Shown here piece after piece: positions 1 to 64,000 of a DNA stretch of 64,000 nt. The stretch is from an uncultured Pseudomonadota bacterium. GTDB taxonomy: Bacteria; Oederibacteriota; Muellerivitia; Muellerivitales; Muellerivitaceae. Made by a program: the position numbers and the translations under genes. The stretch is from contig CAVYRH010000003.1 in the NCBI GenBank assembly GCA_963770835.1, positions 96,001 through 160,000 of the forward strand, read 5' to 3'. Numbering within the stretch: the stretch's first letter is position 1; each line of letters starts with the position of its first letter. The notes under the pieces were generated by a model, which was not told the origin of the DNA, did no database searches, and worked only from the letters and a program-made list of their open reading frames with translations.

Positions 1-645
1 CAATAATCCGATAAATAACTCCGATTCGAATGGCCATGAGTACGACATGGGAAGCTTGTCTTTTTCAGTAGCGGTGGTTGGGGTTTTATCCTCATTTCCT
101 ACCATTGCTAACGCTGGAACTCCCCAGGGAAAAGAAGCCGCCATTATTTTGTTGATACAAGATTTCAATAATGCTTCGGCAGATACTGGAATTAACGTAA
201 ACGTTTTAGGTTCATTGGGATGGTCTGAAAGTCAGAAAATCCAATCAATGCACTTGGTTATTGGGATAGAAATACCCACAATAGTCCAAGGGCGCATGGA
301 ATAATGCAGTTGTATGATGAAGATGGCAAGCCTGGAGAATATGCGAATTTAAGTGATTCCCAAAATATCGAAAAAGGAGCAAAAATTCTTAAATCAAAAG
401 TAAGTGATGCGAAGAGAATTCACTCACTCCCTTTATGGACATAATCTAACTCCTGATGAGTTAAATGATCCTTGGTTTATACCAGTAGCTCTTTATAAGG
501 CTAGCTTGGGACAATAGAAGAGCATGGGAAACGAAAATATACAGTTCTTGGCCCGTATGTAAAAGTCCGCAGGAAACCTCTGCGTTACTGCAAACACTTT
601 GGAGACAATATGCAAATTAAGCAATCAGAAAGGATGACCTTGTGA
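1..645 (+). CDS. 3' end of an Rhs-family protein with a C-terminal lytic-transglycosylase (SLT)-like toxin domain; partial and frameshifted
   Basis: The frame from nt 2 reads NNPINNSDSNGHEYD, resembling the Rhs core terminal motif NPxxxxDPxG. It continues ...LGSLGWSES, then after a frameshift near 236-240 ...AHGIMQL...SDSQNIEKGAKILK, matching SLT motifs. The end coordinate is approximate. Confidence 0.55.
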
Positions 646-1195
646 AATTATCTAAAAATTTAGGTTTAATATTTTTGATTTTTATAGGTTCGGAAACAAG
701 TTTATTTGCTGGGTCTCAAGATAAAGTTAATGTGACCATCAAGAATTTATCGATGGAAAGCCTATAAATGAATTTATTCATTTTGAGCTCATTATTTATT
801 CGATGTCCGAAAAAGAAGGGAATAAATGGTTGTTAACCAGAAGAAACCTTTTCGACTATTGAGGATCAGAAGTATACAACCGTAAATTTGTCTCAAACCA
901 GGTCAAATGATGATTATACGACGCCTTATATTAAAGACGTCAAATGGGTTCCTGGAAAAAAACTGAAATGCACTTATGAACCTTATAACTGTGGAATGGA
1001 TGTTAAGTTGACTGCGAAGAAGGGAAATGGCGGTAAATATGATTGGGATGTTTATTGTGTTGGTTCTTACAAAATAAATGACGTTGGTACGACACATAAA
1101 TGGGAGTTTAAAAGTACGAGAAATACGACACTCGAATTTAATAAATTGCAATTTCAAGCCATATATTACAGAAAAGATGAAAAAGGCGGGTTGAA

Positions 1196-1199
<4 letters not shown>
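642..1199 (+). CDS. Putative exported immunity protein (frameshifted; includes track ORF 888-1199)
   Basis: GTG at 642 gives MKLSKNLGLIFLIFIGSETSLFA (signal-peptide-like). AT-rich and directly follows the Rhs tail. Confidence 0.4.
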
Positions 1200-2368
<1,169 letters not shown>

Positions 2369-2369
2369 T

Positions 2370-5246
2370 ACTTCCTATACCGATCCGGCAGGGAGGTCGT
2401 TCAAATACGCTTATGCGGCCAACGGTATCGACCTGACCAGCGTGACGGATAGCCAAGGCGACCAACTTTGGGCCGGGCAGTACAATTCCATGCATCAGCA
2501 AGTGGTAGTTACGAATGTTGCCGGAAAAAGTTGGCACTATTCCTACAATGGCTTTGGACAGCCGACAGGAATTACGGCTCCTTTAGGTGAAACGACAACT
2601 TTAAATTACGACACTAGTAATCAGCTTTCTTCCCTGATCCCACCCCAGTCCGGGGCTGGTGTGACCTTAGGTTACGATACTCTTGGCCGAGTGCAAAATA
2701 TTAGCAGTGCGGACAAAGGAACGGTTAACTACGCTTACGACGACGGGAACCGTTTGACTCAGGCTAATTACCCGGATGGAACCACTGCCGGGTTAGGATA
2801 TACCAACTGGACCCTGACCAGCGCCCAGGATCGCCTGGGCCAGACTACGAGCTTCAGCTACGATTCCAACCAACGGTTAACGAGCTCGAGAACCCCCAAC
2901 CAACAGACCACTCAATACGGTTGGAGCGCGGGGGGAGGGTTAAGCTCTCTAGCCGATCCAGCTGGAAACCAAACAAGTTATCAACGCGACCTAATGGGGA
3001 GGGTGCTGAACAAAGCTTCTTCCGATGGGTCACAATATTCCTATCGTTATGGTTCCAACGGCGGCATGCTTTCGCAAGTGACTGACCCGTTGGGCCAGGT
3101 GACCCAATATTCACACACCGTGGATGGAAAGATTTTGGGGGTTAATTATCAGAACACCCAAAACCCCACCCCTGGTACTACCTACCAATATGATTCAGTC
3201 TTGGGCAGGGTGGCAACAATGGTGGATGGAACCGGTTATACGACCTATTCCTACAACCCTGTGGGCCAGGTTGGTGGTGGATTGTTGAAATCGGTTGCAA
3301 GCCCCGTTGGCCAAACCACAGCTTTCACCACTTATGCCTACGACAGCGACGGAAGAGTGGTGCAAAGGGCCATTGACGGCGTCCCGGAGACCTATACCTA
3401 TAATTCCCAAGGCCAATTGGTGGAAGTGACCAACCCCCTGGGGGACCCCAAGTTGAGTTATGACTCAAACACGGGAAGGCTGGTTTCGGTGGCCGACAGC
3501 ACAACGGGACAAGCGACCCAATACGAATATTATAATCCTACTGATCCAAACGGGGCTTCAGGACGTTTGAAAAGCATTACCAACTTGAATAAGAGCAACC
3601 AGGCCGTTTCGTCCTTTAATTACTCCTATGACCAGCTTGGACGAATCACCAATTGGGGCCAGAGCCAAGGTGGGACGTCAAAAACCTATGCCGTTGGCTA
3701 CAATCCCGCAAACCAATTGAAGGGGGTGACGATGGTTTCGGGCACCAATGGATTCGATGGCCTCACAGCGGGCCAGGTCGTAAGTTATCAGTACGATAGG
3801 GCGGGAAATCGGGTGTCCGAAAATACTCCCACTTACCAAAATGGTTTTGGCACACCTAACAATCTTAACCAATTGAATCAAGTATCCTCAAACCCCCTGT
3901 CGATGAGCTTGATTACGGATAATTCGCCCGGTGAAGCGGCCCAGATCAATGGCCGGATGGCCCCGATTTCTGGTAATGGCACGGTAGCCTCCAGTATTGT
4001 GCCCAGCGCGAGTAGCACGACAACCAGCGCCGAGGTGGTGCTGACGGAACCCAACGGGGCCACCACCGCTGTGGGTGTAACCCTCCTCAACAAACAGCCC
4101 GTAAGTTTCGATGCCAATGGTAACTGCACTTCTGACAATCAGTACAGTTACGTGAGTGATGGGGTGAACCGGCCCATTGCTATCAATAACGGAAATGTCC
4201 TGCCCGGCGGTACGGCAGACACATTGGTTATGAAATACGACGGTAAAGGGAGGCGGGTGGGACTCACGGCCTTAAATTTGGGTGGGCCGGTGACGAACTT
4301 AAATCAACTTTCAGGTGCAGCCACGGTCTCGGGCAAGACTTATGTGTGGTGTGGGAACAGGATTTGTGAGGAAAGAGACGCAACAGGCAAACAGGTACTC
4401 AAAAGGTTCTTTTCCAACGGCGAGCAAGACAATGGACAAAACCTGTACTATACAAAGGACCATCTGGGAAGTGTTCGTGAGGTGATGGATGCTTCCGGAA
4501 ACATCCAAGGTCAGTTTGATTATGATCCGTGGGGCAGGCAGACCCAAATAGCCGGAACTATGCAGCCTTCGTTTGGCTACACTGGTCATTTTCAGGAACC
4601 GACGACAGGGTTACTGCTTTCCAAATATCGTGTCTATAACGCGGATATGGGAAGGTGGACATCGGGAGACCCAAAAGGGCAGGTCGCGGGAGCAAACATT
4701 TATTCTTATGTCAGGAATAATCCGCTTGGTAAGATTGATCAACTTGGGTTAGATGGTGATGATTACGAATCGTCTGATAACACATCGGATGAAGATACTA
4801 GTGACAATACTGTGGCTGTGGCTGGTGGAATTTTAAAATCATTTGCTGGGGTGGTTGATTTTGTTTATGGAGCGGGTGAAGTTGCTTTGTCATTAGCAGA
4901 TGAGGGAACTACAGCCCCACTTGGTGTTCTTACAATGGGCACGGGTTTTTATGATATGGTGACCGGAGCAATTCAAACGGGCGTCGATCTTGCTGGGAAT
5001 AATTATGTAGTCGATCCGGCAAGTCAACTTTTGGAACAAAAAGGATTTAGAGATTTGGGTCCAATGTTGTGGACCAGTCAGGTAGGGCTAGATGCTCTCC
5101 AAGGTACTACTGGAAATATTATTGGAGGTCTTTTAGATTTTGGAGGAATCAGTTGCGACTATGTGGCATTGCAAACTGGAGCTCAATATTATTGTCCTTT
5201 TTTGGGAACAAGCACCCCTGAAAAAAATCCATGGTATAGACACTAA
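2370..5246 (+). CDS. Rhs/YD-repeat protein with Rhs-associated core and variable C-terminal toxin domain (5' part lost)
   Basis: YD repeats (YDTLGRV, YDSDGRV), core motifs YYTKDHLGSVR, DYDPWG, FGYTGH, NIYSYVRNNPLGKIDQLGL. The frame is open upstream of 2442 (TSYTDPAGRSFKYAY). Confidence 0.93.
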   Translation, partial: TSYTDPAGRSFKYAYAANGIDLTSVTDSQGDQLWAGQYNSMHQQVVVTNVAGKSWHYSYNGFGQPTGITAPLGETTTLNYDTSNQLSSLIPPQSGAGVTLGYDTLGRVQNISSADKGTVNYAYDDGNRLTQANYPDGTTAGLGYTNWTLTSAQDRLGQTTSFSYDSNQRLTSSRTPNQQTTQYGWSAGGGLSSLADPAGNQTSYQRDLMGRVLNKASSDGSQYSYRYGSNGGMLSQVTDPLGQVTQYSHTVDGKILGVNYQNTQNPTPGTTYQYDSVLGRVATMVDGTGYTTYSYNPVGQVGGGLLKSVASPVGQTTAFTTYAYDSDGRVVQRAIDGVPETYTYNSQGQLVEVTNPLGDPKLSYDSNTGRLVSVADSTTGQATQYEYYNPTDPNGASGRLKSITNLNKSNQAVSSFNYSYDQLGRITNWGQSQGGTSKTYAVGYNPANQLKGVTMVSGTNGFDGLTAGQVVSYQYDRAGNRVSENTPTYQNGFGTPNNLNQLNQVSSNPLSMSLITDNSPGEAAQINGRMAPISGNGTVASSIVPSASSTTTSAEVVLTEPNGATTAVGVTLLNKQPVSFDANGNCTSDNQYSYVSDGVNRPIAINNGNVLPGGTADTLVMKYDGKGRRVGLTALNLGGPVTNLNQLSGAATVSGKTYVWCGNRICEERDATGKQVLKRFFSNGEQDNGQNLYYTKDHLGSVREVMDASGNIQGQFDYDPWGRQTQIAGTMQPSFGYTGHFQEPTTGLLLSKYRVYNADMGRWTSGDPKGQVAGANIYSYVRNNPLGKIDQLGLDGDDYESSDNTSDEDTSDNTVAVAGGILKSFAGVVDFVYGAGEVALSLADEGTTAPLGVLTMGTGFYDMVTGAIQTGVDLAGNNYVVDPASQLLEQKGFRDLGPMLWTSQVGLDALQGTTGNIIGGLLDFGGISCDYVALQTGAQYYCPFLGTSTPEKNPWYRH

Positions 5247-5261
5247 CAGCTAGGAGGAGAA

Positions 5262-5513
5262 ATGAATTCTCAGAGATTTTTAAAAGATCTGCTACTTTTA
5301 ATAATCATTCCAGGGAGTATCGGCGCAATAATGTTTTTTTTTAATGAAACAATTGTGAATGCTAGCATGAAATTTGCTTTTTTAATTGACAAGGATAAAA
5401 GAGAACAACATGGGAAAATGCTAAAATTGACTTATAAAAGTGTTGGGTTGGTTTGCATGTGTTTTTCGCTATTGATTCTTTTAATTGTGATTTTCTTGCT
5501 TAAAAAAAATTGA
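5262..5513 (+). CDS. Small two-TM membrane protein, candidate Rhs immunity protein 1
   Basis: AGGAGGAG RBS, immediately after the Rhs stop, two hydrophobic segments, AT-rich. Confidence 0.65.
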   Translation: MNSQRFLKDLLLLIIIPGSIGAIMFFFNETIVNASMKFAFLIDKDKREQHGKMLKLTYKSVGLVCMCFSLLILLIVIFLLKKN

Positions 5514-5552
5514 TTTAACCCGTAATGAAAATTGAATTAAAGGGACGGAAAT

Positions 5553-5762
5553 TTGAATGATTTAACGGCATATTTATTCATATCCATTATTTTAATGGCT
5601 TTGGGTATTTTTGTTTTTTTTGCAACGCGTTTTGTTTTAGATGAAGTTGGGGAAAAATTTAAGAAAAATTCAAAATTAGCAATTGGTCTCACGAATATAG
5701 GAAGTTTTTTACTGGTCTTTTTGGGAGTTTTGTTTTTGCTTAAATATTTTAATCGCATTTGA
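5553..5762 (+). CDS. Small two-TM membrane protein, candidate immunity protein 2
   Basis: Same size class and topology as 5262-5513. Confidence 0.5.
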   Translation: MNDLTAYLFISIILMALGIFVFFATRFVLDEVGEKFKKNSKLAIGLTNIGSFLLVFLGVLFLLKYFNRI

Positions 5763-5767
5763 TTTTA

Positions 5768-6031
5768 ATGAACTACAACGGACTATTGGATAGAAGCATA
5801 GTAGTGATAATTTTTTCAGGTGTCTTGGGGGGGTTATTGTTTTTTATTGCCGAGCCAATGGCGAACTTTGGAAAAAGCTTCTTATTTTTTGATAGATAAG
5901 GAAAAAGAGAAGCGCGTGCAAAAAAATTAGTCAGGGTCACGAAATTCACGGGATTGTTTTTTATGTTTATTTCGTTAATGGATTTTATTTTCCTGCACAT
6001 GCCTGTCGCAAAAAGGATAGTGTGCAACTAA
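5768..6031 (+). pseudogene. Third two-TM immunity-like paralog with an in-frame stop caused by two compensating homopolymer indels
   Basis: MNYNGLLDRSIVVIIFSGVLGGLLFFIAEPMANFGKSFLF. After correcting the homopolymers it reads FLIDKEKREARAKKLVRVTKFTGLFFM, versus FLIDKDKREQHGKMLKLTYKSVGLVCM in paralog 1. Confidence 0.55.
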
Positions 6032-6242
6032 AGTTATGGTTCCCAATAGGAGATAGCCTGGAAAGCCGGTTGAGTGCGGAATTCCACCGGTATATAAGGC
6101 GGATAAAAGATCCCCGCAATCACCAAAGTAAACGGTTGGTGCGGCATGGACGAGGAAAAAAAGAAATACAAGAAGGAAGAATAAAGAAGAAAAGCGCAAA
6201 CTCGGCTCCGATTTAAGTGAATAAAAACAACAGCTTCTTCAT
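6030..6242 (-). pseudogene. 5' fragment of a DUF2723-like membrane glycosyltransferase
   Basis: AAPTVYFGDCGDLLSALYTGGIPHSTGFPGYLLLG matches the DUF2723 N-terminal pattern; truncated after ~60 codons. Confidence 0.6.
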
Positions 6243-6297
6243 TTTAACAGCTTCATTATGTAGGCGTGTTCCTTGGTTTGGAGGGGTAATAAAATAC

Positions 6298-6331
6298 AAA
6301 AGCGGTTAGGCGTTTAAACCTGACCGCTTTT
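6298..6331. terminator. Bidirectional intrinsic terminator-like hairpin
   Basis: AAAAGCGGTTAGG-loop-CCTGACCGCTTTT. Confidence 0.5.
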
Positions 6332-6351
6332 AAGTGTGAAAAGTTTTGTAA

Positions 6352-6590
6352 TTAGTTAGAAGAACCCGGAGTTTCGCCGAGAAGGTTAGAATTTTTGTCC
6401 AGCGATTGGTTGAGTTGGCTGATCTGGTCGGGTGTCAGTGAATGGCTCTTGTTCTGTTTGAAAAAAGTAAATTCCTGTAAACGGATATTCCTCAAGCTGG
6501 CCCTAACGCTTTGGGCTTGTTCCTTGGAGAATTTTCCGGATTTTACCCCCGTCTGGGTTAATTTCATTTGCGTTTTGACCCGTTGGTTTT
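6352..6590 (-). pseudogene. 3' remnant of an unrelated small protein gene fused to the truncated transposase
   Basis: QRVKTQMKLTQTGVKSGKFSKEQAQ...LTPDQISQLNQSLDKNS looks like real protein sequence but has no own start; lies in a different frame from the transposase. Confidence 0.4.
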
Positions 6591-7115
6591 TTGTTCCACC
6601 ATCGCGTTTCTCAAACGCACCACTTGCCGATCCGCTTCTTCCTGGAGGGTTGGGATCGCCACAGCCCGCAAGAGATCCTTTTCGGCGTACTCCGCCAGCT
6701 TGCGGCAGTCCAACCGGTCGGATTTTGTTTCCAACTGAGCTACACGAGGTGTTTTGTTCGGGGCGATGACGTCCAATGGGTATCCCACTTCCCGAAGGCG
6801 ACGTGCCAAGCCAAAGCCAGTAGGTCCTGCCTCGTAGACGACCTTTTTTAACCCTTTTCGGTAAGGCTCCAGAACCTTCACCACAGCTTCCCAATCCGCG
6901 GGCACAGACTTGGTTCCGGTTTCCTTTCCATTGATCCTGATTGCTACGTAAATACTTCGTTTGTGGACATCGAGCCCCACAAACACGGCGTCCCGCTTGG
7001 ATACCTCCTTGCCTTGGAATCCTTTTTTGCTAATCTGTTTCATGGTCATTCCTCCTTATGAGTGGCTACTCACCGGGAATAGTTTAATCCCGGCGGTGGA
7101 ATGGCCATCATGTTA
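6564..7115 (-). mobile_element. Truncated IS110-family (IS1111-type) element: left end plus N-terminal DEDD/RuvC domain only
   Basis: FVGLDVHK, VVYEAGPTGFGLAR, KSDRLDCRKLA. Sub-terminal inverted repeats at 7042-7052 and 7098-7108 (10/11 match). C-terminal domain absent. Confidence 0.88.
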
Positions 7116-7117
7116 CC

Positions 7118-7145
7118 TGTCCACGACGGGGACCCGTCGTGGACA
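7118..7145 (+). repeat. 28-bp 11-6-11 palindromic site R1
   Basis: TGTCCACGACG GGGACC CGTCGTGGACA. Confidence 0.95.
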
Positions 7146-7215
7146 GGGGGAGAAGTAAAGAATTGTTCACCGTGTGTAAAAAAGAGGATTTGATGACCTA
7201 TTTGGATTTAAAACA

Positions 7216-7740
7216 TTGAAAGCATTTATCATCGTTTTGATGGCTCTATTGGCTGTCAGTGTATTTTGGGAAGTTGCATCGGGGTTCTCTAAAAAACTTT
7301 TGACCAAAGATATGAATAGGATCATACAGTCTGGTTTACGCGTAAATCGCAGTTGGTTCCACCGATTGGAAAGGTTGTTAAATATACCAATCCTTTTTTC
7401 GATATATATTATTCAAATGGAATCGGTCTGGTTCCTTCGTGGGACCATCTACCCCAACCCAATGTCACTCTACCAATGGATTTGGAAACTGGTTACCAGT
7501 CCACCGGATAATCACTCGACCTTAATAGCTTTCTTGATCGCTGTTCCGGCCTTGTTTTCTTCGATCCCCCTTTCAATGGTACTTTTTAATCTGATGGAAT
7601 GGTGTATTCCGCCCCTTCGGAGATTATCTGACGCAAAAACCGGCTTTACCTTTTTGGAAGTCATGTCCCCCATGATCGCTTTAACCCTTTTGATTGTCCC
7701 TGTTTGTTTATTTTTTCAACTGCTAGGCGCTTTGGTTTAA
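7216..7740 (+). CDS. Hypothetical multi-pass membrane protein (unit 1)
   Basis: 174 aa, about four hydrophobic segments, AT-rich, between R1 and R2. Confidence 0.65.
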   Translation: MKAFIIVLMALLAVSVFWEVASGFSKKLLTKDMNRIIQSGLRVNRSWFHRLERLLNIPILFSIYIIQMESVWFLRGTIYPNPMSLYQWIWKLVTSPPDNHSTLIAFLIAVPALFSSIPLSMVLFNLMEWCIPPLRRLSDAKTGFTFLEVMSPMIALTLLIVPVCLFFQLLGALV

Positions 7741-7768
7741 AGATTTAAAATCTGAGGACGAAAAGACT

Positions 7769-7796
7769 TGTCCACGACGGGGACCCATCGTGGACA
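7769..7796 (+). repeat. 28-bp site R2
   Basis: TGTCCACGACG GGGACC CATCGTGGACA. Confidence 0.95.
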
Positions 7797-8033
7797 GGAA
7801 AAAGATTGCAGAAGGCAATTAAATACGAGGAGGGCGGGGGCCAGCAAAGAAACTTTTACGGAGCTTCATTTTGCGGGCCTAGAATCAGAAAATTCGAGAT
7901 TGTGATGGAAGAAGCCGGGGTGCATTGTAAAATGAGAGACAAGTTACCCAGCAACGTTGCCGGAAAAGGTTATCTGGGAAACTCTGGTTAATCCAACTAG
8001 AGTATTTAGAATCCAAATTGAGGGGGTAATTAA

Positions 8034-8393
8034 ATGCGTTATTTGATAAGCATTGTTTTGTTAATTGCAACGACCGGGTGCGGCACCCTATTTAATAGAA
8101 ATCTAAAACCCGTAATGTTGGATTCTGATCCTCAAGGTGCCGATGTCTATGTAGATGGTAATCGTGTCGGTAAAACCCCAATAAATGTCGAGATGGAAAA
8201 AAAGCATTCTGCAAATTTAACTTTTAAAAAAGAAGGGTATGAAGAAAAAACTGCAATAATTCAATCTCAATTAGTGCCAGGTTTATTGATTCTTGATCTC
8301 TTTGGATTAGTTCCTTTAGTGGTTGATGCTGCAACGTCAAATTGGAATGATCTTGATAAAGGAAATCTCAAAGTTTTGCTGGACAAAAAATAG
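8034..8393 (+). CDS. PEGA-domain lipoprotein (unit 2)
   Basis: Lipobox TTGC; SDPQGADVYVDGNRVGKTP is a PEGA signature; GAGGGG RBS. Confidence 0.85.
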   Translation: MRYLISIVLLIATTGCGTLFNRNLKPVMLDSDPQGADVYVDGNRVGKTPINVEMEKKHSANLTFKKEGYEEKTAIIQSQLVPGLLILDLFGLVPLVVDAATSNWNDLDKGNLKVLLDKK

Positions 8394-8460
8394 TTTTGAT
8401 AACAAAGAGTCGAACCTTAAGAAGAACAAACAGGGTTAGACACTTTCCATTTTGTCCGTA

Positions 8461-8503
8461 ACAAAAGAACCCGACTTGGGGATAAGTCGGGTTCTTTTGT
8501 TTT
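8461..8503 (+). terminator. Intrinsic terminator
   Basis: 17-bp stem ACAAAAGAACCCGACTT/AAGTCGGGTTCTTTTGT with T tail. Confidence 0.75.
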
Positions 8504-8533
8504 ACCGTCTTTTTGAAAAACCTATAAATTAGT

Positions 8534-8561
8534 TGTCCACGACAGGGACCCGCCGTGGACA
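8534..8561 (+). repeat. 28-bp site R3
   Basis: TGTCCACGACA GGGACC CGCCGTGGACA. Confidence 0.95.
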
Positions 8562-8676
8562 AAGCAAAATGGATTAGGGTGGCCTGAACCCGATTTTTAA
8601 TAACGATAAGGTAACTTTGCCGGCTGTGTAAGCCGAGTAGATAAATAAAGTTGATAGAATTCAATTGAGGCTGGAA

Positions 8677-9993
8677 ATGGAATCCCCACAGACAAACGCG
8701 CATCCGAAAGCACTCCTGTTTTCGGTCAGGACGCCCAAGGTGACTGATACCGAAGCGATGGAATCAATGATCGAGCTCGAACGGCTGGTGACGACCTTGG
8801 GTTACGAGGTGACCGGAACTATGTCCCAGCGGCAACCCAGCACAAAAGGGGTCACTGTGGTGGGTGAGGGAAAACTGATGGAACTCGCCCAACTCACCGG
8901 TGGAAAGGGCTACCGGGATAGGGTTAAGGGGAACTCCGAAGCGCCAAAACAGGCGCAAGTCCCGGCCTCGACTCCCGATGGACCCGCGATGGTTGTTTTT
9001 GACTGTGATTTGAGCCCGTCCCAGATTCGTAACGTCGAAGAGGCTTTGGGGGTTCCGGTGCTCGATCGAACCGGGGTGATTATCGAAATCTTCAACCGCC
9101 ACGCGAAGACCCGGGCGGCGCGGCTCCAGGTCGATATCGCGCGCCAAACCTATCAGGCTCCCCGTCTCAGGGATATGGGGGTGGGCAAGGAACGCCAGTC
9201 CGGCCGAGGATCCGGGGAAACCGTCATCGAGACGGAAAAGCGCAAAGTCCGCGACCGCCTGGCTGAGCTGAGGCACGAGTTACAAGCGGTTCAAAGGGAA
9301 GAGGAGCAACGCCGGATGAAACGCGCGGAACTGCTCGGCGCCGTGCTCGTGGGCTACACGAATGCCGGAAAATCATCCCTCATGCGGGCGCTGACCGGCA
9401 GCGACGTCCTGGTGGAGGACAAGCTCTTCGCGACCCTGGATACGACGATACGCGCCCTACAACCAGAGACCCAGCCGAGAATCCTGATCACCGATACGGT
9501 GGGTTTTATCCACAAGCTTCCGCACGACCTGGTGGCGTCCTTCCGCTCCACGCTGGATGAGGCCCGCGGCGCCGCCCTGCTTCTTTACGTGGTGGATGCC
9601 GCTGATCGCAACTTTCGTTCCCAGCTCGCGGTGGTTCGGGAAGTTTTGGGTGATATTGGCGCCGACAAAACGCCATATCTTCTCATTCTCAATAAGGCCG
9701 ACTGCTTGAGCGAATGGCAGAAGCAGGTTCTCAGGGCGGAGTATCCGGACGCGGTTTTAACCTCGACCCGCAGTCCCGAGGACATGCGGGGCGTTAGTGA
9801 ACGCATTATTCATTTTTTCGAGAAAGACATGATTGAAAAGGAGATTCTCGTTCCCTATAAAGCCCAAGGCGTCATCAGCGAAATGCGTTTGAATATGAAA
9901 ATCTTGAGGGAGAGTTTTGTTGAAGAAGGCGTTCTGCTTCTTGTTCGCGCCCGTCCGATTGACCTTCAGCGCTTGAGTAAAATGATGAAATAG
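8677..9993 (+). CDS. hflX: GTPase HflX (unit 3)
   Basis: LVGYTNAGKSSL, DKLFATLDTT, TDTVGFIHKLPHDLVASFRSTL, NKAD. Confidence 0.93.
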   Translation: MESPQTNAHPKALLFSVRTPKVTDTEAMESMIELERLVTTLGYEVTGTMSQRQPSTKGVTVVGEGKLMELAQLTGGKGYRDRVKGNSEAPKQAQVPASTPDGPAMVVFDCDLSPSQIRNVEEALGVPVLDRTGVIIEIFNRHAKTRAARLQVDIARQTYQAPRLRDMGVGKERQSGRGSGETVIETEKRKVRDRLAELRHELQAVQREEEQRRMKRAELLGAVLVGYTNAGKSSLMRALTGSDVLVEDKLFATLDTTIRALQPETQPRILITDTVGFIHKLPHDLVASFRSTLDEARGAALLLYVVDAADRNFRSQLAVVREVLGDIGADKTPYLLILNKADCLSEWQKQVLRAEYPDAVLTSTRSPEDMRGVSERIIHFFEKDMIEKEILVPYKAQGVISEMRLNMKILRESFVEEGVLLLVRARPIDLQRLSKMMK

Positions 9994-10054
9994 TGCCCTG
10001 CGGTGTGTCCCGGACGGGCCCGCAAGCTCGGCCGATAAGAAATTGTCCACGACG

Positions 10055-11995
10055 GTGCGTCCAGAAAAGGCAGGTGTGTTCAGCAAGAGATAGTCTTGCA
10101 TGGGTAATAGCCAAAGCCCATTAGCTAGGATGGCAGGCAAGCGGGAAACCAAATGCCTGAAGCCCATCAACAAAGCCATCGAAAGGATGGTGAGCGAGTC
10201 GTCGGGCCGTAACGAAAGTAAATGCACAGGTGGCCCCGAAAACACTTGCCTCGGAGGCTGAGTCCGCCGTCGTGGGACGAAAGCATCATGGGACAGCGCG
10301 GAGAAATGGCTGAAGCGCTGGAACACTCCGACGGGGTGATAGCAACGGCACGAAGACAAGGACACGCCAAGCAACTGGAGAAACCCTCCTTGCCCCAGGC
10401 AGAAATGCTTGGAGAAAGGTAGGCCGTATAACCGTGACGCGGGAAAACGGTCGAAGGTGAGAGGGTTTAGGATGGGTTCATGGTAGCGATGAAGCGGGGT
10501 AATGCCCGTGGAGCGAAGGAACCCTGCTGTTGTTAAGTCCCTCGACAAAACGGAAGGCAGTGACGGTATGAAAAAGACGTCAATTAACCTGCAAGACCTG
10601 AGACGAGAGATATACGTCAAAGCGAAGGCTGAAAAGAACTGGAGTTTCTGGGGACTGTACACCCATGTTTGCAAGATGGAAACGCTTCAACAGGCTTACC
10701 GAATGGCTAAGGTAAATAACGGAGCCCCTGGAATAGATGGGGTGACGTTTGATGCCATTGAGGAGGCCGGAGTGGAGTCGTTTCTGGAAAGCATCCGGGG
10801 TGAATTAGTTCAAGGCACGTATAAGCCCGTTCGAAACCGGAAGAAGGAAATACCCAAGGGAAATGGGAAGGTAAGAGTCCTTGGGATACCCAACATTCGG
10901 GATAGAGTAGTCCAGGGAGCACTGAAGTTTATTCTGGAACCGATTTTTGAGGCCGATTTTCAAGAAGGGTCCTATGGGTATCGACCCAAGCGGACCGCTC
11001 ATGCGGCTGTGAACAGGGTAGCATCGGCAATCGTCTGTAGAAAAACCCGAGTCATTGATGTAGACCTCAAGGCATATTTCGACACGGTAAGGCACGACCT
11101 TCTGATGAAGAAAGTTGCCCGAAGGGTTGAGGATGAAACGGTGTTGAGATTGTTGAGGATGATCCTGAAGGCCAGCGGCAAAAGAGGAGTCCCGCAGGGA
11201 GGGGTTATTTCCCCTCTTCTGGCTAATCTCTACCTCAACGAGGTGGATAAGATGCTGGAAAAGGCAAAAGAAGTGACTCGGCAAGGGAAGAACAACTATA
11301 TCGAATATGCGAGGTTCGCTGACGATATGGTGATCCTTGTTAATGGATATCCGCAATGGGAATGGTTGGCAAAGGCTGCCTACCGAAGGTTACTTGAAGA
11401 ATTGACCAAGCTCGACTTGCAAATCAACACGGACAAGACGCGGATAGCAGACTTAACGAAAGGTGAAAGTTTCGGGTTTCTGGGGTTTGACTTTCGACAG
11501 GTGAAAACCCGTCGAGGGAAATGGGGGGTGAAGTTCACGCCGAAAATGAAGGCGCGAGCAACACTTCTGGGTAAGCTCAAGGAAACATTTGGAAGCTTCC
11601 AATCTCAGCCGGTGCAGAGGGTGATTGAGATTATCAATCCCAAACTGCGTGGGTGGGTGAATTACTTTCGGATAGGGAATTCTAGGCGCTGTTTTAACTA
11701 CGTGGAAAGATGGGTCGAGAATAAAATCAGACGGCATATGATGCGTGCGAAGAAGCTCGACGGTTTTGGGCGGGATAGGTGGAGTAGGGAGTGGATATAT
11801 AAGTATCTGGGGTTGTACAGAAGCTACCAAATACGATATTACCAAGAACCGAAAGCGCTACCCGTCTGATAGGTCACATAAACTTTGACAGGAAAGCAAC
11901 AGGTGAGCGTAGTGCGGGAAATCCGCACGCTACGTTCGAGGAGGCGGGGACTGGAAACGGAGCCAGAAGGCCACCGCACCAGTCCTCGACCCTAC
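10055..11995 (+). mobile_element. Full-length group II intron (tentatively bacterial class E-like)
   Basis: 5' GTGCG; domain V GAGCGTAGTGCGGGAAATCCGCACGCTACGTTC; domain VI ending CGACCCTAC; exon joining restores the repeat exactly. Confidence 0.93.
10568..11869 (+). CDS. ltrA: Group II intron reverse transcriptase/maturase, no HNH endonuclease domain
   Basis: GAPGIDG, RVLGIPNIRDRVVQ, SYGYRP, GVPQGGVISPLLAN, YARFADD, LRGWVNYF. Confidence 0.95.
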   Translation: MKKTSINLQDLRREIYVKAKAEKNWSFWGLYTHVCKMETLQQAYRMAKVNNGAPGIDGVTFDAIEEAGVESFLESIRGELVQGTYKPVRNRKKEIPKGNGKVRVLGIPNIRDRVVQGALKFILEPIFEADFQEGSYGYRPKRTAHAAVNRVASAIVCRKTRVIDVDLKAYFDTVRHDLLMKKVARRVEDETVLRLLRMILKASGKRGVPQGGVISPLLANLYLNEVDKMLEKAKEVTRQGKNNYIEYARFADDMVILVNGYPQWEWLAKAAYRRLLEELTKLDLQINTDKTRIADLTKGESFGFLGFDFRQVKTRRGKWGVKFTPKMKARATLLGKLKETFGSFQSQPVQRVIEIINPKLRGWVNYFRIGNSRRCFNYVERWVENKIRRHMMRAKKLDGFGRDRWSREWIYKYLGLYRSYQIRYYQEPKALPV

Positions 11996-12053
11996 GGGAC
12001 CTGTCGTGGACAAAAAAATAAGGCGGAAGATACTATTCAAGTGGAGGAAGGGA

Positions 12054-14234
12054 ATGATGATGATCGGATTCAGATTACTCATGGATATGGCAAAGGGACA
12101 CCGGTATTGGATGTCCGCGGCGGCCCTTTTCGGCCTCGTGCCGCCCTTAGGGGCCGCGACCTACTATGTCTCCCCTTCCGGGAATGATGCCGGTCCCGGA
12201 AGCCAAACCCAACCCTTCGCCTCCCCGCAAACCGCCGTCACTCACCTGGCGCCCGGCGACACCCTGGTGTTCCGGCAAGGGACTTACTACGGTTCCATTA
12301 TTGTCCCCCAATCCGGATCAGCCGCATCCCCCATCACCCTGGAAGCCTATCCGGGTGAAACGCCGCTACTCGACGGCGCCGGTCCCGTCACCGGTGCTTG
12401 GAGCCATTACCAGAGTTCCATTTACCGCGCCCCTTGGGCTTCCCAGCCCGCCCAGGTTTTCTGTGACGGCCACCTTCTGAATGAAGCCCGCTGGCCCGCC
12501 GCCGAGGTGGAGGGCCTCAGCCACCAACCCGTGGCCCTCGCTGACTCGGGGTCGGCCAGCCAGGTCACCTGCGCCAATCTTCCCCGGGTGGACCTGACCG
12601 GCGCCCTCATCCAGCTCATGGCGGGCCAATCCTGGTGCTCCTATACCCGTACCATCGTTTCCCATGACCGGCCTAGGGGCTCCCTGGTTTTTGATTCCCC
12701 GGTGAGCGAAATGGCAGCCTTGGTGCCGCGCCGGGGAACCCGTTTCTACGTCTTCGGCAAACTCAACCTCTTAACCGCGCCGGGGGAGTGGTATTGGGAC
12801 CCGCAAAAAAAAGAACTTTACGCCTGGACCCCGGATGGCGCCCCGCCCCAAGGCCGCGTGGAGGCCGGGGACGCTTCCCCGGTCCTGTCCCTGGACGGAC
12901 AGTCTTATATCACGGTCAAGGGGCTGCAGGCCCGGGGCGGATGGTTTTCCCTTTCCAACAGTTCCCATTGCACCGTCCAGGATTGCCGCCTTATCGCCCC
13001 CAATTGGACGAGAATGATGAATGGTTACGTCACCAAACCCGCGACCCTGGGCGGCATCGACATTTCCGGCGCCGACAACCAATGCCTGGGCGGGTCGGTG
13101 GTCTTCGCGGGGCGCAGCGGCGTCGATCTTTCCGGCGGAAGCGGCCACCTGGTCAAGGGCATGAACGTGGAGGATTGCGGCTGGAACTGGGGCAATGACG
13201 GGGGCATCCACGTGATCCACGCCGACCAGTGCGTTGTCCAATCCTGTACCGTCCGGCGGGTGGCCCGGGTGGGCATCTTCGACTATTACTCCACCTCCTG
13301 CCGGTTCCTCAACAACCTAGTCGAGGACGTCTGCCTTTACAGCGACGACGTGGGCAATTTCGACTCTTGGGGCACGGACGGCAAGGGCAGTGAAATCGCC
13401 TACAACCTCATGCGCGGCAACCGCGGCATGTGGGGCGCGGGCATCTACCTGGACGACAACGCCAAGGGCTTCAATGTCCACGACAACGTGGTCGAGGATT
13501 GCGCCTGGTACGGCTTTAAATTCAGCGATGTGGATAGGCTCGAAAACAACACCGCGTTAGGTCCGGGCCACGGGGCCCTTTACTGCTCCCAGCCCGCGAG
13601 CAAGGACCTGACCGGCTCCAAGGTGGCCCATAACCGGTTCCGGGAAACCTTCCCGGTGCGGGTCAACTTCAACCAGGCCTCGGTCACCGATTATGGTTAC
13701 TACGGGGGCTACGCCTACCTGGGCGCCCCCGGCCGCGTGGAGGTGGATTGGGGCCAATTGGAACAGCCTTGGTGGGCGGTAAAGGTTCCGCTCGACTTAA
13801 CCCAGATCCCTACCATCGCCTTCAGCATTGAATGCCTGGCCGACTCCTTTACCTTCACGGTGGCCAATTTGCGGCTCCTGCCCAAGGGCCTAAAGGGGGA
13901 TGACGGCGCCGTGACCCTGGCGGGAAACTGGTTTTCCTACGCCGGGCAGGGCGCTACCTCCACCTTGAGCCTTTCGGGTCCGGCGACCTGGGGCGCGACC
14001 GGAAAAACCGTCGTGGGCGGCTGGAACTCCACCGGCCTTCCCCTCACCGGCAGCCAGAGGGACCTGACCGCCTACCGGGGACTCGCCTTTGAGATCGGCG
14101 GAACCGCCGTGATGAAATACAACCTGAATGGATGCGTCGACGAGGATAACGGCCCCGATCCCAAGCCGGGCCGGGGCGCCAGCCTGCCCATCACCGTGGG
14201 GGCCGAAGGGTTAAGGGTCGGGCCGGTCCCCTAA
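12054..14234 (+). CDS. Secreted right-handed beta-helix protein with probable C-terminal carbohydrate-binding region (unit 4)
   Basis: TYYVSPSGNDAGPGSQTQPF, PGEWYWD, GIYLDD; markedly GC-rich. Confidence 0.8.
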   Translation: MMMIGFRLLMDMAKGHRYWMSAAALFGLVPPLGAATYYVSPSGNDAGPGSQTQPFASPQTAVTHLAPGDTLVFRQGTYYGSIIVPQSGSAASPITLEAYPGETPLLDGAGPVTGAWSHYQSSIYRAPWASQPAQVFCDGHLLNEARWPAAEVEGLSHQPVALADSGSASQVTCANLPRVDLTGALIQLMAGQSWCSYTRTIVSHDRPRGSLVFDSPVSEMAALVPRRGTRFYVFGKLNLLTAPGEWYWDPQKKELYAWTPDGAPPQGRVEAGDASPVLSLDGQSYITVKGLQARGGWFSLSNSSHCTVQDCRLIAPNWTRMMNGYVTKPATLGGIDISGADNQCLGGSVVFAGRSGVDLSGGSGHLVKGMNVEDCGWNWGNDGGIHVIHADQCVVQSCTVRRVARVGIFDYYSTSCRFLNNLVEDVCLYSDDVGNFDSWGTDGKGSEIAYNLMRGNRGMWGAGIYLDDNAKGFNVHDNVVEDCAWYGFKFSDVDRLENNTALGPGHGALYCSQPASKDLTGSKVAHNRFRETFPVRVNFNQASVTDYGYYGGYAYLGAPGRVEVDWGQLEQPWWAVKVPLDLTQIPTIAFSIECLADSFTFTVANLRLLPKGLKGDDGAVTLAGNWFSYAGQGATSTLSLSGPATWGATGKTVVGGWNSTGLPLTGSQRDLTAYRGLAFEIGGTAVMKYNLNGCVDEDNGPDPKPGRGASLPITVGAEGLRVGPVP

Positions 14235-14337
14235 ACGGTTCTTTTCAAATAGCTGGCATATCCTCTTTCAATGAGCCCCCTCAATTCCAAGGGAGTTTGA
14301 GGAGAACTAGGGGGGAAGGCTGGCAGCCAATTTGGCT

Positions 14338-14365
14338 TGTCCACGACGGGGACCCGCATTGGACA
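14338..14365 (+). repeat. 28-bp site R5
   Basis: TGTCCACGACG GGGACC CGCATTGGACA. Confidence 0.9.
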
Positions 14366-14415
14366 AAGAAAAAGGCTCAATAACACCACCCAATATGAAA
14401 GGGATTATTTTGTGA

Positions 14416-14820
14416 ATGAAGTATTTAAAAAAATATAAAAAATACCTCCTAAATTCGATGGAATTTCTTATGCCGTTAATAGAATTTGGCGATTTTATTA
14501 CAGCCGCCGACCAGGATGGTTTCGCTATCAGCGCTATCGAAGGAAGGGAAAAAGCCTTGTTTAGTAAAAAACATCATTTTCGATCTGACATGTATATTAT
14601 TTTTTTGCCTAAGAAAAAGAACCCAGGTTGGGAGAACTTCAAGAACCATTGCAATATAAATGCGGAGAGATGGTATTCGAAGATGATAAAGAAAAGATTT
14701 ATTTTGGGTAATCCCCTACCGATAAATGCAACAAAACGAATTTTAATTTGTTCGTGTTTAGTGGATAAAGCGCAATGGATGAAGGATTATCGAAAGAAAC
14801 GCATTAAGACAATAACTTGA
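14416..14820 (+). CDS. Hypothetical basic protein (unit 5)
   Basis: 134-aa, very AT-rich ORF filling the R5-R6 interval. Confidence 0.55.
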   Translation: MKYLKKYKKYLLNSMEFLMPLIEFGDFITAADQDGFAISAIEGREKALFSKKHHFRSDMYIIFLPKKKNPGWENFKNHCNINAERWYSKMIKKRFILGNPLPINATKRILICSCLVDKAQWMKDYRKKRIKTIT

Positions 14821-14838
14821 GAACTGATAGCGAACTGT

Positions 14839-14866
14839 TGTCCACGATGGGGAGCCGCCGTGGACA
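14839..14866 (+). repeat. 28-bp site R6 (array end)
   Basis: TGTCCACGATG GGGAGC CGCCGTGGACA. Confidence 0.9.
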
Positions 14867-14892
14867 AGTGAAAAAAAGGTTTATTAGGCGGG

Positions 14893-16272
14893 CTATTTCC
14901 GGGTTAAAAGGCGGATGCAAAAAAAGAAGATGAGCCAATAGTCCAATCGCGGGAATGTGGAAGTGAAGTTCATGCTGACGATGAAATGGGCGGCCAGGGC
15001 TGCGGCCGCCGCCACAACCATGTCGGCGTTCTGGCACCGGCTGAACGAAACTTGAAGTGTCCTGGTGATCGCGAAACAAAAGGACAAGAAGCCCAGCATG
15101 CCCGCTTCCACCCCCACTTCCAGCCACATGCTTTCGGAACTTTGGCCCATTCCCTGGAGCACCCTGCCCCCGGAGGGGGAGGGAATGGCCCCCATGCCCA
15201 GCAAGGGATGTTGTCTCCAAAGCTTCAGGCTGTTCAGGACGTTTTCCAGGCGCCATCCCTCGCTGGTGCCCGAATCCTGCACCCGGCTGATCACCGCCCG
15301 GGGTCCCAGCGGCCCCAGCACGAAACCGATGTAGGCCCGGGTGCCCGGAGAAAAGGCCAATAATCCCACCAGGATCACGGACACCAGCATGACCTGGGAA
15401 ACGGTTTTTAATAGGCTCTTGCGCTTTTTCCAGGCGCCGGCGGCCAGGAGGACCAGTAAGGACAGGGTCGTTCCCAGCATGGCGCTGCGCGAGCTGGTCA
15501 TCCAAGCCGCGGTGAATACCAGGGCAGGGACGAAGACCCGCCTCCAAAAACCGCCCGCGCTGGAAAGTCCGAAGGCCAGGCAAAGGGGGAAAGCGAAGGT
15601 CAGGGCACAGCCGGCGTAGGAGGGCTCGTAAAAAAAGGCATGGGGGCGGTGGATCAGGATGCCGTTGTAGGTGCCGGCATCCTGGGTATAGCCCAGGAAG
15701 ATTCCTCCGAGATGGATGGACGGAAACTCGCCCGGCGCCGAGGGGGCAACGGTGACCCAATCCCCCAGCAAGTAAAGGGCGGTGAATTGGACCCAAATCA
15801 TTAGGGCAATGGCCAGGATTCCGAGGAAGAACCCTTTTTCGAGGTTCTCCCCCCGCTCTTTTTCCAAGCAGACCAGGGCGGCCCCGCCGATGTTGAAAAG
15901 GGCCCAAACCCACTTCAGCAGCGTGTGGGGAACGTCTTGCGCGGTGAGGGCGGCCACGGCGTAAACGCCGAGAAAGGGAATCCAGGCTTGAAGGACGTCG
16001 GTCAAGATACCGGTCCCGGGCCGGACATGGCCAAAGGACCGGAAAAAAGAAAGCAAGTAAGGGAAGACCGCGGCCAACAGCAGGAACTGGCCGAACCGCA
16101 AATTGAGGTCGTGGATGCGGACGGCGAAAAAAAGGTCAGCGCTGCATAAAAAGAAAAGGGCGGCAAAAAAGGATACCGACAAGAAGTTCCGTGATTTTTC
16201 TGAAAGGAACCGAAATGGCGCGGGGGAGGAGACCGGATGGATTGGGGTCGAAGGCATGTGAAACCTTATCAC
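14893..16272 (-). CDS. O-antigen ligase/polymerase-family membrane protein
   Basis: Many TM segments; RPHAFFYEPS, TSSRSA, HPLLGMG, EAGMLG. Confidence 0.75.
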   Translation of the reverse strand: MIRFHMPSTPIHPVSSPAPFRFLSEKSRNFLSVSFFAALFFLCSADLFFAVRIHDLNLRFGQFLLLAAVFPYLLSFFRSFGHVRPGTGILTDVLQAWIPFLGVYAVAALTAQDVPHTLLKWVWALFNIGGAALVCLEKERGENLEKGFFLGILAIALMIWVQFTALYLLGDWVTVAPSAPGEFPSIHLGGIFLGYTQDAGTYNGILIHRPHAFFYEPSYAGCALTFAFPLCLAFGLSSAGGFWRRVFVPALVFTAAWMTSSRSAMLGTTLSLLVLLAAGAWKKRKSLLKTVSQVMLVSVILVGLLAFSPGTRAYIGFVLGPLGPRAVISRVQDSGTSEGWRLENVLNSLKLWRQHPLLGMGAIPSPSGGRVLQGMGQSSESMWLEVGVEAGMLGFLSFCFAITRTLQVSFSRCQNADMVVAAAAALAAHFIVSMNFTSTFPRLDYWLIFFFCIRLLTRK

Positions 16273-16349
16273 GTAGTTCCGTCTTTAAAACTTCCGGAGC
16301 GCCTGTATACTACCAAAACCTCGGCGTTCATTGAAATTTTCTCGAAAGG

Positions 16350-17501
16350 GTGTCTGTGATTATCGGCATTGACGGGACCTGCCTGCAGGGCGTCCGCACG
16401 GGGGCGGGATGGTACCTGACCCACCTTTTGGAAGCCCTGTCCCACGTGCTGGAGGAAGACAAGGTTTACGTTTGGATGAACAACCCCACGCCCGAGGAGC
16501 GGGCCCGGGTCAATGAAAACCGCTTCATCGTGGTCAGCGCCACCCATTACCCCTCCGCCGCCCTGAAGCTCACCTGGAACACCCTGGGGACGCCCTCCAT
16601 CGAGAGCCTGATCGGCCGCCCGGCGGACGTTTGTTTTTACCCCAATTACCTGCCCGTTCCCCAGAAACAGGGTAAAAAAGTCCTTTTCGTGCACGACCTG
16701 ACCTTCCTGACGAATCCGGATTTGGCGTCCGAGGAGGCGGTAAAAACGCTGGGGCCCCACCTGGAAAAACAGGGGGAGAAGGCCGATTTGATACTGACCT
16801 GCTCGGAATACAACCGCAAGGAAATGCTGAGGCTCTTCCAGCAGATCCCGGAGAACAAGATCCGGGTCATCCCCCACGGGCTGCCGGAACCCTTCCACAA
16901 ACCCGCCGGCCCCGAAAAAATAAAGGCCATGCGGGAGCATTACGGCCTCCCGCACCCCTATTTTCTTTTCGTCGGGCAGTTGGAGCCGCGCAAGAACCTC
17001 CTGAGGCTGGTCCACGCCTTCCTGCTATTCCAACAGCAAACCCAGGCCCGGCACCAGCTGGTGCTGGCCGGCGCCCGGGGCTGGATCGGGGAGGAATTTA
17101 TGCAATTCATCCTCTCCCCCCAATTGGCGGACAAGGTGCATTGGCTGAATGCCGTGAAGGACGAGGACATGCCCGCCCTTTACAGCGGCGCCGAGGCTTT
17201 TGTTTTCCCCTCCCTGAAGGAGGGTTTTGGGGTTCCGCTGTTGGAGGCGATGGGCTGTGGGGCGCCCGTGATTTGCTCCAACGCCGCGGCAATCCCGGAA
17301 GTGGTGGGGGACGGGGCTTGGATGATCGCGCCCGCCAAAGTGGACGAATGGACCAAGGCCATGGCGCGGATCGCCGGCGAACCCGCCTTCGGCCAGCTCC
17401 TGAGGGAAAAGGGGAAGGCCCGGGTCGGGTTGTTTCACATGGAAAACACCGCCAAGCAAACCCTGGCGGCGTTCAAGATGACCGTCCAGACCCATGGCTA
17501 A
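16350..17501 (+). CDS. Glycosyltransferase family 4
   Basis: VGQLEPRKN, FVFPSLKEGFGVPLLEAMGCG. Confidence 0.9.
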   Translation: MSVIIGIDGTCLQGVRTGAGWYLTHLLEALSHVLEEDKVYVWMNNPTPEERARVNENRFIVVSATHYPSAALKLTWNTLGTPSIESLIGRPADVCFYPNYLPVPQKQGKKVLFVHDLTFLTNPDLASEEAVKTLGPHLEKQGEKADLILTCSEYNRKEMLRLFQQIPENKIRVIPHGLPEPFHKPAGPEKIKAMREHYGLPHPYFLFVGQLEPRKNLLRLVHAFLLFQQQTQARHQLVLAGARGWIGEEFMQFILSPQLADKVHWLNAVKDEDMPALYSGAEAFVFPSLKEGFGVPLLEAMGCGAPVICSNAAAIPEVVGDGAWMIAPAKVDEWTKAMARIAGEPAFGQLLREKGKARVGLFHMENTAKQTLAAFKMTVQTHG

Positions 17502-18690
17502 AAACCGGGGAAAAACATCCAAGCCGCCCTTGCCTGTTCCCCCGGCGCTGCCTTCCAAAACCCCGAAAAAAACACTGGCTTTGAAATCCCCCTTGGGGAT
17601 GGGCCCGAAAAACCTTTTTGATTCCCGCGAATCGCCGTTACGGGAATTGAAACGAAAATTTGAGATGGGCCTTTCCCGCCCGAAGGTGTCGGTGGTCATC
17701 GCCAACCACAACAACGTCGACGCCTTGTGGCACTGCCTGTTCGCGCTCAAGACCCAGACCTTCCCGCCCCACGAAATCATCCTGGTGGACAACGCCTCGG
17801 AGGATGCCAGCGTCTCCTTCGTGAGGGCCAACTATCCCCAGGTGGAAATCCTGGAATGCCAGGAGAATTTCGGGCCGGCCATGGGCCGCAACCTGGGGAT
17901 TAAAACGGCGACGGGCCACTTGATAGCCCTGGTGGACCCGGAAACGGTGGTCACGCCCGACGGGCTGGGGCGCATGGTCAAGGATTTCCAAAAAAGCTGG
18001 CCGAGGTTCGGCGTCCTGGCGGCGCCGGTGCGGATGGACCGGGAAGGGAAAGAGGATTACCGGGCCCTCAACATCCTGGGGAACCCGGTGGAAGGTTTTT
18101 TGCCCGACCCCTTGGAACTTTTTTGCCCCGGGCAGGGGGTGGTCCTTTTTCCGCGGTTCCTGGCGCCCGACGGGCCTTTTGACGCGGATTCTTATTCGTG
18201 CCGGAAGGACGCCTACCTGGGCTGGAAGTTCCGCCTCGCCAACCAGGCAACCGGGAAATCCCCCGGCGCGAAGGTTTTCGAAAAGACGGACGAATCAAAC
18301 CCCAGCTTCCCCGAATGGAAGCTTATTTATTATGAGACCCGGAACCGGTGGCTGAACCTCCTGCTCTTTTATGAAAGGGGAAATCTCCTCAAAGTCCTGC
18401 CTTTGGCCCTGGGGGAAGGGCTCTTGCGATGGCTCAAAAGCCTCACCATCGGGTTTGGGGCATTTTGGGGAACCTCCTGCGCCGTGATTTGGATCGCACT
18501 GCATCCCCTCCTGATTTATAAAAAACGCCGGATGATCCAGGAAAAGCGGAAGGTTTCCGACCGGGAGATCCTGAAACACTTAAGCGGGCGCGTGGCCCGC
18601 GACGGGGGAATGGTTTCCAGGGCCCTCAACCTTTTCTCGCTGGCTTACTGCCGGCTGGTGGGGTTGGAAGTGCTGGAATCGCAGGAATAG
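17494..18690 (+). CDS. Glycosyltransferase family 2
   Basis: VSVVIANHN, EIILVDNASEDAS, NFGPAMGRNLG. Confidence 0.82.
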   Translation: MAKNRGKTSKPPLPVPPALPSKTPKKTLALKSPLGMGPKNLFDSRESPLRELKRKFEMGLSRPKVSVVIANHNNVDALWHCLFALKTQTFPPHEIILVDNASEDASVSFVRANYPQVEILECQENFGPAMGRNLGIKTATGHLIALVDPETVVTPDGLGRMVKDFQKSWPRFGVLAAPVRMDREGKEDYRALNILGNPVEGFLPDPLELFCPGQGVVLFPRFLAPDGPFDADSYSCRKDAYLGWKFRLANQATGKSPGAKVFEKTDESNPSFPEWKLIYYETRNRWLNLLLFYERGNLLKVLPLALGEGLLRWLKSLTIGFGAFWGTSCAVIWIALHPLLIYKKRRMIQEKRKVSDREILKHLSGRVARDGGMVSRALNLFSLAYCRLVGLEVLESQE

Positions 18691-18744
18691 GCAGTTCGCA
18701 GTCCACAGCTCACAGTCGACAGTAAGGCCTTTACGGCACGGATG

Positions 18745-18901
18745 GACAACGTCTCAGTTTGAAAGAAAATGTTGCTCCACCCTCACCCCGCCCTCTCCCT
18801 CAAGGGAGAGGGGGAAACAGCTCTTAAAACCCTCGCCCCTTGGGGGAGAGGGTAGGGTGAGGGGTGCCTTAAGGTCGTCCAACTCAAACTGATGCACTAC
18901 C
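18745..18901. mobile_element. ~157-bp MITE copy A (degenerate left end), 8-bp duplication CACGGATG
   Basis: Ends TCAAACTGATGCACTACC; internal CCCTCACCCCGCCCTCTCCC hairpins. Confidence 0.75.
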
Positions 18902-18991
18902 CACGGATGGAACCGCTTTTCATTATTGCCCTTTCCGGTTAAACTCATGCCTCCCAGACGCCTTTAGCCTATTTATGGAAGGATTAGGAAA

Positions 18992-19327
18992 TTGATCAAG
19001 AACGGGAAAAAAGACTCAAACCTTATCGACGGTTCCCAGCGGTGTGAGATTTGCGGGACGACCCTCACCCTTTATCCCAAGGATTTCACCGCCTGCCCCC
19101 ATTGCCACCGGCAGGTCTGCCGCCAATGCTGGGGCGATGTATGGGCCGGCAAATCCTTCGCCGCCGAGAGCTGTTCCCATATCACGGAAAACGACGGAAG
19201 AACCATGAGCTCGGTAGGCGATGTCCGCAAAAGACTGGATTGGGATTGGCCAAAGGCCCTCATTGTCCTCGTTTTGGGAGGATTGGCTATCGGCATCCTG
19301 TTTTTCCTCTTCAACCTCTTTAGCTGA
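18992..19327 (+). CDS. Small Zn-finger-like protein with C-terminal TM helix
   Basis: CEIC, CPHC, CRQC motifs plus hydrophobic tail. Confidence 0.65.
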   Translation: MIKNGKKDSNLIDGSQRCEICGTTLTLYPKDFTACPHCHRQVCRQCWGDVWAGKSFAAESCSHITENDGRTMSSVGDVRKRLDWDWPKALIVLVLGGLAIGILFFLFNLFS

Positions 19328-19334
19328 TTCCCGC

Positions 19335-20510
19335 CTAGGGCGATTTCAATAACCGTAGGCATTCCTTCAGCACGGTTTCCACCTCGATGGATTCCATGCA
19401 GCTCCGGAAGGGGCATCCGTACTCAAAACCCAGGTTCAGGCAAGGGCTGCAGAGCAAATCGGATCGCACCACCCGCGTTTCCGAGCCTTCCGCCGAAGGC
19501 TGGGGACCCCATTTAGCCGGGTCCGTAGGCCCGTGCAAGGCGACAAGGGGTCTGCCCAACCCCACGGCTAAATGCATGATTCCCGTATTTCCACAAACCA
19601 CAAGATCCATTTGGCGCAAAAGGTCGGCCAAATCAGGGAGGCTTAATTGCCCGCACCGGTTTTCGATGGCACCCCCTGAAAGCTTCAGGATTTCCCCGGC
19701 CAAGCCCTCTTCGCGCGGCCCGGAGCCGGTCAGGCTGATTTGGATATCCAGGGAACGGCCCAGTTCCCGGGCGAGCTGGGAATAGGATTCCACCGGCCAT
19801 TCCCGTTGCCATCCGGAGGCCCCGCAACCAGGATGAAAGTGAACGCGGAAAGTCCCCTCTTTGCGGGGTGGGACGGGCTGGTTTCCCCGGTAAAGCCCTT
19901 CCTTCTCCAGGAAACCGTTGAAGTTTTCGATGGTGGAAGGTTCAACGCCCGCTAAGGCGGCCAGGGAGGCGAATTGCTCCGCTTCATGCGACCCTTTTCC
20001 ATTCGGGGAGGTTTGGGAATAAAGAAAATGGCGGTATTGCCCCGGAGTTTTGAATCCCAAACGGCGCGGAGCACCGGAGAGAAAACAAAGCAAAGGTGAA
20101 ATGCGAAGCCACTGGTCGAAATCCAGGGAAAGGGAGGGCTTGAAGGCCCGCAGGCGTCGCAGGAAGCGCCAAAAGGCCAGGGGGTTTTTGAGGAAAAGCC
20201 CGAAATCCAAGAAAAAGACTTCGTCCACATAGGGAGTTTTTTCCACGGCGGCCCGGTTGATCGAAGTGGCCAACATGACGAGGCGGCCCTCTTTGCCGAC
20301 CTTTTGATGCAGGGTTTTCAAGAGGGGAAGGAGGAGGAGGGTGTCGCCCAAGGCGGAAAGCTTGACGACCAGAATTCGGTCACCCGGCGAAAGGGGTTTT
20401 CGAGCGGGGCGGGTGACCAGGTCCAGCAGCCGGCAAAAAAGGCCGGCCATCAGGACCAGGGGAACACCCAAGTAGTAATCAATTTTCCTAAAGTTCTTGT
20501 TGCCCTTCAT
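19335..20510 (-). CDS. Glycosyltransferase family 9 (ADP-heptose:LPS heptosyltransferase-like)
   Basis: ILVVKLSALGD, NTGIMHLAVGLGRPLVALHGPTDP, CSPC. Confidence 0.9.
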   Translation of the reverse strand: MKGNKNFRKIDYYLGVPLVLMAGLFCRLLDLVTRPARKPLSPGDRILVVKLSALGDTLLLLPLLKTLHQKVGKEGRLVMLATSINRAAVEKTPYVDEVFFLDFGLFLKNPLAFWRFLRRLRAFKPSLSLDFDQWLRISPLLCFLSGAPRRLGFKTPGQYRHFLYSQTSPNGKGSHEAEQFASLAALAGVEPSTIENFNGFLEKEGLYRGNQPVPPRKEGTFRVHFHPGCGASGWQREWPVESYSQLARELGRSLDIQISLTGSGPREEGLAGEILKLSGGAIENRCGQLSLPDLADLLRQMDLVVCGNTGIMHLAVGLGRPLVALHGPTDPAKWGPQPSAEGSETRVVRSDLLCSPCLNLGFEYGCPFRSCMESIEVETVLKECLRLLKSP

Positions 20511-20745
20511 GATGGTCCCCGGAAAAAAAGTGGATCAGCCAACCCAGCCATTTAGCCATAAATGAACGTCCGTGTCCCAAAATTCATTAAGTTTTATCCT
20601 TGGTTTTTGGGGGACTATACCGGTCTCCATAACATAAATAAATGAAATTTGGTTTGAGTAAAGTACGGCCTATGAATGGATTTTTTTGGAAAATCGCAAT
20701 TTCAGGGGTTAAACTCCCCTTCGGGTTTCCCCAGGGGAGGGGTTT

Positions 20746-21375
20746 TTGAGAATTGCCTTGGTGCATGATTGGCTGGTGGAATCGGGTGAAAAGGAGAAAG
20801 TTCTTTTCGCGATGATGGAGCTTTTTCCCGATGCGGAGATTTTCATCCTGGTTTACCGGCCGGAACAGTTCGGCGACCGGTTCCGGAACCGGCATTTGAC
20901 GGCCTCTCGACTGCAACGGCTGCCTTTCGGAAAGACGTTCTTTCCCTACTATCTACCCCTTTTTTGGGGAATGATGAGGGGGTTCGATCTCTCCCCCTAT
21001 GACCTGATTGTTTCCACCGGCTCGGCCTGCGCCAAATGGGTGCGGCCCCCCCAAAAAGCCCTGCACATCCATTACTGCTTGGGCCTTCCGGGAAAGATAT
21101 GGGAAGAGGGCGGAGAAAACGGTATCGGGATTTTTCCCCGTTGGGAAGAGAGCCTTTTCCGGGATTACCTGCGCAAATGCGACCTCCAATCCAACGAAGG
21201 GGTGACCCATTTTCTGGTGGTCTCGGAGGAAATGAAGGGCCTAGTCCACCGGCTGTATGGCCGGGAGGCAGAGGTCATCGCCGCCCCCGTTGACGCCAAG
21301 TTCCTGTTTCGCAGCCAAGTCTATTTCCGGAAGCTTTTTGGGATACCCACCATCCCCGGCAATGACCGCTTTTAA
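20746..21375 (+). CDS. GT4-like protein, N-terminal domain only
   Basis: MRIALVHDWL...EKVL, FDLSPYDLIVS, HIHYC; only 209 aa. Confidence 0.7.
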   Translation: MRIALVHDWLVESGEKEKVLFAMMELFPDAEIFILVYRPEQFGDRFRNRHLTASRLQRLPFGKTFFPYYLPLFWGMMRGFDLSPYDLIVSTGSACAKWVRPPQKALHIHYCLGLPGKIWEEGGENGIGIFPRWEESLFRDYLRKCDLQSNEGVTHFLVVSEEMKGLVHRLYGREAEVIAAPVDAKFLFRSQVYFRKLFGIPTIPGNDRF

Positions 21376-21468
21376 GGAAGCCCGTCACGGTCGACAGGCG
21401 GGGAATGGCGGCTATAATCGAACGGTGCTTGGCCTGAAAATCAGCCCTTCCGGCTTTTTAGGGAATTT

Positions 21469-22856
21469 ATGAAACCAAGAATCCCCTCTGTTTTTTCAGC
21501 CGTCAGTTTCATCGGTGACGGCTTGGTTGTCGCCAGTTCCTTCCTTTTGGCCAACTGGATCAGGTTCAATTCGGGGCTCCTGAAAACCGGGGGGGCGCCA
21601 CCTATCCCCATTACCGGTCCTTCATTCTTTTTTTCGTCGTCGTCAACCTGGTCATTTTCAAATACATCGGCCTGTACCGCAAACGGCGCGGCATTTCGGG
21701 GGTCGACGAGCTTTCTAAAGTTATCCAATCCGTCATTATTTCCTCGGTCCTTATTTCGGCGTCCACTTTTCTCGCGAAGTTTTTCGCTTTCTCCCGGTTG
21801 GTGATCGGTTTTTCGGCGGTTTTGGTGGTCGTCGGCGTTTGGTTGGAAAGGATTCTCTTAAGGCGCTTTCAAATCATCCTTCGCCGAAGGGGATTTGGCG
21901 TCACCCGCATATTCGTGGTCGGCGCGGGTGAAACGGCCAGGATTTTGATCCAGCGCATCAAACATAATCCGGGATTAGGTTACCGGATCATCGGTATCGT
22001 TTCGGAGGGTAAGTCTTCCGGGGAGATTGAAGGATTCAAGATTGTGGGAACCCTGGCCCAGTTCATCCCTCTCCTCAAAAAGCACGGCCCCGATGAGGTG
22101 ATCTTCGCCCTTCCGGCTTCCGCCCACGGGCAGCTCATTCCCATGCTGGTCTCCCTGCAGGACACGCGGGTGAAGTACAAGATTGTCTCGGACTTGTTCG
22201 GCCTCATCACCAGCCCCCTGGAAAGCGACGTCCTATTGGATATGCCCATCTTCGAAATGAAGGAAGCGCCTCTGAGTTCGTGGCACAACCGCGCCATCAA
22301 GCGGACATTTGATTTTTTGTTCGCATTGGTAGGAATCCTGCTGTTAAGCCCGGTTTGGATTCTCGTTGCCATCGGCGTCAAACTTTCCTCGCCCGGCCCC
22401 ATTTTGTTCCACCAGAAAAGGGTGGGGAGGGATGGGCGGGTTTTCCATATGAGAAAGTTCCGCACCATGAGAGTGGGCACGGAAACCGTGGCCTTTACGG
22501 CCAAAAACGACCCTCGGGTGACCCCCTTGGGGGCCTTTCTCCGTAAAACCAGCCTGGACGAACTGCCCCAGCTTTTGAATGTAGTAACGGGCCGCATGAG
22601 CCTGGTAGGCCCCCGCCCTGAGGTGCCGGGACTGGTGGAGAAGTTCCAGAAGGAAATTCCGCGCTATTTCGAGCGGCACCAGGTGAAATCCGGCATTACT
22701 GGTTGGGCCCAAGTGAACGGTTTCAGGGGCAATACTTCCTTGGAAGAGCGGATCAAATACGATATTTACTACATCGAGAATTGGAGTCTTTTGTTTGATA
22801 TCAAGATTATCTTAAGGACGGTTTTGGATATTTTGGAACATGAGCATGCTTATTAG
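21469..22856 (+). CDS. Undecaprenyl-phosphate glucose phosphotransferase (WcaJ-like), frameshifted at a G7 tract
   Basis: KRTFD, KFRTM, LRKTSLDELPQL, MSLVGPRPE, GITGWAQVNG. One extra G at 21589-21595 joins the two ORFs. Confidence 0.88.
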
Positions 22857-22941
22857 GGCAGGTGGCAGTTCGCAGTCGACAGTCGGCAGGTAAGGCGGGT
22901 TCGAGTCCGACGCGGGGAGCGTTCAAAATTAGGAGAAGGCG

Positions 22942-23247
22942 ATGATATTTCAGGAAAGATTAAGAAAACAAATATTCTTGCAACGCTTATTCATGTTTAT
23001 TGGAATAGGAATAGCAGCATTGGGAGTGTTAATTGGTGGTGGGCATTACGGTTTAATGCCATGGATCACTGTTTTGGGATTATTCGTTTTCATGGGTTCG
23101 ATTATTTTTCTGTGGAATGCCGCTCATTGCCCGAAATGCAAAGCATTTATTGATTATTCTTTTCATCGGTATATTGGTTGGAAATCAGAAAAAATAAAGC
23201 ATTGTTCTCATTGTGGCGTTTCCTTTGAAATGGAAATGAAACACTGA
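22942..23247 (+). CDS. Hypothetical two-TM protein with Zn-ribbon
   Basis: CPKC...CSHC; AGGAG RBS; AT-rich. Confidence 0.65.
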   Translation: MIFQERLRKQIFLQRLFMFIGIGIAALGVLIGGGHYGLMPWITVLGLFVFMGSIIFLWNAAHCPKCKAFIDYSFHRYIGWKSEKIKHCSHCGVSFEMEMKH

Positions 23248-23377
23248 AATAAGGTGGTCTAACAAATGTCCACTACGAAAGGGGCTAGGCTCTAAATAAA
23301 TCAAATTTGATCTTTCGCAAATCCCCCTACGCTAAAGCTTCGGGGGACAGGTCGTACGGAATGGGGAATTGATTTAA

Positions 23378-24295
23378 ATGAAAATTCTTGTAACTGGCGG
23401 GGCGGGGTTCATCGGCAGCCACGTGGTGGACGCTTATTTGGAAGCGGGCCACCAGGTGGTGATCGTCGATGACCTTTCCACGGGCAAAAAAGAAAACCTA
23501 AACCCAAAAGCCAAGTTCTACCAGATGGACATCCTCGACGATAAGCTTCAACACTTGATGCAGGACGAACATATCGAGGTCGTCAACCACCACGCGGCCC
23601 AAATCAAGGTCAAAGCCTCCTTGGAAGACCCTTATTTCGACGTCAAAGTGAACGTGTTGGGATCGGTGCTGCTCTTGGACCTCTGCCGCAGGGCGGGCGT
23701 CAAAAAGGTCATCTATGCGTCCTCTGGCGGCGCCCAATACGGCGAAATGCAGAAAGAACCTTTCCCTGAGACCCATTCTTCAAGGCCCTTTTCGGTTTAT
23801 GGGGCCAGCAAGTATTCTGTGGAGCTTTACACGGATGTTTTCGCCCAGAACTTCGGATTGGAATATGTCATCTTGCGCTATGCCAACGTCTATGGCCCCC
23901 GGCAGGACGCCCTGGGGGAAGGGGGTGTGGTGGCGATCTTCACCCATTGCATGCTCCACGGCGGGGACTTTGTCATTTTCGGGGACGGCTACAACGTCCG
24001 GGATTATGTGTACGTCAAGGACGTGGCACGGGCCAGCATGCTGGCTTTGGATTACCCCCACAATGACGTTTTCAACATCGGAACAGGCGTGGGAACCACG
24101 ACCAACCAGCTTTTTGAGATCCTGGCGAAAGCTACGGGTTACCAACAGCCTCCCAAAAGGATAGTGGCCCGCCTGGGGGACCTGCAAAAGAGTGTTTTGG
24201 ATGCGTCTAAAGCGAAGAAACTTTTGAAGTGGGAACCGCAGTTCGATTTGAAAAAGGGTTTGGAAGAAACTATCAGCTATTATAAAAAAAGTTAA
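23378..24295 (+). CDS. NAD-dependent epimerase/dehydratase (UDP-glucose 4-epimerase-like)
   Basis: VTGGAGFIGSH, YGASK, LRYANVYGPRQD. Confidence 0.92.
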   Translation: MKILVTGGAGFIGSHVVDAYLEAGHQVVIVDDLSTGKKENLNPKAKFYQMDILDDKLQHLMQDEHIEVVNHHAAQIKVKASLEDPYFDVKVNVLGSVLLLDLCRRAGVKKVIYASSGGAQYGEMQKEPFPETHSSRPFSVYGASKYSVELYTDVFAQNFGLEYVILRYANVYGPRQDALGEGGVVAIFTHCMLHGGDFVIFGDGYNVRDYVYVKDVARASMLALDYPHNDVFNIGTGVGTTTNQLFEILAKATGYQQPPKRIVARLGDLQKSVLDASKAKKLLKWEPQFDLKKGLEETISYYKKS

Positions 24296-24296
24296 A

Positions 24297-24442
24297 CTGT
24301 CATTGCGAGGAGTGACCGCTGGATAAGCGGTCGATTACGACGAAGCAACCCAAGTTTAAATACGCTTTTTACAAGGCAACCGGCAAAAACCACACATGAA
24401 CTGAGGTTGCTTCATCACAAAGTTCGTTCCTCGCAATGACAG
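24297..24442. repeat. GTCATTGCGAGG...GACGAAGCAA palindromic intergenic repeat (other copies 43943-44095 and a half copy at 45920-45975)
   Basis: Terminal inverted repeat CTGTCATTGCGAGGA/TCCTCGCAATGACAG; inner GAAGCAACC/GGTTGCTTC. Confidence 0.8.
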
Positions 24443-24468
24443 CAATTTTGTTTATTAATGGAGATTAA

Positions 24469-25509
24469 ATGAAAGCTATCATCCTTGTCGGCGGGCAGGG
24501 TACCCGCATGCGGCCACTGACCGACCACCTTCCCAAGAATATCGTGCCGCTGTGCGGCGTGCCGTTTCTTACCTATCAAATTGAATTCCTGAAAAAAGCC
24601 GGCATTAAAGAAATTGTTTTCTCGTTGGGCTATCGGCCGACCGATATCCAAAAGGTCTACGGCGATGGACGCCGGTTGAAAGTGAAGATCCACTACGTGG
24701 TCGAAAAAGAGCCTTTGGGGACCGGGGGCGCCGTCAAAAACGCGGAGAAATTCGCCAAGGGTTCGCCGGTTGTCGTCTTAAACGGCGACATCCTGACCGA
24801 TATTCCCCTGAAAAAGATGATCGCCTACCATCACAAAAGTAAAAACACCGCGACCTTGGGGCTGGTCCGGGTGGAAGACCCCACGATTTATGGTTTGGTT
24901 TTATTGAACAAGCAGGGCCAAATCACCCGTTTCCTTGAAAAACCGGCCCCGGAAGAAGTGGTGACCGACACCATCAACGCGGGTGTTTATGTATTCGAAC
25001 CCCGGGTTTTCCGCCTGCTCCCCGAAGGAGAAAATTATTCCTCGGAGCGGGGCTTGTTTCCCGCCCTATTGACGATCAAAGAACGCTTCGGGGGGTTTGT
25101 TTGGAAGGGCTATTGGCAGGATATCGGCACGCCGCGGAAATACCTGACGACCCATTGGGATGTATTGGACGGGGCCTTCAAAATACCAAGGGCATCCGGA
25201 ACGCGAAAGAACAAGGTTTACTTGGGCAAAGGGGTGAAGATCGGGAAGGGAGTCCTCCTGAAGGGGCCGGCTTTGGTGGAGGATGGGTGCGTTATCGGAG
25301 AGGGCGCCCGAATCCTGCCCTATGCCGTTCTCGGCAAGAAATGCAGTGTTGGGAAAAACACTTCGGTGTCCAAAAGCGTTTTGTGGGATGGGGTAAAGGT
25401 CGGCGATGGAGTTGGCCTGGACGAGGTCATCCTCGGGCGCCGGTGCCATGTACCTTCCCATTCCCAAGTCGCGCCAGGCAGCGTTCTCGGCGACGATTCA
25501 AAGCTTTAA
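24469..25509 (+). CDS. NDP-sugar synthase (mannose-1-phosphate guanylyltransferase-like)
   Basis: AIILVGGQGTRMRPLT..PK, EPLGTGGA, NGD, YWQDIGTP, C-terminal hexapeptide repeats. Confidence 0.9.
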   Translation: MKAIILVGGQGTRMRPLTDHLPKNIVPLCGVPFLTYQIEFLKKAGIKEIVFSLGYRPTDIQKVYGDGRRLKVKIHYVVEKEPLGTGGAVKNAEKFAKGSPVVVLNGDILTDIPLKKMIAYHHKSKNTATLGLVRVEDPTIYGLVLLNKQGQITRFLEKPAPEEVVTDTINAGVYVFEPRVFRLLPEGENYSSERGLFPALLTIKERFGGFVWKGYWQDIGTPRKYLTTHWDVLDGAFKIPRASGTRKNKVYLGKGVKIGKGVLLKGPALVEDGCVIGEGARILPYAVLGKKCSVGKNTSVSKSVLWDGVKVGDGVGLDEVILGRRCHVPSHSQVAPGSVLGDDSKL

Positions 25510-25565
25510 AGTTCGAAGTTCGTAGTTCGAAGTGCGAAGTTGAAAGTCCTTTAGGAAGAACCGGG

Positions 25566-25928
25566 ATGTCCAAAAGTATTGTCCAAGAAAAGAGTTTCAA
25601 ATTTGCCCTCAAAATCATCGGGTTTTTTGGCCATCTTCGAAAAGGCAATGAATACATACTTTCAAAGCAATTACTTCGGAGTGGAACGAGCATTGGAGCC
25701 AATGTTGAAGAAGCTTTGGCTGCCCAAACCCGGAGGGATTTTCATTCCAAAATGACAATTGCCTCAAAAGAGGCAAGGGAAACACGCTATTGGCTTCGGC
25801 TGCTCCAGGAGTCACAAGTGGTTAAGGCGGATTTGAGCGAATATCTTAAAATGGTCGAGGAACTGGTTAAAATGCTGACTGCCATTACTAAAACAGCTTG
25901 GCGAAACATAAATGAAAACAACAAATGA
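25566..25928 (+). CDS. Four-helix-bundle protein (23S rRNA IVP-like family) flanked by inverted heptamer arrays
   Basis: LSKQLLRSGTSIGANVEEA, KEARETRYWLRLL; (AAGTTCG)n at 25509-25547 and its complement at ~25963-25994. Confidence 0.9.
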   Translation: MSKSIVQEKSFKFALKIIGFFGHLRKGNEYILSKQLLRSGTSIGANVEEALAAQTRRDFHSKMTIASKEARETRYWLRLLQESQVVKADLSEYLKMVEELVKMLTAITKTAWRNINENNK

Positions 25929-25994
25929 ACTTTATTTTTCGGCAAAGCCGAAAAATTTCAATAACTTCGACCTTCGCACTTCGAACTTCAAACT

Positions 25995-26309
25995 ATGATC
26001 CCCGTTGGCTATCAAAAAGCCCTAGATTTGGACGGTCTAGTAGATGGTACAACTAAGGAGGTCGAGGTCGGCCCCCTTCCCATTTTTCTTCACCGCCGGG
26101 GAGACAAGGTTTTCGCCACCGGCGTTTATTGCCCCCACCAGGACTTCCGGCTGTATCCCTTCAACTGTTCCGGGGACACCATCCTTTGCACCGCCCATGG
26201 CTACCGCATGAATATCCAAACCGGAGCCTGCTCCAACGAGCCCGATCTTTTCCTGGCGACCTACTTAACCCTGGTGGAAAACGGGGAGGTCTGGGTGAAG
26301 TTGTATTGA
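25995..26309 (+). CDS. Rieske (2Fe-2S) ferredoxin
   Basis: CPHQ...CTAHG. Confidence 0.85.
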   Translation: MIPVGYQKALDLDGLVDGTTKEVEVGPLPIFLHRRGDKVFATGVYCPHQDFRLYPFNCSGDTILCTAHGYRMNIQTGACSNEPDLFLATYLTLVENGEVWVKLY

Positions 26310-26357
26310 ATAGATGTTAAAATCGGTCTCATTCTCATCAGTGGAAAGGGACGATTC

Positions 26358-28007
26358 ATGAGCCGGTTCAATAACCTTGTTTGCGCTTCCTTTGTGATAT
26401 TCCTCCTGGCCTTTTCTCCATCCTGGGCCGATTCAATCGCCACCAGCGTCCTTCGCCCCAAGCCTTTTGAACTTTGGCCGGCCACCAATGACGCCGCCCC
26501 CACGACTTTCACCAAGGCCGCGCCGGCCTACCCGGCCAAGGGCAAGCCCTGGAAGTTCGCTTATGGTTCCAAGGTCCAGGTGAAAATCGACGCTACCCAG
26601 GTTCTCCACAACGTCACTCCCTACCAATTCGGCAACAACGCCGACTGGTGGGACGGCAAAGATTGGTTCATGGACCCGGATCGTATTGAAAAAGTTAAGG
26701 AAGCCGGCATCCGGTTCTGGCGCTGGCCCGGCGGCAGTTCCTCCGATAATTATTTCTGGGACGGGAATTACCAGGGGCACACCAAGGACCATGACGGCGG
26801 GGATCCCACCAACATGACCCAGTCCTGGGCGGTCTCAACGGACGACTTCATCGATTTTTGCCGCAAAACGGGGTCCGAAGCGATTTTCACCGTTAATTAC
26901 GCCGCCGCCCGCTACGGAAGCGTGAAGGAAGCGGCGGACCTGGCCGCCAGCTGGGTCAAACATTGCAACGTCGACATGAAGTACAAGGTGCGGTATTGGG
27001 AAATCGGCAACGAGGTTTATGGTCCCTGGGAAGAGGGCAACAAGATGGACGGAAAGCCCCAGTTGACGGGGGACGTTTACGGCAAGGACCTGCAGGTGAT
27101 CGTCGCGGCCATGAAGAAAGTTGATCCGGATATTTACGTCGGCGCCGTTGCCGTGGATACGGACGACGGCGGGGACTGGACGGGATACCATTGGTGGATG
27201 CGGGACCTTTTGCCCCAATTGCAGGGAAAAACGGATTACCTCATCCTCCACCAGTATTTTATGTGGCCCTTCACGGGGGACACCTACTCCAATCCCTCCA
27301 ACGAAGTCCTTTTCGGGAACCTTCATAAAATGGGGGATGCCTTTGGCGCTGCGGGCCAGATGGAGGACAAATACGCGCCCTCGGAGAAAGGGATTCCGGT
27401 CGCCCTGACCGAATACAACCTGGTGAATGCCGCACCCCCCCAAACCATCGAGCTCATCAACGGCCTTTTCACCGCCGAGGTATTGGGGGAGGGCATCAAG
27501 ACGGGGTATGTCGCCTCCAATTATTGGGATTTGAAAAACGGCTTGGACAAGAAATTGGGTGGAAGTATGGCTATCCTGGCTTCCGATGACAATTCCGTCC
27601 CCGATGCCACGCCCAGGCCTTCTTACTATGCCTTCGCCCTTTACAACCAAGCCTTCGGTGACAAAATGGTCGCCGCCGACAGCTCCGACCCAACCGTGAA
27701 GGTTTACGCCAGCCGGTTTTCAGGCGGGGAATTGGGATTGGTGGTCGTCAACCAGAATGATACGAACCAGACCCTGAACTTCGATTTCACGGGCTTCACC
27801 CCCCAGGGCAAGCTCATGGGCTGGGTCTTGACGGGCAAGGGGCTCAACGAAAAACAGGTTTCCTGGAACGGGGAAGAAGGGCCTTTGGGAGGCGGAGGGC
27901 CATTCCCCATTAACACCATCCAACCCTACCGGGCGACCTTCAAGACCGACAAGCCCCTTCAATTGCCAATCCAGGCCCACTCGGTTACCGGGATTATTCT
28001 TTACTAA
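26358..28007 (+). CDS. Secreted clan GH-A glycoside hydrolase (alpha-L-arabinofuranosidase-like)
   Basis: Signal peptide; RWPGGSSSD, RYWEIGNE, ALTEYN. Confidence 0.8.
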   Translation: MSRFNNLVCASFVIFLLAFSPSWADSIATSVLRPKPFELWPATNDAAPTTFTKAAPAYPAKGKPWKFAYGSKVQVKIDATQVLHNVTPYQFGNNADWWDGKDWFMDPDRIEKVKEAGIRFWRWPGGSSSDNYFWDGNYQGHTKDHDGGDPTNMTQSWAVSTDDFIDFCRKTGSEAIFTVNYAAARYGSVKEAADLAASWVKHCNVDMKYKVRYWEIGNEVYGPWEEGNKMDGKPQLTGDVYGKDLQVIVAAMKKVDPDIYVGAVAVDTDDGGDWTGYHWWMRDLLPQLQGKTDYLILHQYFMWPFTGDTYSNPSNEVLFGNLHKMGDAFGAAGQMEDKYAPSEKGIPVALTEYNLVNAAPPQTIELINGLFTAEVLGEGIKTGYVASNYWDLKNGLDKKLGGSMAILASDDNSVPDATPRPSYYAFALYNQAFGDKMVAADSSDPTVKVYASRFSGGELGLVVVNQNDTNQTLNFDFTGFTPQGKLMGWVLTGKGLNEKQVSWNGEEGPLGGGGPFPINTIQPYRATFKTDKPLQLPIQAHSVTGIILY

Positions 28008-28125
28008 GAAATCTTCCCATAAACTTCTTTCTCTATCGGCTCCAACATGATTTTTCTTGAAATCATGTTGGAGCCGGGCGGGGCAGTGAGATCCCTTCAT
28101 TCAAATGAAGGGCTTCGTGCTTCTT

Positions 28126-28284
28126 GGTAATGCATCAGTTTGAAAAGAAAATGTTACTCCACCCTCACCCCGCCCTCTCCCCTCAAGGGAGAGGGGGAAA
28201 CAGCATTAAAAACCCTCGCCCCTTGGGGGAGAGGGTAGGGTGAGGGGTGCCTTAAGGTCGTACAACTCAAACTGATGCACTACC
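28126..28284. mobile_element. 159-bp MITE copy B, 8-bp duplication TGCTTCTT
   Basis: Terminal IRs GGTAATGCATCAGTTTGA / TCAAACTGATGCACTACC. Confidence 0.85.
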
Positions 28285-28299
28285 TGCTTCTTTTGTACG

Positions 28300-28328
28300 T
28301 TGACGGCGTATGGCCCCTCCCCTAAAAT
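28300..28328 (+). promoter_or_regulatory. Sigma70-like promoter
   Basis: TTGACG-17 bp-TAAAAT upstream of the TPR gene. Confidence 0.5.
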
Positions 28329-28372
28329 CGATAATTCCTGCTGCACCGGCTTAACTATTCCAAGGAGCCAGG

Positions 28373-29665
28373 ATGTCTTTTTCCGCAAAATTTTTCCTCA
28401 AGCTCACCCCCTTTCTTTTGTTACTTCCACTGTCCTTGCTCGCCGACGATCAAACCGGGCAGTATTACCTGGATAAGGGCAACGTCTATGAAAAGGAAAA
28501 GCGCTCCGAAACCGCCATCCAATATTACCAGGAGGCCGTGGAGCGGAACCCTTACAACGCCGAGGCCCACAATAATCTCGGCGAGCTTTACGCCAAGAAA
28601 AACATGCTCGACGACGCCATGGACCAGTTCAATAAGGCCCTCCAGATACAGCCTAACTATACGGAGGCCCTTTCCAATAAGGCTTATGTCCTTGTCCAAA
28701 AGAGGGATTTTCCCGAGGCGATCCGCTTCGCGAAGAAAGCCATCCAGGCCGATCCCGGTTTGGGTTCAGCCCATTACAACTTGGGGATGGCGTATTTCCA
28801 ACAAAAGCAATACCAAGCGGCCGTCCCGGAGTTCAAGCTGGCGGTAAGGGCCTTCCCGGACAATGCGGATGTCTATGAACGCCTGGGGGACTCCCTCGTG
28901 GCCCAATCCCGCGATGAGGAGGCCCGGGCCTACTATTGGCAGGCCGTCCAGACCGATCCCATGGATGCCACCGCGCGCACCAAGCTGGGGGATACATACC
29001 TCGCCATGGGGAATGAGAAAAAGGCCATTGAACAATTCAAGGCGTCGGAAGACCTGGACCCCGCCAGCCTATCCGCCCATTACAAAATGGCCGACCATTA
29101 CGAAGACATCCGGGACTGGGACAATGCCCGCAGGGAATACCTCGTGATCCTATCCATCGACGACGAACAGGGCCCCGCCCACAAACAGGTCGCCCTTATT
29201 TACGAACGGGACGACGAAATGGGCCTGGCCCTCTACCATTGGGACAAATACCTGGAAATTGTCCCGAACGACCCCGAGGCCCAGCAGCACATGATCGACA
29301 TCCGGAAGCCCCTCCTCACCAAGAAGCAGAAAGAGGAAATGGACAAGCTCAACCAAAAGCTTCATCCAACCGGACCCCTCACGCCGATATCCACACCGAA
29401 TGCGCCGCCTTCAGCCCCGGTGGTTCAGGCGCAGGAAAACCCGGCCCCCAATAGTAATGGAATGCCCCCTTTAACTTCACCCGCCGGCAACGGCCAAACG
29501 GCCCCGGCGGTTATCCCCCCCGATAACAACCCGGCGGCCACCTCCGCCCCCTTGGCGCCTCCCCCCGTGGAGTCCATTCCTACGCCCACTCCCGCCACGC
29601 AGTTGGTGCCTGTGGATCTGGCACAGGCTTCCCCCACCCCTGAAATCGCGACGCTTCCTAAATAA
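28373..29665 (+). CDS. Exported tetratricopeptide-repeat protein with Pro-rich tail
   Basis: Signal peptide, repeated TPR units (AEAHNNLGELY, AHYNLGMAY). Confidence 0.88.
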   Translation: MSFSAKFFLKLTPFLLLLPLSLLADDQTGQYYLDKGNVYEKEKRSETAIQYYQEAVERNPYNAEAHNNLGELYAKKNMLDDAMDQFNKALQIQPNYTEALSNKAYVLVQKRDFPEAIRFAKKAIQADPGLGSAHYNLGMAYFQQKQYQAAVPEFKLAVRAFPDNADVYERLGDSLVAQSRDEEARAYYWQAVQTDPMDATARTKLGDTYLAMGNEKKAIEQFKASEDLDPASLSAHYKMADHYEDIRDWDNARREYLVILSIDDEQGPAHKQVALIYERDDEMGLALYHWDKYLEIVPNDPEAQQHMIDIRKPLLTKKQKEEMDKLNQKLHPTGPLTPISTPNAPPSAPVVQAQENPAPNSNGMPPLTSPAGNGQTAPAVIPPDNNPAATSAPLAPPPVESIPTPTPATQLVPVDLAQASPTPEIATLPK

Positions 29666-29782
29666 GATTTTTCCATGGATTTGAAGGGTGACAGGTGTTC
29701 GGAAGTAAATATTCCGCTTGGCTTGAAATTGTCCGATAAGACTCATAGTTTGTTGAAACTATAATAAAGGAACCATCCACCG

Positions 29783-30520
29783 ATGAGATTCGCCGTTATT
29801 CTTCCCGTTTACAACGAAGCCGCCACCCTGGAAAGGGTTGTGCGCAAGCTTTCCCAGTTTAAGGAAGCCGATGTGGTCATCGTGGATGACGGGTCCACCG
29901 ACGCCACCCCCTCCATCCTGGAACGCCTGACGGTCGCGGCCATCATCCGCCACCCGGAAAACGCGGGGTACGGCAAATCCCTCATGGACGGTTTTGATTT
30001 CGCCAAGGCCCATGATTACCGCCACTGCGTCACCATGGACGCGGATGAACAGCACGAGCCGGGCTTTATTCCCTGTCTCCTCGAGAAACTAGCGGATTTC
30101 GACATTGTTTCGGGGAGCCGTTATTTAAACCCGATTCTTTCCCCCGACGCGCCCCCGCCCGAACGCCTGGAAGTGAACCATATCATCACCGAAAAACTCC
30201 GCCCCCTTACCGGGTACGACCTCACCGACAGCTTTTGCGGCTTCAAGGGCTACCGTGTGGAGGCTTTAAGGAAACTTCAACTGACGGAAACCAACTACGG
30301 TTTTCCCATCCAGGTCTGGCTGCAGGCGGCCAAGGCGGGGTTGACCGTGACTGAATGCGCCGTCCCCCTGATTTACAAGGACCACAGCCGGAACTTCAAC
30401 AACCAGTTCGCGAACCGGGATGAGCGTTTGAGCCATTATTTAGAGGTGATGGAAAGGGAAGCCTTGAAACTCGGCCTTCCCTCCAACGCCATCGGCTCCC
30501 CAAAAATAATAAAGAAATAG
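29783..30520 (+). CDS. Glycosyltransferase family 2
   Basis: VILPVYNE, VDDGSTD, TMDADEQH, TDSFCGFKGYR. Confidence 0.9.
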   Translation: MRFAVILPVYNEAATLERVVRKLSQFKEADVVIVDDGSTDATPSILERLTVAAIIRHPENAGYGKSLMDGFDFAKAHDYRHCVTMDADEQHEPGFIPCLLEKLADFDIVSGSRYLNPILSPDAPPPERLEVNHIITEKLRPLTGYDLTDSFCGFKGYRVEALRKLQLTETNYGFPIQVWLQAAKAGLTVTECAVPLIYKDHSRNFNNQFANRDERLSHYLEVMEREALKLGLPSNAIGSPKIIKK

Positions 30521-30659
30521 CCTGGTTGCCGGCTCCCACCGGCGGTGGAACCCTAAAATCATTTACTTTGAAACCGGAAATAACGGGTAAAATGGATTGT
30601 CTTAACATCGCCTGAAGCTGACGATTGTCATCCGATGACTTCTTTTAAAGGCTTGGCCC

Positions 30660-32294
30660 ATGACCGCGCCGACCGATATGACTCCAAAACATCACGGCGA
30701 ATTTTATTTCGACCCGCCCCTTCCCCAGTGGAAGGAAGAAGCCCTCCACAACCGGGAAAGGCTGGTCAAGGAGACCTTTTGGGGACAGTCGGCCCTCAAG
30801 GTCCGGGCCGAGTTGAAGCTTCCCACCCAATATCCCCTGATTCTCTCCGGGCACCAGCCGGTTTTCTTCCATCCCGGCCTTTGGGCCAAATGCCTGGCCG
30901 CCAGTACTTTGGCGGAGTCGGTCCAAGGCGTGGCCTGCCATAAGGTGACGGATACGGGATTGGTGCCGGAGCATCTCCATTACATGCCCGAGGTGGAGGA
31001 AAACGGCCACGCCCGCAAGAAAATCCTGGAGTTTTATACCAGCAAGGACCTGAAACAACAGGAAAGGACCACTCCCTATTGCTTCCTTCCCGCGCCCGAC
31101 CATTCGGCCCTTGAGCAGATTCTCAAGGACGCCGAGGTTTACGCCCCGGCCATGGTTAAAACCAACATCAAGGCCTATGCGGACAAGCTGCTGAAGGAGC
31201 TCAAAAAGGAAGCCACTTGGAACGACTTCCACCTTTCCATGGTCAAGATCTTGGACGAATTATGCGGCACGCGCCGCTATTACCTGGAGGGCCACAAAAT
31301 CTGGGGGACTCAGCCCTTTTACCACTTTGTCAGCCAATGGCTGCTGAACCTGCCAGAACTGAACGACGATTACAACCAATCCTTGAACGAATACCGCAAG
31401 AAATACGGCATCACCCATGACTTGTCCCCCATGCCGAACCTGAAGTTCGAGGATTGGTGGTTTGAGATCCCCTTCTGGGGGGTGTCCCGGAACCAACGGC
31501 AGTCCCTCTGGGCTAAAAACGACGGCAAACACATCATCTTGAAGATCAAGGGCGGGGGGGAAGGCACTTATTCCCTCGCGGTCGGCGATTTGGAGCAGGA
31601 ACTCAGCGTCCTCAACCTTTCCGTTTGGCCCAAGGCCATTCCCCAGACCCTTTTCTGCCGCATGTACCTCTGTGATTTCTTTGTCCACGGCACCGGCGGG
31701 GCTGTTTACGAGGAAGTGGGCGATATGTTGTTCACCAAATATTTCAAGCTCAAACCCCTTTCCTACGGCGTGGCTACCGCCACTTACCTGGTGGACCCCG
31801 AGGGCAGCCGGGGCCTGGAGGCGGTCGCGAGCCATGAGGAAAAGATCCTCTGGTGGGAAAGGGCCTTAGCCAAGAATCCCGAATACCTTTTCACCAAAAA
31901 AGAGGCGTGGGTCAAGGAACTGCCGTCCTTCATGCACCCCGCCTTCAAGAAATGCCTGAACAATGCCTACCTTCGTGTTTTGGCGGAGTCCAAGGGGAAA
32001 TGGTTGGCCGCCCTCCAGAACCCCACTTATAAAGTCGAGGCTTCCAACAAAATTAAAGAGATTAATTCCGTCCTTTATGAAGGCCTAAAGGAGGCGATCC
32101 AAGCTTTGGAGAATGCTCTTTTGGATATCGAGAAGGTCCGGCAACCGCGGGAAGTCCTGTCTTTCCGGGAATATCCTTTCTTCTGTTATCCGCCTGAAAT
32201 GTTCACCGAAATGAAGGAAAAAATCCGTGAAACGGCCCACCAAGACGCACCAGCCGAAAACATAACCGCCGAGGCGATAAAACCCGTTTCGTAA
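30660..32294 (+). CDS. Conserved hypothetical protein, possibly BshC-like ligase fold
   Basis: ILSGHQP..FHPGLWAK near the N-terminus and FVHGTGGAVYE; assignment from memory, unverified. Confidence 0.5.
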   Translation: MTAPTDMTPKHHGEFYFDPPLPQWKEEALHNRERLVKETFWGQSALKVRAELKLPTQYPLILSGHQPVFFHPGLWAKCLAASTLAESVQGVACHKVTDTGLVPEHLHYMPEVEENGHARKKILEFYTSKDLKQQERTTPYCFLPAPDHSALEQILKDAEVYAPAMVKTNIKAYADKLLKELKKEATWNDFHLSMVKILDELCGTRRYYLEGHKIWGTQPFYHFVSQWLLNLPELNDDYNQSLNEYRKKYGITHDLSPMPNLKFEDWWFEIPFWGVSRNQRQSLWAKNDGKHIILKIKGGGEGTYSLAVGDLEQELSVLNLSVWPKAIPQTLFCRMYLCDFFVHGTGGAVYEEVGDMLFTKYFKLKPLSYGVATATYLVDPEGSRGLEAVASHEEKILWWERALAKNPEYLFTKKEAWVKELPSFMHPAFKKCLNNAYLRVLAESKGKWLAALQNPTYKVEASNKIKEINSVLYEGLKEAIQALENALLDIEKVRQPREVLSFREYPFFCYPPEMFTEMKEKIRETAHQDAPAENITAEAIKPVS

Positions 32295-32405
32295 GATGGA
32301 TTGTTCTTTTTAGGATGATCCGCGGGATTAACGCTGTTGTGCCGTCTTTTTTTTGCCCAAAAAAATCAAAATGCGGCACAATCCTTCGATGAAATCGAGG
32401 ACCGA

Positions 32406-32855
32406 ATGGAAAAACCTGTTTTGGAAATAGAAGTGCTGCCGGGGAGTGAGGATTTGGGACTGCCTGCTTATGCCACCGAGGGCTCGGCGGGGCTGGATTT
32501 GAAGGCCGCCTTGCCCGAACCCCTCACCTTGAAGCCAGGGGAGCGGGGCGTCGTGCCGACGGGCCTCAAAATGGCCATCCCCCGGGGTTTTGAGGGCTGC
32601 GTGAGGCCCCGAAGCGGCCTGGCCATGAAACAGGGGCTGACCCTGACCAATTCACCGGGCACCATCGATTCCGACTACCGTGGGGAAGTGAAGGTGCTGG
32701 TCATCAATTTAGGCCAAGCGCCTGTGACCCTCCAAAGGGGGGACCGCATCGCGCAGCTTCTTATTTCCCCCGTGGCCCACGCCCAAGTCGTCAAAGTGGA
32801 ACGGGTGGACGACACCCACCGGGGCGAGGGCGGGTTCGGACACACTGGCCGATAA
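32406..32855 (+). CDS. dut: dUTP diphosphatase
   Basis: SAGLDL, RPRSG, GTIDSDYRGE, RGEGGFGHTG. Confidence 0.96.
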   Translation: MEKPVLEIEVLPGSEDLGLPAYATEGSAGLDLKAALPEPLTLKPGERGVVPTGLKMAIPRGFEGCVRPRSGLAMKQGLTLTNSPGTIDSDYRGEVKVLVINLGQAPVTLQRGDRIAQLLISPVAHAQVVKVERVDDTHRGEGGFGHTGR

Positions 32856-33111
32856 CGCGGAGTTTTGAGTTTCGGAATAGTTTTCCTTCTCGCCTTAATG
32901 TGTATAAGGCAAGAAGGAAAACTTCATTAACTCAGAACTCACACAGTTTTTCAAAACTAATGGGGCCTTCGGCCCCGCAATGAAAACTGTATCACCCTCG
33001 TTACCTTCATCGGCCTTCGGCCGATATGGATAAGGAAAACGAGGGCAACACTTCGAACTCAAAACCGAAGCCGGGCTGAAGATATTTATCCTCAACAAAG
33101 GAATTCATTTA

Positions 33112-34167
33112 ATGCCCCTGGATCATATCCGCCCCGTCGGCTTCAATTTAGGCGGCTGGCTTTCCCAGTCGCCCCTGAGCGACGAACATATCCAAAGCTT
33201 CATCACCCAAGCGGATTTCAAGACCATCGCGGGTTGGGGTTTTAATTCCATCCGCCTCCCCGTGGACGGGCAATGGCTTTTTGAAAAAGAAGGGAAGGGG
33301 CCGCTTTCCAAAAAACGGCTGGCTTTTTTAAAGAAGGCATTGGGTTGGGCGGCGGAAGCCGGGCTTCTCACGATCCTGGATTTGCACCAAACCCCCTGGC
33401 ATTCCTTCGCCAAGCCCGAACTTGAAAATTTGTGGAAAAGCGAGGAAGATCTAAACGCTTTTTGCGGCGCTTGGGCGGAACTGGCCCATGCCCTCAAGCG
33501 GACGAAAGCGCCCCTTTGGTTCGACGTCTTAAACGAACCCACGGCCCGGAATCCGGAGGATTGGAACCACGCCGCATCCATGATTTTCCGGGTTTTGAGG
33601 ATGGAGGATCCCAAAAGGGTCCTGGTGATTGAATCGACCTTTTGGGGCTCGGTTTTCCGCCTGAGGGATTTAGCCGAGGCCGTCCAAGGGCCGAACCTGG
33701 TTTACAGCTTCCATTTTTACCTGCCGATGCTGCTGACCCACCAAAAGGCGCCTTGGTGGCAGGATGGAAAACCCTATTCGGAGGAAGTGCTGTATCCTGG
33801 GCCCCTCCCCAAGGCCCGGGAATACCTGGCCCAAGAGCTTCCGCCCAATGCGCGGGCAATCCTCCAATTTGAGGGAAGCAAAAACTGGAACCTGGAAGCG
33901 CTTCGGGACGTGTTGAAGCCGGTGGCGGAGCTGGCCAAAAACGGGAACCGGCTTTATTGCGGCGAGTTCGGGGTTTACGAAAAGGCCCCCCGCGCCGCCC
34001 GGTTGAATTGGACCCGGGACGTGGTGAGCCTCTTGGCCGAGATGAAGATGGGTTGGTCCTATTGGAATTATAAGTGGCTTGATTTCGGGGTTTGGCCCAA
34101 GTCGGGTGGGAATGAAACGGGCCCCTTGGACCAGGAAATGTTGGATATCCTAAAAACGGGAATTTAA
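33112..34167 (+). CDS. Glycoside hydrolase family 5
   Basis: GFNLGGWLSQ, IRLPVD, LNEP, SFHFY, CGEFG. Confidence 0.88.
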   Translation: MPLDHIRPVGFNLGGWLSQSPLSDEHIQSFITQADFKTIAGWGFNSIRLPVDGQWLFEKEGKGPLSKKRLAFLKKALGWAAEAGLLTILDLHQTPWHSFAKPELENLWKSEEDLNAFCGAWAELAHALKRTKAPLWFDVLNEPTARNPEDWNHAASMIFRVLRMEDPKRVLVIESTFWGSVFRLRDLAEAVQGPNLVYSFHFYLPMLLTHQKAPWWQDGKPYSEEVLYPGPLPKAREYLAQELPPNARAILQFEGSKNWNLEALRDVLKPVAELAKNGNRLYCGEFGVYEKAPRAARLNWTRDVVSLLAEMKMGWSYWNYKWLDFGVWPKSGGNETGPLDQEMLDILKTGI

Positions 34168-34170
34168 AAA

Positions 34171-36648
34171 ATGTTAACGACTCAGACAAAACCACAGCTA
34201 CCGCCAAGACGCCAAGACGCCAAGAAAAACTTGATTTTAAAACATGAAGCGAAACCGGCTGCTTTCCTTGCCCAAGGGTTTTGGCGTTTTGTTTTCCAAA
34301 GTGTAAAGCCGTACTTGGCGTCTTGGCGTCTTGGCGGTGGAAGTTTTTTTGCCTTGTTGTTGACGTTGTTCTTGGCCGGCTGCGGCGGCCGGATGGCCAT
34401 TAAACCCGGGGGAGGGCCCCAAGCCGCCGTGACTCCGGTAACCGCTGCCAAGCCCAAGGGTGGCCTCCAAGCGCCAGCCCTGGTGGATGTAAAAACTTCG
34501 GTGAGCGATACGGATTACCAGCAGGCTGTTTCCATCATTGGCGAGTCCGAGCCTAACCGCCGCAACGTCGAATCCTATCTTGTTATCGGCCAATACCAGT
34601 ACAACCACACCGACCTGGACTCGGCCCTCAAAACCTACCAAAAGATCCTTTTGATCGGCAGCGCTTCCGCCCAGCCGGACAAGGCGCAGTACATGGTGGG
34701 GCAGGTTTATTACGACAAGCAGGATTACCTTCCCGCCCTGGCGGCTTTCCAAAACATTTTGACCCGGTATCCCAATTCCAGTTACGCGGGCCAAAGCCGG
34801 CAAATGATGGACTTCATCCTGGACTATTCCCTCAACCTGGACGACCTCAAGCGCTACGTGGCGAATTATCCCGACTCCCCCCTGTTTTGCTCAGCCCTGT
34901 TCCAACTGGCCAGCCATGAGGCCCAGGGCGGCTATCAAAGCGACGCCATCGAGCATTTGAACCAGTTCCTCCAGCAATGCCCCCAGCATCCCTCGGTGGC
35001 GGCGGCCCAATTGCTGCTACAGGCCCAGCAAACCCAGGCCCAGGGCAAGACCTGGAAAATCGGCGTTTTGGTGCCCCGCACCGGGGCGTTCAAGACCTTC
35101 GGGGAATCGGTCCTCAACGGCATCACCCTGGCCGTGGAGCAGGCCAACCAGGGCGGGGGAAGCAAGAGGCACATGACCATCGTCGTCAAGGATACGGGGA
35201 GCGAGGGGATGAGGGCGGTCACCGAACTCCAGGACATGATCAAGGACGACAGCCTGGACGCGGTCATCGGGCCCGTAGCCCCCCCGGATATTCCGGCCGT
35301 GGCGGCATTGGCCAATGAGCACCATATCACCATGATCTGCCCCGCCTCCAGCCGCGACGGATTGTCCACCTTCGGCCCTTATATTTTCAGCAACAGCATG
35401 ACCAATGAAATGCAGGGCCGCGCCATCGCGCGTTACGCCGTCGATCACCTGGGGTTTAAAAAATTCGCCATCCTGTCGCCCGACGACTCCTACGGGCAAA
35501 CGCTCGCCGACGCCTTCGAGAAATCCGTGGATGCCACGGGCAACACGGTGACGGCCTGGGAAACCTATCCCAAGGGCTCGACCGACTACAAGCAACAGCT
35601 CCTGGATTTGGGCGGGCAGGACCCGGAGTCGTTCAAGGACAATACCCGGGAAAACACCCGCCGCCTGGAGGAGATGAAGTACAACATTACGAAGGAGATC
35701 GGGAAGATCTTCCTGAAGGTGAAGGACCTTTCGGACAATTCGGGCGTGGAGGCCGCCGCCACGCCGGGGGCCGCTTACGCGCCCATGGTGGAGGGCCTTT
35801 CCAATACCGCCTGCCCCTCGGTGGTCCAGGATATCGACGCCGCCGTCAGGGATGCCTTGAAAAACCAGACCGGTGTTGCCGTGCGAAGCGATGACTTGGT
35901 AAAACAGTCCATGAGCCGCCTGCCGGTGGAATTGAAGGGAAGCACCCTCACCGCCACGGCCGAGCAATGGAACGAGGTGGCGCAGGACCTTCAGGCTTCC
36001 ATCCTCATTACCGGCCATATCGTCGAGCCCACGCCGGAGAACGACTGGACCAACCATCCCACCTGGGATTACAACGTCCATTTCGAAGCTTTCTGGGTGG
36101 ACCCGAAGGCCGGCAGCTTGGTGAAAATCTACCAGAGCAAACTGCCTTACAGCCTTTTCAAACCTTCGGCGCTGATCCGGGGCAACGCCACCTACCAGGC
36201 CCTTTACCTTCCGGCCCACGCGGCGGAAATTCCCCTTTTGACCTCCCAAATCCACTTTTACGACTTGAATCCGGTCTTCCTGGGGGGGCATCTTTGGGAC
36301 AACCCGACGGTCCTGCAGGAGACAGCGAAGGACATGGAAGGCTCCTATTTCGTGACGGGTTTTTACATGAATAGCCAGCAGGCCACGGCCAAGAAGTTCT
36401 CGGACGATTTCCTGAACAAGTTCTCCAAACAGCCGGATTTGCTGGCCGCCCAGTCCTTTGACGCGGCCCGCCTGCTTTTGCAGGCCGCCGACCTTTCCTC
36501 CAACCGGGAGGATATCCGCAGCAACCTCATGGCCATCCGGGATTTCGACGGGGTCAGCGGCAAGACCACCTTCGGCGGCCACGGCGAGGCGGATAAGCTG
36601 GTGCCGGTCATCCAGATCAAGGATGGGAAGTACAACCAGGTTCAATAG
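34171..36648 (+). CDS. TPR plus periplasmic-binding-protein-domain lipoprotein (LpoA/LppC-like)
   Basis: Lipobox LAGC, TPR region, KIGVLVPRTG, FDGVSGKTTF; start uncertain. Confidence 0.75.
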   Translation: MLTTQTKPQLPPRRQDAKKNLILKHEAKPAAFLAQGFWRFVFQSVKPYLASWRLGGGSFFALLLTLFLAGCGGRMAIKPGGGPQAAVTPVTAAKPKGGLQAPALVDVKTSVSDTDYQQAVSIIGESEPNRRNVESYLVIGQYQYNHTDLDSALKTYQKILLIGSASAQPDKAQYMVGQVYYDKQDYLPALAAFQNILTRYPNSSYAGQSRQMMDFILDYSLNLDDLKRYVANYPDSPLFCSALFQLASHEAQGGYQSDAIEHLNQFLQQCPQHPSVAAAQLLLQAQQTQAQGKTWKIGVLVPRTGAFKTFGESVLNGITLAVEQANQGGGSKRHMTIVVKDTGSEGMRAVTELQDMIKDDSLDAVIGPVAPPDIPAVAALANEHHITMICPASSRDGLSTFGPYIFSNSMTNEMQGRAIARYAVDHLGFKKFAILSPDDSYGQTLADAFEKSVDATGNTVTAWETYPKGSTDYKQQLLDLGGQDPESFKDNTRENTRRLEEMKYNITKEIGKIFLKVKDLSDNSGVEAAATPGAAYAPMVEGLSNTACPSVVQDIDAAVRDALKNQTGVAVRSDDLVKQSMSRLPVELKGSTLTATAEQWNEVAQDLQASILITGHIVEPTPENDWTNHPTWDYNVHFEAFWVDPKAGSLVKIYQSKLPYSLFKPSALIRGNATYQALYLPAHAAEIPLLTSQIHFYDLNPVFLGGHLWDNPTVLQETAKDMEGSYFVTGFYMNSQQATAKKFSDDFLNKFSKQPDLLAAQSFDAARLLLQAADLSSNREDIRSNLMAIRDFDGVSGKTTFGGHGEADKLVPVIQIKDGKYNQVQ
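34200..34338. repeat. Perfect 25-bp inverted repeat element built of (CGCCAAGA)n; related copy at 51330-51441
   Basis: ACCGCCAAGACGCCAAGACGCCAAG at 34200-34224 and its reverse complement at 34314-34338. Confidence 0.85.
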
Positions 36649-36650
36649 GA

Positions 36651-36757
36651 AGTTTTGAGTGTTGAGTTTTTAGTTTTGAGTTAAGGTAAATTGTTTTAAT
36701 GTTTGATTAAAACAATCTGTCAATAACTCAGAACTCATAACTTAGAACTCGAAACTG
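36651..36757. repeat. Empty inverted heptamer-array element (related: 32862-33067, 51894-52078; one-sided at 18691-18723 and 22864-22890)
   Basis: (AGTTTTG)n left and (AGAACTC)n right, as around the four-helix-bundle gene. Confidence 0.7.
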
Positions 36758-36772
36758 AATTGGAGCTTTCAC

Positions 36773-38257
36773 TTGAGCGACAATACAAAGTTCGGCCCAC
36801 CCAAAGGCATGCGCGACTGGCTTCCCCAGGAAACCCTCCTCCGCCAAAAGCTCATCCGCCTCATTGAACACCACTACCAGCTTTATGGATTCCAGCCCAT
36901 TGATACCCCTGTGATGGAAAACATCGAAGTGTTGCAGGGAAAGGGCGGGGGAGACAATGAGAAGTTGATGTTTAGAATTATGAAAAGGGGGGATGAACTT
37001 TTTAAATATTTTGGCGGAATGGCAATAGACATTATTCAAAGGTTTACTGAGCAAGTACAAAATAAGAAAATTATTTTCGAAGAAATTGAAAATCCTGTCA
37101 CACCCAAGTGGTTTTCGGAAAATATGAATGATGAGGAAATAAAGGAAGTACTGAACGAAATACCAGATATGGGCCTCCGATTCGATCTCACTGTCCCCTT
37201 GGCCCGCTACTATTCCAACCACTCGAATGACCTTCCCAAACCTTTTCGTTGTTACCACATCGGCCCCGTCTGGCGGGCTGACCGGCCCCAGAAGGGCCGT
37301 TTCCGCGAGTTCTACCAATGCGACATCGATATTATCGGCGGGAATTCCGACGCCTACGAGGTTGAACTACTCCTAGCCACTGACCGGGTTCTGAAGGAAC
37401 TCAACGTCGGAAAGTTCAAAATCCGCATTAGCGACAAGCGGCTCTTGCCGGACCTCTTAATTGGAATGGGAGTTGAGACCTCCAAGGTCGCTGGCGTGGC
37501 CGGGGCCCTTGATAAATTGGATAAACAACCCAAAGAAGAAGTTTGGAAAGAGATCGAAGCTTTAGGCCACTCCTTAGAAGTCTTGAATAAGGTGGATGGC
37601 TTCCTCAAAAACGCGCTGAACAAGGAAGTGGACCCGGTTCATTTCAAGATCGGCCAGACCGAGAAACTTTGGCTGAACATTGAATCCATCCGCCAAAGGG
37701 TGCACGCCGTGAACCCCGAAGCCAACGTGGTGTTCGATCCTCTCTTAGTGCGGGGCTTTGATTACTACACCGGCCCGGTTTTCGAGATCAACGTGGAAAG
37801 CAAGGACTTCACTTTTTCCATCGGAGGTGGCGGTCGATATGACGGCCTCATTGAAAAGCTGGGCGGGCCGAAGGGAACCCCAGCGGTTGGGATTTCATTG
37901 GGGTTTGAGCGGATTCTTCTTGTCCTGGCGGAAAAGCAGAAATCGGAAACCCAATCCCACCCTCCCAGGGTGTTCATTGCCAATAACGACAAACCCGAGA
38001 AAGAAATTCTGGAACTGGCCGAACAATTGCGGTCCGAGGGAATCCAAGTGGAAGCATCCTTGGAAAGCAATAAGAAGCTGGGTCAACAGCTTGAAGCGGC
38101 CCAAAAGAACGGTATCGAATACGCCATCATCGACTTTCAATCCGCAGGAATTAAATCCTACAAAGTCCGTAAGCTTTCCACTCGTGAGGACAGGGAAATG
38201 CCCCTGGCCGAGCTTTACGACATCATGAAGCGCTTATCGGAGGAAATAGAGGACTAA
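36773..38257 (+). CDS. hisS: Histidine--tRNA ligase
   Basis: PKGMRD, LRFDLTVPLARY, WRADRPQKGRFREFYQCD, RGFDYYTG, GGGRYD. Confidence 0.96.
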   Translation: MSDNTKFGPPKGMRDWLPQETLLRQKLIRLIEHHYQLYGFQPIDTPVMENIEVLQGKGGGDNEKLMFRIMKRGDELFKYFGGMAIDIIQRFTEQVQNKKIIFEEIENPVTPKWFSENMNDEEIKEVLNEIPDMGLRFDLTVPLARYYSNHSNDLPKPFRCYHIGPVWRADRPQKGRFREFYQCDIDIIGGNSDAYEVELLLATDRVLKELNVGKFKIRISDKRLLPDLLIGMGVETSKVAGVAGALDKLDKQPKEEVWKEIEALGHSLEVLNKVDGFLKNALNKEVDPVHFKIGQTEKLWLNIESIRQRVHAVNPEANVVFDPLLVRGFDYYTGPVFEINVESKDFTFSIGGGGRYDGLIEKLGGPKGTPAVGISLGFERILLVLAEKQKSETQSHPPRVFIANNDKPEKEILELAEQLRSEGIQVEASLESNKKLGQQLEAAQKNGIEYAIIDFQSAGIKSYKVRKLSTREDREMPLAELYDIMKRLSEEIED

Positions 38258-38261
38258 TTCT

Positions 38262-38420
38262 GGTAGTGCATCAGCTTTGATTCGCAACAAGCCTTCGACA
38301 TCCCTCACCCTTCCCTCTCCCGCAAGGGGCGAGGGTTTTCGTGAGGTTTCCCCTCTCCCTCGACGGGAGAGGGCGGGGTGAGGGTGAAACGGGTTAATGC
38401 TTTCAAACTGAGACACTACC
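38262..38420. mobile_element. 159-bp MITE copy C, 8-bp duplication CTAATTCT (includes the hisS stop codon)
   Basis: GGTAGTGCATCAG ... TCAAACTGAGACACTACC. Confidence 0.85.
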
Positions 38421-39139
38421 CTAATTCTGGTTATTTGGAGGTTACATATGCCAGTCACTATCGAAGAAGTTTTGGCGCTCCTGCTGGAAAAGTTCCCCGG
38501 CGTCCAGGAAATCCCCCTCAAGAATATCCGTTTCGACCCGGAAAACCCCGGCACCCCCATTACGGACGAACAAATCCAGGATCTGGTCGATGACATGGCC
38601 AAAAGGGGTTTGCAGAATCCCATCCAGGTGTGTCTGTATAAGCCCGACCCCCTGGCCCGAGGCGCACAAGCCGAAGGCCAAGCTTTGGGTGTGCCGGGGC
38701 AAGGGGCGGAGCCCCAAAATGGCCCCGGCCCCCTGGCGCCCGGGGTGGCCCTGCATCAGGACAACCCCCGGATTAAGGCGGATGGCACCCCCTGGATGCT
38801 GGAGGATTTCAATTGGATGACCCTGACCGGGGAGGGGCGGTCCCGGGCCGCCTTAAGGCTCAAGTGGGAGACCATAAAGGGCTTTGTCGGGAAGCCGACG
38901 CAGGAAGAGGCCGTCAAGATCACCTATTGGGACAATAAAATCAGGTATAGGGGGGACTGGTGGCCGGACTACCACACCATTGAGAGGCTGATAAAGGCCA
39001 ACCCAAACATGACCCAAAGGCAGATTGCCGACGAAATGAAGATGGATAAGGAAAGAGTTAATTGGGCCATCCGGCTTCTGCCACTTCTGAACCCGGAAGC
39101 CAGGGCATTGATTGTACGGATTCCGTACAATTCAAATAA

Positions 39140-40431
39140 GGGCACCTCTAAAAATTCTGTTTGAAGGCTTTACGGTCACCTCAAACCAGTTTGCAACCCT
39201 CAACCAAAGGAGTTCGTGGAAATTTTTGGCCCGGAATCTCCCTTCGGCTACTCCCAGAACCTTTCCTTAGCCCCCAAAGTCTTTAAAATCTATGCGTTCA
39301 CTGCCTCCGGACGCATTCGTCCCATTAAGTACGTAAATCGCTGCATGTTGTAAGCCAGGTTCCGCATTCCTATCTTCATCCGGGCCCTCACCTTGCCCAC
39401 CACCCTCAACCAGTTTCCACCCATCGCCGTTTCCATGTGCCCGAACACATGCTCGACTCTCGCCCGAACCTTGGACCGCATCTTGTTCAACTTTTCCTGG
39501 AACTCCGTCATGGGATGATTCCGATTCGACTTGTAATGAATCTGGTTGTTATATCGCCTGCGCTTCAAGGTCTTGTTCTTCTTCTGTGACCGGTATGCGC
39601 TGTCTGCCCACACCTTCTTGCGGTTCTCCACGTCCAACAACTCCTCGAAAACCTCCCGGTCGGGTACCGAAGCCGCCGTCACCTCAAACTTCCGGACCAG
39701 CTTGTGTTTCTTATCCACGTTGATATGGTTCTTGTACCCGTAGTGATTCACGCCGTTTTTTTGCACCCATCTCGCATCCACGTCTTTTTGCCTCATCTTA
39801 TCGGTATCCCCCTTCCACTCCTGAGGTGTTTCCCCCTTCTTGATCTGGCCGTTTTCGTCTTTGGTGTTCCTCTGCCGGGGCACTTCCACTATCGAAGCAT
39901 CGATGATCTGCCCTTCCTGGGCCTTCAGCCCGACCCGATCCAGGTGCCGGTTGAATTTCCCGAACAACTGGTCAATCCAGCCGCCTTGGGCCAGCTTGTT
40001 GCGGTATAACCAGATGGTCTTGGCATCCGGCACATCCTTATCCATACCCAGCCCCAAAAACCTCATGAAACTCAGCCGGTCCTGGATATGGAATTGTGTC
40101 CTTTCGTCCGCCAGGTTGTATAGGGCCTGTAAAACTAGCACCTTGAACATTAGTACTTCATCGTACGGGGTACGCCCCGCCTCGCTTTTGCGTTCCTTAT
40201 CGCGTAATGCCTTGCGCAACATACTGCGGAAATCCTCCCAGGGCACTACTCGGTTCAAGGCTTCCAGCGGGTCCCCCATTTCATCCAGGGATTTCAAGCG
40301 GTCTTGAAGGTCGAAGAATCCGGTTTGGCCCATTGCGGCACCTCGTTCAAGGATTTTTCAGCGTTTTCACGCGCTGTTTTCTCCTTGTACCTCCTTCACT
40401 TCGTCTCTACAACCAATTTTTAGACGTGCCC
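39140..40431 (-). mobile_element. IS5-family insertion sequence, complete, 4-bp duplication ATAA
   Basis: TIRs GGGCACCTCTAAAAATT / AATTTTTAGACGTGCCC. Confidence 0.92.
39290..40333 (-). CDS. IS5-family DDE transposase
   Basis: IIDASIV, DARW, YGYKNH, WADSAY, VRARVEHVFG. Confidence 0.95.
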   Translation of the reverse strand: MGQTGFFDLQDRLKSLDEMGDPLEALNRVVPWEDFRSMLRKALRDKERKSEAGRTPYDEVLMFKVLVLQALYNLADERTQFHIQDRLSFMRFLGLGMDKDVPDAKTIWLYRNKLAQGGWIDQLFGKFNRHLDRVGLKAQEGQIIDASIVEVPRQRNTKDENGQIKKGETPQEWKGDTDKMRQKDVDARWVQKNGVNHYGYKNHINVDKKHKLVRKFEVTAASVPDREVFEELLDVENRKKVWADSAYRSQKKNKTLKRRRYNNQIHYKSNRNHPMTEFQEKLNKMRSKVRARVEHVFGHMETAMGGNWLRVVGKVRARMKIGMRNLAYNMQRFTYLMGRMRPEAVNA

Positions 40432-41875
40432 ATAAGGGAAATAAGGGCATTTCCGAGTCGGCAGCCGCCCAACTGGCCGGATTAGGCCCCGATAGAGGTC
40501 TCAAGCCGGGGGTGAAGGCGGCCGGGGTCGAAACCCAGAAGCTATGGCCATATCCCCCCATCCCCCCCGAAACCAAGGACATGGTCCGGCGGACCTTGGG
40601 GGTCGCCATCGACCAGCAGCTGACCGAGGCAGGGGTAAAGGGCCTGGTGGGCTTTGTTCAAGACGGCCATAAGCCCGAGGACTATGGTTCTGGGAGCAAA
40701 GAGGCGGATAAGCCGGTTCCAAAAAAGGGAAAAAACCAACAGCCCGAATATAAGCCAGTTCCTATCGACAGAATGCGGATAAATCTAATTTGGACCTTCG
40801 AACCTCTTCAACCGGCCGAAATTGAACGGAAGGCCCTCTCCATGAAACTAACGGGGTTTGTTAAAGAAATCATGGTCCGAACCCTTTTGGATGAGGAACG
40901 GGCGGCTGACCCGGACCATGATTTTGAGGTATTCGACGGTGTGGATACATTTGAAGCGGCGAAAAAATTGGGTATGCCGACGCTTCAAGCCTACGTGTAT
41001 TCCGATATGGATCAATGGGGGGCCATTGGGGTCCTCAATATGCTGAGCCGTGTTACCAGAACCAATACATGGATTGATACTTTTGGCGCTATAGAAAAAC
41101 TTTTAGAGCTTGATCCAAAAAGCACGGTGACTGACGAGGCCATAGCGTTAGGGGAAGATCCGGCCCTGGCAAAAGAAATCTTTCCGGTCATGGTTCTTCT
41201 CAATAAAGCCGCGAGGAACGCGATCATGCAAAGCATCTACAAGTGCCATGAGGGAAGAATGGATAACGGCGGTTATCGGTTTGTTGAGGAATTATCCATA
41301 CCCCTAATTCGCCTGGAAAAATTCTCTAAAGATTTAACGGAAACCCAAGCCCTCGTCGAAAAGGTCGTCAATGTCGCCATTGAAAACGAAATGGGTGAAG
41401 ACGAAATCGAAGAACTTGTGGATTGGGCTTTGGATGGCAAAGACCCCGGGGAATATTTTGTAAAAGAGGCCTGAGGATTAAGTTGCGGGATACGAAAGGG
41501 TTAGGCCAAGGCAGAAAGCCTGTTTTAATTTTTTGTTTAAAGCTGGCGTAATAGGTTATCGAGGTTTTTATGAACGAAAGAATTTCAAGTTTTGATGAAT
41601 TTAATCAGCGCCGCGAATTATGGTACAAGTGCCTTTGCGGCGATGACTCCAATTCAATAGTAAATCAAATGACTCGAATGACATGGAATTCTGCTGTTTG
41701 GAGATTTATTATCGAATGTCGGAAAATAGGACCACGAGACTCAAATAATAGAATTCAATTAAATGGGATGATTTCAAGATTTGTTGACGAATGTTTTGTT
41801 GAAAATCAATTGTTACATATTCGTCGCTTGGTTGACGGTTACTCAATTGACGATGATCCCAATAAGGATGTTTAT

Positions 41876-42438
41876 AAAACTTGCCAGAAAACCCCAGGCT
41901 TTTAAGCCTGGGGATGAATGGCTGCCCGGAGGCCCGACAGGTTTTTTGTCGGGCCGCAGGCCATAAAATATGGCATGCTTTGGTCATGTCAAAATACTGG
42001 GTAGGGGCACACACCAAGCACCGTCTGCAATTTCATCTCGTTTGGATACCGAAGTACCGGAAGCGAGTCTTGGATAGCAAAATAGCCGTCCGCCTGCAGG
42101 AGCTGTTTAAAGAGGCGGCCCAAGTAAACCGATGGGAAATCCACGAGTTAAATATTCAACGAGATCACGTGCATATGCTGATCCAGGTTGAGCCAAGGGT
42201 GAGTGTAGCCAAAGTAGTACAGATTCTAAAAGGTGGGACAAGTATCAAGATAAGGGAAGAATTTCCAGCTTTGCAGGAGTTCCTTTGGGGCGATAGTTTT
42301 TGGGCGGACGGGTATTTTGCGGAAAGTATAGGTACGGTGCAGGAAGAAATGATTCGCAAGTATATCCGGGAGCAACAGCATGACCAAAGTATGCTGAAAG
42401 GCTGAAACCCCGGGCTTTAGCCCGGGGAGTAGCTTCAT
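41876..42438 (+). mobile_element. IS200/IS605-family element (tnpA only), inserted 3' of TTTAT with no duplication
   Basis: Sub-terminal hairpins CCCCAGGCTTTTAAGCCTGGGG and CCCCGGGCTTTAGCCCGGGG; boundaries uncertain by 1 nt. Confidence 0.88.
41986..42405 (+). CDS. tnpA: IS200-family HUH (Y1) transposase
   Basis: HLVWIPKYRK, DHVHML, LKGGTS, FWADGYF, YIREQ. Confidence 0.95.
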   Translation: MSKYWVGAHTKHRLQFHLVWIPKYRKRVLDSKIAVRLQELFKEAAQVNRWEIHELNIQRDHVHMLIQVEPRVSVAKVVQILKGGTSIKIREEFPALQEFLWGDSFWADGYFAESIGTVQEEMIRKYIREQQHDQSMLKG

Positions 42439-43198
42439 TCTTTGATTTCTTTATTAAGCGACTTAATTAAACATTCTCACTTAATTACTCGTGAAAATAT
42501 TTTCTTATCAGAGGGCCGTGAATACGATATTGAAAAAGCTAAAGAAGCATTTTTTAAAAAAACAGCAGATAATTCAGGCGATTTTGAAGCCCATATAATT
42601 CAACCCGATGAAGATTATATGGGTAGTAAAAAAAGACATGAAGAATTTGATTTTCTTGGCGGTGTTAAACCCCAAGATAGAAAACCCGACGATTCAATTA
42701 AAAAAGGCCTTTTGGAAAATTTGAAAAAACGGATTATTGAGACATCTCAAAAAATAAAAATCTATTCTAACAAATTTCTTGCACATCCCGCGACTCCGGA
42801 AAGTCGCCAGATAGTGGAAATCGATCCGCTTTTATGGAATGATATTTTTAATGCCCAAAAGTTATTTACTCAAATAGTTTGTTTTTTAAGTTCTCATCTC
42901 TTCAAAACTTCCATCACTTCCTTTATTCCGGTCGTGCCGTCTAATAAATTAGAATTCTTGGAACGCCCATTGGTATTAGAAAAAGACTTAGTGAAAGTTA
43001 ACGAAATGTGGGGCCAAATCGAAATTGAATCAAAAAAATGGAAAGACTGGAATAATTCTGAATTTTTAAAAGGTCTCTAAAAATTTAAAAAAATCTGAAA
43101 AATCCCATTAATCAACTCTTGTGTTATCATACGGCTCTTCTTAAAGGCCCCTTTAGGGGCTTTTTTATTATCCAGGGGGATCATCGTGGCGGAAATGG

Positions 43199-43690
43199 TT
43201 GATGCCCATGAATAGACTTCATCTGTATCTGGACACGACAATTTGGAATTTTCCCTTTGTGGAAGACGCACCCGACAAGCGAGAGGATACGCTGGAGTTT
43301 TTTAGGCTGATTCGCTGGGGCCGGCATGAAGTTTACTATTCCGAGGTAGTGCAAGAGGAGATCGAAAGAGCTCCGCGGGTTCGACGGGATCACATCATGA
43401 AACTTTGGGCGGAAGTTTCCCCGAAACCTCTTTTGAATACAATGGCGATGCAAAGATTGGCCGGGGAATATATTAAGTTGGGGGTTTTTCCGGTAAAATC
43501 AAAAGCGGATGCCCTTCATGCCGCGTGCGCTACGGTGCATAGGATGGATGCTTTGGTGAGTTGGAATTTCAAACATTTGGCGAACCTCGGGCGAAGGGCA
43601 AAGGTAAATATCGTGAACATAAAGTTGGGATATAATCATCCTTTGGAATTGGTTACGCCTTTGGAGGTGATGGGCGATGAAAAAGATTAA
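43199..43690 (+). CDS. PIN-domain protein (VapC-like toxin)
   Basis: LYLDTTI, DALHAA, LVSWNFKHLAN. Confidence 0.85.
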   Translation: MMPMNRLHLYLDTTIWNFPFVEDAPDKREDTLEFFRLIRWGRHEVYYSEVVQEEIERAPRVRRDHIMKLWAEVSPKPLLNTMAMQRLAGEYIKLGVFPVKSKADALHAACATVHRMDALVSWNFKHLANLGRRAKVNIVNIKLGYNHPLELVTPLEVMGDEKD

Positions 43691-43859
43691 ATACAAGGAA
43701 CCCGAAGGCGTGCTGGAAGTAAGGGAATGGAAGCAGGAGGTTTCGGAAGAAATCGCGAAATACGGTTGGGACGGATTTCACCGTAAGGCGGCCAAGACCG
43801 CCAAGGAATTCGACAGGCGGGTCAAGGAACTGCGCCGCTCAAAATCCGCGAAAACCTAA
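43677..43859 (+). CDS. Small protein overlapping the PIN gene, probable antitoxin
   Basis: 60 aa, charged, own GGAGG RBS. Confidence 0.6.
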   Translation: MKKIKYKEPEGVLEVREWKQEVSEEIAKYGWDGFHRKAAKTAKEFDRRVKELRRSKSAKT

Positions 43860-44117
43860 TGACTTCTTCAATCTAAGGTTTTGCCAAAAGCTTGTGTTTT
43901 GGTATGATACGGCTCCTTTTAGGGGCCTTTTTCATTTTTGACGTCATTGCGAGGAATGCCCGGCGAATAGCCGGGCGAAAATGACGAAGCAACCCCAGTC
44001 TAAATAAAATTCCAGACTTTGGGAAAAGGCTTATTAAAACTGAGGTTGCCACGTCGTAAACGATCGCCTGTTCGGCGATCACTCCTTGCAATGACAGCGA
44101 TAAGGTAAGGGATTTCA

Positions 44118-45908
44118 ATGAGTGAAATGCTAGGCGGCTGGAAAAGATCACATAAGTGCGGCGACCTTCGGGCCGCCGACATCGGGAAGACTGTGACCCT
44201 GATGGGCTGGGTGCACCACCGCCGGGACCACGGCGGGCTGGTGTTCGTGGACCTGCGCGACCGCTATGGCGTGACCCAGGTCGTGTTCGACCCCCAATTG
44301 GCCGACAAGGTCCACAAGCAATCCCACCTGATCCGCAGCGAATGGGTTTTGGCGATCAAGGGTGAGGTGGCCAAGCGCCCTGAGGGGACCATCAACCCAA
44401 AGATCGCCACCGGTGAGATTGAAATCCGCTGCTCCGAAGTGAAGGTTTTGAACGAATCCCAAACCCCGGTGTTTCCCATTGAGGACGACGTGGATGTGGC
44501 CGAGGAAACCCGGATGGAATACCGGTATCTTGACCTGCGCCGGGAATCCATGAAAAACAAGCTGATCGCCCGCCATAAGATGGCGATGGCCGCCCGCAAT
44601 TACATGAGCGAAGAGGGCTTCCTGGAAATTGAGACCCCTATCCTCATCAAGAACACCCCCGAAGGTTCCCGCGAGTACGTGGTGCCGAGCCGGGTCAATC
44701 CCGGCAAGTTTTTCGTGCTTCCCCAGAGCCCCCAGCAATTAAAGCAGACCTGCATGATCGCCGGCTTGGACAAGTATTTCCAAATCGCCAAGTGCTTCCG
44801 GGACGAGGACCTCCGCGCCGACCGCCAACCTGAATTCACCCAGATTGATATCGAAATGTCCTTCATCGATGAGGAAGACATCTACCGGGTGGGGGAAGGG
44901 CTGATGAAGGCCATTTTCAAGGGAGCGCTAGGCGAGGATTTGAAAATCCCATTCCAGCGTTTAACTTATGACGAAGCGGTCGAGCGTTACGGCAACGACA
45001 AGCCTGACCTGCGTTTCGACCTGCCGCTGGTGAACGTCAGCGTCATCGCCGCCAAGTCCGACTTCAAGGTGTTCAAGGATGTGATCGCCCGGGGCGATAT
45101 CGTGAAGGCGCTCAACGCCAAGGGCTGCGCCGAATTTTCCCGCAAAGACCTGGAGGACCTCACGGGTTTCGTCGGTAAGTATGGGGCAAAGGGTATGGCT
45201 TGGTTCAAGGTGAAGGACGGCAAGCTCGACTCCAATATCGTCAAATACTTCCAGCCGGAGGTTCAGGCTGAATTTCTCAAGGCTTTAAAGGCCGAAGAAG
45301 GGGATTTGCTTCTTTTTGGCGCTGATCAGGCTTCCATCGTGAATGATTCCATGGGGGCCTTACGGGTGGAAATCGCCAGCCGGAAGGGTTTGATTGAAAA
45401 GGGGACAAAATGGGCTTTCGCCTGGGTGACGGATTTTCCGATGTTCGGAAAAGACGAGAAGGGACGGCTTTTTTCCATGAACCATCCCTTTACCGCGCCC
45501 CGAGAAAAGGACATGCCCCTTTTAGACAGCGACCCGACCCAGGTGACAGCCCGGGCTTATGACATGGTTTTGAACGGTTTTGAATTGGGAAGCGGGACGA
45601 TCCGTATCCATGATTCGGCTTTGCAATCCAAAATATTCAGCCTGCTGGATATTTCGAAGGAAAAAGCCCAGGAACGTTTCGGCTTCCTGCTCAAGGCCCT
45701 CACTTACGGCGCGCCGCCCCATGGTGGCATGGCCGTTGGGTTGGACCGTATCGCCATGCTATTAACCGGCGCCCCCAATATCCGGGACGTTATCGCCTTC
45801 CCGAAGACAGCCAAAGCCACCGACTTGATGACCGGTTCGCCCTCCGAAATCGACGCCGAATTGATGAAGGAACTGAAGATCAAGATCGAATTGGAAGATC
45901 TAACTTAA
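44118..45908 (+). CDS. aspS: Aspartate--tRNA ligase
   Basis: RRDHGGLVFVDLRDRYG, LPQSPQ, CFRDEDLRADRQPEFTQID, GAPPHGG. Confidence 0.97.
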   Translation: MSEMLGGWKRSHKCGDLRAADIGKTVTLMGWVHHRRDHGGLVFVDLRDRYGVTQVVFDPQLADKVHKQSHLIRSEWVLAIKGEVAKRPEGTINPKIATGEIEIRCSEVKVLNESQTPVFPIEDDVDVAEETRMEYRYLDLRRESMKNKLIARHKMAMAARNYMSEEGFLEIETPILIKNTPEGSREYVVPSRVNPGKFFVLPQSPQQLKQTCMIAGLDKYFQIAKCFRDEDLRADRQPEFTQIDIEMSFIDEEDIYRVGEGLMKAIFKGALGEDLKIPFQRLTYDEAVERYGNDKPDLRFDLPLVNVSVIAAKSDFKVFKDVIARGDIVKALNAKGCAEFSRKDLEDLTGFVGKYGAKGMAWFKVKDGKLDSNIVKYFQPEVQAEFLKALKAEEGDLLLFGADQASIVNDSMGALRVEIASRKGLIEKGTKWAFAWVTDFPMFGKDEKGRLFSMNHPFTAPREKDMPLLDSDPTQVTARAYDMVLNGFELGSGTIRIHDSALQSKIFSLLDISKEKAQERFGFLLKALTYGAPPHGGMAVGLDRIAMLLTGAPNIRDVIAFPKTAKATDLMTGSPSEIDAELMKELKIKIELEDLT

Positions 45909-46025
45909 AACTTAAATTGCTGTCATTGCGAGGAATGCCCGCCGGATAGGCGGGCGTTGATGACGAAGCAACCCCAGTTTAAATAAGCATTTACGACTAT
46001 TACTAATAAGCAGGATGAGAAAAAT

Positions 46026-46838
46026 ATGACCGTTGTTTTAGGAATCGACGCTGCCTGGACTGAGAAGGAACCCAGCGGCGTGGCCTTAATCCGTGGCAAT
46101 GGTTCAAACTGGCGGTGTGTGGCCGTCACCCCCAGCTATGAAAGCTTCTTATCCCTTGCCAATGGGATGCCGGTTGATTGGACCCAAAAGCCGGCGGGAA
46201 GCCAGCCGAATGTGGAAGCTCTATTAGAGGCGTCTCAAAAACTCCTGCGCGGTGCGGAGGTCAATGTGGTGGCTGTGGATATGCCCCTCTCCAAAAAGCG
46301 CATCCGGGGCCGTCGTGAGGCAGATAAACAAATTTCAAGGAAATTTGGAAAGTATAACTGCTCTGTTCATTCCCCTAGTGAAGAGCGTCCAGGGAAAATA
46401 ACTGATCTTATGCGCAAGGAATTTGAAAAACATAAGTTCTCCCTCGCTACAAAAGCGACTAAAAATAGAAAACATCAAACTCTCTTGGAAGTCTATCCCC
46501 ATACCGCATTATTGAAACTCTTCAACGACCCTAAACCAGATCGGGTTAAATACAAGGTATCCAAAGCGGCGAAGTATTGGCGCTCTTACTCACAGGAAGA
46601 AAGACGTCGAAAGATCCTAAAAAATTGGGAAAAAATACTGAAACTGTTGGGCTCAACTATCAAGGAAATTAAAATTCACCCCAATGGGGAAAGCCTCGGA
46701 GGACTTAAGCGCTATGAGGATGCGATCGACGCCTTGATTTGCGCGTGGGTCGGGATCGAATATATTGCCGAGCGAGCGATTCCTTATGGTGACGAAACCG
46801 CCGCGATTTGGACGCCTAAACTATCAAACCAAACTTAG
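46026..46838 (+). CDS. DUF429-family predicted nuclease (RNase H fold)
   Basis: LGIDAAW, VAVDMP, LEVYPH, EDAIDALICA. Confidence 0.82.
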   Translation: MTVVLGIDAAWTEKEPSGVALIRGNGSNWRCVAVTPSYESFLSLANGMPVDWTQKPAGSQPNVEALLEASQKLLRGAEVNVVAVDMPLSKKRIRGRREADKQISRKFGKYNCSVHSPSEERPGKITDLMRKEFEKHKFSLATKATKNRKHQTLLEVYPHTALLKLFNDPKPDRVKYKVSKAAKYWRSYSQEERRRKILKNWEKILKLLGSTIKEIKIHPNGESLGGLKRYEDAIDALICAWVGIEYIAERAIPYGDETAAIWTPKLSNQT

Positions 46839-49007
46839 CCTGAACAGTTCACAGAAGTAAGCAGTTTTCGGGTTTTTGAATTCCTTCGGTAGCCAGCCTT
46901 CTTTCATCAACCTCTTCCCGGATAATTTCAGTTCTTCGCACTGAATTCCGTAGGTTTGATCCGCCTTTAACCCTTTCAACCTTAACCCTTCCACCCTTTC
47001 CCTTTTTCCGGGCCGTTTTACCTGGAATACGAAAACCAGGGCCTCCCTTTGGTCGGGGCTCACGAACATCCAGGAAGCGCGGTTGGATTGATAAGGGTTC
47101 TCTAAACGGTAGAAATCGCCGAATTGGACGATGGGGCGGATTTCCTTATAGAGCCGGATATAATCCGCCAGTTCCTTGATCTCGGCCGGTTTCCACTTCG
47201 TAATGTCCGCTTCCACCCCGAAGTTGCCCGACATGGCCACCAGGCAGCGCCACTTGAGGGGTAGGGAGCGGTGGGTTTGGTGGTTGGGCACGCTGGAGAC
47301 GTGGGCCCCGGTGACGATGGGGGGATAACAGAAACTGGTGGTGTACTGAATGAAGAGGCGGTCCAGGCCGTCGGTGTTGTCGGAAGCCCAAATCTGGGGG
47401 TGGTAGCTCAAGAGCCCCAGGTCGAACCGGGCCCCGCCGCCCGCGCAGCCCTCGAAAAGCACCCTGGGGAAGCGGCTGTTGAAGCGGTCCATGAGCTCGT
47501 AAACGCCCATCATGTAGCGGTGGTAAAGCTCCCTTTGCCGGGAGGGCGGCAGGATTTCGTTGCCCACCTCCGAAAGGGACCGGTTCATGTCCCATTTCAC
47601 ATAATCCACCCGGGCATCCTCCAGAACTTTCCCGATAGTTTCAAACAGGTAATTCCTGATTTCCGGGCGGCTCATATCCAGGACCAGCTGGCTGCGGGCC
47701 GTGCGGCGTTCCCGGCCCTTCACATGCAGGCACCAATCGGGGTGTTTTTTGTAAAGAAGGCTCTTGGGCGAGACCATCTCAGGCTCGATCCAGAGGCCGA
47801 ACTTCATTCCCAAACCGTGGATGTCGTCGGAAAGGGCCCTTAGTCCGTGGGGAAGCTTCTTGCGGTCGACGGTCCAGTCGCCCAGGGAAGTGGTGTCGTC
47901 GTCCCTCCGCCCAAACCAGCCGTCGTCCAGCACCATCAGTTCGAGGCCCGCCTTCTCGCCGGCCCTTGCGATTTTGAGGATGCGGTCGTGGTTGAACTTG
48001 AAGTAAGTGGCTTCCCAGTTATTGATGAGCATGGGCCGGGGCTTTTGCGCCCAGTGTCCCCGGACCACCCGTTCGCGGACGAAACGGTGGTAATTAAGGC
48101 TGAGCCTGGAAAAACCATTGGGGGAATAGGTCATGACGCATTCGGGGGTCGTAAGGCTTTCCCCCGGCCCTAGGCGCCATTGGAAGTCAAAATCGTTCAG
48201 GCCGGCGTTCAGCCGGAGGCCGCCGGTCCTGAAAAGCTCGGCCTCCATGAGCCAATTGCCGCTGTAGGCCAGGGCGAACCCATAAACCTCCCCTTTTTCC
48301 TCGTCCACTTCGCCCCGGGTGACCATTGCGAAGGGATTCATTTCGTGGGAGGAAATGCCCCGGCGGCTTTCCAGGCGGGTAATGCCTTGTTGCAAGGCCC
48401 CTTCTTCCATGCGGCGCTCGTGAGCCCAGGCGCCCGGAAAACGGATGAGGCGGTAAGGGCCGGGAGTCAAGTCCATACTGGCGCTCATCAACTTGAGGAT
48501 ATGAAAAGGTTTGGCCCCTTTGTTCCTCAAGATGGCCCGGCGCACCAAGATGTCCCTATGGGGATAGAGCGTGTAGTAAAGCTCCATCTCTTGCTTTGCA
48601 AGTTTGTCCACCAGCTTGATTTTGAGGGTTTGGGCCCCATCGCTGTTTTCCACACGGGAAGAAGGGCCGGGGCCGAAACCGGGTTTGCCGTCCGTAATTT
48701 CGTGGGAGGTGTAGAGAAACTCGCTGATGCGGGAACCATCGGCCTGTTCCACCCGGTAGGCGGGGGCCCGCAAGTCATTGTGGCCGAAGTCGGGAAACTC
48801 CCGAAACTGGAATTCCCGTGAGATATGGTGGCCCGTTTCCACGGCCCTTTTTTTCCAATCGGTGATGAGCTTTTGCGATCCGGCGGGGGAGAAGGGCCGG
48901 CCCCAATAGAGATGGTGGAGGTCGCCCATGGGCGAAACGCCCAAAAGGTAGGTGAAACCGTCAGATTTCAGCACGAAAGATTTTTGGCCCGGATGAAAGG
49001 TGATCAT
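46824..49007 (-). CDS. Alpha-galactosidase GH36
   Basis: INNWEATYF, LDDGWFG, FGLWIEPEMV, YVKWDMNR, WASDNTD. Confidence 0.93.
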   Translation of the reverse strand: MITFHPGQKSFVLKSDGFTYLLGVSPMGDLHHLYWGRPFSPAGSQKLITDWKKRAVETGHHISREFQFREFPDFGHNDLRAPAYRVEQADGSRISEFLYTSHEITDGKPGFGPGPSSRVENSDGAQTLKIKLVDKLAKQEMELYYTLYPHRDILVRRAILRNKGAKPFHILKLMSASMDLTPGPYRLIRFPGAWAHERRMEEGALQQGITRLESRRGISSHEMNPFAMVTRGEVDEEKGEVYGFALAYSGNWLMEAELFRTGGLRLNAGLNDFDFQWRLGPGESLTTPECVMTYSPNGFSRLSLNYHRFVRERVVRGHWAQKPRPMLINNWEATYFKFNHDRILKIARAGEKAGLELMVLDDGWFGRRDDDTTSLGDWTVDRKKLPHGLRALSDDIHGLGMKFGLWIEPEMVSPKSLLYKKHPDWCLHVKGRERRTARSQLVLDMSRPEIRNYLFETIGKVLEDARVDYVKWDMNRSLSEVGNEILPPSRQRELYHRYMMGVYELMDRFNSRFPRVLFEGCAGGGARFDLGLLSYHPQIWASDNTDGLDRLFIQYTTSFCYPPIVTGAHVSSVPNHQTHRSLPLKWRCLVAMSGNFGVEADITKWKPAEIKELADYIRLYKEIRPIVQFGDFYRLENPYQSNRASWMFVSPDQREALVFVFQVKRPGKRERVEGLRLKGLKADQTYGIQCEELKLSGKRLMKEGWLPKEFKNPKTAYFCELFRLSLV

Positions 49008-49207
49008 GTCGGCTGATTTTAACAGTTGAACCGATCCCGGGAGGAACTCTTTTAAAGACGCCGCCTTTCATTCCTGGCCAAGGCCGGGAATGAAAGGCAA
49101 CCGTGCCGAAGGCACGGCAAGGGAAGCTAGGTCTTCGTGGAGCCCCGGGTTTGCGCGGGGCTCCACCCTTGGGCCTGGAATCTTCGCGTTTGAGGGGTTC
49201 TCCTTTT

Positions 49208-49366
49208 GGTAATGCATCAGTTTGAAAAGAAAATGTTACTCCACCCTCACCCCGCCCTCTCCCCTCAAGGGAGAGGGGGAAACACCAATAAAAACCCTCG
49301 CCCCTTGGGGGAGAGGGTAGGGTGAGGGGTGCCTTAAGGTTGCCCAACTCAAAATGAGTCACTACC
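49208..49366. mobile_element. 159-bp MITE copy D (duplication CTCCTTTT/CTTCTTTT)
   Basis: Nearly identical to copy B. Confidence 0.83.
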
Positions 49367-49381
49367 CTTCTTTTGTACGCC

Positions 49382-49410
49382 TTGACGGGCCCCTTAAATG
49401 TTTTCATAAT
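49382..49410 (+). promoter_or_regulatory. Sigma70-like promoter
   Basis: TTGACG-17 bp-CATAAT upstream of the LysM gene. Confidence 0.5.
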
Positions 49411-49484
49411 GTTTTTGCGAGTGGCTGAAACCACCCATTCGATAAACTCAGTGCCTTAGGGGATCGAGGCGAAAGGGGCTATCG

Positions 49485-50048
49485 GTGACGGATTATAAAA
49501 AGTTTTTTCTGATGACGGTTTTAATCTCAGGTTTCATCTCCGGCGGTTGCGCGACAAACAAACGCATTGAAGGCAATGAGATCCCGGAACAGCCCCAAAC
49601 CAACGACAACACGGTTCCCGCCCAAGTCGAGGCACCCCCGGAGCCGCCGGCCACTGCCCCCACGACGGAAGCACCCCCCGCTCCTCCGGAAGCCCCGCCC
49701 GCCCCGCCTGAAGAAGTCCAGGCACCTCCAACCGAAGCGCCGACGACTCCCCCGGCCCCGCCTGCGGCAAACCCCTGCAACAAATATATCGTGGTCAGGG
49801 GGGATACCCTTTGGGATATTTCAGGGTCCAGCAACGGCTATAAAGATAACTTCGAATGGCCCCTCATCTTCAAAGCCAACCGGGACCAGATTACGGACCC
49901 GGACTTGATCTATCCCAAACAGGAATTTTGTATCCGGCAGGATTTCAGCGAGCAGGACATCAAAAAGGCCCGGAAGGACGCCATTGACACGCCCAAGTAT
50001 GTGCCGCATACCAAGCCCCGCGAGACCCTGCCGATTGATTATTTTTGA
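49485..50048 (+). CDS. LysM peptidoglycan-binding lipoprotein
   Basis: Lipobox SGGC, Pro/Ala linker, YIVVRGDTLWDIS...DPDLIYP. Confidence 0.88.
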   Translation: MTDYKKFFLMTVLISGFISGGCATNKRIEGNEIPEQPQTNDNTVPAQVEAPPEPPATAPTTEAPPAPPEAPPAPPEEVQAPPTEAPTTPPAPPAANPCNKYIVVRGDTLWDISGSSNGYKDNFEWPLIFKANRDQITDPDLIYPKQEFCIRQDFSEQDIKKARKDAIDTPKYVPHTKPRETLPIDYF

Positions 50049-50088
50049 GATGAAACGGGGCTTCGAGCCCCCTATGGATGGACAAACC

Positions 50089-50130
50089 GCTCCCTTTTCT
50101 TATCTTTATGAGAAAAGGGAGCTTTTTTTT
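50089..50130 (+). terminator. Intrinsic terminator
   Basis: GCTCCCTTTTCT/AGAAAAGGGAGC plus T8. Confidence 0.8.
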
Positions 50131-50185
50131 ACTTAGTTTTTACAAGTCCAGTTAAGCCTCTGTTAAAACAGCGGCACGAATTTTT

Positions 50186-50322
50186 GGTAGTGTCTTTACT
50201 CAAAGAAAACCCATTTCACCCTCACCCCGCCCTCTCCCCTCAAGGGAGAGGGGAAGAACCCGGGAAAACCCTCGCCCCTTGCGGGAGAGGGTAGGGTGAG
50301 GGGTGATTTAAGTGACTCTATT
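50186..50322. repeat. Degenerate MITE copy E
   Basis: GGTAGTG start and the same internal CCCTCACC/GGGTGAGGG hairpins; right end eroded. Confidence 0.65.
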
Positions 50323-50339
50323 TTCAATTGGAGGAACTA

Positions 50340-51329
50340 TTGGCACAGGCCGTTAGCCGCCGGATTACTTTGGAGGACCATCAGGAATGCCTCCGTCTTT
50401 TCGGGGAAAAAGATGAAACCCTGAAACTCTTGAGGGATTCCTTCGCGGTGACGCTGGTGGCCCGGGGGAACGAAATCATCCTTTCGGGGGAGCCCTTGGA
50501 GGTTTCCCATGCCAGCCAGGTGATCGAGCGGCTTCGAGCCCTGATGAAGAACGGGAACGAGGGTTACATTCCGTCGGGGGCGGTCCGAAAAATGGTCGCC
50601 GAGACCAAGGGAGGCAAAAAAGAGGAGGAGGAAGGGGAAATCCACGAGACGATCCTCATCTCCTCCCACAAAAAGCCTATTCACGCCCGCTCGGCCAACC
50701 AGCAAAAATACGTGGAGGCGATCCGGAACAGCGACATCGTCTTCGGCATCGGCCCGGCCGGCACGGGAAAGACCTACCTGGCCATGGCCATGGCGGTGGC
50801 CGCCTTGCGTGAGAGCGAGGTGGAGCGCATGATCCTGACCCGCCCGGCGGTCGAGGCGGGGGAGAAACTTGGGTTTTTGCCGGGGGATTTGCAGGAAAAG
50901 GTGGACCCCTACCTGCGCCCGCTTTATGACGCCCTTTACGACATGGTGGAATACGAGAAATTGCAGCGGCTTTTCCAACAGCGGGTGGTGGAAGTGGCGC
51001 CGCTGGCTTATATGCGGGGCCGGACCCTTTCCAACGCTTTCATCATCCTGGATGAGGCGCAAAACACCAGTCCGGAGCAGATGAAGATGTTCCTGACCCG
51101 CATGGGCACCAACTCCAAGATCGTGGTGACGGGGGACGTGACCCAGATCGACCTGCCCTTGGGAAAGAGTTCGGGACTCATCGAGGTCCAAAACATTCTC
51201 TCCAAGGTAAAGGGAGTTGAGTTCATCCTTTTCAGCCCCAAGGACGTAGTGCGTCACCGGTTGGTCCAGAATATCCTGGAGGCTTATCACGACCACGAAG
51301 CGGAAAAAAAGGCAAATAAAAAAATTTGA
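50340..51329 (+). CDS. phoH: PhoH-family ATPase
   Basis: GPAGTGKTYLA, TRPAVEAGEKLGFLPGD, MRGRT, LDEAQN. Confidence 0.93.
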   Translation: MAQAVSRRITLEDHQECLRLFGEKDETLKLLRDSFAVTLVARGNEIILSGEPLEVSHASQVIERLRALMKNGNEGYIPSGAVRKMVAETKGGKKEEEEGEIHETILISSHKKPIHARSANQQKYVEAIRNSDIVFGIGPAGTGKTYLAMAMAVAALRESEVERMILTRPAVEAGEKLGFLPGDLQEKVDPYLRPLYDALYDMVEYEKLQRLFQQRVVEVAPLAYMRGRTLSNAFIILDEAQNTSPEQMKMFLTRMGTNSKIVVTGDVTQIDLPLGKSSGLIEVQNILSKVKGVEFILFSPKDVVRHRLVQNILEAYHDHEAEKKANKKI

Positions 51330-51452
51330 ACCACCAAGGTCGCCAAGCTCACCAAGAAAAGCAAAAATCAAACATCGGATTTTCAGCATTTTAAGAATCT
51401 TTGCCTTCGGTCTTTCTTGGTGCCCTTGGTGTCTTGGTGGTGAAAAGGTGTT

Positions 51453-51908
51453 ATGAAACTCCTTCTGCGTTATAGCGTCAGCCCAAGGCCGGTCTCGCCC
51501 GCCTGGATCAAGCGGCTTTCGGCGCTCATTTTGAAAAACGTCAAAGGCATACCCTTCGAAAAGCGGGCCGAGCTTTCGGTTGTTTTGACGGGCGATGCGG
51601 AAGTCCGGAAATTAAACCGCCTGTACCGAAAGAAAGACAAAACCACGGACGTGCTTTCCTTTCCACTCTTGGAAGGCGTGGGTTTTTTGAAGGGGAAGCT
51701 GCGCACGGTTGCCTTGGGGGACGTCGTCATCAGCGTGCCCCAAACCCGCCGCCAGGCCAGGGAGCAAGGCAAGGATTTTCATGGGGAATTGGCCCTATTG
51801 CTCGCTCATGGAATTCTCCACCTTTTAGGCTATGATCATGGGACAAAAGCTGAAGAAAAGAGAATGTTCAGCCTCCAAGACCGCCTTCTTAAAAGTTTTA
51901 AGTTCTAA
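51453..51908 (+). CDS. ybeY: rRNA maturation RNase YbeY
   Basis: TDVLSFP, HGILHLLGYDH. Confidence 0.95.
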   Translation: MKLLLRYSVSPRPVSPAWIKRLSALILKNVKGIPFEKRAELSVVLTGDAEVRKLNRLYRKKDKTTDVLSFPLLEGVGFLKGKLRTVALGDVVISVPQTRRQAREQGKDFHGELALLLAHGILHLLGYDHGTKAEEKRMFSLQDRLLKSFKF

Positions 51909-52087
51909 ATTTTAAATTATAAGTTTTGGAAGTTTTTGAACTGGCGGTTCATGCCGATCTTCTGAAAAAACAGACTTTAAAGAGATCGGTATAGTCCCAC
52001 AATTCATTAACATCTTTAATGAGTTGTGGGACAAAAACTCACCTTAACTCAAAACTCAGGTCTCAAAACTAAGAACTAAGGATTTTT

Positions 52088-53506
52088 TTGGATACTTACC
52101 TTTTATCCCATTTGATCATTTTGGGAACCCTCGTGCTGACCTCCATGTTTTTCTCGGCGGTGGAAACCAGCCTGCTTTCCTACCCCCGGCTCCTACTCCA
52201 GCGGCGGGCCCAGGAAGGCGGCCTTTTGGGCGCGGCCTTCAAGGAGTGGCTGGACCATCCCAATCGCGTCCTGACGACCATCCTGATCGGCAACAATACG
52301 GTCAACATCACCGCCACGACCCTTGTTGCCTATATGGCCATTGCGTTCGCTGATATCCACCATTTCAGCCGGGCGATGGCGGGAACCGTGGCCTCCGCCT
52401 CGGTCATTTTCATCCTCGTGGTCTTCGGGGAGGCCATCCCGAAGGTCACCGCCCGCAGTCATTCCACCCTGATGGGCAATTGGCTCATCATTCCGATTTA
52501 CCTTTTCGACCGCCTTTTAACCCCTATTACATGGGCTTTCGGCAAATTCGTATCCCTGATGCTGCCCCGGTTGGGCCAGGCTTCCATGGTCCAGGTCACG
52601 GAAGAGGACGTCAAACAGCTCATCGAAATGGGGCACAAGGCCGGCACCATCCAGGACGAGGAACAGAAGATGATCCATTCCATCTTCAAGTTCTCCGATA
52701 CCCAGGTGAGGCAGGTCATGATTCCCCGGACCGAAATGTTTTGCGTTGATATTGCCACCCCCTTCGACAACCTGCTGGACCAGATAGTCCAAAACGGCTA
52801 TTCCCGTGTGCCGGTTTACAAGGGAAGCATGGATAAGGTCGTGGGAATCGTCCATACCCGGGACCTGCTTTCCATTTGGAAGAACCATGAGCTGATCGTG
52901 ATCCAGGACCTTTTGCGGAAGCCTTATTTCGTGCCGGAAACCATGCGGGTGGACGTCCTTTTGAGGGAATTCCGGAGGGGCCGGTTCCACATCGCCATCG
53001 TGGTGGATGAATACGGCGGGACGGCGGGCTTGGTGACGATGGAGGACCTGGTGGAGGAGATCGTCGGCGAAATCAAGGACGAGCATGAGGCGGAGGAGGA
53101 AAAGGCCATCGCCAAGCAGGCGGACGGCTCCTGGGTGATCGAGGCCGACGTGGCATTGGATGAAGTCAACGAAGCCATGGGAATCCATCTTTCCCCCAAG
53201 GGGGAAGTGGCCAGCCTAGGCGGTTACTTGATCGAGGTGTCCGGGAAACTGCCCCGCAAGAACCGCGTGATTGAGGACAGGGAAGCGTCTTTCAAGATAT
53301 TGGACGCCAGTGAAACCAACGTGATCAAAGTGAGGGCCGTCAAACGAAGGACGCCTTTGATTCCACCGCCTGCCGAAGCAGCGCCGGTTGTTTCAAAACC
53401 CCGCAGAAAAAAAACGAAATCAGCGCCTGTTGAGGCTCCGGTGGCGGGGCTGTCTGCCGACTCTCCCGCGGAAACAACCGATGCCAATGTGGAGAAACCG
53501 TCGTGA
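52088..53506 (+). CDS. Hemolysin-family CNNM/CBS-domain protein (TlyC/CorC-like)
   Basis: [35 protein letters not shown]. Confidence 0.9.
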
Positions 53507-54267
53507 GTTACCTGGACTGCCACAATCACACCGCCGAATGGTCGGACGGGCGCCAAAGCATTGAGGAAATCCTGCAAAGGGCCAAGGAAGAAGGCGTTCG
53601 GGTGGGGCTGTCCGACCATACGGGTATGGGGGAGTACCTTAACTCCAACGACCGGTTGTTGGCCTATGCCGACTTCCTTTCCCAGTACCCGGTGGCCAGG
53701 GGATTTGAAATGGACCTGGGCCGGAGTTTCATGGTCCAAGAAGAAGTCCGACGCAAGTTCGACTACATGATCGGGAGCATTCATGGCCTCGAACTTCACG
53801 GGATGCGTATCGGTTTCAGCCCCCTGATCAAATACCTTAAGGGCGGCCTGCCGGATTACAACCCAAGCCAGCAGATCAAGGACTGGGACCTTTTCTTCAA
53901 GACCCATTTGGAAGTCCTGAAAAAGGAGTTCAGCGGGCAAAATTACTCCATCCTGGGCCATTGCACCATGCTGCCGCCCTTAGCCTTGGGGAAACCAGAG
54001 GAACATTTTCCTGAATGGTGGGAAGAAGAGTTGATTAACACCCTCCTGATGTATAACGTCGCAATGGAGATTTCCAACCGATGGCTGACGCCCTATGACC
54101 GGCTTATGAAGAAGGCGGTGGACGCTGGAGTGAAATTTTCGGTCGGCTCCGACGGCCACGACCCCCTGAAGACTTGTGTGCTGGATTTTCCCAAGGAAAT
54201 GATCAAGAAGTTCGGGGTGGGGGAAGAACGAATTTTCGATATCGCCCGTAAACTCGAGGCGGCATGA
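53503..54267 (+). CDS. PHP-domain phosphoesterase
   Basis: DCHNHT, SDH, GSIH, GSDGH. Confidence 0.85.
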   Translation: MSYLDCHNHTAEWSDGRQSIEEILQRAKEEGVRVGLSDHTGMGEYLNSNDRLLAYADFLSQYPVARGFEMDLGRSFMVQEEVRRKFDYMIGSIHGLELHGMRIGFSPLIKYLKGGLPDYNPSQQIKDWDLFFKTHLEVLKKEFSGQNYSILGHCTMLPPLALGKPEEHFPEWWEEELINTLLMYNVAMEISNRWLTPYDRLMKKAVDAGVKFSVGSDGHDPLKTCVLDFPKEMIKKFGVGEERIFDIARKLEAA

Positions 54268-55172
54268 GCGATTTGATTTGCGGCTCCGTAGCTATCCTGG
54301 GCCGGCCCAACGTAGGCAAATCCACCTTCCTCAACTCAGTCCTGAAGCAAAAAATCGCCATCGTTTCGCCCCGGCCCCAGACTACCCGCGGCTCCATGGC
54401 GGGTATTTTCCAGGACCCGATATCCCAGATCGTCCTTTACGACACGCCGGGTATCCACCAGCCGAAGAACAAACTGTCCCATTTCATGCTCCATGAGGTG
54501 GAGGATGTTTTGGAGGGGTCCGACGCGGCCCTTTTTCTCGTGGACGCCAAGGACGGCCTGATGGAAGAAGATTACCTGGTGGCCGAATGGCTGAAAAAAT
54601 TCAAGAATCCCGTGCTTTGCCTGCTTAATAAAATCGACCAGGTGCCTGAAGGCCGAGTCCAGGAACTCTCCGGAAAGATTAAGGCGGAAATAGGGAAGGA
54701 CTGGCTTTTGTTCAGGACTTCCGCATTGACCAGAAAAGGACTTCCTGAAGTCATCGCCCAACTCCAAAAATTCCTGCCCCGCCAGCCTCCCCTTTTTCCG
54801 GAAGAAGACCTGACGAATAAAACGATGAGGGAATTGGCCGCTGAGATGGTGAGGGAACAATGTTTTCTCCAGCTAAAACAGGAAATCCCCTACGGTGTTG
54901 CGGTGGTCATCGAGAAATTCGAGGAAAAAGAATGGCCCCAACCGGTGGTCATCCAAGCCACAATTTACGTGGAAAAGGACAGCCAGAAGGGTATCCTGAT
55001 CGGCGCCAAGGGGCAACAACTCAAGGCCATTGGCTCCGCCGCCCGGCAGGAAATCGAAAAGCTCCTCGACCAAAAGGTCTTCCTCGAACTCTGGATAAAG
55101 GTATTGAAGGACTGGCGCAAGGACGAAAAGTTTTTGAACCAGTTGGGCTACCCGGTGCAAAAGAAAAAATGA
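54264..55172 (+). CDS. era: GTPase Era
   Basis: [29 protein letters not shown]. Confidence 0.96.
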
Positions 55173-56227
55173 AACATAAACACATTAAAACCAAAATCGT
55201 CTGTACCATCGGGCCCGCGTCGCGGTCGGAGCAGAAGCTCGCCGAACTCATGCGGGCGGGCATGGGAATGGCCCGGCTCAATTTCGCCCACGGCACCCTG
55301 TGGCAGCATGCCGCGGACATAAAGCATATCCGCGAAGTTGCGGCCCAAGAGGGTCTGGAGTGCCCCATCCTCATCGACCTGCCTGGCCCAAAAATCCGCG
55401 TGGGCAAACTTAAACACGAGCCCTTAGATTTGCGGAAGGGCCATGTCGTCTGGCTGAACGGCCGGAAGCTTATGGGGGTTTTCCACGACAGCATTCCAGT
55501 GGATTATCCCCAATTGTCCCAAAGCGTCAAAAAGGGGTCCCTTATTTATTTGAATGATGGTTTCATCCAGATGCGGGTGGATGAAATCCGTCATTCCGCC
55601 GTGAAATGCGAGGTTTTGGTGGGTGGAAGCCTCCTTTCATATAAGGGCTTAAACATTCCGGACGGCAAACTTATGGTAGAACCGGTTACCGCCGAAGATC
55701 TTCGCTTTGTGGATTTCGGCATGGAACACGGAATTGATCTCTTTGGGGTTTCCTTCATTGAGAGGGCCGAGGATATTTTGAAGGTCAAAGCCTATGCCCG
55801 TGAAAAGGGAAAGAAAATCCACACCGTCGCCAAGATCGAGCGGGCCGAGGCCGTCCAAAATTTGGACCGGATTCTCAAGGTCACCGACATGGTCATGGTG
55901 GCGAGGGGCGACCTAGGGGTCCAAATTCCACTGGAGGAAGTGCCCTTGGTGCAAAAAAAGATCATTCGAAAGGGCCTTCAAAGGGGCGTTCCCGTTATCA
56001 CCGCCACCCAGATGCTGGAATCCATGGTCCACAACGTCCGGCCAACCCGGGCCGAAGTGAGCGACGTGGCCAACGCCATCCTGGACGGGACCACGGCCGT
56101 CATGCTTTCGGAGGAAACCGCCATCGGGGAATACCCCGTGGAAACCGTTGAAATAATGGCTAAAATCGCCGCGACCGTCGAGCCATCCATGGCCGGAAAG
56201 AGACACGCCCAATCGCACCTTTTGTGA
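55169..56227 (+). CDS. pyk: Pyruvate kinase (352 aa, no C-terminal domain)
   Basis: [45 protein letters not shown]. Confidence 0.93.
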
Positions 56228-56344
56228 CATTAATCATATTTAGTATTTAACGAATAGTTTAATAATTGTTGTCAAGAGCATGATTGACGGAACCTTTTTC
56301 GTCCCGGCGCCTGACAGCCCCTCTCCGTCCTTCATGGAACCACC

Positions 56345-58744
56345 ATGATTCAAAGGGGCCCAATGAACGATCCAATCACAAATGATCTTGAAGAACCATC
56401 CCTCATCGACTTAAAGACCGACATTATCAAAGCCCTCACCCACACCGACTCGAATTTCCGGGCCCTCGTTGAATTGCTGCCGGTTAGTATCATGATTGAA
56501 CGGGGCGGGAAGATCATTTACGTCAATCCCAGCTGGCTTAGATTGGCCGGTTGTGAGCGTCCGGAAGAGCTTATCGGTGAATCCCCACTTCAATTGGTTC
56601 ACCCGGATTTTCATGAACTGATCAAGCGAAGAATTGCCAGGGTCCTGAACGGTGATCCCGGGGCTACGAGTGTCGAATTGGTGATAGTCGGAAAGGACGG
56701 ACGGGCTGTGCCCATTGAGGCGGAGGAAGTCGGGGTTATTTATAGGGGCATACCGGCGATCATGGTGGTGGCCAAGGACATTTCCATCCGTAGAAAAGCG
56801 CAGGATGCCCTGCAACAATCCGAGGAAAACCTGAAAGCGATCCTGGAACTAATGCCCGATGCGGTTGCGGTGGAGTACCCGAATCAAATCCTCTTTGTAA
56901 ACCAAAATTTAATTCAAATGCTTGGATATGAAAAAAGTGATGAATTAATCGGGAAACCACCATTGGTTAAGGTCCATCCCGATTACCGCTCCATCCTTTC
57001 TGAAAGAATCGGCCAAGTTTATGAGCGGGAAGGGAAGAATTTTCTCCGTGAGTATAAATGGCTTAAGAAAGACGGCAGTACCATCGATGTTGAAGTATCA
57101 AGTGTTTCCATAACATTTAGGGGCCAAAAGGCCGTTATCGCGATCGGAAGGGATATTTCGGAACGAAAGAAGTCACAAGAAGAATTAAGGGAAAGCCATT
57201 TCCTCCTCGAAAGCGCCCAACGAGCTGGCCATGTCGGAACTTGGGTCGCGGAACTTAAAAAGGGTGGCAAGGCTATTTGGTCCGAAGAGTGTTGCGAAAT
57301 TTTTGGTATTGATCCGGCGAAGTTTGATGGCCGAACAGAAAGCTTTTTTTCCAGGGTTCACCCGGATGACATTGAAGCACTTGAGAAAAACAACACTAAA
57401 GCCATTCATGAAGGGAAAGGTTTTGACCTGGATTTCCGCGTTGTGCGCCCTGACGGAGATGTGCGATGGGTGCGCAGTAGGTGCGAAGTCATTCGCGACG
57501 CGGATGGTATCCCCATCAAACTGATCGGCACGACGCAGGATATCACTGAACGTAAGGAAGCGGAGGAATTACGGAGCAAAACGGAGCGGCAAGCCCTTCT
57601 CAATGACAAGTTAGCTACGGTGGGGACGTTAGCCGCGGGTGTTGCCCATGAAATCAATAATCCCCTGACCTTCGTGATCGCCAACCTTGTTGCGGTTAAA
57701 GAGCAGCTGGGTGAATTAAGGAACCACTTAATCCGAAAAGACCAGATGGATTCAACGGCCTTCCATCTTTTGAACGAACTGGAGGATGAAACCAAGGAAA
57801 CCGACGGCGGAATCGGAAGAATCCGAGATATCGCCCGAAGCTTGAGAACTTTCATGCATTCGGGTGGTGACGGAGCAGCCGAAGTTAACGTCAATCAACT
57901 GATGGATTCGTCGATCAATATGGTTTTTCACGAGATTAAGTACAAAGCGAAGCTGGAGAAAGCTTACGACGTGAAATCGCCCCTTGTGAAGGTCAATCCG
58001 GGCAAACTTCAGCAGGTCCTCATCAACCTGCTCATGAACGCGGCCCAGGCTATTGAATCCAATCAACTGGAACGCAACCGAATCCGCATTAGGACGGGGA
58101 AAAAAGACGAAAACGTTTTTGTGGAAATCCAGGATACGGGCCAGGGGATTCCGGAAAAAAACCTCAAGAAGATTTTCGATCCTTTTTTCACGACCAAGCC
58201 GGTAGGCGTCGGGACGGGATTAGGCCTCTCGATTTGCCACCAAATCATCCATGAATTTGGGGGTCAAATCCTGGTTCAAAGCCCAGTGGGTCAGGGCAGC
58301 ACTTTCACCATTCTTTTACCGTCCGTGAAAGAAAACGGGCCCGTTCAGGGCCCGGAGATCGTGGCAACGCCTCCAAAAGTCCATAAAAAGATCCTGGTGG
58401 TAGATGATGAACCCGCGAATGTCGACACTTTCGGCCGGATGTTGAAAAAACAACATGAGGTTTTTTTCGCTCTTTCGGGACTGGACGCCCTGGGCATCCT
58501 GGAAAGAGAAAAGCCTGGATTCGATGCCATTATCAGTGACATCAACATGGCGGACATGGACGGGATCGACCTCTATAAAAACATTTGCCTGAAATATCCC
58601 GGTTTGGAAAAACGCATAGTCTTCGTGACGGGTGGCATTTTTACCACAAGAGCAAGGGATTTCCTAAAGTCCATGCCCAATCCGCTGCTTGAAAAACCCT
58701 TTGCTTCCAAAGAGCTTTTAACCGCCATTTCCAAGCTGGGTTAA
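56345..58744 (+). CDS. PAS-domain hybrid histidine kinase with receiver domain
   Basis: Three PAS/PAC regions, AHEINNPL, DTGQGI, FFTTK..GTGLGL, ILVVDDE. Confidence 0.93.
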   Translation: MIQRGPMNDPITNDLEEPSLIDLKTDIIKALTHTDSNFRALVELLPVSIMIERGGKIIYVNPSWLRLAGCERPEELIGESPLQLVHPDFHELIKRRIARVLNGDPGATSVELVIVGKDGRAVPIEAEEVGVIYRGIPAIMVVAKDISIRRKAQDALQQSEENLKAILELMPDAVAVEYPNQILFVNQNLIQMLGYEKSDELIGKPPLVKVHPDYRSILSERIGQVYEREGKNFLREYKWLKKDGSTIDVEVSSVSITFRGQKAVIAIGRDISERKKSQEELRESHFLLESAQRAGHVGTWVAELKKGGKAIWSEECCEIFGIDPAKFDGRTESFFSRVHPDDIEALEKNNTKAIHEGKGFDLDFRVVRPDGDVRWVRSRCEVIRDADGIPIKLIGTTQDITERKEAEELRSKTERQALLNDKLATVGTLAAGVAHEINNPLTFVIANLVAVKEQLGELRNHLIRKDQMDSTAFHLLNELEDETKETDGGIGRIRDIARSLRTFMHSGGDGAAEVNVNQLMDSSINMVFHEIKYKAKLEKAYDVKSPLVKVNPGKLQQVLINLLMNAAQAIESNQLERNRIRIRTGKKDENVFVEIQDTGQGIPEKNLKKIFDPFFTTKPVGVGTGLGLSICHQIIHEFGGQILVQSPVGQGSTFTILLPSVKENGPVQGPEIVATPPKVHKKILVVDDEPANVDTFGRMLKKQHEVFFALSGLDALGILEREKPGFDAIISDINMADMDGIDLYKNICLKYPGLEKRIVFVTGGIFTTRARDFLKSMPNPLLEKPFASKELLTAISKLG

Positions 58745-58846
58745 AGCTACTCGATTTCTCTTTTTCCGATCCCTTTCCCTCGAAGTGATGGAAATGGCCT
58801 GACGAATCACCTATAAGGTGTTATCCCATGTCAGGAGAGTAAGAGA

Positions 58847-59194
58847 ATGAAAATCACCGTCTACCAAAAACCCACCTGCACCACCTGCCGGCAGGTTTAC
58901 CAGGCCCTTAAGGAAAGCGGCGTGGAAATGGAAGCTGTAAATTATTACATCGAGCCGTTGTCCGAAGCGAAATTGAAAGAATTGGTCAAAAAGATGGGAA
59001 TCAAGGCTTCGGAGCTGTTCCGCAAAAAGGAAGAAATTTATAAAAAGCTAAAGCTGGCCGAGAAAGAGGTTTCTGACGATGAGGCCATCCAGCTCATGGT
59101 CAAGCACCCCGATCTAATGCAAAGGCCCATTGTGGAAAAAGGAAGCAAGGCCATCCTGGCCCGCCCCGCCGAAAAGCTAAAGGAAATTCTGTAA
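58847..59194 (+). CDS. ArsC/Spx-family protein
   Basis: CTTCR, HPDLMQRPIV, ARP. Confidence 0.88.
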   Translation: MKITVYQKPTCTTCRQVYQALKESGVEMEAVNYYIEPLSEAKLKELVKKMGIKASELFRKKEEIYKKLKLAEKEVSDDEAIQLMVKHPDLMQRPIVEKGSKAILARPAEKLKEIL

Positions 59195-59299
59195 TTAAAC
59201 CTTATCCACGGTGGCGACCTAATTCATGGACAGCATGACCGGTACCCCGCTTTTTTTGAAGGCCGCCGTTATAATGGGCGTCCTTTACTGGAGGAACCC

Positions 59300-60148
59300 T
59301 TGAATCCTTATTTTTTGATAGGCCTTGCGGCGGCGGGGTTATTCGTCTGGACGGTGGGAGTCTACAGTTTTTCCCGCATCAGCCGTTCCCAGAAAGCCCA
59401 TAGGCCAATCAAGGACGTCCAGCCTGCCCTGCGGCTGGCCGAGCAATGGATGGCCGAAGCCCAAAAGAAAATGGAACATTTCGCCCAAACGGCGGAACAG
59501 CCGTTGGGGACGGCCCAAAACGAGCTTTTGGAACTGCGCCTGGAGGCAGGCCGCCTGCCCCAAGGTATCAAAAACCTGAAACTGGTGCGGGAATCCCTCG
59601 ATGTGTCTTTTAAGCCCACTGATTTGAAAAAAAGGCTGCCGGACATTGTGGGAATTTACCTGGACCCAGGGGACTTCCGGGTTGAGGAGCCTACCCTTGT
59701 TTCTTTGAAAACCCCCTTGGGAGAGATGCCCTGCCTGGAAGTTGAGGTTGGGGAAGCCCTTTCGGACGAACGGATGAAGATGGCTTTAGCCCGGCTTAAC
59801 AAGGCCCTGAACCAAAACCCGGCGACGGGGGGATTCCTTTATTTTTCCAACCCCGGCCATTACACGGCCTGCCTTCAAAACTCCCAATGGATGGAAGGCC
59901 TCAAATCCCTCCGGCTAATGGTGGTTAATTTCGAGGGGCTGATGGCCTTGCTTTCTTCACTGCGGTTAGCCAAGGACGCGGACCAGGTTATCCAAGTATT
60001 CGGGGAAGGGGTTGCATCCACCCGCGGCTTAACGGGACAATCGGACAAGATGGAGGAAGCCCTCTCCCGGTTGACCGGCCATGCCCTGAAAATCCGGACG
60101 GTGATGGAGGGTAGCACGCCGGACGTTTTAGCGAAATCCAAGGAGTAA
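59300..60148 (+). CDS. Hypothetical membrane-anchored protein
   Basis: N-terminal TM helix, helical body, GGAGG RBS. Confidence 0.6.
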   Translation: MNPYFLIGLAAAGLFVWTVGVYSFSRISRSQKAHRPIKDVQPALRLAEQWMAEAQKKMEHFAQTAEQPLGTAQNELLELRLEAGRLPQGIKNLKLVRESLDVSFKPTDLKKRLPDIVGIYLDPGDFRVEEPTLVSLKTPLGEMPCLEVEVGEALSDERMKMALARLNKALNQNPATGGFLYFSNPGHYTACLQNSQWMEGLKSLRLMVVNFEGLMALLSSLRLAKDADQVIQVFGEGVASTRGLTGQSDKMEEALSRLTGHALKIRTVMEGSTPDVLAKSKE

Positions 60149-60151
60149 GCC

Positions 60152-60529
60152 GTGAGCCTGAAAGACTGGCTGACGAAGAACATTTATGTCACGACTCCCG
60201 GTAATCCCGATCCCTTTTTCAGGCCCCGGAAATACGCCAAATCCAAGGAAGAAGTGGCCGAGGTGGTTCAAGAGGTCCTGGGGTCGTTGACCCGTTGGAA
60301 GGTGGTGGAATACCGCGAGAACCAGGGGCGCATCCATGCCACCCATGCCACTCTCTTGCGGTTCGTGGACGACGTGAACATTTACGTGGTCCAAGGGTTG
60401 GACGGCACCACCAAGTTGGAAATCATTTCCCAATCCCGCGTCGGCAAGGGTGACTTGGGCCAGAACAAGCGCAACATCCGGGAACTGCTTTCGGCTCTGG
60501 ATGCCAAGTTGCCACCTTCCGCTTCTTGA
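60152..60529 (+). CDS. DUF1499-domain protein
   Basis: LLRFVDDV, SQSRVGKGDLGQN..NI. Confidence 0.8.
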   Translation: MSLKDWLTKNIYVTTPGNPDPFFRPRKYAKSKEEVAEVVQEVLGSLTRWKVVEYRENQGRIHATHATLLRFVDDVNIYVVQGLDGTTKLEIISQSRVGKGDLGQNKRNIRELLSALDAKLPPSAS

Positions 60530-60554
60530 CAGTTCCAAACGAATAACGTATAGT
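60526..60554 (+). promoter_or_regulatory. Sigma70 promoter of the pyr operon
   Basis: TTGACA-17 bp-TATAGT. Confidence 0.75.
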
Positions 60555-60570
60555 TCCTTCAGTTGTTCGA

Positions 60571-60688
60571 CCTTTAATCGGAGTCCCGAGAGGCTCCCAA
60601 GGATCAAACGATGCAATACGTTTGCGCGCTAACAAATGAAACCTTCATATCCCGAACACCTGGAAAAGGTGATTCGGGATTTTTTTTG
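60571..60688 (+). promoter_or_regulatory. PyrR-binding loop and attenuator terminator
   Basis: CCTTTAATCGGAGTCCCGAGAGGCTCCCAAGG fits CUUUAA..ARUCCNGNGAGGYU; terminator ATCCCGAA...TTCGGGAT-T8 at ~60649-60688. Confidence 0.85.
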
Positions 60689-60723
60689 TCACCAGCTTCT
60701 AACTCGATTTTCGGAGGTGGTTT

Positions 60724-61272
60724 GTGCCTCCAAAAATAAAAGCCGTCATCATGGAATCCCGGGACATGGACCGGGCCCTTACCCGGATCGCCCACGAAAT
60801 CCTTGAACGCAACAAAGGCCTCGAGGACCTGGTTTTGGTAGGTATCAAGACCCGCGGGGATGTCCTGGCCGAACGATTGGCCGCCAAAATCAAGAATATT
60901 GAGGGTTCCGAGGTCCCCTTTGGGGCCATGGATATCACTTTCTACCGCGACGACGCGGGAACCCATAAGCCCGAAAAGGCGCCCACTCCCACAAAACTCC
61001 CTTTCGACGTGAACAAGAAAAAGGTCATCCTGGTGGATGACGTTCTCTATACCGGGCGTTCGGCGCGGGCCGCGATCGACCAAATCATCGATTTTGGGCG
61101 CCCCACCTTTATCCGGTACGCCGTCCTGATCGACCGCGGCCACCGGGAATTCCCCATCCACGCTGATTACGTCGGCAAAAACATCCCCTCGTCGATGAAG
61201 GAGCAGGTTCTCGTGCACGTAAAGGAAAGCGACGGCAAGGACGAAGTCGTCATCGCGGAGGCGGAATCGTGA
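60724..61272 (+). CDS. pyrR: Pyrimidine operon attenuation protein / uracil PRTase
   Basis: [35 protein letters not shown]. Confidence 0.96.
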
Positions 61273-62207
61273 GCTGGAAATCCAAAGACCTCCTGACCCT
61301 GGAAGAACTTACGGCTGAGGAAATCACCCTCATCCTGGACACCGCCTCTTCCTTCAAAGAAGTTTCCACGCGGTCGGTAAAAAAAGTGCCGGCCTTGAGG
61401 GGTCGCACGGTGGTGCTTTTCTTCCACGAGCCCTCCACCCGCACCCGCATTTCCTTCGAACTGGCGGCTAAGCGCCTGAGTGCCGACATCCTTAATGTTC
61501 AAACCGCTTCTTCCTCACTGGTCAAGGGGGAGACCCTTATCGACACTCTGAAGACCTTGGAATCCATGACCATCGACGCCCTGGTGGTGCGGCACAAGTC
61601 TTCGGGCGTGCCCCAAATGCTGGCCTCTGTTACGAAGGCCTCGGTCATCAACGCGGGGGACGGGTCCCATGAGCACCCAACCCAGGGCTTGCTGGACCTT
61701 TTCACCATCCGTGAGCAGAAAGGGAAGATCGAGGGACTCACCGTCACCATCGTTGGGGACATCACCCACAGTCGCGTGGCCCGGTCGAATATCCATGCCT
61801 TGAACAAGCTGGGGGCCAAGGTTCGCCTCTGTGCGCCTCCCACCCTCTTGCCCGTAGGCATCGAAAAGATGGGGGCTGCGGTTTATCACGATCTGGATAA
61901 GGCACTGGAAGGCACCGACGTGGTCTATGTGCTGCGGCTGCAGTTGGAACGGCAAAAGAACAACCTCTTTCCCACCATTCGTGAATACTCCATGACGTTC
62001 GGAGTGAACAACGAAAGGCTCAAGCGGGCCAAAAAGGACGCCATTGTCATGCATCCAGGCCCCATGAACCGAGGGGTGGAAATTTCATCAGGCGTGGCCG
62101 ATGGGTCCGCTTCAGTCATCGATGACCAGGTCACCAACGGTGTGGCTGTACGGATGGCGGTCTTATACCTGCTGCAGGGAGAAAGTAAGGAAGGGGCCAA
62201 CCCATGA
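61269..62207 (+). CDS. pyrB: Aspartate carbamoyltransferase catalytic subunit
   Basis: [22 protein letters not shown]. Confidence 0.97.
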
Positions 62208-63490
62208 AAACCCTATTGATCCAAGGCGGCCACGTGGTGGACCCGGCCAACCAAATTGACGGCGAAGCCGATATCTTTATCAAGGATGGCAAAATCGAGA
62301 AAGTTGGAAAGGGTCTGAAGATCAAGGCCGACCAGGTGATCGACGCCAAGGGCAAGATCGTGACGCCGGGCCTGGTCGATATCCACGTGCATTTCCGCGA
62401 ACCTGGGTTTGAGTATAAGGAAACCATCGCCACGGGTTCTCATTCGGCGGTGGCCGGGGGGGTTACTTCGGTGGCCTGCATGCCCAATACCAACCCGCCC
62501 ATCGACGACCAAGCTATCGTTTACTTCATCAAGAGCAAGGCGGAAAAGGAAGGCTACTGCCACGTTTATCCCATCGGTTGCATCTCCAAACGCCGGGAGG
62601 GCCAGGAAATGGCTGAATTGGGCGAATTGAAAAAAGCCGGGGCGGTGGCCCTGTCCGACGACGGCGCGCCTATTATGAACGCCGAGTTGATGCGCCGGGT
62701 CATGGAATACGCCAAGATGCTGGACCTGACGGTGATTGACCACTGTGAGGATTCGCACCTTTCCAACGAAGGTGTCATGCACGAGGGGGAAGCCTCGACG
62801 GCCCTGGGCTTGCGGGGAATCCCGGCGGCCTCGGAAACGGTAATGGTGGCCCGCAATATCCTGCTGGCGGAGATGACCGGCGCCAAATTCCACGCGGCCC
62901 ATGTCTCCACGGCAGGGTCGGTGGAATTGATCCGGCAAGCCAAGAAAAAGGGAATCAACGTCACCGCCGAGACATGCCCCCACTACTGGACTTTGTCCGA
63001 CAAATCCATCAAAAACTACAACGCCAACTTCAAGATGAACCCTCCCTTGAGGGGCGAGGAAGACGTGGCGGCCATCCGCAAAGGCATCAAGGAAGGCGTC
63101 ATCGACTGCATCTGCACCGATCACGCCCCCCATGCCTCCACCGAAAAGCAGTGCGAGTTCGACCAGGCGGCCTTCGGGATCGTGGGCCTGGAAACCCTGT
63201 TCCCCCTCACTTACAGCCACCTGGTGGAGCCGGGGGTCATCTCCCTGTCCCGGGCGGTGGAAATGATGACCACCTCTGCGGCTAAGATTATCGGAATTCC
63301 CAAGGGAACATTGTCGGAAGGGGTCGAAGCGGATTTGTCGATCTTCGACATCAAGAACGAGCGCAAGGTAGACGCCAAGAAGTTCAAAAGCAAAGGCAAG
63401 AACACCCCCTTCAATGGATGGAATCTTAAGGGCTGGGCGGTGGCGACGATCGTGAGTGGGGAAGTGAAATACCAAGCCGATAATGAATAG
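62204..63490 (+). CDS. pyrC: Dihydroorotase
   Basis: [23 protein letters not shown]. Confidence 0.96.
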
Positions 63491-63500
63491 GGGAGTTGGA

Positions 63501-64000
63501 ATGAAGTCCAACAAGGTAAAAAGGGCGATCTTAGCCCTGGAAGATGGAACCTGGTTCGAGGGCCAGGCTTTTGGCGCCGACGGTAAATCCTTTGGTGAGG
63601 TGGTTTTCAACACCTCCATGACGGGCTATCAGGAAATCCTGACCGATCCCTCCTACCGGGGCCAGATCGTCACCATGACTTACCCCTTGATCGGCAATTA
63701 CGGCGTTAATCCGGTGGACGTTGAATCCCGCAAGCCCTTCTTGGCCGGGTTCGTTGTCAAGGAATACTGCAAACACCCTTCCAACTATCGCATGACCACA
63801 ACCCTTGGCGAGTACCTGAAAAAGAACAATATCATTAGTATCGAAGGTATCGACACTCGCGCTTTGACCGCCCATCTACGCACTCACGGGGCTAAAAAGG
63901 GTGTCATTTCAACCCAGGATCTGGACCCGAAACGACTGGTGAAACAAGCCAAGGCCAGCCCTGGCCTGGAAGGACGGGACTTGGTGAAGGAGGTCACCTG
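63501..64000 (+). CDS. carA: Carbamoyl-phosphate synthase small subunit (runs off the window)
   Basis: [46 protein letters not shown]. Confidence 0.95.

Follow-up and report, generated by a model that had tools for sequence, protein, structure and literature searches.

Integron-like gene cassettes at a 28-bp site in an FCPU426 family, with a short serine recombinase as candidate enzyme

The window, a stretch of 64,000 nucleotides, comes from an uncultured soil bacterium of an FCPU426 family (assembly 96% complete) and holds an array of direct 28-bp sites and gene-bearing units (Table 1). The initial annotation had described six same-strand sites, one of them interrupted by a group II intron, at intervals of 651, 765, 1510, 2353 (intron excluded) and 501 bp, a GGGACC centre in five of the six, and a GC content that switches between units; all of this holds, the cassettes measuring 40, 38, 56, 62 and 35% GC in order. 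The five intact sites carry 0-3 arm mismatches, 100 shuffles of the sequence gave 0 matches, and the remaining window is free of further copies, as claimed, even when up to 8 mismatches are allowed. The 11-6-11 geometry first proposed has to be revised, as the symmetry of the sequence itself reaches deeper: the site is better described as 13-GA-13, with arms of 13 bp and asymmetry in the central GA only. Pfam bears out the annotated PEGA, HflX, RT/maturase and beta-helix proteins, and places the 174-aa and 134-aa ORFs in no family. The best Atlas match of the former (0.82) is a lead only; the latter has no relative among the fetched loci and may not be a real gene. Nothing points to a recombinase having been lost at the left edge, where the DNA consists of an IS110 remnant and a truncated small gene.

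Table 1. Features of the cassette array and its left flank (positions in the window).
Feature	Position	Strand	Remarks
IS110-family 5' remnant	6588..7117	-	end abuts site 1; passenger, outside the mechanism
Site 1	7118..7145	+	perfect consensus, 13-GA-13
Cassette 1 gene, 174-aa hydrophobic ORF	7216..7740	+	no Pfam family
Site 2	7769..7796	+	
IS remnant in cassette 2	7844..7990	+	~74% like end of a transposase-bearing (DDE_Tnp_1_4) insertion sequence
Cassette 2 gene, PEGA-domain protein	8034..8393	+	Pfam
Site 3	8534..8561	+	position 11 has a rare A that moves together with cassette 2
Cassette 3 gene, HflX	8665..9993	+	sole hflX found in the assembly
Site 4, left 11 bp	10044..10054	+	5' exon of the intron
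Group II intron, 1941 nt	10055..11995	+	RT/maturase ORF 10502-11869
Site 4, other 17 bp	11996..12012	+	
Cassette 4 gene, right-handed beta-helix protein	12054..14234	+	Pfam
Site 5	14338..14365	+	
Cassette 5 ORF, 134 aa	14416..14820	+	no family
Site 6, last of the array	14839..14866	+	centre GGGAGC; followed by a convergent O-antigen ligase gene

Across the host genome we found 102 copies of the 28-mer in 34 clusters, with 66 of 68 neighbouring pairs co-oriented and 0 matches in a reversed-genome control; the copies are thus clustered and co-oriented instead of being dispersed in the manner of REP elements. Each interval holds one gene, 64 of 66 units have their longest ORF on the same strand as the site, and the leaders are short (median 52 bp from site to first ORF). 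The median unit is 1019 bp, there are no short regular spacers, and Rfam matches nothing in the window except the intron, in keeping with the initial view that this is not a CRISPR. Nor does it look like an attC array, again in keeping with the initial view. An attC site is a long imperfect hairpin, conserved as a structure, with ends of the GTT/AAC type; the 28-mer has no such ends and its arms show no compensatory changes. A hairpin model was accordingly rejected, arm covariation being absent (33 against 37.2 +/- 5.3 in shuffled sites for the array form, 21 against 19.8 +/- 3.8 for the circle form), and a terminator or promoter role was discarded when scans performed at chance level. Most sites point away from the replication origin, and right arms are more degenerate in last and single sites than in inner ones (p ~0.002-0.003), first sites being no different. 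The host genome also contains a separate 37-bp repeat system with cas1-cas2, which could explain some duplications.

The 28-mer occurs in 28 of 31 genomes of the family and is nearly absent elsewhere in what was searched; it was absent from the viral contigs and plasmids searched. Its sequence is near-identical across 15 of 17 genera, and the central GA is present in 579 of 611 distinct sites. A scan of a genome collection returned at least 155 stretches, with FCPU426 and Firestonebacteria among their titles.

Units recur beside different neighbours: where two sites have one flanking unit in common and not the other, the shared sequence stops 0-3 bp past the site. The junctions fall inside the sites. 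Among 19 pairs sharing the downstream unit there are 13 mismatches at site positions 1-11 and 0 at 12-28 (~66 expected), and among 14 pairs sharing the upstream unit there are 7 at positions 1-13 (~20 expected), 0 at 14-15 and 29 at 16-28, the pairs being non-independent in both sets. As judged from these alignments, exchange takes place within positions 12-15, GA occupying 14-15; since positions 12-15 are almost invariant, a cut at GA and one at the 11|12 bond look alike in these data. By the same kind of comparison units move between arrays and between genera: the last 529 bp of the PEGA unit (cassette 2) are identical in a genome of another genus (G004), where a different cassette follows, and an 829-bp cassette is common to G023 and G004 at ~99% identity. 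The 28-mer is thus very probably a site of site-specific cassette exchange, and the earlier proposal, in which cassettes are exchanged at a dedicated site by an enzyme acting in trans, is supported by the co-oriented clusters and the in-site breakpoints. In the contigs of four runs, which cannot show absence, we found no circle, back-joint, empty junction or cassette-site joint. Some of these contigs begin at a site and have foreign flanks.

The 28-mer serves as a target for two group II introns and one IS110. The window's intron is present in 12 genome copies, 10 of them at the identical bond of a site, and its stretches at 10268-10273 and 10291-10295, which are complementary to the left arm of the site, are candidate EBS1 and EBS2 sequences. 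Of five junctions of this IS110 in the genome, four lie directly at the edge of a site.

A candidate for the enzyme was found in the one PF00239+PF07508 protein of the host genome, which has 275 aa, lacks the zinc ribbon and the coiled coil, and is encoded by a gene whose stop codon lies 14 bp from a site. It belongs to a clade of 19 proteins of 275-283 aa (SH-aLRT 99, quick tree) that keep the catalytic motifs, including the serine nucleophile, and the recombinase domain, and end just before the zinc ribbon; a model of the short recombinase matches Bxb1, phiC31 and other serine integrases. All ten short-clade loci with a 3' end, from 7 genomes, have a site there, 8-36 bp from the stop codon in nine and at the same position in a frameshifted copy. 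For any given point, the probability that a site falls within 36 bp is ~0.0008, and full-length relatives have a site at that end in 0 of 4 cases. Among 106 metagenome and viral loci, the two short-clade members have a variant site 9 bp past the stop codon, one of these being cut by the contig end, and the other 104 have no site. Sites adjacent to the enzyme often have a distinct right arm. The gene is placed where an array ends downstream, in tail-to-tail arrangement with it, and is often backed by ArdC/RadC-type genes; antidote genes also occur behind it. In the host genome it lies within a 7-kb block with an ordinary site at both ends; at four of the five intact enzyme loci no closing site was found in the 8-20 kb examined behind the enzyme. 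Published work on large serine integrases fits this picture: the recombinase domain makes contact with 13 bp and reads bases 9-11 positions away from the centre, and without its coiled coil the enzyme becomes an unregulated resolvase (PMC3783163); polarity is set by an asymmetric central dinucleotide (PMC3642061).

We consider it probable that these elements form a cassette system of one FCPU426 family that resembles an integron, with crossover taking place at the 28-mer and being carried out by the short serine recombinase. According to this model, a cassette would extend from the right half of one site, through one or two same-strand genes, to the left half of the site that follows. A dimer of the recombinase would bind each site, cut around the central GA and swap the halves, GA fixing the orientation of the site. 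Because the short enzyme has no directionality module, any two like sites could recombine, so that cassettes would leave as circles and re-enter at any site. The window array, itself without an enzyme, would be served in trans, and since the 7-kb enzyme block lies between two sites, the enzyme may come and go as a large cassette. We lean slightly towards the wider reading that the integron was here invented independently for a second time, as a cassette library that spans the family and has one class of 28-bp site. It would be worked in trans on dozens of arrays by a naturally shortened serine recombinase that has lost its directionality module and is itself a mobile unit that genomes gain and lose.

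Against this enzyme stands the patchy distribution of the short clade: of the 31 family genomes only 5 have it intact, and another 2 have remnants of it. Five site-rich genomes (G002, G012, G018, G023 and G041; 16-43 sites each) have no PF00239 match and thus no serine recombinase, and G023 is the genome that shares the 829-bp cassette with G004; furthermore, a serine recombinase does not require sites to be biased away from the origin. These observations would be accommodated if the cassettes are real but are run by another enzyme found in every genome, the short recombinase belonging to a mobile element that uses the site as a landing pad, as three other parasites already do. The ArdC, RadC-like and antidote genes behind it, and the bias of site orientation with replication, would also fit. 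We regard this as unlikely. Clustering of 1419 site-near proteins revealed no other recombinase family recurring beside arrays, and genomes lacking the enzyme have a precedent in integrons, where half of the CALINs lie in genomes without an integrase (PMC4889954). Moreover, both ends of the enzyme block in the host genome are ordinary sites, and an enzyme that inserts such a block could move cassettes too.

The initial annotation had favoured a tyrosine recombinase acting as at dif, and by distribution a conserved single Xer-like protein, which would act on 11-6-11 sites as XerC/D do at pdif, was a strong candidate: its orthologues (54-83% identity) are present in 23 of 24 family relatives and in the one sister-family genome, which is the clade that bears the site, other families having only XerC/D-like proteins of ~30% identity, and the mapped exchange interval takes in the 11|12 bond. 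It was dropped once an AT-rich 11-6-11 palindrome, unrelated in sequence to the 28-mer, appeared directly before the enzyme's own start codon. The 2-4 kb around the gene contain no cassette site, the match of clades is a single phylogenetic coincidence, and in a single observation recent exchange had occurred between sites that differ at positions 16-17, within the supposed 6-bp overlap, which for Xer exchange has to be nearly identical. In addition, pdif modules have inverted sites with varied spacers (PMC13141974), against direct sites with one centre here, and the site arms are unlike those in the pdif table of that paper. Matches of XerC/XerD strength were lacking in four family or sister-family genomes (G000, G004, G006 and G025), and no IntI rose above the cut-off in the host genome, where the best TIGR02249 score was 44.6 bits against 265. 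We hold a Xer-like enzyme to be very improbable. Six paralogous integrases of ~370 aa were likewise set aside, three lying beside tRNA genes in the host and one in an island-like block in G004; that one such integrase lies 0.7 kb from a site is taken as co-location in variable regions.

A REP-like or otherwise selfish nature of the 28-mer, with neighbouring gene content changing by other means, is largely refuted and has very little probability left: the copy number (~100 per genome, many of them single), the hairpin into which the 28-mer folds and duplications that could stem from the 37-bp repeats would be expected, but not the single orientation per cluster with one gene per interval, the exchange inside the site or its near-identity across genera, and none of the 11 Y1 transposase matches is flanked by paired sites, except for one IS200 inserted in a cassette. 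A degenerate integron (a CALIN), whose sites would be minimal attC hairpins that recombine in single-stranded form through an IntI in trans, would share the array logic, short leaders, many toxin-antitoxin cassettes, intron and IS parasites and strand bias, but can be practically dismissed on the missing IntI, a 28-bp site without GTT/AAC ends and the lack of compensatory changes between its arms.

Capture and shuffling of cassettes are known from integrons and Xer/dif modules, both of which use tyrosine recombinases; if the serine-recombinase model is correct, the strategy arose again with a different chemistry. The resemblance to sedentary chromosomal integrons and CALINs, as described by Cury et al. 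2016 (PMC4889954), extends to co-oriented, mostly single-gene cassettes with short leaders and direct sites, arrays far from the enzyme or in genomes without one, toxin-antitoxin cassettes, and sites that attract group II introns and IS110-family elements. Unlike integrons, the present system has no IntI, attC structure or arm covariation, its 28-bp site is exchanged near the centre, no attI or cassette promoter was identified, and the candidate enzyme is a serine recombinase placed tail-to-tail at the downstream end. With the large serine integrases LI, Bxb1 and phiC31 (PMC3783163, PMC3642061) it shares the PF00239+PF07508 composition, the fold, an asymmetric central dinucleotide and a 13-bp half-site that is best conserved 9-13 bp from the centre; it differs in lacking the zinc ribbon and coiled coil, in carrying gene cassettes instead of a phage, and in using ~100 like sites of one class in place of a single attP and a single attB of 38-50 bp. 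Site I of Tn3/gamma-delta resolvase (PMC2602789) is also a 28-bp dimer-binding crossover site that a serine recombinase cuts near its centre, whereas here the protein has a PF07508 domain and 275 aa, the sites stand in arrays, and a shallow search revealed no accessory sites II/III. Acinetobacter dif modules (PMC13141974) are small mobile gene modules bounded by 28-bp sites with crossover in the site, but their sites alternate in orientation, combine XerC and XerD arms and vary in spacer; those described here are direct and GC-rich with one centre. Literature searches, whose coverage stops short of subscription journals, returned integrons, pdif modules and serine integrases only, and no system of this kind. 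The outer bases of the 28-mer may be like those of Tn3/gamma-delta site I; a search for such a likeness returned nothing.

Serine-type cassette arrays would escape attC-based tools. With 275 aa and a site of 28 bp, such an enzyme would make a compact tool for recombination, and would put the roles of zinc ribbon and coiled coil to a natural test. Many toxin-antitoxin genes are found among the cassettes; PADLOC, run on 67 of 95 cassette ORFs after mobile-element and likely spurious ORFs had been left out, returned only Cas1, Cas2 and one HTH, and thus shows no enrichment in defence. The cassettes also supply whole functions to the lineage, such as hflX: only 10 of the 31 genomes have a match above cut-off, and of the 12 loci examined, 10 are bordered by a site on one side or both.

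The 28-bp sites of the window very probably mark a real cassette exchange system that extends across the family. All six copies reported by the initial annotation are present, five of them intact (compared with 0 intact sites in 100 shuffles) and the sixth interrupted after base 11 by a group II intron of 1941 nt; the spacings, genes and GC shifts that had been described between units agree on recheck, and a scan of the window returned no further copy, as claimed. The inverted arms of the proposed 11-6-11 geometry stand, but their length does not, the sequence being one of 13-bp arms around an asymmetric GA. The outer five bases and the centre are conserved and positions 19-22 are free, with the central GA present in 579 of 611 distinct sites drawn from many genomes.

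A weight-matrix scan of the genome that holds the window (G000) gave 89 matches above threshold, and the reversed genome gave 0. Retained matches (88), intron-split sites (10) and variant sites (4) together make 102 sites in 34 clusters, which answers the question of whether the 28-mer is clustered or dispersed. Neighbouring sites share one orientation in 66 of 68 pairs within this genome; units have a median length of 1019 bp, and in 64 of 66 of them the longest ORF is on the same strand as the site. The cargo is mixed (67 of 95 ORFs scanned), and includes toxin-antitoxin pairs, acetyltransferases, transporters, secreted proteins, cas1-cas2 and many orphans. The site occurs in 28 of the 31 family genomes and 15 of the 17 genera; the strict pattern was absent from 68 other genomes of the phylum, a looser pattern matched once in G025, a genome of the sister family, and none was found in the viral contigs and plasmids searched. 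Sites mostly point away from the origin, with a flip across dnaA and across a dif-like site in G004 and exceptions in G014, a trend that counts against the short recombinase described below but may be ordinary gene-strand bias.

Reordering at the sites, which the initial annotation had proposed to look for at orthologous loci, is seen within the genome itself, where one unit recurs in different arrays beside different neighbours and, on the unshared side of recurring units, identity stops 0-3 bp from the site. The last 529 bp of the PEGA unit of the window are unchanged in G004, which belongs to another genus and has a different cassette next. G004, G015, G011 and G001 carry the HflX unit at 85-92% identity, and hflX has a site on at least one side at 10 of 12 loci; comparison of the flanks beyond the sites at the 12 loci revealed no mutual similarity. 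No excised circles were seen in the contigs of four runs, a result that is silent on their absence.

The crossover was mapped with pairs from the 611 sites that share at least 97% identity over at least 150 bp on one side only; such pairs are non-independent, and linkage is looser on the left than on the right. Pairs sharing the downstream unit (n = 19) have 13 mismatches at positions 1-11 and 0 at positions 12-28, where about 66 were expected, while those sharing the upstream unit (n = 14) have 7 at positions 1-13 (about 20 expected), 0 at 14-15 and 29 at 16-28. In the PEGA pair position 11 goes with the upstream unit and in one further pair positions 16-17 go with the downstream unit, which places the exchange point at site positions 12-15.

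Mobile elements also use the sites. Of the 12 copies of the 1941-nt intron, 10 occupy the same site bond. The intron carries sequences complementary to the left arm; its placement therefore reflects RNA pairing and is uninformative on the crossover. While it sits in site 4, the cassettes on either side, HflX and beta-helix, could be movable only as one block. In 16 of its 18 copies a second group II intron family is inserted 2 nt beyond the site, both families are present together at some sites, and 4 of 5 IS110 junctions adjoin a site edge.

Clustering of 1419 site-proximal proteins identified a serine-recombinase family just beyond the last site of several arrays, and we consider, with moderate confidence, that a short member of this family most likely runs the exchange. 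The only serine recombinase of G000 (275 aa, contig C17) faces an array, with 14 bp between its end and a site. Its clade comprises 19 proteins of 275-283 aa, all of which retain the catalytic motifs and end before the zinc ribbon; serine integrases are the structural matches of its predicted fold (pLDDT 77, pTM 0.48). A site adjoins all 10 short-clade loci that retain the 3' end and none of 4 loci of full-length relatives. In two metagenome members that do not come from these genomes, a variant site follows the stop by 9 bp; 104 other related loci have no site. Short proteins with the same two domains also occur in other lineages, which means that the architecture by itself is not novel.

According to the portions of PMC3783163 that treat LI integrase, its recombinase domain spans 13 bp and recognises bases 9-11 from the centre, bases farther out are read by the zinc domain, and the enzyme minus its coiled coil is an unregulated resolvase. 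Passages on Bxb1 attribute polarity to an asymmetric central dinucleotide (PMC3642061), and Tn3 site I is given as 28 bp in the relevant part of PMC2602789. By analogy, the conservation pattern of the site would fit serine-integrase chemistry. Against the short recombinase, the clade is intact in just 5 of the 31 genomes and five site-rich genomes lack a resolvase-domain match, one enzyme-less site-rich genome nevertheless having a 99%-identical cassette in common with G004. The assemblies concerned are incomplete, and mobility of the enzyme would account for the gap, but a different enzyme would do so too. Also against it, engineered removal of the zinc domain and coiled coil impairs binding and integration (PMC3783163).

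The initial annotation had favoured a tyrosine recombinase, a reading that was not supported. The genome search for such enzymes gave 12 matches, none of them IntI. The range of one conserved Xer-like protein coincides exactly with the site-bearing clade, but it was rejected as the cassette enzyme, as its own start carries a different 11-6-11 palindrome; the single-Xer systems XerS and XerH are similar in this respect. Contigs C1, C2, C5, C10 and C26 hold six paralogous integrases of about 370 aa that share 55-80% identity, three of them adjoining tRNA genes. An integron-like folded single-strand substrate is argued against by the absence of covariation between the arms.

In how it works the system is like a chromosomal integron or CALIN, as portrayed in sections of PMC4889954, yet by the tests that define integrons, pdif modules (as outlined in parts of PMC13141974) and REP systems it is none of these, and the directionality module that defines large serine integrases is absent from the short recombinase. 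No description of such a system appeared among the papers listed by the literature search, preprint 10.1101/2024.07.02.601686 included.

Coordinates of features in the window and on contigs (C) of the same genome
Feature	Location	Observation
hflX	window 8665-9993	accessory in the family; above cut-off in 10/31 genomes, mostly adjoining cassette sites
Non-coding stretch behind short recombinase	C17:10790-11050 region	conserved, about 260 bp; also in genomes G043 and G024; twice in the G000 block
Xer-like recombinase	C11:156014-157117	orthologues L165-L188; family and sister family apparently have it instead of XerC/XerD; dif-like palindrome directly 5' of start codon, arms varying by genome, symmetry kept; roughly 40-bp inverted repeat on both sides of gene
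Second group II intron family	C11:109925-110725	17 other places; mostly ORF-less, about 800 nt; sometimes with IS110-type transposase
Window-type intron, two copies	C26:594362; C5:342182	inside insertion sequence, at partial left-arm match
Poly-T then poly-A	window 1310-2334	about 1 kb, just 5' of Rhs ORF; sole such tract in assembly; most likely an assembly artefact
Rhs-repeat protein, then several short AT-rich membrane ORFs	window 2442-5960	short ORFs possibly immunity genes
Duplicate of part of Rhs region	C3:61839	behind 37-bp repeat
37-bp repeat	window 5992-6028 (+)	CRISPR-repeat-like; 27 copies on C3, C15, C16

The 37-bp repeats constitute a second repeat family, found in 6 of the 31 family genomes and sharing the orientation of the cassette sites. 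The first copy comes after a cas1-cas2 unit that begins at a 28-bp site and is present in three full copies, one of which contains a stop. Successive repeats are separated by 0.2-4 kb of DNA that usually begins mid-gene and often duplicates sequence from elsewhere in the genome, cas1 and the Rhs gene of the window among it. This arrangement looks like Cas1-Cas2 inserting kilobase pieces; a literature search on it returned no matching paper. In genome G043 the point at which a serine recombinase is truncated coincides exactly with one such repeat.

Follow-up and report, generated by a model that had tools for sequence, protein, structure and literature searches.

A group II intron of the class F/g2 type at a palindromic cassette-boundary site in an uncultured bacterial family

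Introduction

A 64,000-nt stretch of genomic DNA from an uncultured soil bacterium (the window) contains a row of gene cassettes bounded by copies of a 28-bp palindrome (R1 to R6), the fourth of which is interrupted by a group II intron. This raises the question of whether the intron is directed to cassette boundaries and, if so, how it reads them. The IIC-attC introns of integrons are described as class C elements with a CGC triad, an EBS1 of 3–4 bp and no EBS2, which are guided by a hairpin to their attC target and insert into its bottom strand, antisense to the cassettes (PMC7923331, PMC4424553).

Results

The cassette array and its 28-bp site

The intact sites of the array and the cassettes flanking the intron are as follows:

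7118–7145, + strand: R1, an intact consensus site; the end of an IS110 element adjoins it at 7117
7769–7796, + strand: R2
8534–8561, + strand: R3, with A at position 11, a mismatch in IBS1
8665–9993, + strand: cassette for an HflX-type GTPase, upstream of the intron
12006–14234, + strand: cassette for a beta-helix protein, downstream of the intron
14338–14365, + strand: R5
14839–14866, + strand: R6, with T at position 10 and G at position 16

Nine 17-mer matches to the site were found in the window, against 0.19 expected, and 88 intact sites with up to 7 mismatches were counted genome-wide, against one in each of two shuffles. The inverted repeat is built as 13-2-13, TGTCCACGACGGG GA CCCGTCGTGGACA. 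The sites delimit 64 intervals of less than 8 kb, neighbouring sites are co-oriented in 63 of 65 cases, and one 885-nt cassette occurs at four places; the R3 variant accompanies its upstream PEGA cassette in the genome G004 as well. The array shares with integrons the trait of co-oriented single-gene cassettes moving as units. The combination of IntI with attC/attI was not found: no integron integrase scored above the TIGR02249 cut-off among the 8 of 12 tyrosine recombinases scanned, the other four being three C10 genes in a row and a C26 fragment. An ATG near 12055, preceded by a GGAGG resembling an RBS, is probably the true start of the beta-helix gene. The window also holds a poly-T artefact of roughly 1 kb.

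Boundaries and copies of the intron

The interrupted site contains an element with these parts:

10055–11995, + strand: group II intron of class F/g2 type, 1941 nt, present in 12 genomic copies
10294–10320, + strand: stem-loop with TGGCT (10307–10311) in its terminal loop, putative alpha-prime, from sequence and MFE fold
10568–11869, + strand: RT/maturase of 433 aa with the motif YARFADD and without endonuclease, 49% identical to that of B.th.I3
11905–11937, + strand: domain V, 33 nt, with an AGC triad and the 5-nt loop GAAAU
11938–11995, + strand: domain VI, with a bulged A at 11989

The intron starts with GTGCG, ends with CCCTAC and divides R4 into TGTCCACGACG (10044–10054) and GGGACCTGTCGTGGACA (11996–12012). 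A search for further copies yielded 12 in the genome, which are nearly identical (99.95–100%) and all have the same ends, confirming the boundaries drawn at R4. Ten of them reside at one and the same base of the 28-bp palindrome and two in the gene of an IS5-type transposase. One of the occupied IS copies has an empty counterpart of 100% identity, and comparing the two gave the same intron ends and no target duplication. An empty counterpart of the interrupted locus itself is found in G004 (L277), where the end of the hflX cassette is followed by an intact site and then by another cassette, again consistent with exact insertion and no target duplication. The site insertions represent 8–9 independent events, and all ten are in sense orientation.

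In the read runs X1 and X7, loose contig ends match junctions known from other copies, the two at the IS among them. One X7 contig omits exactly 10055–11995, suggesting an empty R4 allele; its short side of 29 letters is below the bar of 31 letters, so it was not counted, and neither was an X2 contig linking hflX to the intron by 18 letters. A promoter and terminator scan of positions 7000–12200 stayed at chance level, and the viral contigs contained no intron junction, no site and no relative of the recombinase discussed below. No case of the intron travelling within a fused cassette was found.

Class assignment

GUGYG...AY ends, domains I–VI and an RT/maturase inside domain IV identify the element as a mobile, RT-encoding group II intron. 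The RNA matched Rfam RF02003 with 121 bits (10081–10217) and RF00029 with 39.9 bits (11903–11979), marginally below the gathering score of 40. The RT matched TIGR04416 with 378 bits (cut-off 300), and only the Pfam domains RVT_1 and GIIM were recovered, in agreement with the first-pass annotation of an RT without HNH domain. In a tree of RT hits of at least 330 aa with a single reference for each group (classes C and E, g4 and basal F being unrepresented), the RT grouped with the g2 reference B.th.I3 at a local support of 0.958, apart from the g3, g1 and D references. It also carries the g2 motif FADD in RT5 and lacks the En domain.

The 5-nt loop of domain V, GAAAU, is a feature of IIE/IIF RNAs, as is the putative alpha-prime/alpha contact, which is based on complementarity between TGGCT (10307–10311) and AGCCA (10109–10113). 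The 5-nt loop had first pointed to class E, which was then disfavoured by the FADD motif, by the position of the RT in the tree (which has no class E row) and by a comparison by eye with the class E fragments supplementing PMC7923331, whose motifs YLHYALDLWF...YADD differ from the present RT. The suspicion that domain V does not look like class C proved correct: the triad is AGC instead of CGC and the domain has 33 nt. The presence of an EBS2 likewise sets the intron apart from class C. With an EBS1 of 7 nt, a covarying EBS2, sense orientation and a 28-mer other than attC as its target, the element also departs from IIC-attC introns. Judged from its sequence, the intron is a class F intron in the wide sense, belonging to group g2 and not to class C.

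Pairing between intron and target

The elements involved in target recognition are:

10242–10244, + strand: EBS2 (ACA); at the IS target alone, C at 10245 provides a fourth pair
10262–10278, + strand: EBS1 stem-loop; delta (10267) pairs with delta-prime (10232), and EBS1 is 10268–10274 (CGUCGUG)
10339, + strand: EBS3 (A), a mismatch to G at +1 of the site and a match to T at +1 of the IS target
10044–10054, + strand: left part of R4, site positions 1–11, with IBS2 TGT (10044–10046) and IBS1 CACGACG (10048–10054)
11996–12012, + strand: right part of R4, site positions 12–28, with the GA core at 11998–11999; G at +1 does not pair with EBS3

The first-pass annotation had recognised a GTCC/GGAC stem at 10262–10278 and noted that CGUCGU (10268–10273) in its loop GCCGUCGUG is the exact complement of the ACGACG preceding the insertion point, which was confirmed. 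The stem is also formed in the MFE fold, and 63–65 of the 65 distinct domain I rows of homologues retain its four pairs. Both EBS1 and EBS2 were fixed by covariation among about 60 relatives, which established the loop as the true EBS1 and extended it to 7 nt. The EBS1 columns were the top mutual-information partners of exon positions -1 to -7 (Watson-Crick share 0.80–0.97), and EBS2 covaried with positions -9 to -11 (0.63–0.83; 59 introns). Seven rows with shifted or doubtful boundaries were removed from this count and kept in the later 65-row tally, in which delta/delta-prime was canonical in every row; this pair leaves EBS3 available to the 3' exon. Among 24 introns with loops other than the domain-V type, 22 had loops matching their own exon, compared with a mean of 3.2 and a maximum of 9 in 2000 permutations. 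Comparing the sequences shows that the 7 nt of EBS1 and the 3 nt of EBS2 are complementary to 10 of the 11 bases preceding the insertion point. GGACA (10291–10295), an earlier candidate for EBS2, was discarded, as it is not conserved in the relative L001 and covariation gives 10242–10244.

R1, R2 and R5 retain the ACGACG of IBS1, as annotated before, and ACGACA in R3 is a true mismatch; ACGATG in R6, previously also taken for a mismatch, turned out to form a G-T wobble of a type that serves as target in the relatives L161 and L177. Of the 85 empty sites, 54 are unoccupied despite a perfect match to both EBS1 and EBS2. None of the ten site insertions has a matched EBS3, and the pairing total at the IS5-type target equals that at the site. 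Per target, the IS5-type copies (eight at ≥99% identity and one at 92%) are occupied in 2 of 9 cases and the sites in 10 of 95 (Fisher p 0.25), so that use of the IS is not lower. Because the IS is used at least as frequently per copy, the preference for the site may mostly reflect target abundance. Taken for this genome alone, the strand bias is weak (9 events, p about 0.06). That only one of the two nearly symmetric strands is used would be explained if the RT reads the G at +3, which is about as likely as not.

Relatives and origin of the targeting

Ten relatives with the CGUCGUG loop, all from the same family or from close metagenomic sequences, were compared (L079, L080, L160, L161, L166, L177, L165, L164, L162 and the second tandem unit of L165; the window was left out and duplicate records were merged). 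Seven of the ten share the insertion base of the present intron; L164 is displaced from it by 3–4 nt, L162 lies in a wobble-paired sequence that is not a site, and the second L165 unit directly follows the first. Homologous introns in unrelated targets, which would speak against a site-specific element, do occur beyond about 84% RT identity, but this finding does not extend to the CGUCGUG-loop clade. At least 33 of the 65 relative rows are located in domain V of other introns, and the RTs of the site-targeting introns form a clade with a support of 1.0 nested among those of domain-V-targeting introns. As half of the sampled relatives are in domain V, the lineage seems to have been retargeted recently, and in a single bacterial family only.

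The earlier idea of a site-specialist intron therefore stands with respect to repeated homing (10 of 12 copies) and falls with respect to strictness, given the two occupied IS copies out of nine and the retargeted relatives L163 and L003. A rival possibility, which we regard as less likely yet serious, is that of an ordinary homing intron whose loops fit a 10-nt motif by chance, the sites being merely its commonest match without a lasting tie to cassettes. The IS occupancy favours this explanation, as does EBS3, which matches the IS and mismatches the site. The 65 relatives display 29 different EBS1 hexamers, indicating that retargeting is easy, and L163 and L003 have different loops and different targets within the same family. 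Against a chance fit, the CGUCGUG and AACA loops persist in several genera and even in ORF-less derivatives, over domain I identities between 100% and about 83%, and EBS3 is a C, a match to the site, in deeper site-targeting members, which together suggest a long association with the site. The distribution of the intron, once proposed as a means of discovering further arrays, is a poor finder: only 6 of 26 site-bearing relatives have an A-type intron at a site, and a pattern search performs better.

Crossover point and candidate recombinase

Among 322 sites, positions 12–15 vary in 3, 3, 4 and 7 cases and position 16 in 44. The central dinucleotide (G14 in 318 and A15 in 315 of 322) is asymmetric and lies between the inverted arms. 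Seventeen plus 23 cassette-swap pairs place the exchange point firmly between positions 12 and 17; a narrower, weaker bound of 12–15 derives from how conserved the columns are and from a single pair whose flanks are identical at 0.88. Short serine recombinase genes (5 of 5 full-length and 3 fragments) end 8–34 nt from a convergent site, whereas such a site was found beside 0 of the 17 other resolvase-family loci (in a first count over all 25 such loci except 3 short fragments). The full ORF is present in 4 of 30 same-family genomes; 19 of the 30 show no resolvase-family hit, although most of them have sites.

The short serine recombinase (L229:1471–2298) has 275 aa and lacks both a zinc-ribbon and a coiled-coil part. 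The att sites of large serine recombinases have a central crossover dinucleotide, and in the model of Rutherford (2013, PMC3783163) the recombinase domain contacts extend to bp 11–12 and the zinc-ribbon motif is placed at bp 11–19 or 16–24. By our reasoning, a protein with only the catalytic and recombinase domains would therefore need arms of about the 13 bp seen here. In contrast to those of the large enzymes, the sites here are identical repeats in arrays and not an attP/attB pair. As positions 12–15 are nearly constant, 16 is variable and a serine recombinase adjoins, we favour a GA core at 14–15, with the intron inserted 2 nt before it. The palindrome is then probably a 13-GA-13 crossover site of the short serine recombinase. 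Since the insertion separates the left arm from the core, it would probably also inactivate the site and fuse the neighbouring cassettes, and a block of recombination at R4, as first proposed, is plausible on these grounds.

Dif sites have 28 bp in an 11-6-11 geometry. The palindrome has the same length, and it might alternatively be a Xer/dif-like site of a tyrosine recombinase with the intron exactly at the top-strand cleavage position. The claim of the first-pass annotation that the insertion falls exactly at the arm/spacer junction holds only under this parse, and not for a 13-GA-13 repeat. The crossover interval 12–17 is compatible with it, and the phylogenetic distribution of a single-copy Xer-like tyrosine recombinase gene (L189:7054–8118) coincides with that of the site (29/30, 1/1 and 0/29). 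However, any family-specific core gene would show this correlation, the gene has no site nearby in 12 genomes, and four genomes with the gene (completeness 82–97%) have no site at ≤3 mismatches. The variation at position 16 (44 of 322 versus 3–7 at 12–15) is unexpected for a 6-bp overlap requiring identity, and the short serine recombinase is adjacent to a site in 8 of 8 cases. We therefore consider a Xer/dif-like site unlikely. The site was also discarded as the chromosomal dif of the Xer-like gene, because none is found at the gene and genomes with low counts contain arrays instead of single sites; GC skew was too noisy to locate the terminus for this check.

Proposed route of insertion

We consider it highly probable from the sequence comparisons that the element is a complete, recently active, endonuclease-less g2 intron that retrohomes by the IIB route through EBS pairing into a cassette-bounding palindrome, with an IS5-type gene as second target. 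The intron would be transcribed by read-through from the upstream cassette, spliced and reverse-spliced into the top strand of another site. Because the endonuclease is missing, priming would occur at the replication fork. Its ancestors were presumably g2 introns homing mostly to domain V, and a few changes in the EBS1 and EBS2 loops may have led to the present targeting.

Guidance by structure as in IIC-attC introns, with the RNP reading a hairpin of the single-stranded palindrome, appears very improbable, even though a 14-bp site hairpin (-18.5 kcal/mol with flanks) is predicted, a weak 5-bp hairpin lies upstream of the IS target, and domain V targets are hairpins as well. The 7-nt EBS1 and covarying EBS2 are unlike class C, the insertion lies within the 5' strand of the stem and not behind it, the hairpin would mask IBS1 and IBS2, and relatives pair equally well with non-palindromic targets. 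An assembly artefact or passive multiplication with duplicated cassettes or segments, as might be suspected from the poly-T artefact, from the identity of C3:1721 and C24 over all 1720 available upstream bases and from the mere 10 upstream bases of C11, is hardly credible, since the remaining copies have unrelated flanks, relatives have insertions of their own, and in other runs (one possibly the source sample) these junctions recur as loose ends, with intron contigs about 8–10 times as deep as the flanks, although depth is no measure of copy number.

Discussion

The g2 introns B.th.I3, Mx.xa.I1 and W.e.I5 listed by Toro and Martinez-Abarca (2013, PMC3552965) share the RT-X organisation without En and the FADD motif with the present intron, and its RT of about 433 aa, length of 1.94 kb, 33-nt domain V with 5-nt loop and EBS1 plus EBS2 are likewise g2-like (PMC3552965; PMC3753933). 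The hosts in that list are transposases or non-coding DNA and include no recombination site, in which the present intron differs. For IIF ribozymes, Nagy et al. (2013, PMC3753933) described EBS2 as dispensable for splicing and suggested a role in homing, with which the covarying EBS2 observed here agrees. The natural series of EBS loops and targets offers direct comparative evidence for a homing role of EBS2 and EBS3 in class F, which these authors left open.

Like IIC-attC introns, the element is an endonuclease-less parasite of cassette-bounding sites that provide a safe target in many copies (PMC7923331, PMC4424553). Unlike them, it belongs to g2, has an AGC triad, uses 7 + 3 bp of pairing, lies in sense orientation and occupies a 28-bp site other than attC, with no integron integrase above the cut-off. 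Cassette-boundary sites thus seem to draw group II introns convergently, despite a different site, enzyme and intron class, and plain base pairing suffices for targeting them here. UHB.I2 (CL1/IIB1) and the class E fragments reported by Sonbol and Siam (2021, PMC7923331) are also non-class-C, IIB-like and cassette-oriented within an array; IIB1/IIB2 introns are treated in PMC8643678. However, these are described as single cases beside attC, with poorly conserved exons and no homing to the site shown, and both their intron class and their site are other than here.

RmInt1-type introns in IS elements and twintron-forming introns similarly lack En and spread by EBS/IBS pairing through a repeated, harmless target, and homing into other introns is known from Methanosarcina twintrons (PMC5894124, PMC4424553, PMC12584367). 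In the present case, however, the target is a cassette-recombination site of the host, and the ancestral target was probably domain V. We found no description in the literature of homing into domain V of other introns, of the array with its site system or of the intron–site pair. The intron mechanism is already known and its chemistry by itself ordinary; new are the EBS map, the ancestry of the intron, its strand bias and the finding that three further parasites use the site. If the ancestry is correct, changing a few loop bases was enough for a lineage living in other introns to move to recombination sites of the host.

Taking all parts jointly, we see an even chance that one uncultured family combines an integron-like capture system, made up of a truncated serine recombinase and a 13-GA-13 site, with an independently evolved guild of parasites. 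The g2 intron, reprogrammed from domain V to the left arm on a single strand, would destroy the site and freeze the cassette order, while a second intron lineage, an IS110 and a 64-bp mini-element would use other positions within the 28-bp site, the first two sparing it. The insertion point and the strand bias provide sharp tests of how the candidate cassette recombinase reads its site.

Identity and class of the intron

The intron inserted into R4, a copy of the 28-bp palindromic site located between gene cassettes, starts with GTGCG at 10055 and ends with CCCTAC at 11995, splitting R4 after TGTCCACGACG, in agreement with the first-pass annotation. The Rfam model group-II-D1D4-4 matched at 10081–10217 with 121 bits, and domains V–VI matched at 11903–11979 with 39.9 bits, compared to a gathering score of 40. 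The ORF codes for 433 aa and scored above the cut-off for group II reverse transcriptases (RT)/maturases, and the HNH domain reported missing in the first inspection was not found by domain search either. Domain V is 33 nt long, carries an AGC triad and has a 5-nt loop, the latter being listed as a IIE/IIF feature in PMC3753933. The intron fails the tests for class C, in keeping with the first-pass remark on its domain V; ecologically, it parallels the IIC-attC introns. The RT motif reads FADD, given as characteristic of class F group g2 in PMC3552965, and the protein is 49% identical to that of the g2 intron B.th.I3. Both grouped together with a local support of 0.958, apart from the g3, g1 and D references, in a tree calculated without C, E, g4 and basal F references. 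Judged from its sequence, the element is a real and recently active class F/g2 intron, which homes into the cassette site by ordinary base pairing.

Target recognition

Relatives were gathered from genomes and metagenomes, their domains I were aligned, and 59 distinct introns were used for covariation after dropping 7 doubtful rows. Exon positions −1 to −7 covaried most strongly with columns 10268–10274, with Watson-Crick shares of 0.80–0.97, while exon positions −9 to −11 paired with columns 10242–10244 and +1 with 10339. The stem carrying the loop was preserved in 63–65 of the 65 rows, and the 10267–10232 pairing (delta/delta-prime, IIB mode) in all 65. Among the introns with loops other than the type homing to domain V (see below), 22 of 24 fitted their own exon at 5/6 positions or better, compared to a mean of 3.2 and a maximum of 9 in permutations. 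The covariation, stem conservation and exon-match permutations therefore identify the proposed CGUCGU loop as EBS1, with a length of 7 nt. Together with EBS2, it pairs with 10 of the 11 bases that lie upstream of the insertion point in the site. EBS3 is an A, which mismatches the G at +1 of the site and matches the T at +1 of the second target, an IS5-type transposase gene (IS target); the pairing total is 10 for both targets alike. Deeper site-targeting relatives have a C as EBS3.

Copies, targets and strand use

The genome contains 12 intron copies, 11 of them identical and one at 99.95%. Ten reside at one and the same site base in one orientation, and two lie antisense within the IS5-type DDE transposase gene at GGTGTCGTCGACG^TGG. 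Because the available upstream bases are the same in two site copies and another one has only 10 upstream bases, the site insertions represent 8–9 independent events. One IS copy without the intron has 100% identity to an occupied one; this comparison fixes the intron ends and shows that the insertion is recent. Contigs from four public soil runs, one of which may be the source sample, were compared. In three of the runs, intron depth was roughly 8–10 times that of the flanks, a value that reflects depth and not copy number. Loose contig ends in the soil runs corresponded to junctions of other copies, both those in the IS among them.

Perfect pairing is offered by the top strand in 54 and by the bottom strand in 22 of 85 empty sites, and all insertions in the site are top-strand. 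The probability of this by chance is about 0.06 for the 9 events of this genome; inclusion of six relatives lowers it to about 0.008, on the assumption that the ratio is the same for them and with kinship left out of account. Bottom-strand insertions are tolerated, since both strands are used in the relative G027 (3/6) by a second intron lineage, the YADD type described below. Positions +2 and +3 are G in every target of the intron seen with both ends, and the bottom strand has a T at +3, making the +3 G a candidate for a protein-read base.

The intron had been proposed to be a site specialist. Occupancy of the IS target (2/9) is not lower than that of the site (10/95; p 0.25, computed with 9/94), and 'preferred multi-copy target' is therefore safer wording than 'strict specialist'. 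RmInt1-type homing shares the mode of using a repeated harmless target. Sonbol and Siam 2021 (PMC7923331) describe single IIB introns in integron arrays, with homing not demonstrated. The target cassette site is undescribed in the literature searched, as are the EBS/site pairing and homing to domain V, subscription papers lying largely outside the search.

Relatives and ancestry

At least 33 of the 65 sampled relatives, plus about five judged by eye, reside in other group II introns, where they occupy the 3' base of domain V. The hosts of these g2 relatives are group II introns of several types, and their EBS1 loops resemble AACCGU/AUCCGU (loci L006–L158, e.g., 5' exons of L010, L017, L020 and L058). 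Five RTs at 94–100% identity, every one in the site, form a clade with support of 1.0; a larger clade, also at 1.0 and nested among domain-V-targeting relatives, additionally comprises four RTs from the same family and five metagenomic ones. The exon flanks of homologues gave a divided answer: relatives with a CGUCGUG loop, among them forms of 776 and 828 nt that lack the ORF, occupy the identical site base in 7 cases, whereas distant homologues occupy other targets. Of the relatives with this loop, L164 has a 5' junction that is shifted by 3–4 nt and ends at the GA core, and L162 lies in a wobble-paired non-site with one extra C at the 5' junction; loops and targets differ in L163 and L003 of the same family. 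Two ORF-less derivatives lie head to tail at one site in L165 (G014:C7), each starting with GCGCG, and the right half-site is absent. The intron is weak in its suggested use as an array finder: of 26 relatives with sites, 6 were seen to carry it at one, and distant homologues lead to other targets.

The cassette site and its candidate recombinases

The genome has 88 intact sites, far more than expected by chance, as two shuffled versions contained one each. In silico excision of the intron gave 95 sites and 64 intervals below 8 kb, with neighbours co-oriented in 63 of 65 cases; most intervals contain either a single co-oriented gene or two genes resembling a toxin-antitoxin pair, and a cassette of 885 nt is present at four places. 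The pattern occurred in 26 of 30 same-family genomes, in the single order mate and in none of the 29 other phylum members searched. In the relative G004, an empty site, which is intact, and then a different cassette come after the end of the hflX cassette. The HflX-type GTPase (8665–9993) is encoded on a mobile cassette, whose neighbour differs in G004. Another cassette occurs at three places of the source genome (C3:47167, C15:17231, C16:35972), starting with a 346-aa ORF that is followed by a short one; by eye, the two resemble a Cas1/Cas2 pair.

The palindrome is laid out as 13-GA-13. Among 322 sites (source genome plus 40 stretches from 8 relatives), variants numbered 3, 3, 4 and 7 at positions 12–15 and 44 at position 16. 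Cassette-swap pairs comprised 17 with a common downstream and 23 with a common upstream cassette, the other sides being unrelated. These comparisons firmly place the presumed exchange point between positions 12 and 17, and weakly within 12–15.

The only resolvase-family gene of the genome codes for a serine recombinase of 275 aa, which has the catalytic and the recombinase domain but lacks the zinc-ribbon tail, and ends 14 nt from a convergent site (L229:1471–2298, C17). All five short serine recombinase genes and three fragments end 8–34 nt away from a site, which in one case is occupied by the intron, and no site was found beside the 17 other resolvase-family loci.

L229, L239, L240, L244, L245, L263, L265, L267: short serine recombinase loci convergent on an array end

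The short recombinase is 55% identical to full-length tRNA-integrating recombinases, and the gene upstream of it in the source genome is presumably ArdC-like. Arms of 13 bp would be reasonable for a protein of these two domains, considering the domain footprint given in PMC3783163. We lean towards the site being the 13-GA-13 crossover site of this enzyme, although its gene is absent from the assemblies of most site-bearing relatives. An Xer-like core gene with the same spread as the site also counts against it (L189:7054–8118, C11; below the XerC/XerD cut-offs); 29 of the 30 genomes of the family contain it as a single copy, and it is unmatched in the rest of the phylum. No site lies near that gene, however, and reading the site as Xer-like 11-6-11 is unlikely. 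The insertion had been placed exactly at the arm/spacer junction; with a serine recombinase acting on 13-GA-13, the intron would sit 2 nt before the core.

Six tyrosine integrase paralogs, 55–80% identical, were also present (C5:241383, C5:233290, C10:70284, C1:7328, C2:210367, C26:882158), one of them about 0.7 kb downstream of a consensus site at C26:881437, and three further ones lie in a row at C10:6765–10013.

Predicted effect of the insertion and other elements at the site

The last 11 nt of the intron agree with the left arm at 1 position, and its first 17 nt share 3 positions with the right part. Neither junction rebuilds the site, so the occupied site should be inactive and its two neighbouring cassettes fused; a relocated fused unit was not found. 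The intron is intergenic and oriented as the cassettes, and could thus be transcribed from the hflX cassette; a scan around it revealed no promoter or terminator signal above chance.

Three other elements insert at the site:

Source genome C3:39445, C11:109926 and 15 more; L299–L301: YADD-type intron lineage
Window 6564–7117; source genome C3:45354, C3:81947, C8:165098: IS110 abutting the site
Source genome C5:308118, C5:317908, C11:105383, C11:115068: mini-element of about 64 bp

The YADD-type introns, mostly ORF-less and about 0.8 kb long, directly follow the right arm at its outer end in 15 of the 17 junctions, keep the site intact and are also found at 4 of 10 intron-occupied sites. They show constant extra bases beyond their GUGCC and CUAC ends (TC/GC before, TCTGCA after), which suggests shifted splice sites, and some copies contain an IS110. 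In 4 of 5 cases, an end of the IS110 abuts a site on its outer side, on either arm and once at R1; attC-targeting IS1111 elements represent a parallel. The mini-element is inserted after site position 10 in all four copies found, is hairpin-rich and shows an apparent AC duplication. Within an RHS gene, about 1 kb of poly-T/poly-A (window 1310–2370) represents an assembly artefact.
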